Virus record (IMG/VR): IMGVR_UViG_2636416161_000006
Origin: a virus
Lineage: Duplodnaviria; Heunggongvirae; Uroviricota; Caudoviricetes
Reading direction: 5' to 3' (one strand)
Length of the DNA: 5,132 nucleotides
Part shown: one piece after another, positions 1 to 5,132 of the stretch
How the letters are laid out: the number at the start of each line of letters is the position of its first letter
Numbering within the stretch: the first letter of the stretch is position 1
Notes under the pieces: generated by a model
The model's input: only the letters and a program-made list of their open reading frames with translations
Told to the model about the DNA's origin: nothing
Database searches by the model: none
Made by a program: the position numbers and the translations under genes

Positions 1-29
1 GTGTTGGTTCAGTTGGTTCAGTTGGTTCA
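1..29 (+). repeat. Three perfect tandem direct copies of the 9-bp motif GTTGGTTCA (3-11, 12-20, 21-29); extended 11-mer GTGTTGGTTCA at 1-11
   Basis: Read directly from sequence. The array starts at the first bases of the window, so further copies upstream cannot be excluded. Confidence 0.95.
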
Positions 30-72
30 ATTTGTAAAGAGTATTGTTTTATAAGGATTTTATTCTTTTTAT

Positions 73-115
73 TGAACCAACACTGAACCAACAACACGGC
101 ATTTTGAACCAACAC
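73..115 (-). repeat. Three copies of TGAACCAAC(A) at 73-81, 84-92 and 105-113, the exact reverse complement of the 1-29 motif (inverted orientation)
   Basis: Read directly from sequence. 73-83 and 105-115 are the full 11-mer TGAACCAACAC; 84-94 is TGAACCAACAA. Confidence 0.95.
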
Positions 116-209
116 AACGTGACTGAATTGATGAGCACAACATCTGGCTGGCATTAGAGAGTGTTTTACGAAATCTGAACACCACATCACTGGTTTCAGT
201 GGGAGATTG

Positions 210-668
210 ATGATGAAGATAATCGCAAAGGCTTTTCATCATGTATTTGGCAAAGTATCCGATTTGCCATCTGTAATACCGATGAACAACAGAAGGGAGA
301 TGCTGCTTGATGTGGTTGTGTTCCCATACATAGACCTTTCTGAACCAATGAAAGCAACTCTTTTCAGAAAGTATCTTGGCGACTTTAAACGCCGTTTTAC
401 AGGCGTTAACGGGATGGTTGATATCTGCTCCATCAGAGATATTGTTGAACTTGCAGGGATTAATTTGTGGGGAGAAGCGGCAGCAGCATACAAATGGCTT
501 GAACGCCTGCACTGTGTTTCATTCAGTGACATGAGTGCTGATATCGCTTTAATGGTTCCTCACAAAATCAATATGGTCTTTGCTGGTGGCAATTACACTT
601 ATCCATGGAACCAGGAACAAAGAGAGAACAGGAAAGCTCACGCCATGAAGAGTAATGCGACTCCATAA
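210..668 (+). CDS. Hypothetical protein, about 152 aa; possible helix-turn-helix or winged-helix DNA-binding segment (SIRDIVELAGINLWGEAAAAYKWLERL)
   Basis: ORF-track frame 207..668. GGGAGA at 201-206 is an SD-like element, so ATG at 210 (or 213) is a more plausible start than TTG at 207. Stop TAA 666-668, followed by an intrinsic terminator. The overlapping minus-strand ORFs look spurious. No family recognised. Confidence 0.7.
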   Translation: MMKIIAKAFHHVFGKVSDLPSVIPMNNRREMLLDVVVFPYIDLSEPMKATLFRKYLGDFKRRFTGVNGMVDICSIRDIVELAGINLWGEAAAAYKWLERLHCVSFSDMSADIALMVPHKINMVFAGGNYTYPWNQEQRENRKAHAMKSNATP

Positions 669-720
669 ATATAGTTTTTAGAGTCCATAAAAAAACTGTC
701 AAAACCTGACATACAGAACG

Positions 721-753
721 ATGCCACCAGCTACTGAACGGTGGCATTTTTTT
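721..753 (+). terminator. Rho-independent terminator: stem ATGCCACC / GGTGGCAT (8 bp), 11-nt loop, then a run of seven T
   Basis: Perfect 8-bp inverted repeat 721-728 / 740-747 followed by TTTTTTT (747-753), about 55 nt after the stop of the 210-668 CDS. The T-run is on the + strand only. Confidence 0.75.
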
Positions 754-785
754 GTGCTATTTGTTTCATATTTTGCAATCACAAT

Positions 786-815
786 GATGAATGTTGCGTT
801 TTATGAAACTATAAT
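786..815 (+). promoter_or_regulatory. Candidate sigma70 promoter for the 849-4598 operon: perfect -10 TATAAT (810-815) with a weak -35 (GATGAA/ATGAAT/TGAATG at 786-793)
   Basis: Consensus -10 hexamer 34 nt upstream of the first start codon of the unit and directly downstream of a terminator. The -35 matches TTGACA at only about 3 of 6 positions. Transcription start not determined. Confidence 0.45.
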
Positions 816-817
816 GA

Positions 818-833
818 CTGTTGTTTTATACAG
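818..833 (+). promoter_or_regulatory. LexA-box-like (SOS box) palindrome CTGTTGTTTTATACAG (CTGT-N8-ACAG)
   Basis: Matches the invariant CTGT and ACAG half-sites of the gammaproteobacterial LexA consensus TACTGTATATATATACAGTA, with an AT-rich centre. Lies between the -10 hexamer and the SD, a typical repressor position. Only one such site occurs in the window. Confidence 0.55.
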
Positions 834-848
834 TTCTAAGGGGGCGTT

Positions 849-1022
849 ATGGCTATTTCAGTAAAGCCAGTATTGATAAGTGAGAAGCAAATGGAAGCGA
901 TAAAGAAAATTCAGGAGGAGCAGCGTAAAAAATCAGAGGTAGGAGTTGCGCCAACGATCCACGAAATTGCTCGGGGATTAATGGATAAGGCGCTGGCTTA
1001 CACTTTAACTGGACGTGGGTAA
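849..1022 (+). CDS. Small protein, 57 aa (MAISVKPVLISEKQMEAIKKIQEEQRKKSEVGVAPTIHEIARGLMDKALAYTLTGRG); possible ribbon-helix-helix DNA-binding protein
   Basis: Not in the supplied ORF track, probably below its length cut-off. Strong SD AAGGGGG (838-844) 4 nt before ATG 849. Stop TAA 1020-1022 lies 4 nt before ATG 1027 of the next ORF. Pattern of short N-terminal strand (KPVLIS), helix, turn and helix resembles CopG/Arc-type RHH proteins. Fold assignment is inference. Confidence 0.65.
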   Translation: MAISVKPVLISEKQMEAIKKIQEEQRKKSEVGVAPTIHEIARGLMDKALAYTLTGRG

Positions 1023-1026
1023 ATCA

Positions 1027-2493
1027 ATGGCTACGTGGCAACAGGGTATTAATTCTGGTGGTTTTCTGGCTGGCATCGGTACGCAAAATGAGAATGCGCC
1101 AAAGGCAAGCGACATTAACGCAACGCTTGGTCTGATCCGCGAAAACAATGAACTGGCTCGCTCAGGTGCAAATAACGTTGCTCTGACAGGTCTTCGTGGT
1201 CTGGCTGGAGTTGCTGATATTTATAAGCAGCAGCAACAGCAGGAGCGTAAAGCGGCATTCCAGAAAGGTTATGCAGATGCTTATGCGTCCGGTGACAGGG
1301 AGCAGATGCGTAATCTTATTACAGCATTCCCAGAAGAGTTTGAGGAAGTCCGTAAAGGGATGAGTTATGTCGATGATGCTCAAAGGGATGATTATGGCAA
1401 TCTGGCGCTCAAAGCACAGGTAGCCTCATCGCTTGGTCCGGGCGCATTTGGCAGGTTCATGATGGATAATGAGCAGGAGATGCGTCGTTTAGGTATCCCT
1501 CCAGAAACTATTGCTGAAATGCAGGTTAATGACCCGCAGGGCTTCCAGCATTTCGCAGGTAATCTGGCGCTGTTTTCTCTCGGTCATGAGAAGTATTTCG
1601 ATATCAAAGATCAAATGGAAGGTCTGGATATTGAGCGTGGCAAGTTGGCAGAGACAATCCGCAGCAATCAGGCTGGCGAGGCACTTCAGGCGAGAGGGCA
1701 GGATATTAGCCGAGCAAATGCGTTAACGTCAGCATATGCACCAACAGCAGCAATGCAGAATTACAATCAGTACGCTCAAATGTTAAAGGCGGATCCTGAG
1801 GGGGCTGCGGCATTTGCGGCAGCGGCGGGAATTAATACAAACGCCAAAAAATTAATGAGTGTTAGAGAAAACGATGATGGCACTGTCACAAAATACTACA
1901 CAGACGGAAGTGAAGAGCAGGGAAAACTAAACCAGCCAATATCTGGAGATGGGTTTCGTCCAATAGCTTTGCCAACAGCCCAAAAGATCATGGAAAAGTC
2001 GCCAGAAGGGGCTAAAAAAGCTGCTGGATTTGCATACAGAGTTAGGGATGCTCTTGATTCAATAGATACACTGAAAGACCAGCTTAGCCCACAGCGAGTG
2101 GCGATCATTAATAATGCTTTGGGTAATGGGACGCTGGCTAACTTAACGCTCAGCCCAACAGAGCAGCAATACGTTGTTAATGCTAATGACGCAATAATGG
2201 CAATACTCCGTCAGGAAACAGGGGCAGCTATCGTACCTGCTGAAATGTCAAAATATTATCAAATGTATTTCCCTCAGCCTGGCGACTCCACAAAAACCAT
2301 TGATACCAAGCGCCGGAAGATGGAAAACCAGTTCAATTCGCTGAAAGCTGCTTCTGGTCGAGCTTATGATGCTTTGCGGGTTATTTCAGCAGTTGACAGA
2401 GGAACTTCTTCTTCGTCGCAGACATTGCCGCAATCTGAGCAGGTATCACAGCCAGCAGCCAGCAGTAACTTTTCTTCACTATGGGGTGATTAA
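1027..2493 (+). CDS. Hypothetical protein, 488 aa from ATG 1027 (492 aa if GTG 1015 is used); Gln/Ala-rich, low-complexity, no hydrophobic segment, function unknown
   Basis: Uninterrupted ORF of about 1.47 kb. ATG 1027 follows the upstream stop by 4 nt (translational coupling), with weak SD-like GTGGGT at 1015-1020. Its stop TAA 2491-2493 overlaps the next start in TAATG. Contains a QQQQQ run and Ala-rich tracts. No Walker, HxH, nuclease or other catalytic motif recognised. Confidence 0.9.
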   Translation: MATWQQGINSGGFLAGIGTQNENAPKASDINATLGLIRENNELARSGANNVALTGLRGLAGVADIYKQQQQQERKAAFQKGYADAYASGDREQMRNLITAFPEEFEEVRKGMSYVDDAQRDDYGNLALKAQVASSLGPGAFGRFMMDNEQEMRRLGIPPETIAEMQVNDPQGFQHFAGNLALFSLGHEKYFDIKDQMEGLDIERGKLAETIRSNQAGEALQARGQDISRANALTSAYAPTAAMQNYNQYAQMLKADPEGAAAFAAAAGINTNAKKLMSVRENDDGTVTKYYTDGSEEQGKLNQPISGDGFRPIALPTAQKIMEKSPEGAKKAAGFAYRVRDALDSIDTLKDQLSPQRVAIINNALGNGTLANLTLSPTEQQYVVNANDAIMAILRQETGAAIVPAEMSKYYQMYFPQPGDSTKTIDTKRRKMENQFNSLKAASGRAYDALRVISAVDRGTSSSSQTLPQSEQVSQPAASSNFSSLWGD

Positions 2494-4598
2494 TGGCTAA
2501 AGCATGGAAAGATGTTATCGCCTCTCCACAGTATCAGGCGTTAGCACCAGAACAAAAAGCGCAGGCTCAGGAGCAATACTTCAATGAAGTCGTGGCCCCG
2601 CAAGCCGGAGAAAGTGTAGAGCAGGCTAAGCAGGATTTTTATGCTGCCTATCCACTACCATCAACGAATGAAATAGACCGATCCCAATCAGCAACTCAAA
2701 ATATTCAACATACATCATCTGATAATTCTCTTGCGTCAGGGTATGCAAAGTTAGCTACTCAGCAAAGAGAGGGGCTTGAGCGTTCAGCAGAACAGGGAGC
2801 CAGTCTTGGGGCTGCGATGCGCGATGCTATAACAGGCGAAAGCCGAATGACTCCAGAGATGGAGAGACTGCAAAATGTCGACCTTGCCCCAGAGTTAACC
2901 TCACTCAGCATGGATGCTCTAAAAGCTCGATGGTCTCAACTTTTCGGCTCTGACGCATCTCAGGAAAAGATTCTTCAGAGCATGGGAGCGAAATTAAGGC
3001 AGGATGAGAAGGGTAACACTATCGTTTCCCTGCCATCCGGTGATTATGCTCTGAACAAGCCGGGTTTATCGCCGCAAGACGTGGCATCGTTTCTGGCTAA
3101 TGCGCTGGCGTTTACACCAGCGGGCAGGGCTGGAACGGTGCTTGGTGCCATAGGAAAATCAGCAGCTACAGATTTAGCACTACAGGGAGCCACCAGCCTT
3201 GCTGGTGGAGAAGATATTGATCCGTTACAAACGGTAATTTCTGCTGGCATTGGTGGTATTGGTAAGGGGCTGGAAAATACAGCGAGTGCGGTTTCGAGGG
3301 CTGTTCGTGGTGATATGTCGCCTGAAGCAAAGGCTGCTGTCAACTTTGCATCGGAAAGAAATCTGCCGTTAATGACCAGTGACATGCTGAAAGATAAAAC
3401 CTTTATGCAGAGTCAGGCTCAGACATTAGGCGAAAGAGTTCCTTTTTTTGGAACCGGTAAGAATCGGCTGAATCAACAACAAGCACGAGAAAATTTAGTC
3501 AGAACATTTAGCGATGGTCTGGGTGGCATTTCTGATAAACAGCTTTATGAATCTGCGACTAAAGGGCAACAAAAATTCATTGAGGCAGCAGGAAAGCGAT
3601 ATAACCGCATAATTGACGCTATGGGGGATACCCCTGTCGATCTCTCAAACACGGTAAAAGCTATCGACAATCAGATTGCCGTGTTAAGCCGCCCGGGCAA
3701 ATCTCAGGATAGAGCCGCGGTAAAAGTCTTGCAGCAATTTAAAGACGATATCACCAGCGGACCAAATGACCTGCGTCTGGCGAGGGAAAACAGAACCGAT
3801 CTTCGAAAGCGATTTATGGCGTCATCTGACACTGTTGATAAAGATACGCTCCAGAAAGCCAGCGATATTATCTACAAGGCATATACGGCGGATATGAAAA
3901 AAGCCGTAGCCAAAAATCTTGGAGCAGACGAAGCCATTAATATGGCAAGGGTTGATCGCTCATGGTCTAAATTCAATGACATGATGGGAAGAACGCGCGT
4001 TCAAAAGGCAATAGCCAGCGGCAAGGCCACGCCTGAGGATGTAACAAAACTCGTTTTTAGCCAAAGCCCATCAGAACGTTCTCAGCTTTACAGGCTTCTG
4101 GATGACAATGGTAGGCAAAACGCACGAGCAGCCATAGTTCAGAATGCTGTAGATAAGGCGACTGATCCGTCTGGAAATATCAGTGTTGAGAAGTTTATTA
4201 ATGCGTTACACCGGAACAGGAAGCAATCAGCAACTTTCTTTAAAGGCGTACATGGAAAGGAACTGGACGGCGTTATTAAATACCTCAACGATACAAGACA
4301 CGCGGCAAAAGCGAACGTTCAAAACTTAAATGGTCAGCAGCTTTATGGATTGTTAGTTGGTGGTGGCATCATAAACGCAGCAGTATTAGCGGGGATGCTA
4401 AAAACGGCTGCGTTTGTTGTTCCTGCTGCTGGTGCCGTAGGCGGAGCAGCGAAGGCATACGAAAGCCCTGTTATACGAAATGCCTTGTTACGTCTGGCAA
4501 ATACGCCAAAAGGTAGCACAGCATATGACAGAGCGATCAGTACGGTCACACAATCACTGACCACAGCAGCACAAGCATCGCAAAAGGAAGCTCAATAA
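2493..4598 (+). CDS. Hypothetical protein, 701 aa; mostly hydrophilic and low-complexity with a C-proximal Gly/Ala-rich hydrophobic hairpin (about aa 617-653); possible membrane-inserting protein
   Basis: Uninterrupted ORF of about 2.1 kb. SD GGGGTGA (2483-2489), ATG 2493 overlapping the upstream stop. Hydrophobic stretch LYGLLVGGGIINAAVLAGMLKTAAFVVPAAGAVGGAA is encoded at 4341-4451. Stop TAA 4596-4598. No family recognised. Confidence 0.9.
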   Translation: MAKAWKDVIASPQYQALAPEQKAQAQEQYFNEVVAPQAGESVEQAKQDFYAAYPLPSTNEIDRSQSATQNIQHTSSDNSLASGYAKLATQQREGLERSAEQGASLGAAMRDAITGESRMTPEMERLQNVDLAPELTSLSMDALKARWSQLFGSDASQEKILQSMGAKLRQDEKGNTIVSLPSGDYALNKPGLSPQDVASFLANALAFTPAGRAGTVLGAIGKSAATDLALQGATSLAGGEDIDPLQTVISAGIGGIGKGLENTASAVSRAVRGDMSPEAKAAVNFASERNLPLMTSDMLKDKTFMQSQAQTLGERVPFFGTGKNRLNQQQARENLVRTFSDGLGGISDKQLYESATKGQQKFIEAAGKRYNRIIDAMGDTPVDLSNTVKAIDNQIAVLSRPGKSQDRAAVKVLQQFKDDITSGPNDLRLARENRTDLRKRFMASSDTVDKDTLQKASDIIYKAYTADMKKAVAKNLGADEAINMARVDRSWSKFNDMMGRTRVQKAIASGKATPEDVTKLVFSQSPSERSQLYRLLDDNGRQNARAAIVQNAVDKATDPSGNISVEKFINALHRNRKQSATFFKGVHGKELDGVIKYLNDTRHAAKANVQNLNGQQLYGLLVGGGIINAAVLAGMLKTAAFVVPAAGAVGGAAKAYESPVIRNALLRLANTPKGSTAYDRAISTVTQSLTTAAQASQKEAQ
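3190..3208. other. Back-to-back Chi octamers forming a perfect palindrome CCACCAGC-CTT-GCTGGTGG
   Basis: GCTGGTGG (E. coli Chi) on + at 3201-3208 and its reverse complement at 3190-3197, i.e. Chi on the minus strand. Additional Chi octamers at 582-589 (+) and 724-731 (-, inside the terminator stem). Confidence 0.6.
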
Positions 4599-4659
4599 CA
4601 GATGACCATGGATGGTTGGTTATAATAGTAATTAGTATTTTTTCAAATAGTTATGAACA

Positions 4660-5058
4660 TTAACACTTGCCTTTAACATTGCCGACAAATGAGCCTGTAA
4701 ATGAGCCTATATCAGATCGACTAATTGTTCGTGTATGGATCACTTTTCCGTCATTTGAGATTGCCCATGTGACAAGCGTCAGTTGACCATCTCGATAGCT
4801 TCTTCCCATCATGGCATTCGGAGATAGCGGGTAATAATCAATACCTCCACCTATACCATCTTTTGCCAAGATAAGATCCGCCTTCTCTTTACTTATTACC
4901 AAATGAAATGTATCTGGTATAGATGATAACTTATAGTTATACCCATCTGAACTTGAGGCTTCTTGTCCTTTCAGATCACCAATAATCCAGCATTCAGCGT
5001 TCGCTCCAAAAGAAGCAAATAATAAACCGGAGACAACCAATCGCTTCAATTGATTCAC
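4660..5058 (-). CDS. Small secreted (periplasmic) protein, 132 aa precursor with a predicted Sec signal peptide (MNQLKRLVVSGLLFASFGANA, cleavage after ANA); mature domain of about 111 aa begins ECW and ends in Cys
   Basis: ORF-track frame 4660..5121. An internal GTG (5056-5058) is preceded at 6-nt spacing by the strong SD AAAGGGAGG and gives a textbook signal peptide (N-terminal K/R, hydrophobic core, AxA site). The upstream ATG at 5121 has no SD within the window and would add 21 non-signal residues. Not a lipobox (E at -1). About 42 percent GC by hand count of several lines. Confidence 0.75.
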   Translation of the reverse strand: MNQLKRLVVSGLLFASFGANAECWIIGDLKGQEASSSDGYNYKLSSIPDTFHLVISKEKADLILAKDGIGGGIDYYPLSPNAMMGRSYRDGQLTLVTWAISNDGKVIHTRTISRSDIGSFTGSFVGNVKGKC

Positions 5059-5132
5059 ACCAACCCTCCCTTTAGCGTTGTTTAGAATGGCAATTGGATT
5101 TGCCCCTATATTTCCAGACATCTGTTATCACT

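Follow-up and report, generated by a model that had tools for sequence, protein, structure and literature searches.

SaPI replication origins contain 6–12 iterons directly 3' of rep, set around an AT-rich centre with at least two iterons per side in opposite directions, and these iterons are recognised by the C-terminal winged-helix domain of SaPI Rep (PMC9371898). In the crystal structure of the SCCmec helicase Cch, the C-terminal domain holds a dsDNA-binding winged helix (PMC9371898). Cch and SaPIbov1 Rep represent the DUF927 branch of these helicases, and the primases of SaPIbov1 and SaPI5 are of the AEP type (PMC7581432). For EcCICFT073, the available text of PMC6092414 reports that a pri-ori plasmid built in the temperature-sensitive vector pKO3-blue was maintained at the restrictive temperature and that deletion of pri or ori impaired maintenance. 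The SaPI/PICI origin definitions used below are those of PMC9371898 and of the available text of PMC6092414. In the EcCICFT073 sequence itself, the origin carries CTGTCTACC twice head-to-tail (9-nt) from 14 nt past the stop codon, followed by an AT-rich gap and by inverted and further copies. The P22-like phage Kapi1 induces and transfers EcCIMP1, a phage-inducible chromosomal island (PICI) of E. coli MP1; the available text of the description of EcCIMP1 makes no mention of iterons and describes no origin (PMC11773190).

In the satellite P4, for which the ori and crr facts were taken from the annotated record (L085), crr (L085 4291–4590) follows the alpha gene directly on the 3' side, 4.5 kb from the annotated ori. 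The crr contains two units of 120 bp, in each of which type-1 repeats of opposed orientation flank an AT-rich gap of ~35 nt; its design and position are those of the element called 'ori' in PICIs. The type-1 octamer is bound by the C-terminal domain of alpha, both repeat clusters are required in cis, and DNA looping or pairing between ori and crr has been reported. The iteron plasmids pPS10, R6K, RK2, F and P1 (RepA/pi/TrfA) have 17–22-bp direct iterons, DnaA boxes and host-loaded DnaB, and their Rep proteins are winged-helix proteins without a helicase.

Here we analysed a 5,132-nt stretch of DNA (the window) that opens with a short repeat array. The original prediction had taken this array for a multi-site binding platform of a dimeric or oligomeric DNA-binding protein, with an iteron origin, an autoregulated operator or a partition centromere as the options. 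Our analysis indicates that window 1–113 very probably constitutes a complete module of the origin from which an EcCIMP1-type PICI, a phage satellite integrated at tRNA-Thr, replicates. The kind of origin is known already; the literature searched contains no description of this member or of its iteron, and a text search for GTTGGTTCA, whose scope ended short of the iteron sequences in Fig. 2a of PMC6092414, returned unrelated papers only.

Architecture of the repeat array

The array is composed of two facing arms. The left arm comprises three exact copies of GTTGGTTCA on the + strand, head-to-tail at 9-nt spacing (3–11, 12–20 and 21–29), and the right arm comprises three exact copies of TGAACCAAC on the − strand (73–81, 84–92 and 105–113), with start-to-start spacings of 11 and 21 nt that become 21 and 21 nt in EcCIMP1. 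Between them lies an AT-rich spacer of 43 bp with 7 G/C (30–72), identified by its composition and by a minimum of nearest-neighbour stability. The least stable 30-mer of the neighbourhood falls inside this spacer and ranks within the 0.7% of the 25-kb locus that have the lowest stability, and the spacer is presumed to be the DNA-unwinding region between the arms. With at most one mismatch allowed, GTTGGTTCA matches the window nine times against 1.01 expected, a number reached by none of 200 dinucleotide-preserving shuffles of the window. The six exact copies, three per strand, and the spacer with its 7 G/C are thus present as the original prediction had described them.

That prediction had also regarded the array as truncated by the window start, which proved incorrect. 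Window 1–1100 matches the E. coli T309.Ta3 chromosome with 100% identity, and a 25-kb region with flanks was taken from this chromosome as locus L001 (window base 1 = L001 12001). Extension into this chromosome, proposed as a check, revealed no further 9-mer copy 5' of the array. Directly 5' of the window lies a gene for a 918-aa primase–helicase, whose TGA stop codon (L001 11975–11977) is followed by 23 non-repeat bases, so that the first iteron begins 26 nt past the stop codon. Because these non-repeat bases and the stop codon precede it, the array is complete on its 5' side.

Within the spacer, a conserved core, TGTTTTATAAGG (45–56, + strand), emerged when 22 spacers of 43 nt, drawn from two iteron classes, were compared column by column. 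Its family consensus is TG[A/T]TTTATAAGG, and its position is fixed whatever the iteron class. Origins of the GTTGGTTCA and GTTGTCTCA types share the same core, and more distant lineages have looser variants of it. The core does not correspond to a DnaA box; it may be a melting nucleus, a primase start site or a host-factor site. A scan for DnaA boxes, suggested together with the original prediction, gave no match in window 1–1200 with one mismatch allowed, and a search of the window against Rfam returned no family.

The array adjoins the gene of a putative initiator

The 918-aa primase–helicase contains Zn_Ribbon_Prim (residues 34–69), Toprim_3 (221–318) and DUF927 (365–643) domains. As a single query, the protein matched PDB 8tch, named 'Pathogenicity island protein', at E=1.4e-11. 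When a profile built from 33 relatives was used, the values were E=1.7e-32 for 8tch and E=8e-24 for the SCCmec helicase Cch (5dgk), and the Cch alignment extends to profile position 903 of 911, the C-terminal domain included. A structure prediction for residues 640–918, made from a shallow 7-sequence alignment, has a mean pLDDT of 48.7 and displays a helix–helix–hairpin pattern at the very end; because this model is of low confidence, it is the profile homology with Cch that backs the winged-helix fold. The primase half is 33% identical to P4 alpha over 355 residues (E=1e-41), and the helicase and C-terminal parts have no similarity to P4 alpha.

The array is likely bound by this primase–helicase encoded just upstream, and not by the small ORFs on its other side. 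The 152-aa ORF (210–668, + strand), with an intrinsic terminator downstream (stem 730–745 and a T-run), and the 57-aa ORF (WP_001018522.1; 849–1022, + strand) were the candidates put forward initially, and both appear unlikely as binders, since neither matches a family in Pfam, PHROGs or NCBIfam. The 152-aa ORF is, moreover, missing from EcCIMP1 and from a 12-kb circular relative, in which unrelated non-coding sequence stands in its place and the array is intact. In view of this replacement, the 152-aa ORF represents a variable cassette beside the origin. Homology with EcCIMP1 stops at about window 172. An imperfect palindrome, CTGAACACCACATCACTGGTTTCAG, lies at window 174–198, just 5' of the 152-aa ORF, and its halves resemble degenerate iterons; it may mark the junction of the variable cassette. 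The 57-aa ORF is kept in EcCIMP1-type islands, and its end reaches the start region of the gp20-like gene.

Comparison with described origins

The array shares the main features of SaPI origins, such as those of SaPIbov1, SaPI1 and SaPI5, and of the origins of Gram-negative PICIs such as EcCICFT073. It lies directly 3' of a rep/pri-rep ORF, its opposed iteron sets surround an AT-rich centre (three + copies, the 43-bp spacer, three − copies), and its iteron sequence is specific to the cognate initiator, motif and C-terminus being physically linked. There are six copies per module, and 12 together with the second module described below, as compared with the SaPI range of 6–12. The initiator itself is a SaPI Rep/Cch-like helicase of the DUF927 type fused to a primase. 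The array differs from SaPI origins in iteron length, 9–10 bp here and 5–6 nt in SaPIs, and in the primase, which is of the Toprim (DnaG-like) type here and of the AEP type in SaPIbov1 and SaPI5 (PMC7581432). The origin of EcCICFT073 has the same design as the window array. However, its initiator displays no detectable sequence similarity to the 918-aa protein (BLASTP E=1.2), and the functional proof obtained for EcCICFT073 consequently carries over by analogy only.

P4 resembles the present system in being a temperate-phage satellite whose Zn-ribbon and Toprim primase domain is homologous, in having repeats in two orientations around an AT-rich gap 3' of the gene, and in having another cluster kilobases away. 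By contrast, the P4 repeat is the octamer TGTTCACC and the array here is built of GTTGGTTCA, so that the P4 octamer is not the repeat unit of this array; furthermore, the two P4 clusters carry distinct annotated roles, as ori and as crr, whereas the modules here are mirror copies. Iteron plasmids likewise have repeated initiator sites next to an AT-rich unwinding region, with matched specificity of iteron and initiator, but the sites here are convergent and 9 bp long, and the initiator is itself a helicase–primase. A plasmid-type origin (RepA/pi/TrfA) was rejected on the convergent 9-mers, the lack of a DnaA box in the region scanned, and the primase and helicase domains of the initiator.

The array lies in an EcCIMP1-type island

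The array is situated in a ~17-kb island at tRNA-Thr. The ends of the island are formed by a duplication of the tRNA-Thr 3' end (L001 3405–3453 and about 20705–20760), located at about L001 3433 and 20739 and thus about 17.3 kb apart. The core of this boundary repeat is TCCTCTTATC, one base off the TCCTATTATC printed for EcCIMP1, and the published EcCIMP1 att core has no exact match in locus L001. The 5' part of the island encodes, in order, an integrase, an AlpA-family regulator (PF05930), an AntA/B antirepressor, DUF4222, Ash and several small ORFs. The middle part comprises the 918-aa primase–helicase, the repeat array, the 152-aa ORF and the 57-aa ORF. In the 3' part, genes for P22 gp20-like (1027–2493, + strand) and gp16-like (2493–4598, + strand) DNA ejection (transfer) proteins are followed by a 204-aa ORF on the opposite strand (window 4617–5132, − strand; full gene L001 16617–17231), which is weakly similar to the SieA-like superinfection-exclusion family (phrog_7745, E=1.9e-4), by two hypothetical genes on the opposite strand, and by PerC.

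Nearly all genes of the island share one strand. The att-site integrase, AlpA, the primase/rep gene, the rightward gene order and a size within 10–20 kb are those of a Gram-negative PICI, and capsid and terminase genes are absent from this satellite, in keeping with the lack of a full structural gene set in PICIs. Our comparison reveals that the island is a close variant of EcCIMP1, with near-identical organisation, the same site and the same adjoining vat/MarR island. The EcCIMP1 set of ejection-protein genes is longer than that of the window's island and includes DUF2824; a possible packaging or morphogenesis role for the ejection-type genes is given in the available text of PMC11773190, and the induction by a helper described there was demonstrated for EcCIMP1 only, not for the window's island.

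Window 1–135 matches 489 of 5,426 complete E. coli genomes (about 9%), and in 384 of the 489 the match covers 80% or more of this segment. The median is two places per genome, as expected for paired modules. None of the matches listed falls under an annotated feature. Two related records are deposited as circular plasmids, for which no replicon type is given: L003 (NZ_CP148430.1, 12,152 bp, E. coli), with the primase, both origin modules, PerC and the integrase, and L002 (CP031370.2, 19,229 bp), with the primase, both origin modules and PerC. These records may be excised, replicating satellites caught by assembly; they are consistent with an episomal replicating form, without proving it.

The layout is conserved and the motif is not

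We then surveyed relatives of the primase–helicase, using an alignment of ten primase homologues as the scan and one genome per species, which gave 80 loci with primase identities from 99% to 27%; loci with frameshifted primase genes were left out of the alignments. For full-length genes, the most repeated 9-mer on both strands was determined in the 700 nt past the stop codon, and all of its copies were then mapped. The same layout was found at the same place in about 30 species, across primase identities of 99% to 27%. In almost every locus, two or three + copies at 9-nt spacing are followed by a gap and by three − copies, often at +11 and +21. The first copy starts at +17 to +83 past the primase stop in the 30 relatives, and exact 9-mer copies upstream of that stop occurred in 0 of 34 related loci. 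All 30 relatives have an AT-rich gap, with a mean GC of 0.20 as compared with 0.51 for the locus, and in most of them it is exactly 43 nt long.

By comparison, the iteron itself varies: at least 12 classes of motif were counted among the primase lineages, all in the same layout. The GTTGGTTCA class includes the window and many Enterobacterales, and the GTTGTCTCA class includes Enterobacter, Kosakonia, Shimwellia and others. A Pseudomonas carries GTTGTACCA, a Morganella AGTGTGTCA, and a Beggiatoa 17 copies of GTGGGTACA; further lineages carry GGTGTAACA, CTGGTAACA, TGTACTACA, GTTATCCCA and more. In an alignment of seven module sequences (E. coli, including EcCIMP1 and the 12-kb circular relative, and Klebsiella), the invariant columns are those of the 9-mers, with their register; the flanks vary, and the stretches that separate the right-arm copies vary freely. 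The association was also recovered in the reverse direction: among 120 viral contigs found by GTTGGTTCAGTTGGTTCA alone, there are 74 that encode the C-terminal domain of the primase, and in every one of these 74 the tandem motif lies at most 120 nt from the end of that domain.

Iteron class and the C-terminal domain

Same-motif pairs of proteins are more alike in residues 815–918 than other pairs in every identity bin for residues 1–814. At the level of sequence, the motif changes together with the C-terminal ~100 residues of the protein, a region with homology to the domain at the C-terminus of staphylococcal Cch that binds DNA. When 20 GTTGGTTCA-type proteins are compared with five close (about 80% identical) GTTGTCTCA-type proteins, six alignment columns separate the two classes perfectly, corresponding to residues 823, 891, 892, 893, 896 and 910 of 918. 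The segment SGRGYQRKSPRI is invariant in all GTTGGTTCA members, one of which is merely 55% identical overall. Within the C-terminal domain, GRGYQRKSPRI (residues 886–896, L001 about 11876–11908) is invariant in 20 of 20 GTTGGTTCA-type proteins and altered in every other class, and it is a candidate specificity determinant. The RKS at 891–893 is replaced by GRV in the close GTTGTCTCA group, and R at 892 also occurs in a distant GTTGTCTCA lineage (about 52% identical).

Such covariation is also expected from linkage, because the C-terminal codons are no more than a few hundred bases away from the iterons, and recombination of the tract suffices to produce it. All motif copies change in concert, which requires one reader with changed specificity. 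We infer from the homology with Rep and Cch that this reader is the adjacent C-terminal domain.

A second module near perC

A second module, module B, is located 7.9 kb downstream, outside the window (L001 19927–20047, equivalent to window coordinates 7927–8047). It contains five exact copies of GTTGGTTCA and one with one mismatch, arranged as three + copies at 21-nt spacing, a 43-nt spacer with 8 G/C, and three − copies head-to-tail, and it ends 37 nt before perC. When reverse-complemented, module B aligns with the window module, the flank AAAAGGTGTTGG...ATTTGTAAAGA included, and the two are therefore mirror copies. The modules are 8.5 kb apart in EcCIMP1 and 1.8 kb apart in the 12-kb circular E. 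coli record. They are contiguous in Klebsiella, Pseudomonas, Morganella and Beggiatoa, the last of which has three. The contiguity in most other genera suggests that E. coli islands hold a split two-module origin with accessory genes between its halves; the cargo between the modules here comprises the 152-aa and 57-aa ORFs, the P22-type ejection-protein genes and the SieA-like gene. This split arrangement was not found mentioned in the available text of the two PICI papers.

Alternative explanations

The array might bind the primase–helicase and yet be an auxiliary cis site like P4 crr, one that would enhance or license replication by protein-mediated pairing while replication starts at the perC module or elsewhere. 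The position of crr directly 3' of alpha, with ori 4.5 kb off, the two clusters of the island, 7.9 kb apart, and the homology of the primase half to alpha (33% identity, E=1e-41) speak for such a role. We nevertheless consider it unlikely: the helicase and C-terminal parts resemble SaPI Rep/Cch and not P4 alpha, the cluster 3' of rep is the functional origin in SaPIs and EcCICFT073, both modules have the full iteron/AT-rich/iteron design as mirror copies, and their contiguity in most genera suggests one origin region, not two different elements. An even lower probability attaches to a transcriptional operator or a copy-control (handcuffing) site that regulates downstream genes or titrates the initiator. 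Plasmid iteron arrays commonly have such secondary roles, the array is intergenic and 5' of the 152-aa ORF, and module B ends 37 nt before perC. Against this, no sigma-70-like promoter was found in window 1–200 or between module B and perC, the one sigma-70-like site in the scanned window region (418–445) being fewer than in shuffles. Moreover, the downstream gene is not conserved, the 152-aa ORF being missing in EcCIMP1 and the 12-kb relative, whereas the upstream gene and the distance to its stop codon always are, and an operator would leave the conserved AT-rich spacer of fixed length unexplained.

Some pac sites have repeated short motifs around a central region, and the array could in principle be a packaging site for the small terminase of a helper, like the repeated hexamers of P1 pac. 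A P22-like helper packages EcCIMP1, whose packaging signal the available text of PMC11773190 gives as unknown. This reading is very improbable, however, given that the motif changes with the island's own initiator domain and not with any helper, that the same layout recurs in lineages as distant as Beggiatoa and Pseudomonas, that the P22 pac sequence was not found in the 25-kb locus, and that a phage-collection search with the window gave matches to bases 1017–1100 only. Least credible of all is a partition centromere or a transposon terminal inverted repeat, for which the bare anatomy of clustered short repeats in both orientations is the sole argument; the array is internal to an island bounded by the duplicated tRNA-Thr 3' end, it abuts the primase–helicase gene in all relatives, and the island has no annotated gene for a transposase or for a protein of the ParA/ParB/ParM type. 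A centromere was accordingly rejected, the neighbouring small ORFs being without family hits, and so was a transposon end, with no transposase between or beside the modules. The possibility, raised initially, that the sequence upstream would turn out to be a known transposon end fell away, as that sequence is the primase–helicase gene. Of the three options offered by the original prediction, the iteron origin is the one that the evidence favours: in all relatives examined, the array accompanies the 3' end of a gene for a replication initiator. The operator and the centromere find no support, no sigma-70-like promoter lying in window 1–200 and no partition genes being annotated in the island.

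Model of the proposed origin

The reading that we prefer is that of a PICI origin module, in which protein binding, melting and the start of replication would take place at the array. On this reading, the original prediction would be right in its broad view of the array as a platform with many sites for an oligomeric protein that binds DNA. In the proposed mechanism, the 918-aa primase–helicase would recognise the 9-bp iterons through its C-terminal domain, and oligomers would assemble on the two opposed arms, one hexamer per side as proposed for SaPI Rep. The 43-bp AT-rich spacer would be melted between these oligomers, and the fused Toprim primase would prime synthesis. The mirror module 7.9 kb downstream, just 5' of perC, may be part of the same origin system. 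A more specific proposal, that E. coli islands possess a two-module origin split around cargo and that the iteron class is set by a few residues of the C-terminal domain (RKS/GRV), is put forward tentatively, and we regard it as a possibility more doubtful than not.

If the bound modules pair as in P4, the result would be a looped, bipartite origin that brackets the satellite cargo. If residues 891–893, which lie in a strand–turn–strand segment, set the class, they would provide a simple, readable code for mutually compatible satellite replicons. The comparative panel, with one layout, a dozen iteron sequences and a few co-varying residues, offers a test of how a self-loading helicase reads its origin, and the same panel may be used for building orthogonal replicons. 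The split two-module arrangement would be a modest, testable addition to the picture of PICI replication. With the origin reading, an unannotated 113-bp element, carried by about 9% of complete E. coli genomes, would gain a function, and the origin missing from the description of the EcCIMP1 satellite family would be supplied.

Follow-up and report, generated by a model that had tools for sequence, protein, structure and literature searches.

A predicted LexA box at the promoter of an operon for P22-like ejection proteins in a PICI-type satellite of Escherichia coli

The late-zone operon and its island

We have analysed a stretch of 5,132 nucleotides of viral DNA (IMG/VR record IMGVR_UViG_2636416161_000006), referred to throughout as the window. 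This DNA matches the chromosome of many E. coli strains. The features recognized in it are listed below, with coordinates counted from its first nucleotide.

3-119 (no strand): putative satellite replication origin, with three direct GTTGGTTCA iterons (3-35), an AT-rich core and three inverted copies, TGAACCAAC (72-119)
207-668 (+): ORF of 153 aa without family match, located beside the primase gene in the accessory slot; hypothetical protein in RefSeq
713-756 (+): terminator-like hairpin and T-run, with a stem at 730-745 followed by ATTTTTTTGT and inverted repeat arms at 713-728 and 740-755
764-778 (no strand): upstream 15-bp palindrome-like element TTTCAT-ATT-TTGCAA; TTTC (764-767) is invariant in 17 of 17 aligned lineages
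794-808 (no strand): second palindrome-like element TTGCGT-TTT-ATGAAA, abutting the -10 and occupying the spacer/-35 region, in conserved alignment columns
810-815 (+): -10 hexamer TATAAT, read from the sequence; invariant in a clade of 14 E. coli/Serratia sequences and nearly so in the whole family
816-835 (no strand): predicted LexA box GACTGTTGTTTTATACAGTT, with its core at 818-833, overlapping the expected transcription start (~822)
838-844 (+): Shine-Dalgarno sequence AAGGGGG, read from the sequence, 4 nt ahead of the ATG at 849
849-1022 (+): leader gene of 57 aa, conserved as the first gene in all operons of this kind (45 homologues with 16 invariant residues)
1027-2493 (+): homologue of P22 gp20 (ejection/DNA-transfer protein), 488 aa; PF16928 Inj_translocase, 1.3e-83; phrog_917, 4.5e-143
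2022-2041 (no strand): weaker LexA-like 20-mer TGCTGGATTTGCATACAGAG within the gp20-like ORF (heterology index 8.51, see below; 0.01 such sites expected per 5.1 kb)
2493-4598 (+): homologue of P22 gp16 (ejection/DNA-transfer protein), 701 aa; phrog_770 'DNA transfer protein', 2.1e-161, residues 19-700
~5095-5132: IS2 end, at the right edge of the window

The three genes downstream of the promoter are tightly packed, with a 4-nt gap between the leader and the gp20-like gene (1022/1027) and a TAATG overlap at 2493, where the stop codon of the latter meets the start codon of the gp16-like gene, an arrangement that fits a single operon. The gp20-like gene has 87-92% nucleotide identity, over parts of its length, to gene 20 of P22-like phages, and in some genomes the 701-aa protein is named 'P22-gp16 family phage DNA ejection protein' by RefSeq. 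A profile search with NCBIfam gave no match for any protein of the window, the gp16 homologue included, and these identities come from PHROGs and Pfam.

The 57-aa protein had no match in Pfam, PHROGs, NCBIfam or PADLOC, and both a profile search against the PDB and a Foldseek search with its AlphaFold model returned noise only. The model (pLDDT 75) shows an extended N terminus and two helices (residues 12-28 and 37-53). With low confidence, we would guess from it at a small DNA-binding regulator with a topology like that of the ribbon-helix-helix (RHH) proteins, in which the strand forms in the dimer only; searches for membership of the RHH family itself found no sequence or fold match in Pfam, the PDB sequences or Foldseek. 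The 153-aa ORF likewise matched nothing in Pfam, PHROGs, NCBIfam or PADLOC. Its slot next to the primase gene, a known immune hotspot of PICIs (PMC11364771), is occupied in the Klebsiella relatives by AriA/HEC-02-like ATPase defence genes.

In E. coli AHM8C212RI and ISHS7 the window lies inside an insertion of ~17 kb between yicC and dinD. The genes of the island are all co-oriented and encode a tyrosine integrase, a 72-aa HTH protein (Phage_AlpA/HTH_17 in the Serratia relatives), AntA, Ash and a TOPRIM/DUF927 primase (loci L001 and L002). The layout therefore runs from the integrase, the AlpA-like HTH and AntA/Ash to the primase, the putative origin and the late genes. In L001 the putative origin is located directly 3' of the stop codon of the primase gene (repeat families D1-D3, inverted pairs I1-I11), which is the position described for PICI origins (PMC6092414). 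With an integrase, an alpA-type gene and a co-oriented primase, iterons 3' of the primase, and a small size at a specific site, the gene content assigns the window to a PICI-type phage satellite in E. coli. The gp20- and gp16-like genes are the only phage-type structural genes of the ~17-kb island in the two strains, and from this cargo alone we infer a P22-like helper.

PICIs embedded in helper prophages, where they interrupt prophage genes, have been described (PMC10111431), and the cargo could be read as the flanking genes of a helper prophage split in this way. We have rejected this reading for the yicC-dinD locus because the island sits between chromosomal yicC and dinD and more island genes follow the cargo.

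The promoter and its LexA-like site

The first-pass annotation of this DNA had placed a perfect TATAAT, a CTGT-N8-ACAG motif and a Shine-Dalgarno sequence ahead of the leader gene, and a new reading of the sequence found all three at the positions claimed. The dinucleotide GA (816-817) separates TATAAT from the LexA-like core CTGTTGTTTTATACAG (818-833), which has the form CTGT-N8-ACAG (that is, CTG-N10-CAG) with exact spacing. The core starts 2 nt past the conserved TATAAT, behind a weak -35, and the complete box (816-835) ends 13 nt ahead of the ATG. When both strands were scanned, CTGT-N8-ACAG occurred only once in the window. In 200 shuffles that preserved the dinucleotide composition the mean was 0.04 matches per window, with at least one match in 9 of them, so that the earlier estimate of roughly 0.1 per 5 kb had the right order of magnitude. 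The LexA-like motif at the promoter is real and far beyond chance.

The quality of the match has been expressed as a heterology index (HI) with the Berg-von Hippel formula, the one that Lewis et al. are said to have used as well. The matrix derives from 18 published LexA boxes of E. coli (PMC3009722, Table 4), a set other than that of Lewis et al., so that absolute HI values obtained with it cannot be set directly against published thresholds. The 20-mer at 816-835, whose index had been named in the first-pass annotation as a check on the proposal, reached HI 6.24 on its better strand (AACTGTATAAAACAACAGTC), within the range of the published boxes on our own matrix: the 18 training boxes had HI 0.27-9.29 (0.58-12.8 when each was left out in turn), which puts the site mid-range among real boxes, at the rank of uvrB and ruvA. 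Judged from 20 Mb of random sequence matched to the window in composition, 5.1 kb should contain 0.0013 sites with an HI no higher than 6.24. The flanks agree with the LexA consensus in having A at position 2, T at position 19 and TAT/ATA beside the arms; the spacer TGTTTTAT deviates from the (TA)n of that consensus.

In a scan of the 17-kb island, 816-835 was the sole strong LexA-like site, apart from the intragenic site of HI 8.5. The known box of the neighbouring host gene dinD had HI 2.14, a value that serves only as a check of the scan, since dinD belongs to the training set. The intragenic site (2022-2041) is kept in other E. coli copies of the island (HI 8.0-8.5), where, this being coding sequence, conservation says little, and it is probably not regulatory.

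A consensus promoter scan of the window did not list the promoter at 810-815, which was missed because its -35 is weak and it has no extended -10. There is no good -35 for this hexamer: the best candidate at a spacing of 17 bp, ATGAAT (787-792), matches the consensus at 3 of 6 positions, and no extended -10 could be read from the sequence. The promoter call rests instead on the conservation of TATAAT. Further upstream, the terminator predicted at 713-756 is expected to shield the operon from upstream transcription. The two palindrome-like elements share the consensus TTKCAW-N3-WTGMAA and lie 30 bp apart from centre to centre; the second one is a perfect palindrome, TTTCATTTTATGAAA, in the Raoultella (L011) and Pectobacterium (L021) loci.

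The missing -35, together with the two palindromes, one of which fills the -35/spacer region, argues for a second regulator. The palindromes probably bind such a regulator, encoded by the satellite itself, and with no -35 and two conserved palindromes LexA is probably not the sole control of this promoter. The most economical candidate is the 57-aa protein, because its gene is the only one that is always linked in cis, independently of the type of cargo. In the absence of both a -35 and an extended -10, the promoter may be silent without an activator even after the loss of LexA.

Conservation across related loci and the possible readings of the site

A way to approach the role of this site is to compare the same promoter in related islands. 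We have collected 74 loci from across the Enterobacterales, consisting of those with homologues of the 57-aa protein in assemblies, GTDB genomes and IMG/VR, plus five diverged E. coli copies. The homologues are found in Serratia, Klebsiella, Raoultella, Erwinia and other genera. In all 74 loci the leader gene comes after a primase-type replication zone, as the first gene of an operon that carries virion genes of the helper. Across the loci the promoter is recognisably the same, with the two palindromes, TATAAT, two variable bases and a stretch beginning with CTGTAT, and in none of them is there a -35 element.

A box of LexA grade is present at the same position in 30 of the 74 loci, distributed over five lineages, with nine distinct 20-mers and HI 4.2-9.1. 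The box-bearing loci include those of E. coli, another Escherichia species, Serratia, Erwinia, Lonsdalea, Pantoea coffeiphila and contigs from IMG/VR. A form shorter by one base, CTG-N9-CAG, typically ACTGTATAAATATCAGG, appears in 35 loci (a natural variant of this kind from Klebsiella is TACTGTATAAATATCAGG); its HI of 12.7-17.4 indicates that it should not bind LexA. The remaining 9 loci have neither form. As about half of the related promoters carry the shorter, non-LexA form, LexA control would be lineage-specific, and the 35 loci with that form and the nine with neither imply that the promoter family can dispense with it. To judge from the two forms, LexA control can be gained or lost through an indel of a single base.

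Within the clade formed by E. coli, Serratia and loci L033-36 (14 sequences), CTGT and TATACAGT are as invariant as TATAAT, the left part of the spacer varies (TGTTT, GTCTA, ATCGT) and so do both flanks. The one exception in the clade is Leclercia, in which both arms have mutated together. The CTG drifts in the N9 lineages (GATTAT, AACTTC, GGTTGT), whereas no drift is seen in the N10 lineages other than Leclercia. Within E. coli, the promoter was found in 499 of 5426 complete genomes (~9%). The five diverged copies, drawn from the most diverged among the matches listed (90.9-95% identity over 121 nt), keep the 16-bp core unchanged, and the only change in their 20-mer, G to A at position 1, brings HI down to 5.14. 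In the box-bearing lineages this is the pattern expected for selection on LexA binding. The TGT at 819-821 is invariant in all aligned lineages, including those without a box, so something else, for example the start site or the 5' UTR, accounts for part of the conservation.

The HI of the site, its position, the terminator and the conserved arms, taken together, support in silico the SOS (LexA) control of the three-gene operon that the first-pass annotation had proposed, and for the E. coli lineage the support is good. The same annotation had likened the operon to colicin, antirepressor and toxin-antitoxin modules. This part did not stand, the setting being the late zone of a PICI-type satellite with homologues of gp20 and gp16. 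We consider it likely that LexA controls the operon and that the late zone of the satellite is timed by the SOS response.

From these features we infer a course of events involving LexA binding, repression, induction by damage, a role for the palindromes and the entry of the proteins into virions. The promoter would consist of a perfect -10 (810-815) with no -35, and of a LexA operator (816-835) lying over the expected start (~822). In an undamaged cell, a LexA dimer on the operator would shut out RNA polymerase. DNA damage would lead to the self-cleavage of LexA stimulated by RecA and leave the promoter free, and the 57-aa protein and the gp20- and gp16-type ejection proteins would then be produced. 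P22 and the lambdoid prophages are induced by the same RecA signal. The timing would thus coincide with the induction of SOS-inducible P22-like or lambdoid helper prophages, and the injection proteins of the satellite would appear while helper virions assemble, at hand for those virions that carry the satellite. The palindromes at 764-778 and 794-808 would bind the second, satellite-encoded regulator, making LexA one of two locks.

In more than half of the loci the promoter family operates with no LexA box, and we give appreciable, though minority, weight to a different balance between the two locks, in which LexA is a secondary gate and the main control is exerted through the palindromes by an activator or repressor encoded by the satellite or the helper (for example, the 57-aa product). 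Damage alone, with the helper phage absent, would then not turn the operon on. The lack of a -35 and of an extended -10 points in this direction, although a perfect TATAAT may by itself support some transcription. So do the palindromes, with TTTC/TGAAA-type half-sites that are invariant in the 17 aligned lineages and with the second one filling the -35/spacer region, but the 57-aa protein shows no detectable membership of a DNA-binding family. The Gram-negative PICIs described so far are induced by the helper phage and not by SOS (PMC6092414), as this alternative would have it.

The most serious rival to a LexA site as such is that the inverted repeat is a conserved start-proximal part of the promoter (the initial transcribed region or 5' UTR) or the operator of a satellite protein, and that it resembles a LexA box since the ancestral CTGTATAAATAT-CAGG differs from such a box by only one base. 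A constraint of that sort is evident in the N9 forms: the TGT is invariant with or without a box, ACTGTATAAATATCAGG is conserved across many genera at an HI far from that of the LexA-grade boxes, and a single-base indel interconverts the N9 and N10 forms. A constraint of this kind alone sits poorly with the box-bearing lineages, where the right arm ACAG(T) is invariant while five spacer positions and both flanks vary, where nine different 20-mers all have HI of 9.1 or lower, and where the flanking positions are also LexA-like. It fits no better with the CTG being held in the N10 lineages (Leclercia excepted) and drifting in the N9 ones. We regard this explanation as unlikely and retain LexA control as the preferred reading for the box-bearing lineages.

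A chance match would be favoured by the AT-richness of intergenic promoter DNA, a property that the LexA spacer shares, but the very low numbers of core matches and of sites of this HI expected per window and the conservation of the same position in several genera make it very improbable. The least credible proposal is a 5' UTR hairpin acting on translation or stability, for although a 6-bp stem can form from CUGU/ACAG and the bases around them, we have rejected it on a z-score of -0.38 (MFE -8 kcal/mol, with 70 of 200 shuffles folding equally well or better), the Shine-Dalgarno sequence is outside the stem and the transcript probably begins within the left arm, at ~822. A late promoter site of the P2/P4 Ogr/Delta type, which is TGT-N12-ACA near -55, was also rejected, as neither the N8 spacing nor the position at +1 agrees with it.

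Relation to known SOS boxes, satellites and phages

Known SOS boxes of E. coli, such as those of sulA, umuDC and the colicin promoters, lie over the -10/+1 region. The site described here resembles them in its CTG-N10-CAG form, its AT-rich spacer, its HI in the range of uvrB and ruvA and its placement, and as a binding site it has the sequence of an ordinary gammaproteobacterial SOS box. It differs in belonging to a mobile satellite island rather than to a core SOS gene, in the lack of a -35 and in the two extra palindromes. The colicin promoters have double overlapping boxes, as opposed to the single box found here.

The closest precedent is operon I of the SaPIs of Staphylococcus aureus, which is summarised in PMC3152322 (citing Ubeda et al. 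2007) as a LexA-regulated operon for packaging and capsid remodelling. As far as that summary goes, it is a satellite operon that acts on the assembly of the helper virion under direct LexA control and responds to the same SOS signal as the helper prophage, which is what we propose for the operon described here. The two differ in content (terS and capsid-size genes in one, ejection proteins in the other), in the LexA motif (Gram-positive against gammaproteobacterial) and in lineage. The gene content of SaPI operon I (terS, cp1/cp2, ptiA and others) is not matched here, where the 57-aa leader and the gp20 and gp16 homologues are found instead. The likeness appears to be one of regulatory logic only, an analogy and not homology.

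Gram-negative PICIs have a four-zone plan of integration, Bro, replication and a late zone with captured late genes of the helper (PMC10111431; PMC6092414). The island shares with them the integrase and AlpA-like HTH at the left end, the Bro-type AntA/Ash, the primase, the origin and the late zone. The capture of helper late genes by these satellites has thus already been described (PMC10111431), but their cargo is mostly capsid, terS or rpp genes, unlike the DNA-injection proteins found here, and their induction is reported to run through alpA, dependent on the helper and independent of SOS (PMC6092414). The open-access literature that we have searched on Gram-negative PICIs makes no mention of a LexA box, a dedicated late-zone promoter or a 57-aa leader, and does not explain how their late genes are expressed. 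Nor did searches of open-access papers on satellites with ejection or tape-measure proteins, or on the RefSeq accessions of the proteins, turn up an account of this operon.

The gp20 and gp16 homologues have the same order and the same overlapping junction as in the 14-7-20-16 gene set of P22. The full set is present in sister islands, and genes 14 and 7 have been lost from the copy in the window. A further difference is that the satellite has a leader gene and a private promoter with a LexA box. In the P22-like phage ST104 there is no LexA-like site upstream of genes 14, 7, 20 or 16, which are located inside a long late operon without a promoter of their own, and this marks the private promoter and its box as features of the satellite.

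If the LexA operator is functional, it would give the satellite a line to the damage signal independent of the helper, convergent with the logic of SaPI operon I. Quinolones or mitomycin C would then turn on satellite-encoded injection proteins, from a promoter that about one in eleven complete E. coli genomes carries (the ~9% given above). Sister promoters that have or lack the LexA site by one spacer base would offer a natural experiment on the coupling of SOS to satellite transfer. A broader proposal, which we make tentatively and hold to be somewhat doubtful, is that the leader and its promoter (palindromes, -10, and a LexA box switched on or off by one base) define an undescribed sub-family of PICI-type satellites in Enterobacterales. 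The late zone of this sub-family would be given over to the genome-delivery machinery of the helper (P22 gp14/7/20/16, siphovirus tape-measure protein, tail hub and Dit-like proteins, internal virion proteins with lysozyme domains), with the cargo shifting with the type of helper, the satellites equipping their own virions and, in several lineages, the host SOS response rather than the helper directly setting the time of production. With injection proteins of their own, such satellites might get past the superinfection exclusion that resident helper prophages exert, or reach a wider range of hosts.

As for the cargo itself, no capsid gene appeared among ~20 annotated cargo ORFs from representative loci, which may set these satellites apart as a sub-family. 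What follows the leader differs by lineage: the full P22 gp14/7/20/16 set; a small ORF followed by a tape-measure protein; Dit-like and hub proteins alongside a tape-measure protein that has a transglycosylase domain; internal virion proteins with a lysozyme domain; or a baseplate hub. All of these kinds of cargo belong to the machinery by which DNA is delivered to the cell.

Variants and disruption of the LexA box

A variant of the box shortened by a single base, CTG-N9-CAG (ACTGTATAAATATCAGG), was found in 35 of the 74 related loci fetched for comparison (for example at 5974-5993 of locus L006). This form is strongly conserved over Klebsiella, Raoultella, Rahnella, Pantoea and Chimaeribacter, and it scores as a non-LexA site. 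In one E. coli locus (L076, strain UPEC129; 2501-4510) an ISL3-family element, ISEc53, together with a clbS/dfsB-like gene, is inserted exactly within the LexA box. The insertion is bordered by an 8-bp duplication, TGTTTTAT; the -10 and the left arm of the box lie on one side of it, the right arm and the operon on the other. Another LexA-like sequence was located inside the operon itself:

2022-2041, second LexA-like 20-mer, TGCTGGATTTGCATACAGAG, within the gp20-like ORF (heterology index 8.5; 0.01 expected per 5 kb)

It is retained in other E. coli copies, although it lies in coding sequence.

Palindromes and candidate regulators of the leader promoter

The promoter region contains two further conserved elements, both of them present in all 17 lineages aligned:

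764-778, 15-bp palindrome-like element, TTKCAW-N3-WTGMAA
794-808, 15-bp palindrome-like element of the same pattern, abutting the -10

They are separated by 30 bp from centre to centre and are probably an operator for a further regulator. Genes for PerC-family regulators are found repeatedly in the islands, some of them a short way upstream of the leader promoter and others beyond the cargo (21576-21863 in L001, an E. coli island copy with a primase gene; 4978-5247 in L008; 4167-4448 in L071), and their products are candidate activators of this promoter, which is devoid of a -35. Two Raoultella-type islands without a LexA box carry, upstream of the promoter, a gene fusing HTH_3 and Peptidase_M78 (ImmA/IrrE-like) domains (L011, 3863-4969; L012, 3430-4536), which could be a different route for sensing damage or the helper.

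Cargo behind the leader promoter

Of the P22 ejection set, the operon of the window has only gp20 and gp16. The complete set is found downstream of the leader gene, behind the same promoter, in sister E. coli islands (L013 and L028-L037), where it comprises gp14-like (153 aa), gp7-like (225 aa), gp20-like and gp16-like proteins. In other genera the leader and its promoter precede genes for tape-measure proteins, for tail hub and Dit-like proteins, or for lysozyme-domain internal virion proteins, as seen in the operons following the leader gene of L008, L010, L017, L021, L038, L041 and L055. All of these are DNA-delivery components, and no capsid gene was present among the annotated cargo ORFs of these operons.

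Flanks of the operon

Upstream of the promoter, two features were recognized:

3-119, putative origin: AT-rich core with three direct GTTGGTTCA iterons before it and three inverted copies, TGAACCAAC, after it
207-668, 153-aa ORF in the slot adjoining the primase gene

The iteron array is directly 3' of the primase gene, and its arrangement is the layout expected for a PICI replication origin. The primase-adjacent slot has been reported as a PICI immune hotspot (PMC11364771). Its occupants in the relatives from Klebsiella and Raoultella are defence genes for AriA/HEC-02-like AAA ATPases (L006, 3348-5330; L010, 3384-5310); the 153-aa ORF had no matches in Pfam, PHROGs, NCBIfam or PADLOC.

At the other extreme we found:

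4660-5058, minus strand, convergent ORF with a signal-peptide-like N-terminus, matching phrog_2651, a family without assigned function
5095-5132, terminal ~38 bases of IS2, at the right end of the window

The convergent ORF (coordinates from RefSeq copies) occupies a position equivalent to that of sieA and the immI-region genes, which follow gene 16 in P22-like phages. The IS2 end adjoins its 5' end, and because the window finishes in this terminus its right edge matches thousands of plasmids and genomes.

Follow-up and report, generated by a model that had tools for sequence, protein, structure and literature searches.

The stretch of DNA analyzed here (5,132 nucleotides, hereafter the window) forms the late part of an EcCIMP1-like satellite of E. 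coli, a phage-inducible chromosomal island (PICI), the kind of element that travels in the particles of a helper phage. Its two large ORFs (1027-2493 and 2493-4598) are, by sequence comparison, homologous to two ejection proteins of P22, gp20 and gp16. The interpretation that we favor, at a probability of about 60%, is that these genes form an SOS-switched operon by which the satellite loads its own P22-type injection-channel proteins into the capsids of its helper. All of the features named in a preliminary description of this DNA were found in place; they are given here with those added by the present analysis.

1-118, no strand: island replication origin, from a repeat search; directly 3' of the TOPRIM/DUF927 primase in loci L001, L002 and L003
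207-668, plus strand: variable 153-aa ORF between origin and operon; hypothetical in RefSeq
721-753, plus strand: intrinsic terminator (ATGCCACC...GGTGGCAT, then seven T), conserved in L003 and L006
764-769, 774-779, 794-798 and 803-809, plus strand: repeat motifs TTTCAT, TGCAAT, TTGCG and ATGAAAC, from an anchored comparison of 13 family loci
810-815, plus strand: perfect -10 element TATAAT, invariant in 13/13 aligned loci
816-835, no strand: predicted LexA (SOS) box, from PWM score and conservation; overlaps the transcription start region
849-1022, plus strand: 57-aa ORF, first gene of the operon, with Shine-Dalgarno sequence AAGGGGG at 838-844
1027-2493, plus strand: gp20-type ejection protein, 488 aa (PF16928, phrog_917)
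2493-4598, plus strand: gp16-type ejection protein, 701 aa (phrog_770, tblastn)
4616-5052, no strand: exchangeable cargo slot, counterpart of the sieA slot in P22-like phages
4660-5058, minus strand: 132-aa secreted protein of the 434 Hex family, with a GTG start behind AGGGAGGG
5095-5132, no strand: terminal part of an IS2 insertion, shortly upstream of the convergent gene and outside the system

Ejection genes in a satellite island

The 488-aa protein matches PF16928 (P22 injectosome translocase, Inj_translocase) with E = 1.3e-83 and a score of 280 bits, where the cut-off is 29.7; the match spans model positions 1-217 of 218. It also matches phrog_917 over its full length (4.5e-143). The 701-aa protein matches phrog_770 (DNA transfer protein) over aa 19-700 (2e-161), and in tblastn its residues 1-700 align to gp16 of Sf6, L and ST104 at 31-33% identity; identity to phage N7 is 67%, and some copies carry the RefSeq label 'P22-gp16 family'. 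The preliminary description had noted both the coupling of the two large ORFs, which indeed share a TAATG stop-start overlap and are translationally coupled, and a membrane hairpin, which corresponds to a hydrophobic hairpin at aa 617-649 of the 701-aa protein. It had placed a phage ejection cassette last among its explanations, and on the identity of the large proteins this was the correct one. The colicin-like toxin pair with cognate immunity that it placed first does not hold up, as the large proteins contain no toxin, receptor-binding or translocation domains.

Considering that the gp20 and gp16 ORFs have the same lengths in 5-6 genomes, and that dN/dS among island copies is low (0.06-0.39 for gp20 and 0.04-0.20 for gp16), the island genes are, by these sequence measures, functional. 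The N-terminal ~220 aa of gp20 are 94.7% identical at the nucleotide level to a complete P22-like prophage, and for nucleotides 2721-4615 the identity to gp16 of a P22-like prophage is 92.6%, while the C-terminal half of gp20 and the first ~76 aa of gp16 diverge from the prophage allele. The high nucleotide identity points to exchange of gp20/gp16 segments with P22-like helpers. One P22-like prophage with the same gp16 allele, that of APEC E18055, has a frameshift in its own gp16.

The layout is no chance arrangement, as 147 complete E. coli genomes contain at least 80% of the window, and the locus was chromosomal in 431 of the 431 places where it was found. The gene order of the island is int, a 65-72-aa AlpA-type HTH gene (PF05930, Phage_AlpA, in relatives L010, L014 and L023), AntA, Ash, a 918-aa TOPRIM/DUF927 primase, iterons, the window and PerC. 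In locus L001 the tyrosine integrase gene spans 5830-7098, and direct repeats of 24 nt at 5749 and 23020 delimit ~17.3 kb; the islands occupy different chromosomal sites. Within the origin, three 9-bp iterons GTTGGTTCA (3-29) stand opposite three inverted copies TGAACCAAC (73-115), with an AT-rich spacer between them. The adjoining 153-aa ORF is missing from L020 and replaced in EcCIMP1, and had no match in Pfam, PHROGs, NCBIfam or PADLOC.

The sole virion genes of the island are gp20 and gp16: the annotations of L001, L002, L018 and L020 contain no capsid, tail or lysis genes, and Pfam, PHROGs and NCBIfam detected no packaging module (terS, rpp/ppi, capsid-size genes) in the window or island. 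EcCIMP1 was likewise scored 'Type C' by Pick et al. (PMC11773190). Do homologues of the large proteins always lie inside morphogenesis clusters, which the preliminary description would have counted against its proposal? Those of phages do adjoin portal, capsid and tail genes (L004, L021), whereas the copy in the window, like over 100 others, belongs to a satellite without any such genes. Two-gene gp20-gp16 cassettes are found in two lineages, one in E. coli and one in Serratia.

Promoter, leader gene and cargo slot

The terminator at 721-753 shields the operon from upstream transcription. The LexA-type box that had been reported, CTGT-N8-ACAG at 818-833, is the sole match in the window (chance expectation 0.04), with 2 nt between the end of TATAAT and its start. 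The 20-mer at 816-835 reads GACTGTTGTTTTATACAGTT, or AACTGTATAAAACAACAGTC on the minus strand. It scores 20.3 bits with a PWM built from 23 E. coli SOS boxes, and those 23 boxes themselves score 14.5-28.5 bits (median 21.3). A box of at least 14.5 bits is present in 13 of 14 P22-type relatives (IMG/VR loci), against 0.55% of random 105-nt windows, and the LexA box is also kept in L003, L006, L007, L010 and L011. CTGT and ACAG are constant across the relatives and the spacer is variable, with several different versions; in most of the non-P22 cassette classes the full LexA box is missing.

The predicted SOS control of the operon is supported by these comparisons, and a precedent for such control of a satellite is found in SaPI operon I, which is regulated by LexA (PMC5052747). 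In EcCIMP1, DNA damage by itself elicits no response from the alpA promoter, whereas the helper does (Pick et al., PMC11773190), and SOS control of the operon in the window would therefore be a second, putative input. The motifs at 764-809, which lie over the -35 region, are a candidate operator for a satellite regulator.

Could the 57-aa protein be a regulator? The role is possible. The AlphaFold model has an extended N-terminus and helices at 12-28 and 37-53 (pLDDT 74), and Pfam (even at E = 10), a PDB sequence search and Foldseek gave no support for an RHH fold. The protein family was found only in satellites of the Enterobacterales, with 21 residues invariant, and a search of 50,697 phage records returned no match. 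The leader gene is satellite-specific and is the operon head wherever it is found. All 59 of 59 IMG/VR loci have the small gene followed by virion genome-delivery or tail-tip proteins, and ~15 further loci follow the same rule. What the downstream cassettes encode is either P22 E-proteins, internal virion proteins of the T7-like kind, or else tape measure, Dit or hub proteins. In other genera, the arrangement is repeated with delivery proteins that are unrelated.

The convergent gene at the other end of the operon was correctly described as encoding a periplasmic protein flanked by cysteines. It has a Sec-type signal peptide (cleavage ANA|ECW), and Cys23 and Cys132 are conserved in homologues, both being among 21 invariant columns. 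The protein matches 434 Hex (31% identity, 3e-20), Emek orf129 (33% identity, 1e-20) and phrog_2651 (2e-22), and orf129 of Emek is also convergent and directly after gp16. Hex of phage 434 is needed for exclusion of P22 (PMC3564112). Hex has also been reported to act on RecA-mediated repressor cleavage (PMC3564112), an action that is a poor fit to a secreted protein. By analogy, the convergent protein is probably a superinfection-exclusion protein against P22-like phages, at present a candidate, and its gene is probably expressed in the resting island.

The periplasmic protein had been proposed as the cognate partner of the large pair, with all four genes expected to co-occur. This part of the proposal fails: the convergent gene is found in 126 genomes versus 418 with the gp16 allele of the window (at most 30% of loci). 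Matches in other genomes end at 4615 and restart at 5053-5094, and elsewhere the slot is taken by no fewer than four other envelope proteins, five different genes in all. The slot of another island holds a polytopic membrane protein with a weak SieA-like match. The convergent gene is thus separate, swappable cargo and no fixed partner of gp20 and gp16. Beyond the slot, island homology stops at 5094, and plasmid matches at 5078-5132 are annotated as IS3-like element IS2.

Possible reasons for carrying ejection genes

In the favored scheme, LexA would hold the operon off in an undamaged cell. DNA damage would lead to LexA cleavage simultaneously with induction of a resident P22-like helper prophage, such that satellite gp20 and gp16 would be made during assembly of helper procapsids and loaded like the helper's own E-proteins. 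At the next adsorption they would be ejected to form a trans-envelope channel, with gp20 as the periplasmic tube and gp16 at the inner membrane if P22 is a guide, and packaged satellite DNA would enter through this gp20/gp16 channel. Both the binding of LexA to the box and the entry of the satellite proteins into virions are predictions.

What would the satellite gain? We can only infer its reason for carrying the pair, which may lie in exclusion bypass, helper rescue or interference. P22-type gp16 and gp20 must be cognate, whereas gp7 is interchangeable, and mutations that escape SieA fall in gp16 and gp20 (PMC10883804). The two proteins are thus the minimal co-adapted functional unit and also the target of entry-blocking superinfection exclusion, and so the most likely benefit is satellite transfer that is independent of the alleles of the helper. 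Transfer could then succeed into lysogens that express SieA- or Hex-type proteins, or from helpers with defective E-protein genes. The satellite alleles are close to those of resident prophages, however, which weakens the idea that a different allele escapes exclusion, and no difference in specificity was seen between two SieA types (Leavitt et al.). Transduction of EcCIMP1 is very inefficient (PMC11773190). A further point against the favored scheme is that it leaves unexplained how the satellite proteins would be placed preferentially in satellite-filled particles.

Perhaps the pair is instead a weapon against the helper. Non-cognate gp16/gp20 combinations fail, so co-assembly of the satellite proteins with those of the helper would give helper virions unable to inject; P22 carrying only gene 16 or only gene 20 of Sf6 makes non-functional virions, with Sf6 gp16 assembled into them (PMC10883804). 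The LexA-controlled operon I of SaPIs largely serves phage interference (PMC5052747), and the C-terminal half of gp20 and the start of gp16 are the regions unlike the prophage allele. Nevertheless, large parts of the alleles are 93-95% identical to those of prophages, Kapi1 titers after induction are unchanged by EcCIMP1 (PMC11773190), and the poisoned particles would hold satellite DNA too. We regard interference as unlikely.

Another proposal, somewhat less probable again, is that the cassette complements P22-like prophages with decayed ejection genes and thereby keeps defective prophages usable as helpers. The frameshifted gp16 of the APEC E18055 prophage is in line with such rescue, and alpA_1 of EcCIMP1 can substitute for the excisionase of Kapi1 when this is missing, for which an 'insurance policy' has been proposed (Pick et al., PMC11773190). 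A single frameshifted prophage is an anecdote, however, and rescue does not explain why delivery or tail-tip proteins were chosen over other late genes in 59 of 59 loci.

The pair might also act in the resident cell, as an SOS-triggered abortive or suicide device or as a dominant-negative block to P22-like phages. The preliminary description had included a 'DNA-damage-triggered membrane-disrupting system' close to this. The predicted LexA control would suit such a function, as would the membrane association of gp16 and its aid to DNA crossing of liposomes, in work cited in PMC10883804; EcCIMP1 confers superinfection immunity against Kapi1 (PMC11773190). This immunity is better accounted for by the envelope proteins of the adjacent slot, and a PADLOC search found nothing. 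In P22 infection the ejection proteins are made in large amounts and the cell is not killed early. The T7-core, tape measure and hub cassettes of the relatives likewise argue for a virion role, and we consider action in the resident cell improbable.

Inert debris, that is, a fragment of a P22-like late operon that recombination brought into the island and that the island does not use, would account for the synteny with the phage segment gp14-gp7-gp20-gp16-moron and for the parts with high nucleotide identity to prophages. The low dN/dS, frames that are intact in many genomes, the repetition of the arrangement with unrelated delivery proteins, and a conserved promoter, LexA box and leader gene that were not found in phages make this very improbable, and the selection data largely contradict it. 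Finally, a colicin-type bacteriocin, comprising a toxin pair for secretion, an SOS promoter and a convergent gene for immunity, resembles the locus in layout (LexA box, large proteins, convergent small envelope protein) and is contradicted by the phage identity of both large proteins, the single LexA box, the absence of a lysis ORF, the location of all 431 copies in the chromosome within a satellite, and an 'immunity' gene that unrelated genes replace.

The loading of satellite-encoded injection proteins into helper capsids may be one case of a wider strategy, which we put forward tentatively and at somewhat less than even odds. The Enterobacterales PICI-type satellites marked by a 53-61-aa leader gene and conserved promoter would form a family with a swappable 'genome-delivery' module, matched to helper morphotype (P22 gp20 and gp16 with or without gp14 and gp7; a T7-like core; or tape measure, Dit and baseplate-hub proteins), where classical PICIs keep packaging and capsid-size genes. 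The module would re-equip helper virions with the satellite's own DNA-entry device to pass entry-blocking exclusion (SieA-, Hex-, gp15- or Ltp-type) in helper lysogens, with exclusion genes traded in the adjacent slot; in the P22-type clade it would also be wired to LexA and fire with prophage induction. If so, satellites could get past exclusion and reach the helper lysogens that they most need.

Comparison with known systems

The closest characterized element is EcCIMP1, a PICI of E. coli MP1 that was shown experimentally to excise and to be mobilized by P22-like Kapi1, being transduced only with this helper (Pick, Stadel & Raivio, ISME J 2025; PMC11773190). It shares int, AlpA, AntA, Ash, the DUF927 primase, iterons and PerC with the island, and the leader gene, an identical promoter and LexA-box region, and P22-type ejection genes next in line with the window. 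Its four-gene cassette consists of gp14/DUF2824, gp7, gp20 (439 aa) and an SLT-domain gp16 (906 aa) and is followed by a lipoprotein gene, whereas that of the window has gp20 and a gp16 that lacks the SLT domain, followed by the Hex-like gene. In the N-terminal ~200 aa the two gp20 proteins are only ~27% identical, and blastp did not match the gp16 proteins to each other. The EcCIMP1 paper called these genes 'DNA transfer-like' and guessed at a role in packaging, with no mention of LexA or ejection (PMC11773190).

In P22, homologous gp20 and gp16 are arranged in an identical order and likewise coupled, with a membrane-interacting region in gp16; sieA of P22, orf129 of Emek and the Hex-like gene are each a convergent exclusion-type gene after gp16. 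Unlike in P22, the genes in the window are not embedded in a late operon that also encodes portal, capsid and tail proteins, have their own predicted SOS promoter and leader gene, and are without gp7 and gp14. The Hex-like protein shares homology, a signal peptide and the Cys pair with 434 Hex, and its gene lies in the sieA-type slot of P22-like phages. Colicin operons have in common with the window an SOS-regulated promoter and a small envelope protein nearby, and differ from it in their toxin domains and lysis gene, the window having one LexA box, a place in a chromosomal satellite and an unconserved partner gene.

Operon I of SaPIs, which has packaging and interference functions in these staphylococcal PICIs (Ubeda et al. 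2007, as cited in PMC5052747), is likewise a satellite operon downstream of the replication module, under direct LexA repression (here predicted) and timed with SOS induction of the helper. It differs in encoding TerS, capsid-size and interference proteins and no ejection proteins, in its Gram-positive hosts, and in having no sequence similarity. Tape measure proteins have been reported in mycobacterial EPIPs (PMC12822802) and in PLE11, in a preprint cited there, according to which they are otherwise absent from satellites. EPIPs and PLE11 are unrelated elements of other hosts that share with the window a satellite-encoded part of the helper's DNA-delivery or tail machinery; the leader-gene family, by comparison, holds tape measure, Dit, hub, T7-core and P22 E-protein cassettes in one conserved slot.

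A chromosomal satellite and its late operon

The window belongs to a PICI-type satellite, neither a phage nor a plasmid. In the E. coli islands L001 and L002, which occupy different insertion sites, the gene order runs integrase, AlpA-type HTH protein, AntA/AntB, Ash, small ORFs, TOPRIM/DUF927 primase, the window, small genes and PerC. Neither island carries capsid, tail or lysis genes, and L001 lies between direct repeats of 24 nt that are 17.3 kb apart. Iterons lie directly 3' of the primase gene, which is where PICI origins sit. At least 80% of the window is present in 147 complete E. coli genomes, and the gp16 allele (at least 90% nucleotide identity) in 418 of 5,426 (about 8%), a count that takes in prophage copies; every copy is chromosomal. 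A plasmid origin, first suggested by the iterons, was rejected because all full matches are chromosomal, a 4.9-Mb "plasmid" match being a mislabelled chromosome. An ordinary prophage remnant is ruled out by the island gene content, the direct repeats and the selection data described below.

The ORF list and the sequence bear out the layout given in the preliminary description, namely a LexA-type box, four ORFs and a hydrophobic hairpin:

1-118: iterons, three GTTGGTTCA copies facing three inverted copies
721-753: intrinsic terminator
810-815: perfect -10 element, TATAAT
818-833: LexA-type box, CTGT-N8-ACAG, beginning 2 nt downstream of the -10 element and 16 nt ahead of the start codon of the 57-aa ORF; single copy in the window, 0.04 expected by chance
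849-1022: 57-aa ORF (leader gene)
1027-2493: 488-aa ORF (gp20)
2493-4598: 701-aa ORF (gp16), its start overlapping the stop of the 488-aa ORF as TAATG; hydrophobic hairpin at aa 617-649
4660-5058, minus strand: convergent ORF, 132 aa, true start GTG at 5058 behind AGGGAGGG
5095-5132: IS2 end

NCBIfam, PADLOC and Rfam gave no matches in the window. For a 153-aa ORF at 207-668 none of the libraries gave a detectable homologue; it has been deleted from the related island L020, and other sequence takes its place in the island EcCIMP1 (L003), and it is therefore dispensable for the island. The motif AGTTTTNGGAGTCCATAAAAAA at 673-694 is repeated within islands (L001 10200-10221 and 15673-15694) and occurs as tandem copies in Leclercia (L007, about 7770-7850). 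Near the PerC end, several islands (L019 12163-12267, L003 9851-9956, L022 12383-12487) have another iteron region in inverted orientation, which matches window 1-116 at 78-80% identity. The IS2 end, about 36 nt upstream of the convergent gene start in the window strain and absent from most other genomes, could have cut off or replaced the promoter of that gene.

Ejection proteins and the adjoining putative exclusion slot

What do the two large ORFs encode? For the 488-aa protein, Pfam gives PF16928 (gp20; "DNA/protein translocase of phage P22 injectosome") at 1.3e-83, and phrog_917 matches along the entire protein. For the 701-aa protein the PHROG match is phrog_770 (2e-161), named "DNA transfer protein"; over residues 1-700 it shares 31-33% identity with the gp16 proteins of phages Sf6, L and ST104, and 67% with that of phage N7. 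Homology thus identifies the two as P22 ejection (E) proteins, which exit the virion and build a trans-envelope DNA conduit (PMC10883804), and the ejection cassette that the preliminary description had listed as an alternative was the right choice. The genes have so far been annotated only as stray "injection proteins". They are in use and under purifying selection: among island copies from five or six genomes the ORF lengths are identical, and dN/dS is 0.06-0.39 for gp20 and 0.04-0.20 for gp16.

The island alleles are mosaics common to real phages and have been exchanged with P22-like prophages. The prophage of APEC E18055 is complete (portal, capsid, gp4, gp10, gp26, gp14, gp7, gp20, gp16, arc/mnt, ant and tailspike) and is identical to the window at 94.7% of nucleotides over 1017-1679, the N-terminal region of gp20, and at 92.6% over 2721-4615, most of gp16; the C-terminal half of gp20 and the first 76 or so residues of gp16 are different modules. 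When satellites with the same gp16 are compared (L022 and L019 with the window), the C-terminal half of gp20 is again the swapped portion. Other islands, such as L019, hold this gp16 within a four-gene cassette, and Serratia islands have a two-gene cassette of different alleles. By experiment, gp16 and gp20 need cognate pairing and gp7 is interchangeable, and SieA-escape mutations map to C-terminal regions of both gp16 and gp20 (PMC10883804); the cassette compositions and module swaps fit both the pairing rule and the escape map.

The convergent protein, which carries a Sec-type signal peptide and a pair of conserved cysteines, resembles Hex of phage 434 (31% identity, 3e-20) and orf129 of the P22-like phage Emek (33% identity), likewise convergent and directly after gp16. 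Hex ("heterologous exclusion") is needed for P22 exclusion by 434-immune lysogens (PMC3564112). A homologue search with the convergent protein gave only four clusters, all near-identical. Homology to other genomes ends at 4615 and restarts at 5053, and in the intervening slot other elements have a polytopic membrane protein of 204 aa that gives a weak SieA-like match, a polytopic membrane protein of 109-139 aa, which satellites and the APEC prophage share at 87-89% identity, or, in Serratia, a 91-aa single-pass protein. For the Hex-like gene itself the count is 126 genomes, compared with 418 for this gp16 allele. Given its rarer occurrence and these substitutes, it is no immunity partner, and the cognate periplasmic protein first proposed has to be given up; the Hex-like protein belongs to a set of envelope proteins exchanged in a slot equivalent to that of P22 sieA. 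The earlier linkage of a membrane-active pair with a protective envelope protein holds to the extent that exclusion genes appear to travel beside their targets, the E-protein genes, but there is no fixed partnership.

A ribbon of sequence upstream of the convergent gene, its ribosome-binding site and its initial codons all belong to the conserved flanks of the slot (4599-4615 and 5053-5094), and thus unrelated exclusion-type genes are swapped behind the same translation start. All the Hex-family members aligned (434 hex, L005 2528-2932; a phage locus, L004 7028-7417; window 4660-5058) combine a cleavable signal peptide with two conserved cysteines. These features imply a periplasmic family, which is awkward for the published mechanism, a cytoplasmic inhibition of RecA-stimulated repressor cleavage (PMC3564112).

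The leader gene, its islands and the operon promoter

The 57-aa protein has no relative among 50,697 phage records; its 45 homologue clusters come from Enterobacterales wherever a source is named. Across 14 members of the family 21 residues are invariant, and the AlphaFold prediction, an extended N-terminus followed by two helices, is compatible with a ribbon-helix-helix (RHH) fold. A Pfam scan of the 14 members at E up to 10 returned noise only, and neither a PDB profile search nor Foldseek on the AlphaFold monomer supported RHH. The gene is best regarded as a family-specific leader with a possible regulatory role.

Exact-protein look-ups and family scans traced the leader gene to other genera, always in islands of this type. 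The genes after it encode P22 E-proteins in E. coli, Leclercia and Serratia; a 108-aa protein and a 1,050-1,166-aa tape measure protein (TMP) in Erwinia and others; a TMP with an SLT domain and a Dit-like protein in Klebsiella; a 605-aa TMP-like protein in Raoultella; and T7-gp14-like and other internal virion proteins in L008, L023 and L026. A genome-contig search with the 57-aa protein alone yielded 4 loci. An alignment-based, profile-guided scan of IMG/VR was far more productive, adding 60 loci (L027-L086) that were classed by BLAST to reference cassettes and PHROGs.

Genes directly after the leader gene in 60 IMG/VR loci
P22 E-proteins: 14
T7-like internal virion proteins: 11
566-aa TMP-SLT plus baseplate hub: 9
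Baseplate hub: 8
TMP-SLT plus Dit: 7
605-aa TMP-like: 5
TMP plus 108-aa protein: 3
Dit-like: 2
No downstream sequence: 1

Genome-delivery or tail-tip proteins directly follow the leader gene in all 59 informative loci, a tally in which many loci are close relatives rather than independent cases, the PHROG names are annotations rather than tested functions, and hub and Dit belong to the tail tip and are not conduit components in the strict sense. The literature searched gave no account of this pattern, and according to a 2025 preprint TMPs are otherwise absent from satellites. Examples of non-P22 slot contents are L014/L015 9177-12665, L024 9171-13011, L012 9177-11602, L023 9256-16933 and L008 8529-15988. 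Long-tail-type relatives also have weak small-terminase or Cox-like HTH proteins (phrog_57) after their tail-tip cassettes (L016 11142-11648, L041 9827-10480, L074 9086-9700); none was seen in P22-type islands.

The LexA box, read on the minus strand as AACTGTATAAAACAACAGTC, scores 20.3 bits on a PWM of 23 E. coli SOS boxes, which themselves range from 14.5 to 28.5 bits (median 21.3); the score is a rough check only. Comparative conservation offers the stronger support for the predicted site. The arrangement TATAAT, 2 nt, CTGT-N8-ACAG is kept in the window, EcCIMP1 (L003), the Leclercia locus (L007), L006, L010, L011, L014 and L015, with five different spacers. Among the 60 IMG/VR relatives, a box of at least 14.5 bits, a score reached by 0.55% of random 105-nt windows, is found in 13 of 14 P22-type loci, 2 of 3 "TMP plus 108-aa" loci and 2 of the other 43, both at 14.6 bits. 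Most of those 43 have a related conserved CTGTATAAATATCAGG with spacing 1 nt shorter. The SOS control proposed earlier is supported, then, by the box at the -10 element and its conservation in P22-type loci, and the counts by class make the LexA wiring appear clade-specific; it looks restricted to certain clades, chiefly one with presumed SOS-inducible P22-like helper prophages. For a LexA-repressed, post-replication satellite operon, SaPI operon I is a precedent (PMC5052747).

In the non-P22 classes (e.g., L054, L049 and L041), CTGTATAAATATCAGG lies just after TATAAT, is highly conserved and overlaps the Shine-Dalgarno sequence; it may represent an SOS box in ancestral or decayed form, or else the site of another protein. 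A second LexA-like 20-mer, CTCTGTATGCAAATCCAGCA, lies on the minus strand within the gp20 coding region (2022-2041); at 17.2 bits it is inside the range of known boxes, and chance is a possible explanation. A generic scan missed the operon promoter because its -35 element is poor. Over that -35 region (764-809), TTTCAT and TGCAAT motifs are present in 13 of 13 loci compared and may form the operator of a satellite regulator, either the 57-aa protein or AlpA. They are inverted repeats in the window and direct repeats in the Klebsiella and Raoultella relatives.

Proposed role and relation to known satellites

The homology, the satellite context and the dedicated, insulated promoter with its conserved LexA box are established. 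From these we infer that SOS induction would cause satellite gp20 and gp16 to be made alongside the helper late proteins; the two would be loaded into procapsids and, at a later stage, would build the channel through which the packaged DNA passes. The weakest step of this model is the purpose of the satellite proteins. One candidate is escape from entry-blocking exclusion in helper lysogens, considering that SieA acts on E-proteins and that foreign ones escape it in part. Another is rescue of decayed helpers: the APEC E18055 prophage carries this gp16 allele too, in frameshifted form (L021 8866-10879), a case in which the satellite copy could complement a defective helper. A third candidate, interference through non-cognate mixing, has to face the result that Kapi1 titres are not lowered by EcCIMP1. 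A toxic or abortive role in the resident cell is unlikely, as is the colicin model, and the bacteriocin reading of the preliminary description is rejected because both large ORFs encode phage E-proteins, the loci are chromosomal and the Hex-like gene is not co-inherited.

The closest known system is EcCIMP1, a PICI of E. coli MP1 that is excised and transduced only with the P22-like helper Kapi1 (PMC11773190). It has the same backbone and small leader gene as the window and an essentially identical promoter and LexA-box region; its leader gene is followed by gp14 (DUF2824), gp7, gp20 and gp16 with an SLT domain, and a 232-aa lipoprotein gene lies after gp16 on the same strand. The EcCIMP1 paper is silent on both ejection and LexA, guessed a packaging role for the genes after the leader, and reported an unexplained superinfection immunity (PMC11773190). 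The ejection identity corrects the packaging guess, and our reading supplies a concrete candidate for the immunity. The element falls within this recently described satellite type, the function of the module was not recognised in the literature searched, and the comparative pattern renders that function directly testable.

If true, the model links the rapid diversification of P22-type E-proteins, the adjoining exclusion genes and the spread of satellites into lysogens, and delivery cassettes might find practical use in re-targeting or hardening transducing particles. The satellite strategies known so far affect helper capsid size, packaging specificity, late transcription or, in cf-PICIs, tails. 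The module described here would add to these an action on entry, through a conserved late slot for proteins that take DNA across the recipient envelope.

Follow-up and report, generated by a model that had tools for sequence, protein, structure and literature searches.

Arc, from the arc-ant operon of phage P22, and CopG, from the copG-repB operon of pMV158, are small ribbon-helix-helix (RHH) autorepressors, each encoded by the first gene of the operon that it controls. At the Arc and Mnt operators, an RHH dimer of dimers occupies a dyad whose half-sites lie one helical turn apart. Among phage satellites, operon I of the Staphylococcus aureus SaPIs is reported to be a packaging and interference operon under LexA control (Ubeda et al., 2007, as cited in PMC6092414). 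In enterobacteria, experiments have shown that the P22-like phage Kapi1 causes excision and transduction of EcCIMP1, a PICI of Escherichia coli MP1 (PMC11773190). That paper does not discuss the small gene that is our subject here, and the words "ribbon" and "LexA" have 0 occurrences each in it. For P22 itself, mutations that escape exclusion by SieA map to gp16 and gp20 (PMC10461980).

The window analyzed here, meaning the whole 5,132-nt stretch of DNA, belongs to a phage satellite (PICI) of the EcCIMP1 type. Over positions 1-5094 its identity to E. coli chromosomes reaches 99.7%, and in E. coli AHM8C212RI the window content lies inside an island of ∼17 kb between yicC and dinD, in the order tyrosine integrase, AlpA-type HTH, AntA/AntB antirepressor, Ash-family gene, TOPRIM-DUF927 primase, window content, and PerC-family regulator. 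All of the traits by which a PICI is recognized were found, namely an integrase, an AlpA-type regulator, a primase with an adjacent origin, a size of ∼12-20 kb, and the lack of capsid and lysis genes. The window island has the same backbone as EcCIMP1, including an identical WP_000181940.1, and the same promoter, LexA box, and Shine-Dalgarno (SD) sequence ahead of the operon considered below; in EcCIMP1, a 53-aa homologue (WP_001018524.1, 92% identical to the 57-aa protein of the window) precedes homologues of gp14, gp7, gp20, and gp16. The two islands differ in their integration sites (tRNA-Thr for EcCIMP1 vs. yicC/dinD) and in having four vs. two injection-module genes. Circular records of 12-23 kb labeled as non-mobilizable plasmids, among them NZ_CP148430.1 (L026), NZ_CP146545.1 (L027), and CP031370.2, also carry a gene of the 57-aa family together with satellite content (integrase, AlpA, and primase), and are probably excised or replicating satellite DNA. 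The features of the window that bear on the operon are collected in Table 1.

Table 1. Features of the window from the origin-like repeats to the end of the injection-protein operon.
Feature	Position	Strand	Remarks
Iteron array, origin-like	1-115		Three GTTGGTTCA at 9-bp spacing, AT-rich spacer, three inverted TGAACCAAC
Intrinsic terminator of the 153-aa ORF; 5′ boundary of the transcription unit	722-755	+	Stem GCCACC...GGTGGC, then T7 run
Distal dyad box, candidate operator	764-779		TTTCATATTTTGCAAT (TTTCA-N5-TGCAA), about −58 to −43; both strands match
Weak −35-like hexamer	787-792	+	ATGAAT (3/6), 17 bp from the −10, between the dyad boxes; nTGATC in other loci
Proximal dyad box, candidate operator	794-809		TTGCGTTTTATGAAAC (TTGCG-N5-TGAAA), about −28 to −13, abuts the −10
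−10 hexamer	810-815	+	Perfect TATAAT, same position in 17/20 aligned loci
LexA box	816-835		GACTGTTGTTTTATACAGTT, core CTGT-N8-ACAG at 818-833; covers the predicted transcription start
Shine-Dalgarno sequence	837-844	+	TAAGGGGG, 4 nt 5′ of ATG 849; anti-SD duplex (16S 3′ end) −11.1 kcal/mol
Gene for the predicted RHH protein, 57 aa	849-1022	+	ATG 849, TAA 1020-1022; RefSeq WP_001018522.1
P22 gp20-like ejection protein gene	1027-2493	+	Pfam Inj_translocase 1.3e-83; phrog_917 4.5e-143; weak SD
P22 gp16-like ejection (DNA transfer) protein gene	2493-4598	+	phrog_770 2.1e-161, phrog_29117, phrog_29864

A first-pass annotation of the window described the 57-aa ORF as unlisted. It was missing only from the ORF track supplied for that annotation; RefSeq carries the same ORF, labeled hypothetical protein. 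We found 45 close homologues of the 57-aa protein and, among 1.84 billion representatives, a family of 55 clusters at 50% identity, all of them short proteins; across 40 family members the core (residues 5-50) is ungapped. Compared with homologous genes in 15 other loci from other genera, the ORF gave pS values of 0.7-0.98 (saturated) vs. pN values of 0.04-0.26, and dN/dS was 0.09 and 0.065 in the comparisons for which dS was computable. Because the homologues and clusters, the saturated synonymous sites, and the low dN/dS exceed what chance would give, the ORF is a real gene under strong purifying selection. Loci of the family occur only in Enterobacterales (Escherichia, Leclercia, Klebsiella, Raoultella, Serratia, Pantoea, Erwinia, Lonsdalea, Rahnella, Pectobacterium, and Chimaeribacter), and tblastn against 50,697 phage genomes returned no match at E ≤ 10. 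This empty search also ruled out an origin of the gene as a fragment of P22 gp7/gp14 DNA. The family is previously unnamed, is without a Pfam model or a characterized member, and is satellite-specific.

The start signals of the gene were compared with those of its neighbors. The SD had been called the best in the window, which is true of all plus-strand starts (anti-SD duplex energies of −11.1 kcal/mol for the 57-aa ORF, −7.2 for gp20, and −9.0 for gp16), but a minus-strand site at 5063-5072 is slightly stronger (−11.8 kcal/mol). A GGGGG or GGAGG SD is kept in the homologous loci. The position claimed for the ORF was confirmed at both ends: a canonical LexA box ends 15 nt before its ATG, and a gap of 4 nt (1023-1026) separates it from the ATG at 1027, which is also the RefSeq start of the gp20-like gene. 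The gp16 ATG overlaps the gp20 stop (TAATG). Translational coupling to the large downstream ORFs, the other part of that claim, holds for the window and the tape-measure lineages described below, where the genes overlap as TGATG or TAATG, but does not extend to L003, L012, and L013, in which gaps of 60-300 nt intervene.

The RHH pattern noticed earlier in the amino acid sequence is supported by structure prediction. The AF2 model built from 41 diverse family members reached a high confidence (pLDDT 90.4, pTM 0.70) and has the strand-helix-helix order of an RHH domain of ∼45 aa, with an extended segment at residues 1-11 (a basic arm plus the strand), helix A at 12-28, an 8-residue loop (SxxGVAPT, 29-36), helix B at 37-53, and a variable C-terminal tail. 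A model from 15 close sequences scored lower (pLDDT 74, pTM 0.31), and fold searches with it were uninformative. The predicted structure superposes on solved RHH proteins, and its best structural match is the N-domain of TraM. At the sequence level, no RHH model such as Pfam RHH_1 matched the 57-aa protein. Scans of the protein and 15 family members against Pfam, NCBIfam, PHROGs, and PADLOC yielded nothing meaningful; profile searches of PDB sequences with the 15- and 41-member alignments yielded chance matches only; and with hhalign the family matched 13 RHH sequences no better than 11 control sequences and gave no signal against the F and pED208 TraM N-domains. Relative to these domains (pED208, 3omy/3on0; F, 4qpo), identity is 8% and the hhalign probability 1.5%, and the 57-aa protein corresponds to the RHH part only, without the C-terminal tetramerization and TraD-binding domain and outside any oriT/tra context, so that it does not qualify as a TraM.

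Conserved features of the family are consistent with the predicted fold. The N-terminal arm is basic, position 6 is K or R in nearly all members, position 11 holds an N-cap residue (S/T/N/D), helix B opens with S/T, and S29, G32, and R42 are invariant. The putative strand, V-K-P-V-L-(I/L), is unusually hydrophobic for a DNA-reading ribbon, K6 and residue 4 being its only polar positions; judged by the register of TraM and CopG, the outward-facing residues could be V5/P7/L9. From the RHH fold as modeled we infer that the protein dimerizes and binds DNA in a sequence-specific manner.

Upstream sequences from 20 loci in 11 genera were aligned by anchoring them on the −10 hexamer. The alignment is gap-free and comprises a 16-nt distal box, a 14-nt spacer that holds the weak −35, and a 16-nt proximal box abutting the −10; 3′ of the −10 there follow a CTGT... 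element, the G-rich SD, and the start codon. Both boxes are dyads of the form TTTCA-N5-TG(C/A)AA with half-site centers 10 bp apart, and the two lie at a distance of 30 bp. More distant family members keep the box that abuts the −10 as the variant TTGCA-N5-TGCAA, and the boxes are missing in the two most distant loci, L028 and L031. No covariation was seen between strand residues and box sequence; in P0070, K6 is absent and the TTGCA half-sites are kept. No additional copy of the dyad boxes turned up when the rest of the satellites was searched, each satellite having a single such pair, and the boxes therefore define no wider regulon.

Two nucleotides after the −10, CTGTTGTTTTATACAG at 818-833 is the sole exact CTGT-N8-ACAG in the window. 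Scored with a position weight matrix built from 20 E. coli LexA boxes from the literature, it reached 17.5 bits, vs. 13.2-26.1 bits for the training boxes, and ranked second in the 35-kb locus, behind the dinD box. Judged by sequence, the window thus has the arrangement expected of the LexA regulon, with CTGT-N8-ACAG at the promoter and transcription start, and SOS control of the operon is plausible in E. coli. It is not family-wide, because the canonical box (17.5-20 bits) occurs in six of the 20 loci (the window, EcCIMP1/L011, Erwinia persicina, Pantoea 1.19, Lonsdalea, and P. coffeiphila), while 12 have a LexA-like site one base shorter (CTG-N9-CAG) and the remaining two have no site. The likeness to operon I of the SaPIs lies in a satellite late operon whose helper-exploiting morphogenesis genes stand behind a LexA box and would be expressed upon SOS induction of the helper; the differences are a different host phylum, unrelated genes, and a LexA box that is canonical in only 6/20 loci here. 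We know of no RHH first gene in SaPI operon I.

In every locus the small gene lies 3′ of the primase region and is the first gene of a plus-strand operon. What follows it depends on the lineage: gp20 and gp16 in the window; homologues of P22 gp14, gp7, gp20, and gp16 in EcCIMP1 and L011; T7-like internal virion proteins with transglycosylase domains in Leclercia, Klebsiella, Pectobacterium, and L031; a 108-aa protein (phrog_19131) and a tape measure of 1,050-1,190 aa in Erwinia, Pantoea, Chimaeribacter, and Serratia; a baseplate hub and a small terminase in Rahnella; and a transglycosylase/tape-measure-like protein with a TerS-like protein in Raoultella. The cargo of the operon is matched to the helper virion type. 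The small protein is 57-90% identical across these lineages while the downstream cargo differs, and in the 12,152-bp circular L026 an identical small protein is kept despite the loss of gp16 and of most of gp20. Because the cargo varies by lineage and L026 keeps the protein without it, the small gene belongs to the satellite backbone rather than to the cargo. Backbone membership therefore argues against a specific chaperone or antitoxin and for a role tied to another constant element, and the constant element alongside the small gene is its promoter.

We favor, with a probability of roughly 0.55, the reading that the 57-aa protein is an Arc/CopG-style autoregulator of the satellite injection-protein operon. 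Among the roles suggested at first sight, the proposed autoregulation is the best fit, given the first-gene position and a dyad-box pair kept at a fixed distance in 20 loci of 11 genera. Acting like Arc in arc-ant or CopG in copG-repB, the protein would dimerize via its N-terminal strand, and dimers of dimers would bind both 15-bp dyad boxes, which flank the weak −35 of its own promoter; the resulting negative feedback would limit expression of the membrane-active injection proteins. In E. coli, the LexA box over the transcription start would tie the operon to SOS, when helper prophages are induced, and with a strong SD for the 57-aa ORF, a weak one for gp20, and 4 nt between the two genes, ribosomes would move on into gp20. 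As the boxes lie on both sides of the −35 and take up the spacer, their occupancy should repress. From this layout we infer that the dyad boxes are the target, that the effect is repression and not activation, and that LexA binds its site; AlpA, PerC, or a host factor could occupy the dyad boxes instead.

The resemblance to Arc and CopG covers several features, including size (45-57 aa, a bare RHH domain), the place of the gene at the head of the operon, immediately after the promoter, a dyad operator (a candidate one in our case) that overlaps this promoter, has its half-sites spaced by about a helical turn, and is compatible with a dimer of dimers, and a downstream gene translated immediately afterwards. 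In contrast to this shared organization, there is no detectable sequence similarity to Arc or CopG, helix A (17 aa) and the A-B loop (8 aa) are longer, the strand is hydrophobic, there are two candidate operators 30 bp apart, and the cargo consists of virion injection proteins.

An RHH protein might also act away from its own promoter. Regulation in trans of helper-phage or host promoters, e.g., by shutting helper ejection or late genes so that the satellite copies are incorporated, would agree with the predicted fold and the atypical strand, and satellites commonly interfere with helper late gene expression, as SaPI PtiA and PtiM do. The helpers implied by the cargo are nevertheless of unrelated virion types, yet the protein core is almost invariant, which makes a shared helper target unlikely; the gene's own promoter is, moreover, the only conserved DNA element that travels with it, and we consider regulation in trans unlikely. 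The first-pass annotation also offered the protein as the reader of the 9-bp arrays at 1-115; it would then be an accessory DNA-binding protein at the satellite origin, comparable to TraM or TraY at oriT or to omega or ParG at partition sites. Although the TraM N-domain is the top structural match and the GTTGGTTCA/TGAACCAAC iterons are as conserved across lineages as the small protein, this role appears quite improbable, as the protein has neither the TraM tetramerization domain nor sequence similarity to TraM, and the iterons always directly follow the primase stop, in other lineages 0.7-3.5 kb from the small gene and sometimes with opposite-strand genes between. The array of the window starts ∼25 bp past the stop of the TOPRIM-DUF927 primase gene, and in L009 and the satellites of Raoultella and Erwinia the primase gene is followed by the same iterons. 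PICI and SaPI origins in which iterons, an AT-rich spacer, and inverted iterons lie beside a primase-helicase gene are bound by Rep, and the array at 1-115, in which an AT-rich spacer separates three iterons from three inverted ones in that same position, fits a Rep-bound satellite replication origin.

Roles without DNA binding were weighed against the same conservation pattern. The gene always directly precedes injection, tape-measure, or hub genes and is often translationally coupled to them, and a hydrophobic strand would suit beta-augmentation of a partner, as expected of an adaptor or chaperone that loads injection proteins into helper procapsids or tails or keeps them non-toxic before assembly. 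Such partners would be unrelated, coming from podo-, sipho-, and myovirus-type virions, vs. a near-invariant small protein; an identical small protein is also retained where the cargo has been deleted, and the fold family is overwhelmingly DNA-binding, leaving an adaptor with a low probability in our estimation. The suggestion of an antitoxin-like partner, specifically an RHH antitoxin of a type II toxin-antitoxin pair, is very unlikely and has already been largely refuted: the chain runs for only 4-10 variable residues past helix B and hence lacks a toxin-binding tail, and in place of a conserved adjacent toxin gene the neighbors are lineage-specific virion proteins (gp20 and gp16 in the window). 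A toxin and defense search, including PADLOC, of the genes downstream of the small gene gave no match; the 108-aa protein, likewise without a toxin or PADLOC match, precedes the tape measure, as a tail chaperone would. It is also conceivable that translation of the ORF matters and its product does not, the ORF being a leader that loads ribosomes for gp20, whose own initiation is poor. The strong SD, the weak gp20 SD, and the 4-nt gap would be expected of such a leader; strong purifying selection on the amino acid sequence, with saturated synonymous sites, the confidently predicted fold, and gaps of 60-300 nt to the next gene in several lineages make it exceedingly improbable.

Beyond autoregulation by the 57-aa protein, we tentatively raise a broader and distinctly less probable idea, that the RHH gene and its two-box promoter form a fixed "expression head" in front of swappable, helper-matched genome-delivery modules, with which satellites bring their own injection proteins and in which an RHH switch keeps membrane-active proteins off until induction. 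The modules would be P22 gp14/7/20/16, T7-like internal virion proteins, the chaperone and tape measure of a siphovirus, and the baseplate hub of a myovirus. The injection genes retained in the window are exactly gp16 and gp20, the SieA-escape pair. As SieA exclusion is overcome via changes in these two proteins, the satellites may carry both in order to enter helper lysogens, and we offer as a hypothesis only the possibility that satellite-borne injection proteins serve to pass injection-blocking superinfection exclusion there.

Taken alone, the 57-aa ORF would be one more small RHH regulator, and its value is that of a marker and handle. Biologically, what surrounds the ORF is of greater interest, a conserved promoter-plus-RHH head driving interchangeable genome-delivery modules: apart from the small gene and the promoter ahead of it, nothing is constant in an operon that carries helper-matched injection, tape-measure, or hub proteins in satellites of at least 11 enterobacterial genera. 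If the protein regulates this operon, it would provide a direct genetic way to ask when and why satellites express their own genome-delivery proteins, e.g., for escape from Sie-type exclusion, and the gene may bear on the unexplained superinfection-immunity phenotype of EcCIMP1. The gene and the boxes also make a compact signature for finding this class of satellites in genomes.

Several additional observations concern the regions around the conserved promoter. The shorter CTG-N9-CAG element, CTGTATAAATATCAG, is strongly conserved at about −26 from the ATG in most non-Escherichia lineages (L003-L005, L009, L013-L016, and L019-L023); an RNA hairpin formed by CTG...CAG was considered and rejected, as only 3-4 pairs would form. 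A conserved pair of motifs containing GATC (CGATCnAAACGATCAAAT) lies ahead of the distal box, ∼70-95 nt 5′ of the −10, in L004, L006, L013-L017, and L020-L023, and could represent Dam or IHF-like sites. The pair is absent from the window, where the terminator takes that position. At 3960-4000 of L028 the SD falls within a perfect 10-bp inverted repeat (TTTCCTCCTG...CAGGAGGAAA), which could sequester the SD and so replace promoter-level by translational control.

Outside the operon, the window encodes a 153-aa ORF (207-668) between the origin and the terminator, which RefSeq lists as hypothetical and which had no Pfam, PHROG, NCBIfam, or PADLOC match. A minus-strand ORF at 4660-5121 has a signal-peptide-like N-terminus and the SD AAGGGAGGG (−11.8 kcal/mol), and matches phrog_2651 (unknown function, 2e-22); its RefSeq version is 132 aa long (WP_001426179.1). 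The final ∼38 bases of the window (5095-5132) match the end of an IS2 element (IS3 family), inserted just 5′ of this minus-strand gene (4660-5058), and similarity to the reference islands stops at 5094.

Follow-up and report, generated by a model that had tools for sequence, protein, structure and literature searches.

The two long open reading frames in the window, by which we mean the whole 5,132-nucleotide stretch of DNA analyzed here, almost certainly encode the gp20- and gp16-type ejection proteins that build the DNA-delivery conduit of P22-like podophages, and they are very probably carried not by a phage but by a phage satellite, an EcCIMP1-like phage-inducible chromosomal island (PICI). 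Our best reading, to which we assign a probability of roughly 0.6, is that the island's ejection proteins are made with SOS timing and loaded into the virions of a helper phage. This location suggests that hijacked virus particles receive DNA-delivery parts encoded by the island. A preliminary description, made from the letters alone, had pointed to this pair of genes as a likely place for undescribed biology, which holds for the gene context; the protein family itself is one of known ejection proteins.

Identity of the two proteins

Both ORFs and the TAATG link between them were confirmed from the sequence at the positions claimed earlier (Table 1). The junction reads GATTAATGGCT, with one A common to the TAA stop of ORF1 and the ATG start of ORF2, and a GTG at 1015 offers ORF1 an alternative start (492 aa). 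The compositional features described before were also recovered in the translations: ORF1 contains 13.7% Ala, 7.8% Gln, 8.4% Gly and 6.8% Ser, ORF2 contains 14.1%, 7.1%, 7.6% and 8.0% of the same residues, and there are a QQQQQ run (ORF1 residues 67-71), an AAAFAAAAG tract and, in ORF2, a GIGGIGKG stretch. A 701-codon frame stays open by chance with a probability of about (61/64)^701, roughly 1e-15, and dN/dS between island copies is approximately 0.18-0.39; therefore, ORF1 and ORF2 are real genes rather than chance ORFs. Their frames are unbroken in all variants sampled.

Although the two proteins had been described as lacking any recognizable domain or demonstrable homology, ORF1 matches Pfam PF16928 (P22 injectosome gp20) over residues 12-228 with an E value of 1.3e-83 (280 bits against a cut-off of 29.7) and PHROG 917 over its full length (E 4.5e-143). 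ORF2 matches PHROG 770, "DNA transfer protein" (gp16), with an E value of 2.1e-161, its residues 19-700 aligning with positions 3-667 of the 668 in the profile. The tblastn matches were ejection proteins of P22, Sf6, L, ST104, N7 and APSE. Over residues 1-238, ORF1 shares 55% identity with P22 gp20, and it is 51% identical to its APSE counterpart across 83% of its length, and in full-length tblastn comparisons ORF2 is 31-33% identical to gene 16 of Sf6, L, g341c and ST104 and 67% identical to its counterpart in phage N7. Given this homology, ORF1 and ORF2 are not domain-less unknowns. In P22, the DNA conduit crosses the periplasm as a tube of gp20 and ends at the inner membrane with gp16. Thus, the earlier guess at podophage internal virion (ejection) proteins was right, and the description of mostly helical, non-enzymatic structural proteins can be accepted for these gp20/gp16 relatives.

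Residues 1-67 of the gp20-type protein are 94% identical to gp20 of P22, N7 and Kapi1, whereas the remainder shows 17-38% identity to the same proteins. The window protein is identical at 12 of the 12 residues named for gp7 contact and the outer membrane in the in-situ P22 structure (Q6, S10, N21, N23, D29; V51, L53, L56, L59, V62, I65, Y66). The gp16-type protein contains a hydrophobic segment with a Kyte-Doolittle 19-residue maximum of 1.79, which starts directly past the residue aligned with G532 of P22 gp16 and is a candidate membrane-inserting region. A 95.8%-identical DNA copy of the 3' part of ORF2 is present in a degraded P22-like prophage (L014).

Table 1. Positions of features in the 5,132-nucleotide window.
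Feature	Position	Strand	Remarks
152-aa ORF	210-668	+	between island primase gene and ejection-protein operon
Intrinsic-terminator-like hairpin and T-run	720-755	+	ends transcription unit of the 152-aa ORF
TATAAT, putative -10 of cassette promoter	810-815	+	read from sequence; no good -35
LexA-operator-like palindrome GACTGTTGTTTTATACAGTT	816-835	.	sole CTGT-N8-ACAG in window; PWM
Leader ORF, 57 aa	849-1022	+	always ahead of ejection-protein cassette
ORF1	1027-2493	+	488 aa from ATG; gp20-type ejection protein
gp20 residues 1-67	1027-1227	+	P22 counterpart: gp7* channel insert and outer-membrane helix
TAATG stop/start overlap, ORF1/ORF2	2489-2495	+	
ORF2	2493-4598	+	701 aa; gp16-type ejection protein
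Hydrophobic Gly/Ala-rich segment of gp16-type protein	4335-4451	+	about residues 615-653; Kyte-Doolittle
132-aa protein	4660-5058	-	N-terminal signal-peptide-like sequence; P22's sieA slot
End of IS2 copy	5095-5132	.	inserted 36 bp upstream of start codon of the minus-strand gene

Genomic context, control region and distribution

A 99.7% identical counterpart of the window is present in E. coli NZ_CP104613 as part of a 17.5-kb element located between yicC and dinD and flanked by 14-bp direct repeats. This element carries genes for an integrase, AlpA (PF05930), AntA, Ash, a Zn-ribbon/Toprim/DUF927 primase and PerC, and no capsid, tail or lysis genes. Within 45 kb (20 kb on each side), none of the genes for capsid, portal, terminase, gp4, gp10, gp26, gp14, gp7 or tailspike was found. 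The preliminary description had reasoned that clear homology to phage structural proteins in a canonical morphogenesis operon would make this an ordinary prophage region; the homology is there, but the operon is not, and its place is taken by an integrase/AlpA/primase island.

The 152-aa ORF is annotated as a CDS in a near-identical E. coli locus (L001) and has a 52%-identical homologue at the same place in a Leclercia island (L012), with no match in Pfam, PHROG, NCBIfam or PADLOC. The hairpin behind it (stem 730-745 in the terminator scan, then ATTTTTTTGT) is kept in EcCIMP1 and in a 12-kb circular element (alignment A1), and the TATAAT is invariant in the same alignment. A consensus promoter scan returned no full sigma-70 match, the -35 element being weak, so we infer the cassette promoter. 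A perfect CTGT-N8-ACAG (818-833; one in the window versus 0.04 expected) lies 2 nt 3' of the TATAAT and 15 nt 5' of the leader ORF. With a PWM of 20 E. coli LexA operators, which themselves score 13.2-27.2 bits, this site reaches 17.8 bits, and the 95th percentile of maxima in shuffled windows is 13.1. The box is identical in EcCIMP1 and the circular element. This single perfect site, scoring within the operator range, is plausibly a LexA-type operator, in agreement with the SOS control suggested before. The leader protein is 87-100% identical among island variants; its AF2 model (pLDDT 78) consists of an extended N-terminus and two helices, with no PDB fold match, and the protein has no profile similarity to Arc/Mnt.

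Downstream of ORF2, the 132-aa protein, whose signal peptide was read by eye, matches PHROG 2651 (unknown function; E 2e-22) and is likewise annotated as a CDS in L001. No SieA-type protein is encoded within the window; a SieA homologue occupies this slot in one island variant (L006), and others have a signal-peptide protein or a lipoprotein there. Identity to island-bearing genomes ends at 5094, and window positions 5060-5132 have matches in more than 1,300 plasmids, where they fall on IS2 transposase features.

The module at 690-1026, comprising the promoter, LexA-like box and leader ORF, was found in 499 of 5,426 complete E. coli genomes, and the cassettes behind it are variable sets of ejection proteins. 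The leader ORF is followed directly by a P22-type gp20 N-terminus, without gp7 or gp14, in 217 genomes (this island's type included) and by gp14 in 258; the P22-type N-terminus of the former retains all 12 gp7-contact and outer-membrane residues. A divergent gp7 joined to a divergent gp20 N-terminus was observed in approximately 255 genomes, the pair occurring almost nowhere else, and islands with the divergent N-terminus bring their own gp14 and gp7. In Leclercia, the same island family has a 14-7-20-16 cassette. The arrangement is preserved at three or more attachment sites, with two types of replicase and in two genera, and gp20 and gp16 are retained in every full cassette; some islands (L003 and L009) have lost the cassette. 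As estimated from genome counts, P22-like gp10 is present in about 35% of genomes with this gp16 type versus about 15% of others, which favors a link to such a helper; about 65% of the former show none at the megablast level.

Proposed mechanism and rival readings

According to our proposal, the leader ORF, gp20 and gp16 would form a translationally coupled operon read from the island promoter, and because a LexA operator would overlap this promoter, the operon would be switched on with the SOS response, as a resident P22-like helper prophage is induced. Island gp20 and gp16 would then join helper procapsids, beside or replacing the helper's copies. When a new cell is infected, island gp20 would dock by its P22-type N-terminus in the gp7 channel supplied by the helper, and its C-terminal part and gp16 would together make up the part of the conduit that lies in the periplasm and inner membrane, giving the packaged DNA its way in. 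We consider it slightly more likely than not that virions take up the island proteins and that these function there. Low co-occurrence of gp10, the scarcity of Kapi1-like prophages among EcCIMP1 strains and the unchanged Kapi1 titers in the presence of EcCIMP1 (PMC11773190), islands without the cassette and the weak -35 element count against the mechanism. Since ejection proteins are loaded before DNA packaging, any benefit would also go to helper virions. Our literature search found satellite-encoded ejection proteins only in a passing mention in the EcCIMP1 paper (PMC11773190).

The benefit that we prefer, as a possibility, is that variants of gp16 and of the gp20 C-terminal part alter the susceptibility to injection blocks of the SieA type or to differences in the envelopes of recipient cells. 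SieA bypass as the selective reason is rather doubtful. P22 mutations that escape SieA lie in the C-terminal parts of gp20 and gp16, with none in gp7 (Leavitt et al. 2024, PMC10883804), the two gp16 changes being G532W and P546S (PMC10883804). In the window protein these two positions are occupied by the conserved Gly and by Ala, which gives no argument for SieA escape. Moreover, phages whose E-proteins differ greatly were excluded by P22 SieA and by another SieA 24% identical to it (PMC10883804), which weakens the bypass idea.

The island proteins might instead act against phages, as poison or decoy subunits that join helper E-proteins in defective conduits or block conduit assembly by superinfecting P22-like phages. 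Such an action would explain the superinfection immunity that EcCIMP1, on which no known defense system was found, adds to Kapi1 lysogens (PMC11773190). A helper-type N-terminus joined to a foreign C-terminus is also the expected look of a dominant-negative subunit, and the window proteins are unmatched by PADLOC models. We nevertheless regard this role as unlikely, as Kapi1 titers after induction were unchanged by EcCIMP1 (Pick, Stadel & Raivio 2025, PMC11773190), an operon under LexA repression would be silent before induction, when exclusion is needed, and poisoned virions would also abolish transfer of the satellite. Furthermore, as the proteins lack signal peptides, copies made in the cytoplasm should not get into the periplasm, and the adjoining slot offers better exclusion candidates, namely the SieA homologue of L006 or the signal-peptide protein or lipoprotein of other variants.

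It is quite unlikely that the cassette is passive cargo or a decaying fragment, that is, a terminal piece of a P22-like late operon that was gained by recombination and does not serve the island. Recent exchange with phages is indeed visible at its boundaries (DNA about 90% identical to that of phages at window positions 1017-1700 and 2445-2655; gp16 DNA 96-98% identical to prophage or viral contigs), and some islands lack it and others are interrupted by IS elements. However, the unbroken frames and dN/dS values, the dedicated, conserved promoter and leader ORF ahead of the cassette in 499 genomes and the persistence of the arrangement across attachment sites, replicase types and genera argue against this view, and the way in which the gp20 N-terminus type tracks the presence of island gp7/gp14 is hard to explain without selection for function. 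A canonical morphogenesis operon of an ordinary P22-like prophage, viewed through a narrow window, would fit the strong homology to P22 genes 20 and 16, their shared order and overlap and the sieA-like slot downstream, but it is very improbable given a 17.5-kb element with a PICI gene set, a primase-helicase and terminator upstream instead of gene 7 and no homologue of the virion genes listed above within 20 kb on either side; for genomes carrying the window sequence, these neighboring genes refute it. The chance of an SOS-induced protein bacteriocin or translocation module is close to negligible. Only the LexA-like box and the Gly/Ala/Gln-rich composition favor it, neither a cytotoxic, immunity or lysis gene nor a colicin-family match is present, and the composition is accounted for by the full-length homology with virion ejection proteins, so that the likeness to bacteriocin translocation domains noted earlier finds no support.

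Comparison with P22, EcCIMP1 and other satellites

The window pair shares with P22 gp20/gp16 the protein families, gene order, TAATG overlap and a similar Ala/Gln/Gly-rich composition. By contrast, past gp20 residue 67 the window protein is 37% and then 24% identical to that of P22, identity to P22 gp16 is 30% over about two thirds of its length, and P22 gp16 has no hydrophobic C-terminal segment at the threshold at which the window protein has one. The window genes also lie outside any virion operon, with what appears to be a LexA-type promoter of their own. SieA of P22 acts on the conduit end made by gp20 and gp16, and its gene follows gene 16 immediately, in opposite orientation. The island retains this slot, which holds a SieA homologue in L006 but the unrelated PHROG 2651 protein in the window.

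EcCIMP1 is a PICI of E. coli MP1 whose excision and transduction require the P22-like phage Kapi1, and Kapi1-like prophages were found in only 2 of 21 EcCIMP1 strains; its ejection-cassette genes were proposed as packaging or head-morphogenesis factors, with LexA and ejection unmentioned (Pick et al., PMC11773190). The two islands share an AlpA-type HTH protein, AntA/B, DUF4222, Ash, a TOPRIM-DUF927 primase and PerC, some of these proteins being identical, as well as a nearly identical terminator, TATAAT, LexA-like box and leader ORF with an ejection-protein cassette next to them. EcCIMP1 is inserted at tRNA-Thr, whereas the window's island lies at yicC/dinD and has a different integrase. The EcCIMP1 cassette contains gp14 and gp7 in addition to gp20 and gp16; its gp20 is of a different type, 27% identical, and its gp16 is of the transglycosylase type and 906 aa long. 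The window's island has gp20 and gp16 only. Relative to its helper Kapi1, EcCIMP1 gp20 is 26%, gp16 24% and gp14 83% identical.

Satellites encode homologues or modifiers of helper virion components and thereby bias particle production their way. SaPI TerS/CpmAB, P4 Sid/Psu, Rpp of E. coli PICIs and the capsid-forming PICIs act on packaging specificity and on capsid size or supply; unlike these piracy modules, the module in the window would act on the DNA-entry machinery.

Ejection-protein genes of the P22 type on a satellite island

The two large ORFs of the window (ORF1 and ORF2) encode ejection proteins of the P22 gp20 and gp16 families; they are located on a PICI-type satellite, and the proteins are conserved and modular along the known contacts of the ejection conduit. 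The preliminary description was right about the extent of both ORFs, their TAATG junction, and their Gln-, Ala-, Gly- and Ser-rich composition (Ala 14%; Gln, Gly and Ser 7-8% each), including the QQQQQ run, the Ala tract and the GIGGIGKG stretch, but its statement that no domain is recognisable was wrong. ORF1 matches Pfam PF16928 Inj_translocase ("DNA/protein translocase of phage P22 injectosome") with 280.4 bits (cut-off 29.7), residues 12-228 being aligned to positions 1-217 of the 218-position profile, and PHROG 917 spans its full length (E = 4.5e-143). In tblastn searches, it shows 55% identity to P22 gene 20 across residues 1-238 and 51% to the APSE homologue over 83% of its length. We also compared the 12 P22 gp20 residues listed in the preprint of Yu et al. 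(10.64898/2026.09.03.749273), the only source describing the in-situ P22 channel structure (September 2026). The gp7*-bonding residues (Q6, S10, N21, N23 and D29) and the outer-membrane helix residues (V51, L53, L56, L59, V62, I65 and Y66) are all identical in the window protein. Judging from these alignments, ORF1 belongs to the P22 gp20 ejection family. Like P22 gp20, its product may be packaged into virions and ejected ahead of the DNA.

ORF2 is matched by PHROG 770 "DNA transfer protein" over residues 19-700 (E = 2.1e-161), and tblastn revealed 67% identity to the gene 16 product of Escherichia phage N7 and 31-33% identity to gene 16 of Sf6, L, g341c and ST104 with 100% of the query covered. 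The suggested likeness to podophage ejection proteins is thus borne out for both proteins. ORF2 has no NCBIfam match and no above-threshold Pfam match, which carries little weight against its gp16 membership because these libraries appear to lack a fitting HMM; some of its copies bear the RefSeq label 'P22-gp16 family phage DNA ejection protein', assigned by other rules. A hydrophobic segment is present in ORF2 at approximately residues 615-653, whereas P22 gp16 shows none at the same threshold; the C-terminus of P22 gp16 is not needed for membrane binding in vitro (PMC10883804). PDB sequence searches with both large proteins found no match to a solved structure, scanning the five window proteins against NCBIfam and PADLOC gave no match, and neither Rfam nor tRNA scans picked up anything in the window.

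Since chance frames are not so long and dN/dS between the window ORFs and their copies in other genomes is about 0.2, the two ORFs are real genes. P22 gene 16 also lies directly downstream of gene 20 and overlaps it through the same TAATG junction, in which stop and start codons share one base, and P22 gp20 and gp16 are likewise Ala/Gln/Gly-rich; both the "low-complexity" appearance and the overlap thus characterise the family.

A stretch of E. coli NZ_CP104613 matches the window at 99.7% identity, and 147 complete E. coli genomes contain 80% or more of the window. As the recommended examination of the neighbourhood showed, the genes in the 45-kb NZ_CP104613 locus (L001) sit in a PICI-type satellite island and not in a prophage. 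The island lies between yicC and dinD and is flanked by a 14-bp direct repeat, CAGATTCAGAATAT, at L001 10621 and 28104, giving a length of 17.5 kb. Its genes encode, in sequence, a tyrosine integrase (PF00589), an AlpA-family regulator (PF05930, 26.5 bits, cut-off 21), an AntA/AntB protein, DUF4222, Ash and several small ORFs; a Zn-ribbon/Toprim/DUF927 primase-helicase, the window genes, small minus-strand ORFs and a PerC regulator follow. The EcCIMP1-like gene order, the 10-20 kb size class, the direct repeats and the lack of capsid, tail and lysis genes are those of a PICI. No terminase, portal, capsid, gp4, gp10, gp26, gp14, gp7 or tailspike of Kapi1 or P22 was found in the 45-kb locus by tblastn, nor was the P22-type order (4-10-26-14-7 upstream of 20; immI and tailspike downstream) found around the window genes. 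The gp20 gene is instead preceded by the primase, a 152-aa ORF, a terminator and a 57-aa ORF.

EcCIMP1, the PICI of E. coli MP1, has the same backbone and gene order, and some of its proteins are identical. It excises, circularises and is transduced only with the P22-like temperate podophage Kapi1 (Pick, Stadel and Raivio 2025, PMC11773190). By analogy, helper-dependent excision, replication and packaging are predicted for the window's island. The same paper suggested, without a test, a role in packaging or head morphogenesis for the ejection-type genes of EcCIMP1, and mentions neither ejection nor LexA (PMC11773190). An island of this family also makes up a 12,152-bp circular 'plasmid' (NZ_CP148430.1) of strain Z1323CEC0013, containing integrase, AntA, primase, leader ORF and PerC with almost all of the ejection genes deleted; the chromosome of this strain bears window-type gp16. 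The circular element could be an excised or replicating form of the island and is compatible with excision. Paired GTGTACATAnnGGTGTACATAAT motifs are present just within both ends of the L001 island (10750-10790 and 28010-28040), adjoining the integrase gene at one end and near the right-hand att repeat at the other, and may be recombinase or AlpA binding sites.

Promoter region, leader ORF and right arm

The features of the window and the positions of a right-arm repeat are listed in the table.

Features of the window and sites of the right-arm repeat (window coordinates unless a locus is named)
Feature	Position	Strand	Remarks
152-aa ORF	210-668		between primase and cassette, with its own terminator; no family match
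Terminator-like hairpin and T-run	~720-755
TATAAT	810-815		2 nt before the CTGT-N8-ACAG site
Palindrome GACTGTTGTTTTATACAGTT	816-835		LexA-operator-like
AAGGGGG	between palindrome and leader ORF		Shine-Dalgarno-like
57-aa leader ORF	849-1022		ends 4 nt ahead of the gp20 start
gp20-type ORF (ORF1)	1027-2493	+	488 aa counted from ATG
gp16-type ORF (ORF2)	2493-4598	+	701 aa
132-aa protein gene	4660-5058	-	signal-peptide-like N-terminus; PHROG 2651, function not assigned
IS2 terminus TGGATTTGCCCCTATATTTCCAGACATCTGTTATCACT	5095-5132		36 bp upstream of the start codon of 4660-5058 (-)
Repeat TATTTTGCGACAAGTACGCGCGCG	L001 25537		~400 bp past the window end
Repeat TATTTTGCGACAAGTACGCGCGCG	L002 4358, 6112, 6400

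The CTGT-N8-ACAG pattern occurs once in the window, at 818-833 (0.04 occurrences expected). The palindrome containing it scores 17.8 bits against a matrix of 20 E. coli LexA operators; the operators of the matrix score 13.2-27.2 bits, and shuffled-window maxima reach 13.1 at their 95th percentile. The dinD operator of this set was found verbatim in L001, adjoining the island. EcCIMP1 and the 12-kb circular relative, a plasmid in its database entry, share the whole module of promoter region and leader ORF almost unchanged, and 499 of 5,426 complete E. coli genomes (~9%) contain it. On account of the score and rarity of the box and this conservation of the module, LexA control of the cassette is a reasonable inference from the operator-like sequence. 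The alpA gene of EcCIMP1 reacts to the helper rather than to damage alone (PMC11773190). The promoter scan found no good -35 element, and a terminator scan 3' of the gp16 gene found no convincing terminator.

Further sequences of this kind were noticed. An imperfect inverted repeat, CTGTCAAAACCTGACATACAG (696-716), is located after the stop codon of the 152-aa ORF and ahead of the terminator and is kept in EcCIMP1 and the circular element with one substitution; it was rejected as a LexA box for its 13-nt spacer and could be another operator. A second LexA-like sequence, TGCTGGATTTGCATACAGAG (2022-2041, 15.1 bits), lies inside the gp20-type coding region and is probably a chance match. The 152-aa ORF is identical in the island variant L006 and 52% identical in the Leclercia island, and no gene is annotated there in EcCIMP1.

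Of all parts of the module, the leader ORF is the best conserved and the one least understood. Its product is 75-100% conserved across islands, is translationally close-coupled to gp20, and matches no known family. The predicted model of this protein has an extended N-terminus and two helices, a layout suiting a ribbon-helix-helix fold; membership of the Arc/Mnt type is not supported (hhalign against an Arc/Mnt alignment, 1.8% probability), and a Foldseek search of the model against the PDB found no match.

Downstream of gp16, on the opposite strand, P22 has sieA in the slot taken by the 132-aa gene of the window. In L006, which has the same gp20/gp16 as the window, the slot (10928-11503, minus strand) encodes a SieA homologue with 29% identity to P22 SieA (E = 7e-6; PHROG 7745, E = 4e-4). 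EcCIMP1 has a 232-aa protein with a lipoprotein-type signal (LLAGC) after gp16 on the same strand. These slot proteins are candidates for the unexplained superinfection immunity of EcCIMP1. The IS2 insertion at the window end is absent from related genomes, and a 153-aa ORF listed to 5121 is an artefact of a frame read into IS2.

Where a sampled island has kept its right arm, this arm contains one to three copies of a non-coding repeat, TATTTTGCGACAAGTACGCGCGCG, always in cassette orientation. Fourteen of its bases, together with an upstream ATTTT, match Kapi1 (L010) at 18878-18892, inside the small-terminase gene; the chance expectation for such 14-mers is ~0.09. In P22-like phages, pac sites lie inside the small-terminase gene. 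A TerS-like ORF around the repeat was rejected, and because all three frames are broken by stops, TATTTTGCGACAAGTACGCGCGCG is regarded as a DNA element and not a gene. The match makes it a candidate pac-site mimic.

Cassette types and exchange with P22-like phages

Islands were sampled by the shared leader module, and the cassettes behind the leader were compared. The window type (gp20 + gp16) occurs at three attachment sites and with two integrase types. In the TW10598 type, residues 1-212 of gp20 are 95% identical to those of the window, while the whole gp20 is 75% and gp16 41% identical to the Kapi1 proteins; this island has a DUF5906 replicase. The cassettes of strain 042, an Escherichia sp. 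and EcCIMP1 have the order gp14-gp7-gp20-gp16, which is also found with EcCIMP1-type sequences in a Leclercia adecarboxylata island. Reduced forms have nearly or wholly lost the cassette.

Segment-wise comparison revealed that gp20 consists of three independently assorting pieces. Residues 1-67 of the window protein are 94% identical to P22, N7 and Kapi1 but 34% identical to the 042/EcCIMP1 island proteins; residues 68-212 show 34-38% identity to P22, N7 and Kapi1; and residues 213-488 are 99% identical to the 042 island protein versus ~20% for the phage proteins. The 042 island gp16 is also the same as that of the window (97.6%), and the type of the gp20 C-segment is strictly linked with the type of gp16 among the sampled islands. 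In situ, residues 1-47 of P22 gp20 lie within the gp7* channel, residues 51-66 form an outer-membrane helix that packs on gp7*, and the C-terminal "plinth" contacts gp16 at the inner membrane (10.64898/2026.09.03.749273); these contacts explain the three-piece pattern.

Gene content follows the gp20 N-terminus. In 217 genomes, the leader ORF leads directly to a P22-type gp20 N-terminus and both gp7 and gp14 are absent, and in 258 it is followed by gp14; in 255 genomes, the divergent gp7 is joined to the divergent gp20 N-terminus, a junction with only 257 carriers overall. Evidently, islands can do without gp7 and gp14 when their own gp20 fits the standard helper gp7, and those with another type of gp20 N-terminus bring their own. 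Such co-variation is expected from selection for a working conduit and counts against dead cargo. An alignment scan with the gp20 N-terminus, using one genome per species, gave two loci only, both of them islands, too few for a phage-to-satellite ratio.

The cassette also resembles phage DNA. Window 1017-1700 and 2445-2655 show 86-92% DNA identity to Salmonella and E. coli Lederbergvirus genomes, and the 3' part of gp16 is 95.8% identical at the DNA level in L014, a degraded P22-like prophage with Arc/Ant and tailspike remnants. As these identities show, cassette DNA is exchanged with the P22-like phage pool. A viral contig, L022 (IMGVR_UViG_3300045988_004969), shares window 2431-4615 at 98%. 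Its terminase, portal, gp4, gp10 and gp26 are Kapi1-like (93-100% amino acid identity), and it ends in right-arm sequence of island type with an AlpA-like gene. The contig arose either by natural recombination between phage and island or as an assembly chimera joined at the gp16 common to both. Its pairing of window-type gp16 with a different gp20 is accordingly given no weight either way.

EcCIMP1 differs from its helper Kapi1, with which it forms the one proven pair, to varying degrees (gp14 83%, gp7 57%, gp20 26% in the N-terminal part only, and gp16 24% identity), and at 26% and 24% its gp20 and gp16 are different in type from those of Kapi1. Of 5,426 genomes, 914 (16.8%) contain the P22-like gp10 marker. 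Among genomes with the window gp16 type, it is estimated to occur in ~140-160 of ~410-430 (~35%, versus ~15% elsewhere), an indirect figure from the gp10 count combined with a chimeric query that ignores clonal relatedness and is somewhat inflated by prophage gp16 copies. Among the sampled rows, 11 of 21 carriers had a second match within the same genome.

Possible role of the cassettes and relation to known satellites

In the most likely mechanism, DNA damage would lift LexA repression and induce a P22-like helper prophage at once; island gp20 and gp16, made in coupled amounts, would enter helper procapsids and, at the next infection, build the periplasmic and inner-membrane part of the conduit upon the gp7 base. 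Going further, we tentatively propose, at a probability of roughly 25%, that this satellite family uses interchangeable, SOS-switched P22-type ejection cassettes to re-equip hijacked virions with a DNA-entry conduit of its own choice. This would be piracy of the entry step and not of packaging or capsid size, and satellite particles could enter injection-blocking cells (SieA lysogens) or cells with different envelopes. On this view, docking onto the helper tail hub would be the requirement behind the presence of own gp7 and gp14 only with a foreign gp20 N-terminus.

The benefit to the satellite is the least certain step. SieA of P22 is an inner-membrane exclusion protein that blocks injection (Leavitt et al. 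2024, PMC10883804). Mutations escaping it map to the C-terminal regions of gp20 and gp16 and do not involve gp7, and the E-proteins of HK620 confer partial SieA resistance (PMC10883804). A satellite would gain by entering helper-holding cells, and because helper lysogens express exclusion functions, a variant gp20 C-segment and gp16 could pay off. However, two SieA types excluded very different E-proteins equally (PMC10883804). At two mapped escape sites, the window gp16 has a conserved Gly and an Ala, both ordinary and uninformative, and the gp20 escape sites are unmappable onto the window protein at ~20% identity. Escape from SieA-type exclusion is thus an unlikely rationale for the satellite.

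Several other explanations were weighed against conduit re-equipping. An ordinary prophage operon, which the preliminary description would have accepted given clear homology to phage structural proteins in a canonical morphogenesis operon, is excluded by the island context: the homology is clear, but a satellite island takes the place of the operon. A bacteriocin, also considered there, finds no support, as Pfam searches and the window neighbours revealed no cytotoxic domain and no adjoining immunity or lysis gene. If island gp20 and gp16 acted as a decoy or poison in phage defence, the extra superinfection immunity seen with EcCIMP1 would fit; such a role conflicts with the unchanged Kapi1 titres, with the predicted LexA repression in uninduced cells and with proteins that have no export signals, and better defence candidates occupy the downstream slot (one variant has a SieA homologue there, and others have exported proteins). 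The conservation and the co-variation speak against passive cargo.

Islands of this family are common, with strains 042 and NC101 among the carriers, and extend to Leclercia. Because of this frequency and because PerC-type regulators affect virulence gene expression, island transfer is of practical relevance. Besides, genes annotated as "phage DNA ejection protein" are unreliable prophage markers.

The protein families are familiar ones, and the island type has been in the literature since 2025. In the literature searched, the identity of these island genes as ejection-protein genes, a LexA-type operator and leader ORF heading the cassette (~9% of complete E. coli genomes), and a docking rule for cassette content appear to be undescribed. 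If satellite E-proteins are loaded into helper virions, satellites would influence which cells are injected, beyond the choice of packaged DNA, and the DNA-entry step would join the known targets of satellite piracy. Such loading would also offer a possible explanation for the "DNA transfer-like" genes of EcCIMP1 and its undefined superinfection phenotype.

Follow-up and report, generated by a model that had tools for sequence, protein, structure and literature searches.

A Gly/Ala-rich apolar segment as a plausible membrane element of a P22 gp16-family ejection protein

Introduction

In phage P22, the ejection protein gp16 is reported to be a soluble monomer in the producing cell and to be packaged into procapsids (bioRxiv 10.64898/2026.09.03.749273). 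In situ, gp16 forms a density that spans the cytoplasmic membrane, and it is gone with particles that lack the protein (bioRxiv 10.64898/2026.09.03.749273); the best in situ map is at about 10 Å, and its authors report no strongly predicted transmembrane helix in gp16. The C-terminal hairpin of P22 gp7 has been resolved in situ as two outer-membrane-embedded helices per subunit, and gp20 PP3 presents hydrophobic residues toward the membrane. Substitutions in P22 gp16 that escape the inner-membrane exclusion protein SieA are G532W and P546S (PMC10461980). Full escape requires these gp16 changes together with changes in gp20 PP3 (the T338, T341 and G350 region), and functional gp16 and gp20 must derive from the same phage (PMC10461980).

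Purified T7 gp16 is a soluble protein that nevertheless inserts into liposomes, and putative transmembrane helices lie toward its C-terminus; according to a review, putative helices of this kind occur in all gp16-like homologues (PMC8954989).

We analyzed a 5,132-nucleotide stretch of viral DNA (the window). A first-pass annotation had proposed that a hydrophobic hairpin near the C-terminus of its 701-residue protein inserts into a membrane, either that of the producer or that of a target. Here we report that sequence comparison places this protein in the already known P22 gp16 family, of which the segment is a plausible membrane element.

Results

The gene at 2493..4598 (+) encodes the 701-residue protein. 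Its residues 19-700 matched phrog_770, 'DNA transfer protein', with E=2e-161. By tblastn, it was 29.7% identical to P22 gene 16 across 68% of the query (E=2e-38) and 32.7% identical to the Sf6 gene across 100% of the query; the nearest sequenced phage was N7, at 67% identity. The precomputed Pfam family PF26808 (Phage_P22_gp16) is assigned to a 96%-identical homolog, P0001, and to all listed homologues. The NCBIfam and Pfam releases searched gave no matching gp16 model, and family membership is based on PHROGs, BLAST and precomputed PF26808. These matches, with the gene order, identify the 701-residue product by homology as a P22 gp16-family ejection (DNA transfer/pilot) protein.

Immediately upstream, at 1027..2493 (+), lies the gene of a homologue of gp20, the periplasmic-tunnel ejection protein and functional partner of gp16 (Pfam Inj_translocase, E=1.3e-83). 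Its start is at window position 1027 according to RefSeq and at a GTG at 1015 in the mechanical ORF list. The 492-aa protein shares 55% identity with P22 gp20 over residues 1-239, the first ~66 residues being nearly identical, and its C-terminal half is unrelated to P22 gp20. The gp16 ATG at 2493 overlaps the stop codon of the gp20 homologue, an arrangement with equivalents in P22, Sf6 and HK620.

Searches of solved structures by sequence, profile and fold found no relative of gp16 in the PDB. Sequence and profile searches with the 701-residue protein gave no relevant match, T7 entries included; Foldseek returned no significant fold match (best E=0.16), and no similarity to T7 structures in sequence or fold was detected.

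The apolar segment, residues 617-653 of 701, lies at 4341..4451 (+), in frame with the ORF at 2493-4598, and translates to LYGLLVGGGIINAAVLAGMLKTAAFVVPAAGAVGGAA. It reads as first described, and neither large protein has another strongly apolar stretch: when both were scanned, the 19-residue Kyte-Doolittle mean (KD19) exceeded 1.0 solely here, peaking at 1.79 over residues 625-643, with a runner-up of 0.95 elsewhere in the 701-residue protein and a maximum of 0.88 in the 492-aa protein. Gly and Ala make up 49% of the segment versus 22% of the entire protein. The segment ends 48 residues before the C-terminus, in agreement with the distance of about 50 given earlier. The description of its turn required revision: a proline and several charged residues had been placed there, but the segment has a single charged residue, K637, and P644 lies outside the turn, as the seventh residue of the second arm; the turn itself is most likely K637-T638.

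At the DNA level, one imperfect 15-nt inverted repeat was the sole feature found at the segment. Lengthening through DNA repeat expansion was rejected, there being no tandem repeat inside the segment's DNA, and an overlapping RNA element was rejected as its source, an Rfam search of the region giving no match. The minus-strand ORF at 4343-4564 is incidental and results from the GC-rich codons for Gly and Ala.

The membrane propensity of the two arms was assessed by Wimley-White, Hessa and GES sums, computed from manually entered scale values rather than with a dedicated transmembrane predictor. Arm 1 (residues 617-636, 4341..4400 (+), LYGLLVGGGIINAAVLAGML) is 20 residues long and of marginal transmembrane propensity, with a Wimley-White octanol sum of -2.69, a Hessa sum of +2.09 and a TopPred-like GES score of 1.50. 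Arm 2 (residues 638-653, 4404..4451 (+), TAAFVVPAAGAVGGAA) comprises 16 residues between K637 and K654, and its sums are unfavourable (Wimley-White octanol +4.25, Hessa +4.49); in both length and apolarity it falls short of a canonical transmembrane helix. The segment thus departs from a canonical transmembrane hairpin, which has two apolar helices of at least ~18 residues, favourable insertion and a short turn. By analogy, it resembles the Gly/Ala-rich hairpin of the gp7 type in each defining respect: ~40 uncharged residues, about half Gly and Ala, marginal hydrophobicity and one polar or charged turn. As a whole, the segment gave a KD19 of 1.79, a Wimley-White sum of -1.44 and a Hessa sum of +2.64, versus 1.31, -0.58 and +5.75 for the P22 gp7 C-terminal hairpin, which it outscored on four of the four scales used; it fell far below the inner-membrane control SieA (KD19 2.60, Wimley-White -16, Hessa -1.3). 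Neither arm is amphipathic, each being apolar throughout, and the arms alone therefore cannot line a DNA-conducting lumen.

Structure prediction was uninformative on this point. AF2 models of the full 701-residue protein, from a 36-sequence alignment, had a mean pLDDT of 60, and those of the fragment 550-701 a mean of 49; pLDDT was below 50 at 607-657, and at the segment in both models. Low-confidence helices were placed at residues 614-621 and 629-639. The segment was not packed into the confident helical core, a low-confidence outcome that is no positive evidence, and AF2 neither supports nor refutes a hairpin.

Conservation was assessed in 137 diverse gp16-family representatives and in a separate set of 36 closer homologues. 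An uncharged stretch between two conserved motifs is common to the family across the 137 representatives, with a median length of 31 residues (range 25-38), ~41% Gly+Ala, on average 1.1 charged residues per 31 (two or fewer in 131 of the 137) and a consistently positive hydropathy (mean KD 1.04). The frequency of the top residue is 0.36 within the segment versus 0.53-0.62 in the flanks (0.62 for residues 654-675). The character of the segment is conserved across the gp16 family, and its sequence is not. Among the 137, the window copy has the longest segment and one of the most hydrophobic. By the same alignment measure, segment length is 38 in the window, 29 in P22 and 28 in Sf6, with KD19 values of 1.79, 0.73 and 0.77, respectively; just 19 of the 137 representatives reach a KD19 of 1.6 or more.

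The N-terminal border is a conserved (T/N)-G-Q motif, N613-G614-Q615 (4329..4337 (+)); in the listed motif counts, 128 of the 137 representatives have G at the G614 column, and 89 have GQ. The C-terminal border is the motif Y-E-S-x3-R-N-x-L-L-R-L-A-N-T-P-K-G-S at residues 656-675 (4458..4517 (+)), with YES found in 116 of the 137; Y656, E657, S658, R662, A669, T671 and P672 are invariant in the 36 closer homologues. In the alignment, G614 of the window corresponds to P22 gp16 G532, so that of the two P22 escape substitutions G532W falls at, and P546S inside, the apolar element, which spans ~533-563 in P22.

These data bear on whether the segment is a low-complexity flexible linker that joins the helical core (~275-600) to the C-terminal motif, without a specific role, tolerated since ejection proteins must unfold to pass the portal. 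Its poor sequence conservation, variable length and pLDDT below 50 agree with this reading, as does the finding that 560 of 5000 shuffles reached the KD19 peak of 1.79, which is therefore not unusual for the protein's composition. However, the strong charge depletion across the family argues against a generic flexible linker, and positive hydropathy is the opposite of what typical disordered linkers have. The mean KD of 1.55 over all 37 residues is exceptional, being reached by 17 of 5000 shuffles. Moreover, two independent SieA-escape substitutions of P22 fall on the element, and the HK620-type gp16, whose divergent C-terminus looks unrelated, has an analogous stretch at 598-646 with a KD19 of 1.65. 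We consider a linker quite unlikely.

A transmembrane glycine zipper ((G/A/S)xxxGxxxG) was rejected because small-residue i,i+4 pairs are not enriched in the 137 family segments (z -0.1 to 1.1); some individual small-xxx-small pairs are present in the window's segment.

A second alternative makes the segment an interface between proteins, or a hinge, and not a lipid-embedded element: its small apolar residues would allow helices to pack closely within a gp16 oligomer, or would dock gp16 on the hydrophobic lower face of the gp20 PP3 'club foot' on the periplasmic side of the membrane, with membrane binding supplied instead by the N-terminal Gly/Ala-rich region. Membrane binding in vitro persisted in P22 gp16 without residues 476-609 (Perez et al. 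2009, as reported in PMC10461980), so that in P22, at least, binding does not need the segment, a result that favours an interface and counts against the segment as the inserting element. The peak hydrophobicity of P22 and Sf6 gp16 likewise lies in N-terminal Gly/Ala-rich stretches and not at the C-terminal segment. The joint gp16 and gp20 changes needed for SieA escape and the same-phage requirement suggest contact between the two regions, and the membrane-facing hydrophobic residues of gp20 PP3 fit with such docking. Small-residue i,i+3 pairs are enriched in the 137 family segments (z 4-8, the sequences not being independent). Finally, the median family length of 31 residues does not allow two full membrane crossings, so that in most members the segment is too short for them. 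Against an interface, conservation within the segment is low for a specific docking surface, the AF2 monomer packs it with confidence against nothing, and near-zero charge with moderate hydrophobicity is equally expected of a lipid-exposed element. We regard an exclusive interface or hinge as possible, on balance doubtful; a role as an interface and one in lipid are compatible with each other.

Pore-forming colicins and type III translocators are soluble-to-membrane proteins with an apolar hairpin of ~40 residues, and the first-pass annotation likened the segment to theirs. An autonomous hairpin of this sort would permeabilise a membrane by itself, upon expression or external addition of the protein. 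The 37-residue length and the Gly/Ala/Val/Leu composition do recall the hydrophobic hairpins of colicins as generally known. In addition, some in vitro conditions allowed P22 gp16 to aid DNA uptake into liposomes (Perez 2009, as cited in PMC10461980). However, a Pfam search at E<=0.1 gave no colicin or translocator match, its sole hit being a sub-threshold Htt_bridge, and neither the fold search nor the sequence searches of solved structures linked the protein to these families, which disposes of the likeness as a matter of membership. As a mechanism, the likeness fails in part: P22 particles without gp20 still eject gp16, with no effect on growth and no killing, and K+ release depends on all three P22 ejection proteins (PMC10461980; bioRxiv 10.64898/2026.09.03.749273). 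Since gp16 without gp20 neither kills nor releases K+, it is not an autonomous pore former in vivo. For P22 gp16, this reading is already largely refuted, and for the window's segment we consider it highly improbable.

The window copy of the gp16 gene lies in a ~17-kb integrase/AlpA/primase satellite-like island and not in a phage. Like four other sampled E. coli copies, it is in an integrase/primase island without capsid or tail genes, and the P22-like virion assembly cluster (portal, coat, 14, 7, 20, 16, tailspike) is absent around it; sibling islands additionally have genes 14 and 7. Capsid-less satellite-like islands with an ejection cassette occur in ~7% of complete E. coli genomes. A full P22-like cluster does surround P0005, an allele that is 89% identical and has an identical segment. 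We rejected the idea that the long hydrophobic variant is specific to satellite-like islands, because complete P22-like Yersinia prophages (P0014) and P0005 have this variant or ones like it. PADLOC scans of the neighbouring small genes gave no match, and a limited literature search found no satellites with ejection-protein genes.

Discussion

By homology to P22, the producing cell would make the 701-residue protein in soluble form; the protein would enter a P22-like capsid and later leave it through the gp7/gp20 conduit before the DNA does. About six copies would then probably assemble beneath the gp20 'club foot', and the assembled gp16 would carry the conduit across the cytoplasmic membrane of the infected cell. 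Packaging, ejection and the conduit role have been shown for P22 alone, and we infer them here by homology. Because gp16 is soluble in the producer and packaged into procapsids, the membrane concerned is that of the target; the earlier proposal of membrane insertion thus holds for the gp16 family with respect to the target cell, and its alternative, the producer's membrane, falls away.

Within this protein, residues 617-653 would represent the window allele's version of a family-wide uncharged Gly/Ala-rich element. After ejection, the element would form a helix-turn-helix wedge within the cytoplasmic membrane or on its surface, with arm 1 long enough to span the bilayer and arm 2 more likely re-entrant or interfacial, and would be part of the surface on which SieA acts. 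Its marginal hydrophobicity may be functional: sufficient for partitioning into the bilayer once gp20 concentrates and templates gp16, and too low for aggregation or for insertion into the producer's own membrane. This design would equal that of the Gly/Ala-rich gp7 C-terminal hairpin. That the segment itself is the inserting element is plausible and unproven: the conserved apolar character, the SieA-escape sites and the resemblance to the gp7 hairpin speak for it, and the P22 truncation result, the short and unfavourable arm 2, the family median length and the weak apolarity of the P22 and Sf6 versions speak against it. For the full proposal, a gp16-type ejection protein in which residues 617-653 serve as cytoplasmic-membrane wedge and SieA surface, we judge the probabilities to be evenly balanced.

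Because the segment can be recognised as a feature of an already known family of phage proteins, the finding is mostly an ordinary one. It does provide a candidate for the residues with which gp16 crosses the cytoplasmic membrane, namely a family-wide Gly/Ala-rich element with SieA-escape sites, and natural alleles such as that of the window offer an element long and hydrophobic enough for direct testing.

The hairpin may be less interesting than the island in which its gene lies. A broader proposal combines two parts: that the apolar element is the bilayer-crossing part of a gp16 channel and a direct target of SieA-type proteins, and that the island is a satellite that supplies gp20 and gp16. 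In such a channel, six hairpins could, for example, form a 12-helix barrel like that of gp20, and the rapid sequence turnover of the element would reflect an arms race. The satellite would load its own gp20 and gp16 (in sibling islands, also the products of genes 14 and 7) into capsids stolen from a P22-like helper, and if so, particles with a different membrane element could enter cells protected by helper-prophage exclusion. We consider the two parts together unlikely.

Among the known systems compared, the colicin and translocator hairpins have no family or fold match to the 701-residue protein. Moreover, gp16 does not permeabilise membranes alone in vivo, and the predicted structure does not bury its hairpin inside a globular bundle. 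T7 gp16, of the inner-membrane complex of the T7 ejectosome, occupies the matching position in a three-gene ejection cassette. The T7 protein is twice as large and has a transglycosylase domain that the 701-residue protein lacks.

The C-terminal V-shaped helical hairpin of P22 gp7* (~residues 190-229) is part of the same ejection system and offers, by functional analogy and with no homology implied, the best 'works like' model for the segment. The two are similar in length (40 vs 37 residues) and in Gly+Ala content (0.53 vs 0.49), and each is marginally hydrophobic, with a single charged residue, located at the turn. They differ in that the gp7* hairpin belongs to another protein and to the outer rather than the cytoplasmic membrane, no homology being claimed, and in that it lies at the very end of its protein, whereas in gp16 a conserved tail of 48 residues comes after the segment.

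The closest relatives are P22 gp16 itself (609 aa; PF26808) and its Sf6, L and N7 homologues, which are homologous to the 701-residue protein over most of its length. The window's protein is ~30% identical to P22 gp16 and is encoded in a satellite-like island, not a phage, and its segment is 9-10 residues longer than those of P22 and Sf6 and much more hydrophobic. Near the C-terminus, P22-type gp16 has the same architecture as the window's protein, in which TGQ is followed by an apolar segment and then by YES-RNxLLRLANTP, and the expected role is alike: the cytoplasmic-membrane end of the ejection conduit.

Identification of the 701-residue protein as a gp16-family ejection protein

The neighbouring 492-residue protein matched the Pfam family Inj_translocase (P22 gp20) at E=1.3e-83, and the 701-residue protein matched PHROG 770, 'DNA transfer protein', at E=2e-161. 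The latter aligned with P22 gene 16 at 29.7% identity (E=2e-38) and with its Sf6 counterpart at 32.7% identity over the full length; coliphage N7 was the closest sequenced phage (67% identity), and all close homologues carried a precomputed Pfam PF26808 (Phage_P22_gp16) assignment. The start of the 701-residue protein overlaps the gp20 stop, as it does in P22, Sf6 and HK620. Taken together, the database matches, the alignments and this overlap identify the protein, on sequence grounds, as a gp16-family ejection protein, which places it in an already known phage family and not among colicin-like proteins. No solved structure was related to it by sequence or fold.

The first ~55 residues (2493-2660) closely match Sf6 gp16 and are ~75% identical to the N-termini of HK620-type gp16 proteins, which are otherwise very different; AF2 models them confidently as a long helix. 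They look like a shared module that might serve to bind gp20 or to enter the procapsid. Some database homologues (P0004, P0021, P0115 and P0117) are apparent products of fusion or deletion, in the forms gp20-gp16 (1019 aa), gp7-gp16 (650 aa), DUF968-gp16 and primase-gp16 (818 aa), which suggests that the cassette is often rearranged or decaying.

An apolar segment near the C-terminus

The segment LYGLLVGGGIINAAVLAGMLKTAAFVVPAAGAVGGAA lies at 4341-4451 on the plus strand, in frame with the 701-codon ORF 2493-4598. It covers residues 617-653 and ends 48 residues from the C-terminus, in agreement with the first-pass annotation of about 37 residues located about 50 from the end. In a Kyte-Doolittle scan, the 19-residue mean (KD19) peaked at 1.79 at residues 625-643, compared with at most 0.95 everywhere else in the protein and a maximum of 0.88 in the 492-residue protein, so that, as first claimed, the two large proteins have no other long hydrophobic stretch. 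Gly and Ala account for 49% of the segment versus 22% of the whole protein. The 37-residue mean of 1.55 is rare (17 of 5000 shuffles); the 19-residue peak is common for a protein of this composition (560 of 5000). Two details of the initial description required correction: several charged residues had been reported where K637 is the sole one, and the proline assigned to the hairpin turn, P644, lies within the second arm (638-653).

The segment DNA contained no tandem repeat and one inverted repeat, short, imperfect and of the Ala-codon type, and the segment had no Rfam match; no nucleic-acid-level cause of the segment was found.

Conservation of the apolar stretch across the gp16 family

An alignment was built from the last 220 residues of 137 diverse representatives, drawn from 50%-identity clusters and no shorter than 550 aa, together with the window, P22 and Sf6 proteins. 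All aligned sequences shared one architecture: (T/N)GQ, an uncharged Ala/Gly-rich stretch, and (R/K)xYES...RNxLLRLANTP. Among the 137 representatives, the stretch had a median length of 31 residues (range 25-38), a mean Gly+Ala content of 41% and a mean Kyte-Doolittle value of 1.04, with no more than two charged residues in 131; the top-residue frequency was 0.36 inside it versus 0.53-0.62 in the flanks. Across the family, the physicochemical character of the stretch is kept and its sequence is not, which speaks in favour of a real role and makes a generic polar linker less likely.

The window's stretch is unmatched in length and takes 7th place among the 137 by hydrophobicity. KD19 is weak in P22 (0.73) and Sf6 (0.77), and only 19 of the 137 reach at least 1.6. 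Closer relatives fall into two variants, of ~43 residues (window-like) and of 35-39 residues, and complete P22-like prophages contain both. The very divergent HK620-type gp16, without the YES motif, has a Gly/Ala-rich apolar stretch at residues 598-646 with a KD19 of 1.65. Within the family's apolar segments, Gly, Ala and Ser were enriched at i,i+3 (z ~4-8, a statistic inflated because the sequences are related), and i,i+4 (GxxxG) spacing was not enriched.

Genomic context of the gp20-gp16 pair

A near-identical E. coli locus (L003, NZ_CP104613; 99.7% identity) is not a P22-like prophage. Imperfect direct repeats of 24 nt flank the integrated element, which spans ~17.3 kb (L003:2749-20043) between yicC and dinD. 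The element encodes a tyrosine integrase, an AlpA-like HTH regulator, an AntA/B antirepressor, an Ash-family protein, a P4-alpha-type TOPRIM/DUF927 primase, the gp20-gp16 pair and a PerC regulator, and it lacks capsid, portal, terminase and tail genes. This gene content amounts to a PICI/P4-like satellite architecture with phage ejection-protein genes; the literature searched contained no description of satellites with ejection-protein cassettes.

All five sampled chromosomal copies belong to islands of this kind, which are integrated at one of two sites (yicC-dinD and beside the pao operon). Three of the five have the full P22-type cassette of gene 14, gp7, gp20 and gp16 (L008:11270-16106, L009:11270-16106 and L011:6270-10816), with gene 14 matching DUF2824 (E=2e-61) and gp7 matching PF25688 (E=2e-72); the L011 gp16 gene is a truncated pseudogene. 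The window's variant and a further locus, L012, have only gp20 and gp16, without 14 and 7. The gp16 allele (2493-4598, at least 80% coverage) occurs in 398 of 5426 complete E. coli genomes; no sequenced phage exceeds ~67% identity over its length, and a complete P22-like phage contig (L013) has an allele that is 89% identical and shares the segment. The gp20 homologue (1027-2493) is mosaic: residues 1-66, corresponding to the part of P22 gp20 lodged in the gp7 channel and outer membrane, are nearly P22-identical, identity over residues 1-239 is 55%, and the C-terminal half shows no relationship, a combination that would fit reliance on a helper's gp7. DNA-level matches to sequenced P22-like phages were confined to ~1017-2655 (86-92%). 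Some part of the window (1-5132) was matched in 3839 of the 5426 genomes, with as many as 29 places in one genome and 1384 places on plasmids; since far more genomes match the window than carry the gp16 gene, some sub-segment of it is a widely repeated sequence.

A 153-aa plus-strand ORF (207-668; WP_155692104), with no match in Pfam, PHROG, NCBIfam or PADLOC, occupies the place of genes 14 and 7 in sibling islands. Just past it, at 673-694, is a 22-nt direct repeat, AGTTTTTAGAGTCCATAAAAAA, whose 91%-identical partner (L003:7200-7221) lies 5.5 kb upstream in the ash-family gene region of the island. Three to four copies of a GC-rich ~20-23-nt repeat (ATTTCGTGACCAGTACGCGCGCG...) are present downstream, outside the window, in the right-hand part of the island (L003:17244-17556 and 19913-19939). 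A 57-aa plus-strand ORF (849-1022), with no family match, lies directly upstream of gp20 and overlaps the start of the GTG-1015 ORF; its 53-57-aa relatives (WP_001018522, WP_001018524) head the ejection cassette in all sampled islands, and its product might be a small regulator. Directly downstream of gp16, a convergent minus-strand gene (4660-5121, annotated 4660-5058; 132-153 aa) has the position and orientation of sieA in P22. Near its N-terminus the product is hydrophobic in a signal-like manner (KD19 1.48 at residues 29-47); it matches phrog_2651, a family of unknown function (E=2e-22), and PADLOC did not recognise it. The small minus-strand genes that other P22-like elements have at this position are different ones, and the gene here could be an exclusion or moron gene.

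Functional interpretation in light of P22 genetics

P22 virions carry gp7, gp20 and gp16, which exit the capsid ahead of the DNA. Purified P22 gp16 is a soluble monomer, and the protein diffuses and complements other particles in trans; the conduit stump is absent with particles lacking gp16, its density is best fitted by six gp16 copies, and cells are unharmed by gp16 ejected without gp20 (bioRxiv 10.64898/2026.09.03.749273). All three ejection proteins are needed for K+ efflux (PMC10461980). These last two results make an autonomous colicin-like pore, one of the analogies originally drawn, very improbable. The P22 literature therefore bears out membrane insertion for the gp16 family, and of the two membranes first proposed it supports the target's, that is, the infected cell's cytoplasmic membrane, and not the producer's. 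Protein identity and target membrane are well supported, and a role for the segment itself is a reasonable, testable hypothesis.

SieA-escape mutants of P22 carry gp16 G532W and P546S together with gp20 changes at 338-350 (PMC10461980). In our alignment, G532 falls on the TGQ glycine, which is G614 in the window's protein and precedes the segment by three residues, and P546 lies within the P22 equivalent of the segment. Escape sites at and within the element are genetic evidence that it acts either at or beside the cytoplasmic membrane or where gp16 and gp20 meet on that membrane. Together with the charge depletion of the stretch, they count against a passive linker, which we consider improbable. 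The authors of PMC10461980 argued that the mutations are probably without effect on membrane association, because Perez et al., as cited there, found P22 gp16 residues 476-609 dispensable for membrane binding in vitro.

We propose that ejected gp16 would reach the cytoplasmic membrane, where the gp20 club foot (PP3) may template it into an oligomer. The apolar element would enter the bilayer as a helix-turn-helix wedge, in which arm 1 (617-636) could span the bilayer and arm 2 would more likely be re-entrant; it would contribute to anchoring or building the part of the conduit within the membrane, and would expose the surface on which SieA has its effect. We give this scheme as a whole an even chance. 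The main alternative, possible but less probable, is that the segment is not lipid-embedded and mediates packing or docking between gp16 copies or between gp16 and gp20 PP3, with the N-terminal Gly/Ala-rich region binding the membrane. This second region (3070-3310, residues ~191-273), of low AF2 confidence and with KD19 up to 0.95, corresponds to the highest-hydrophobicity regions of P22 and Sf6 gp16 and is a candidate for the membrane binding that survives C-terminal truncation in P22.

Membrane propensity and comparison with the P22 gp7 hairpin

Membrane propensity was scored on the Kyte-Doolittle, Wimley-White octanol, Hessa and GES scales. The best 19-mer of the segment gave KD19 1.79, TopPred-like GES 1.50, Wimley-White octanol -1.44 and Hessa +2.64, far under the integral-membrane control, P22 SieA (2.60, 2.17, -16.0 and -1.3, respectively). 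Arm 1 (20 residues) was marginal (Wimley-White -2.69, Hessa +2.09), and arm 2 (16 residues, a lysine on each side) was unfavourable on both scales. AF2 modelled a confidently helical core at ~275-600 and gave pLDDT <50 at residues 607-657 in full-length and fragment runs alike, a weak indication that the segment is not confidently buried in the core. Weak hydrophobicity would suit proteins that need solubility in the producer and the capsid.

The P22 gp7 C-terminal hairpin, resolved in situ as two helices per subunit embedded in the outer membrane, has 40 residues, 53% Gly+Ala and one charge, compared with 37 residues, 49% and one charge in the gp16 segment, so that in type the two hardly differ. 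The gp16 segment is the more hydrophobic by KD19, Wimley-White and Hessa (gp7: 1.31, -0.58 and +5.75), whereas TopPred-like GES places the gp7 hairpin marginally above it (1.58). Because the gp7 hairpin is membrane-embedded in situ, weakly hydrophobic Gly/Ala-rich hairpins are a demonstrated membrane element of the P22-type ejection system.

Follow-up and report, generated by a model that had tools for sequence, protein, structure and literature searches.

The window analysed here, the whole 5,132-nt stretch of DNA, carries two plus-strand genes for ejection proteins of the P22 gp20 and gp16 types. A small minus-strand gene for a predicted exported protein converges on them, and beyond its 5' end the window closes with the end of an IS2 element (Table 1). 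The small gene is called Hex-like after its relationship to the Hex protein of phage 434. Three results mark the Hex-like gene as genuine rather than a chance ORF: its product matches the phage family phrog_2651 (E = 2e-22), has about 100 homologous clusters, and gives an AlphaFold2 model with a mean pLDDT of 89.3. Its G+C content is 40.1% versus 47.5% in each upstream gene, and its GC3 is 0.32 versus 0.40-0.41. The initial annotation had described the gene as AT-richer than the operon it converges on and lying 61 bp from the stop of that operon, and both descriptions hold. No promoter was recognised upstream of the gene in a scan of the window and of the uninterrupted island, and a terminator scan around the gene and in the uninterrupted island gave nothing usable.

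Table 1. Features of the window around the Hex-like gene (positions in the 5,132-nt window)
Feature	Position	Strand	Details
P22 gp20-type ejection protein	1027..2493	plus	488 aa; PF16928 Inj_translocase 1.3e-83, phrog_917 4.5e-143
P22 gp16-type ejection (DNA transfer) protein	2493..4598	plus	701 aa, convergent with the Hex-like gene; phrog_770 'DNA transfer protein' 2e-161
Spacer between convergent stops	4599..4659		61 nt, 28% G+C (AT-rich), no convincing terminator
Hex-like CDS	4660..5058	minus	GTG 5058-5056, TAA 4662-4660, 132-aa precursor; from ORF and translation, phrog_2651, RefSeq and AlphaFold2
Mature domain	4663..4995	minus	111 aa; predicted closed antiparallel beta-barrel, 9 strands
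Cys132 codon (last residue, mature position 111)	4663..4665	minus	Invariant column; probable disulfide partner of Cys23
Cys23 codon (mature position 2)	4990..4992	minus	In an invariant C-W motif; 49-sequence alignment
Signal peptide	4996..5058	minus	21 codons, MNQLKRLVVSGLLFASFGANA; predicted signal peptidase I cut after ANA
Native 5' leader	5059..5094	minus	Up to GTG-AAT also found in an unrelated membrane-protein cassette of other islands
Shine-Dalgarno sequence	5065..5073	minus	AAAGGGAGG, 6 nt ahead of the GTG; read from the sequence
IS2 terminal 38 nt	5095..5132	minus	insD 3'-end side; insCD toward the Hex-like gene; holds the spurious ATG 5121

The limits of the gene depend on the start codon. 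On the minus strand, positions 5073-5056 read AAAGGGAGGGTTGGTGTG, where 6 nt separate a GGAGG core from the GTG. The ORF list instead gave an ORF of 153 aa that begins at ATG 5121-5119, adding 21 residues without a Shine-Dalgarno sequence. Positions 5095-5132 match IS2 copies at 100%, and IS-free E. coli genomes match the window only as far as position 5094. Because these last positions are an IS2 end, the 153-aa ORF is a chimera of IS2 and native DNA. The initial annotation had preferred the GTG at 5056-5058 for its spacing, had set aside the ATG at 5121 for its 21 unsupported residues, and had called the annotated start probably wrong. The first two points are borne out, the ATG lying moreover inside the IS2 end, and the third is right for the chimeric ORF but not for RefSeq as a whole, which already has the GTG in some genomes. 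Thus, RefSeq entry WP_001426179.1 (strain AHM8C212RI) has 132 aa from the GTG with limits identical to 4660-5058, whereas WP_016231257.1 (genome L018) has 145 aa from a native upstream ATG, so RefSeq starts are inconsistent between genomes.

In uninterrupted islands, another in-frame ATG-ATG lies 13-14 codons upstream of the GTG, without a good Shine-Dalgarno sequence. The GTG is favoured by three observations. The N-termini of the homologues all align within a few residues of it; it yields a signal peptide of 21 aa, which is typical of the family (median 19 aa); and about 330 further E. coli genomes keep an identical leader through GTG-AAT, followed by an unrelated 116-aa polytopic membrane protein, so that the boundary of this cassette coincides with the start codon. 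The alternative membrane cassette was also compared with SieA as a candidate homologue and rejected.

The IS2 insertion point lies 36 nt upstream of the GTG. According to the positions of InsC and InsD in phage Ge15, insD ends here and reads toward the Hex-like gene. The insertion separates the gene from its native upstream region and puts it downstream of the IS2 transposase genes. With IS2 as the new upstream neighbour, expression of the gene in the source strain is left uncertain, and the insertion may have silenced it there.

Translation from the GTG gives a precursor that begins with MNQLKRLVVSGLLFASFGANA followed by ECW. The n-region is basic, the core is hydrophobic, and residues -3 to -1 are A-N-A. 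This cleavable signal peptide is the only hydrophobic segment of the protein. In the set of 97 full-length family members, position -1 holds A (89 members), S (6), or G (1), position -3 holds S, A, V or T in 96, and the -3/-1 rule is satisfied in 96. The first mature residue is mostly D, E, N or Q. Together with the helix that AlphaFold2 places over residues 4-18, these counts agree with the Sec signal peptide that the initial annotation had read from the GTG. A lipoprotein exclusion protein of the T5 Llp or Cor type was considered and rejected, as the context G-A-N-A-E-C lacks the lipobox L-[AS]-[GA]-C; the D, E, N or Q that precedes the Cys in most members rules out a lipobox in the family more widely.

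The mature domain of 111 aa has exactly two Cys residues, at position 2 and at the C-terminus, just as had been described from the single sequence. Both are invariant in a 49-sequence alignment, and exactly two Cys residues are found in the mature part of 86 of the 97 full-length members. Disulfides such as one between these terminal cysteines form in the periplasm.

The Hex-like protein was searched against Pfam, NCBIfam, and PADLOC without a match. The phrog_2651 match, to a family listed as 'unknown function', covers positions 1-116 of the 117 of the profile. By tblastn, homologues were found at 29-34% identity in ten phages: 434, lambda imm434, Sf6 (gene 38), HK446, HK633, Sf101, Huey, Chlobot, Emek (orf129), and ST-35. 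For 434 Hex, Sf6 gene 38, HK446, HK633, Sf101, and Emek orf129, the E values were 1e-12 to 1e-14 at 85-93% coverage. A single-sequence word-indexed search returned near-identical E. coli copies only, and a profile of the phage homologues was needed to reach the wider family; the E. coli copies number 125, all at least 99% identical. The profile search gave 101 clusters from Escherichia, Salmonella, Citrobacter, Klebsiella, Enterobacter, Yersinia, and Aeromonas, among which the Hex-like protein scored E = 2.9e-55. An exhaustive HMMER scan of 1.8 billion representatives gave 40 proteins at E <= 0.001, of which just about 35 were of family size, indicating that the family is small. A few of the HMMER matches were long repeat proteins. 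Three of these (P0102, P0119, and P0120) were rejected after inspection as low-complexity or repeat similarity to the 'A-x-C/T-W-x-[IV]-G-D-L-x-G' stretch, and two others (P0127 and P0129, of 760 and 2342 aa with 8 and 4 matched stretches) were excluded on their table profile alone.

Within the 49-sequence alignment, C23, G31, W98, G126, and C132 are invariant. The family signature consists of a signal peptide ending in AXA, followed directly by x-C-W, and a C-terminal FVG.V.G.C, all of which the Hex-like protein carries. On sequence grounds, the Hex-like protein is a divergent member (31-34% identity) of the 434 Hex / Sf6 gp38 family. We consider three points well supported and very probably correct: where the gene begins and ends, that its product is exported, and that the product belongs to this family. 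The assignment and the corrected limits supersede both the label 'hypothetical protein' and the chimeric ORF.

The AlphaFold2 model, for which the family alignment was the input, has a pTM of 0.76 and shows nine strands after the signal helix, and it predicts that the mature domain is a small closed beta-barrel. The first and last strands of this barrel are adjacent, which places the invariant terminal Cys pair for a disulfide. A Cys23-Cys132 bond, stapling the first strand to the last, is therefore probable in the model. The initial annotation had suggested a disulfide-closed periplasmic fold from the two cysteines, and both the invariance of the pair and the predicted barrel lend support to it; we regard such a barrel in the periplasm as likely. 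A Foldseek search with the model returned generic best matches, none of them at E <= 0.001, and thus no specific structural relative, and a family-profile search of solved structures by sequence gave nothing at E <= 1. Weak Lipocalin_4 matches were seen in 4 of the 49 members (best E = 0.003).

A closed barrel might also sit in the outer membrane, as a small surface-altering protein of the Lom/Ail/OmpX/PagP type, with serum resistance or receptor masking among the possible effects, and the record of phage Huey indeed names its homologue 'PagP'. We consider this placement extremely improbable for a mature domain of just 111 aa with several strands of 5-6 residues. In the 97 members, the C-terminus is Cys, or Cys with 1-2 polar residues, without the aromatic residue typical of such barrels; the invariant terminal Cys pair is itself atypical of them, and no Pfam outer-membrane protein family was matched. 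The eight-stranded outer-membrane barrels (OmpX/Ail/Lom, PagP, and OmpW) were rejected on Pfam, on strand length, and on the C-terminal aromatic residue alike.

The product of the gene at 2493-4598, on which the Hex-like gene converges, shares 29% identity with gp16 of Salmonella phage Emek (E = 8e-47). Positions 1-5094 of the window were matched in 147 complete E. coli genomes, with identities of up to 99.7%. In strain AHM8C212RI, the matching stretch is part of a roughly 17-kb island flanked by yicC and dinD, whose gene order is integrase, small helix-turn-helix regulator, AntA/AntB antirepressor, Ash-family gene, TOPRIM/DUF927 primase, window genes, and PerC-family regulator. An iteron-type origin (window 3-171) and a small conserved ORF region (window 599-997) are 91% and 90% identical, respectively, to those of EcCIMP1. 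Judged by its sequence, the element that carries the window is a phage-inducible chromosomal island (PICI) resembling EcCIMP1, a type of satellite island in E. coli.

Members of the family occupy three genomic contexts. In the Hex clade (134-138 aa), the gene always overlaps the stop of a 210-aa HTH/S24 cI gene by 4 nt, in lambdoid phages and prophages; in phage 434, RT-PCR showed PRM transcription running through hex (PMC3564112). This position after cI is that of rexAB in lambda. The adjacency to cI marks the Hex clade only and not the whole 434 Hex / Sf6 gp38 family. Genes of the Emek/window clade (129-132 aa) converge on gene 16 in the P22-like phages and prophages Emek, ST-35, L013-15, and L023, and that of L013-15 ends an operon with mnt and a Rap1a-like gene. 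The Hex-like gene of the window is not downstream of cI. On the map of P22, the gene convergent with gene 16 is sieA, and the Hex-like gene thus holds the sieA position. The after-cI and gene-16-convergent positions are the two classical prophage exclusion positions, both expressed in the lysogen. The Aeromonas genes are found in small integrase/resolvase islands, where the neighbourhood has no genes for ejection proteins or repressors and none of another clearly prophage-like type.

The Aeromonas islands without clear prophage-type neighbours, together with the weak Lipocalin_4 matches, would fit a periplasmic ligand-binding, lipocalin-like protein carried as cargo, with a benefit to the host that is unrelated to phages. 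We regard such a role as unlikely, given that the structural matches were generic and not significant, that the Enterobacteriaceae members are restricted to the two exclusion positions, and that Hex itself shows an exclusion phenotype.

In the initial annotation, the upstream operon had been taken for an SOS-induced toxin and the small protein, as one possibility, for the immunity protein of a periplasm-acting bacteriocin. These two proposals are not sustained: the operon encodes gp20- and gp16-like ejection proteins on a PICI-type island, neither a bacteriocin nor a lysis gene nor an SOS-box context was observed, and the annotation of strain AHM8C212RI lists no toxin or lysis gene in the island. 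More broadly, a small exported beta-protein with a predicted disulfide could be a periplasmic immunity protein or inhibitor directed against a type VI amidase, a bacteriocin, or a lysozyme-type hydrolase, including a toxin of the upstream operon. The Rap1a-like gene upstream in the L013-15 operon encodes a Rap1a-type type VI amidase immunity protein (PF18602, 9.7e-15), which suggests that this operon gathers periplasmic protective proteins, and some gp16 homologues, such as that of EcCIMP1, have a lytic transglycosylase domain. Even so, we find an immunity or inhibitor function quite unlikely. The upstream genes encode virion ejection proteins and no toxin; no toxin partner is conserved beside family members in the three genomic contexts; neither Pfam nor NCBIfam gave a match, and no known immunity or lysozyme-inhibitor fold was among the top structural matches. 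Furthermore, the one known genetic phenotype of the family is phage exclusion. The alternative that the initial annotation had called equally possible, a superinfection-exclusion or moron function, gains support from the Hex family membership and the sieA position. Given the Hex relationship, the satellite island, and the sieA position, phage blocking appears more likely than toxin neutralisation.

The exclusion phenotype gave Hex its name, 'heterologous exclusion': PMC3564112 cites Susskind and Botstein (1980) for the finding that Salmonella lysogenic for lambda imm434 excludes P22 and no longer does so when hex is mutated. A different role was proposed by Shkilnyj et al. (2013), in which Hex shields the 434 repressor from RecA-stimulated cleavage (PMC3564112). 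In that study, deletion of hex raised spontaneous induction 30-fold, in recA+ cells only, and Hex was taken as a 158-aa ORF. Overproduction of full-length Hex was lethal, for which the authors gave no explanation, and the full-length protein was not recovered after Factor Xa cleavage of MBP-Hex (PMC3564112). Because full-length Hex was thus unobtainable, a 6-kDa fragment of 61 residues, sHex (E43-N103), was used. It complemented the hex defect partially (7-fold), and in vitro, at micromolar concentrations, it inhibited the cleavage that RecA stimulates in both the 434 repressor and the P22 repressor (PMC3564112).

Translation of the 434 locus shows that E43 directly follows the predicted signal-peptidase site (...LLTTSANS/ECW). 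sHex therefore corresponds to the first 61 of the 116 mature residues of Hex, about half of the barrel, without the second Cys. The words signal, periplasm, membrane, and secretion are absent from PMC3564112, and our literature search found no paper tying Hex to the periplasm. As far as sequence can tell, the conserved export signal and the Cys pair fit poorly with a cytoplasmic target of Hex, and the induction phenotype may be a real yet indirect effect.

For the Hex-like protein, the published model would mean a cytoplasmic protein that binds an S24-type repressor, prevents its RecA-stimulated autocleavage, and so stabilises lysogeny. The induction, complementation, and cleavage-inhibition results of that study speak for it, as does the constant joining of the Hex clade to the end of the 210-aa S24 cI gene. 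Nevertheless, we think it very unlikely to apply here. A cleavable Sec signal peptide and the invariant Cys pair are present in every member; the published study speaks of no signal peptide, membrane, or periplasm; sHex is a half barrel that starts exactly after the predicted cleavage site; and the lethality of full-length Hex overproduction resembles overload of the export pathway. In addition, no S24 repressor is annotated in the island of the window, and the Emek/window clade is tied to gene 16 and not to cI. A uniformly exported family with one classical phenotype offers a simple, testable alternative to the sole published mechanism of Hex.

We propose that the Hex-like protein acts as a superinfection-exclusion factor in the periplasm, a function to which our analysis gives somewhat better than even chances. 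The basis of the proposal is a single genetic phenotype, known from a relative with 31% identity, together with the two genomic positions. The 132-aa precursor would be exported by Sec and cut by signal peptidase I after ANA, releasing a 111-aa protein, presumably soluble in the periplasm, as a small closed barrel with a disulfide between Cys2 and Cys111 of the mature chain. The resident element would make this factor, which would act in the periplasm on DNA delivery by incoming phages. The most plausible targets would be P22-like podophages, whose ejection proteins form a conduit across the periplasm, and this conduit of P22-type ejection proteins is possibly what the factor acts on. Very few factors are known to keep short-tailed phages from delivering their DNA, and the Hex-like protein joins them as a candidate.

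A wider hypothesis can be put forward more tentatively, and we hold it to be rather less probable than not. The Hex family as a whole would be an unrecognised class of soluble, disulfide-stapled periplasmic mini-barrels for exclusion that intercept the gp7/gp20/gp16 conduit and complement SieA. The anti-RecA result with Hex would then be an artefact of the half barrel that lacks its signal peptide, and the PICI, with the Hex-like gene beside ejection-protein genes of its own, would use it to control the entry of helper-type phages.

Several known systems can be compared with the Hex-like protein. The P1 Sim and T4 Spackle proteins are likewise small, have a cleaved signal peptide, and block phage DNA entry from the periplasmic side; to our knowledge, they share neither homology nor a common fold with it, and the likeness is functional only. 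434 Hex and gp38 of Shigella phage Sf6 resemble the Hex-like protein at 31% identity (tblastn about 1e-13) in size, signal peptide, termini, predicted barrel, and temperate carrier. However, 434 Hex follows cI in a lambdoid phage and is translationally coupled to it, whereas the Hex-like gene follows gene 16 on a satellite and has its own leader. The closest clade is that of Emek orf129 and its relatives in P22-like prophages, with 34% identity, 129-132 aa, and the same layout convergent with gene 16. These relatives belong to P22-like phages that are complete, where they often close the mnt operon, whereas the copy in the window is on a PICI with gp20 and gp16 only.

EcCIMP1, a PICI of E. coli MP1, is mobilised by the P22-like phage Kapi1 and confers superinfection immunity against this helper, by a determinant that was not identified (PMC11773190). 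It shares with the island of the window an integrase, an AlpA-type regulator, the antirepressor, Ash, the TOPRIM/DUF927 primase, the iterons, the small ORF, ejection genes, and PerC. However, it sits at a tRNA-Thr gene between proA and yagU, and it carries gp14-, gp7-, gp20-, and gp16-type genes, the last with a transglycosylase domain, whereas the window island has only gp20 and gp16. A hex-like gene was looked for in EcCIMP1, the only studied island of its type, and is absent, so the immunity phenotype of EcCIMP1 cannot be credited to the Hex family. The Hex-like gene is candidate defence cargo on a kind of satellite island that is widespread in E. coli.

P22 SieA blocks DNA injection by P22-like phages, and the escape mutations lie in the C-terminal parts of gp16 and gp20 (PMC10883804). 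The two proteins differ in that SieA is a polytopic inner-membrane protein without sequence similarity to the Hex-like protein (BLASTP E = 1.6); homology was rejected, since phrog_7745 matches P22 SieA and not the Hex-like protein. Like the Hex-like gene, however, sieA is a gene of a resident element that is convergent with gene 16, and its product is expressed from the prophage and acts in the envelope.

Some 330 further complete E. coli genomes have the leader of the hex-like gene (window 5053-5094), with its Shine-Dalgarno sequence and GTG-AAT, joined to a different gene. This alternative cassette encodes a 116-aa protein with several hydrophobic segments, which is unrelated to the hex-like protein, has no PHROG match, and shows no similarity to the superinfection-exclusion protein SieA of P22; its gp16-like neighbour is a truncated pseudogene. 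Because the same leader precedes two unrelated genes, the position acts as an exchangeable cassette site. For this one leader, RefSeq places the start at the GTG in one genome (L001, 132 aa) and at an upstream ATG in others (L018 and L017). The ATG-based models (145 aa, or 129 aa for the alternative cassette) are longer by 13 residues, MIAILNNAKGRVG, which are probably not translated.

In the window, IS2 is inserted 36 nt 5' of the GTG of the hex-like gene and has displaced the native upstream region, and a spurious 153-aa ORF at the hex-like gene is a product of this insertion. In the uninterrupted island of L001, GACCAGTACGCGCG-like motifs are scattered over a 520-nt non-coding stretch 5' of the intact hex-like gene; these motifs may be regulator-binding sites.

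Features located in the window and in related loci
Feature	Sequence	Position	Details
GTTGGTTCA	Window	3-35	Three direct copies, 9-nt phase
TGAACCAAC	Window	72-115	Three inverted copies
153-aa ORF	Window	207-668	
Hairpin	Window	730-745	T-run to 755
57-aa ORF	Window	849-1022	
gp16-like gene	Window	2493-4598	701 aa
IS2 end	Window	5095-5132	insC and insD reading toward the hex-like gene
GACCAGTACGCGCG-like motifs	L001, uninterrupted island (outside the window)	17174-17552	Five copies
Phage 434 hex	L003, phage 434 locus	2450-2935	
Alternative cassette	L017	3656-4006	Minus strand
Rap1a-type gene	L013-L015, P22-like prophages	5650-5985	Between mnt and the hex-like gene; PF18602, 9.7e-15
Ejection-protein genes	L024, EcCIMP1	5481-10649	

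The published fragment sHex comprises E43-N103 of a 158-aa ORF taken as the 434 Hex protein (PMC3564112). Its first residue coincides exactly with the predicted signal-peptidase cleavage site of 434 Hex, and the fragment spans no more than the initial half of the predicted barrel. Overproduction of full-length Hex was lethal, with the cause left unexplained (PMC3564112); an overloaded export pathway would fit this lethality. In the P22-like prophages, the Rap1a-type gene encodes a protein with the fold seen in immunity proteins that counter a type VI secretion amidase, and the place of this gene beside the hex-like gene gives the mnt operon two consecutive exported proteins.

At the start of the window (1-119), directly 3' of the TOPRIM/DUF927 primase gene of the island, the two repeat sets flank an AT-rich core. 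This region, which is 91% identical to the matching region of EcCIMP1, appears to be the satellite island's origin of replication. Beyond it, a terminator-like hairpin with a T-run separates two small ORFs: the 153-aa ORF at 207-668 had no match in any library, and the 57-aa ORF, directly 5' of the gp20-like gene, had no family match and is shared with EcCIMP1 at about 90% DNA identity.

P22-type ejection-protein genes (window 1027-4598) were observed on a satellite island without capsid, tail, or lysis genes. The 701-aa gp16-like protein had no Pfam match, including to the P22 gp16 model, which does match the 613-aa homologues in the P22-like prophages; phrog_770 matches it over its full length, and the protein is a divergent gp16 type. 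The ejection set of this island consists of the gp20- and gp16-like genes only, whereas that of EcCIMP1 comprises gp14-, gp7-, gp20-, and gp16-like genes, with a transglycosylase domain in its gp16-like protein.
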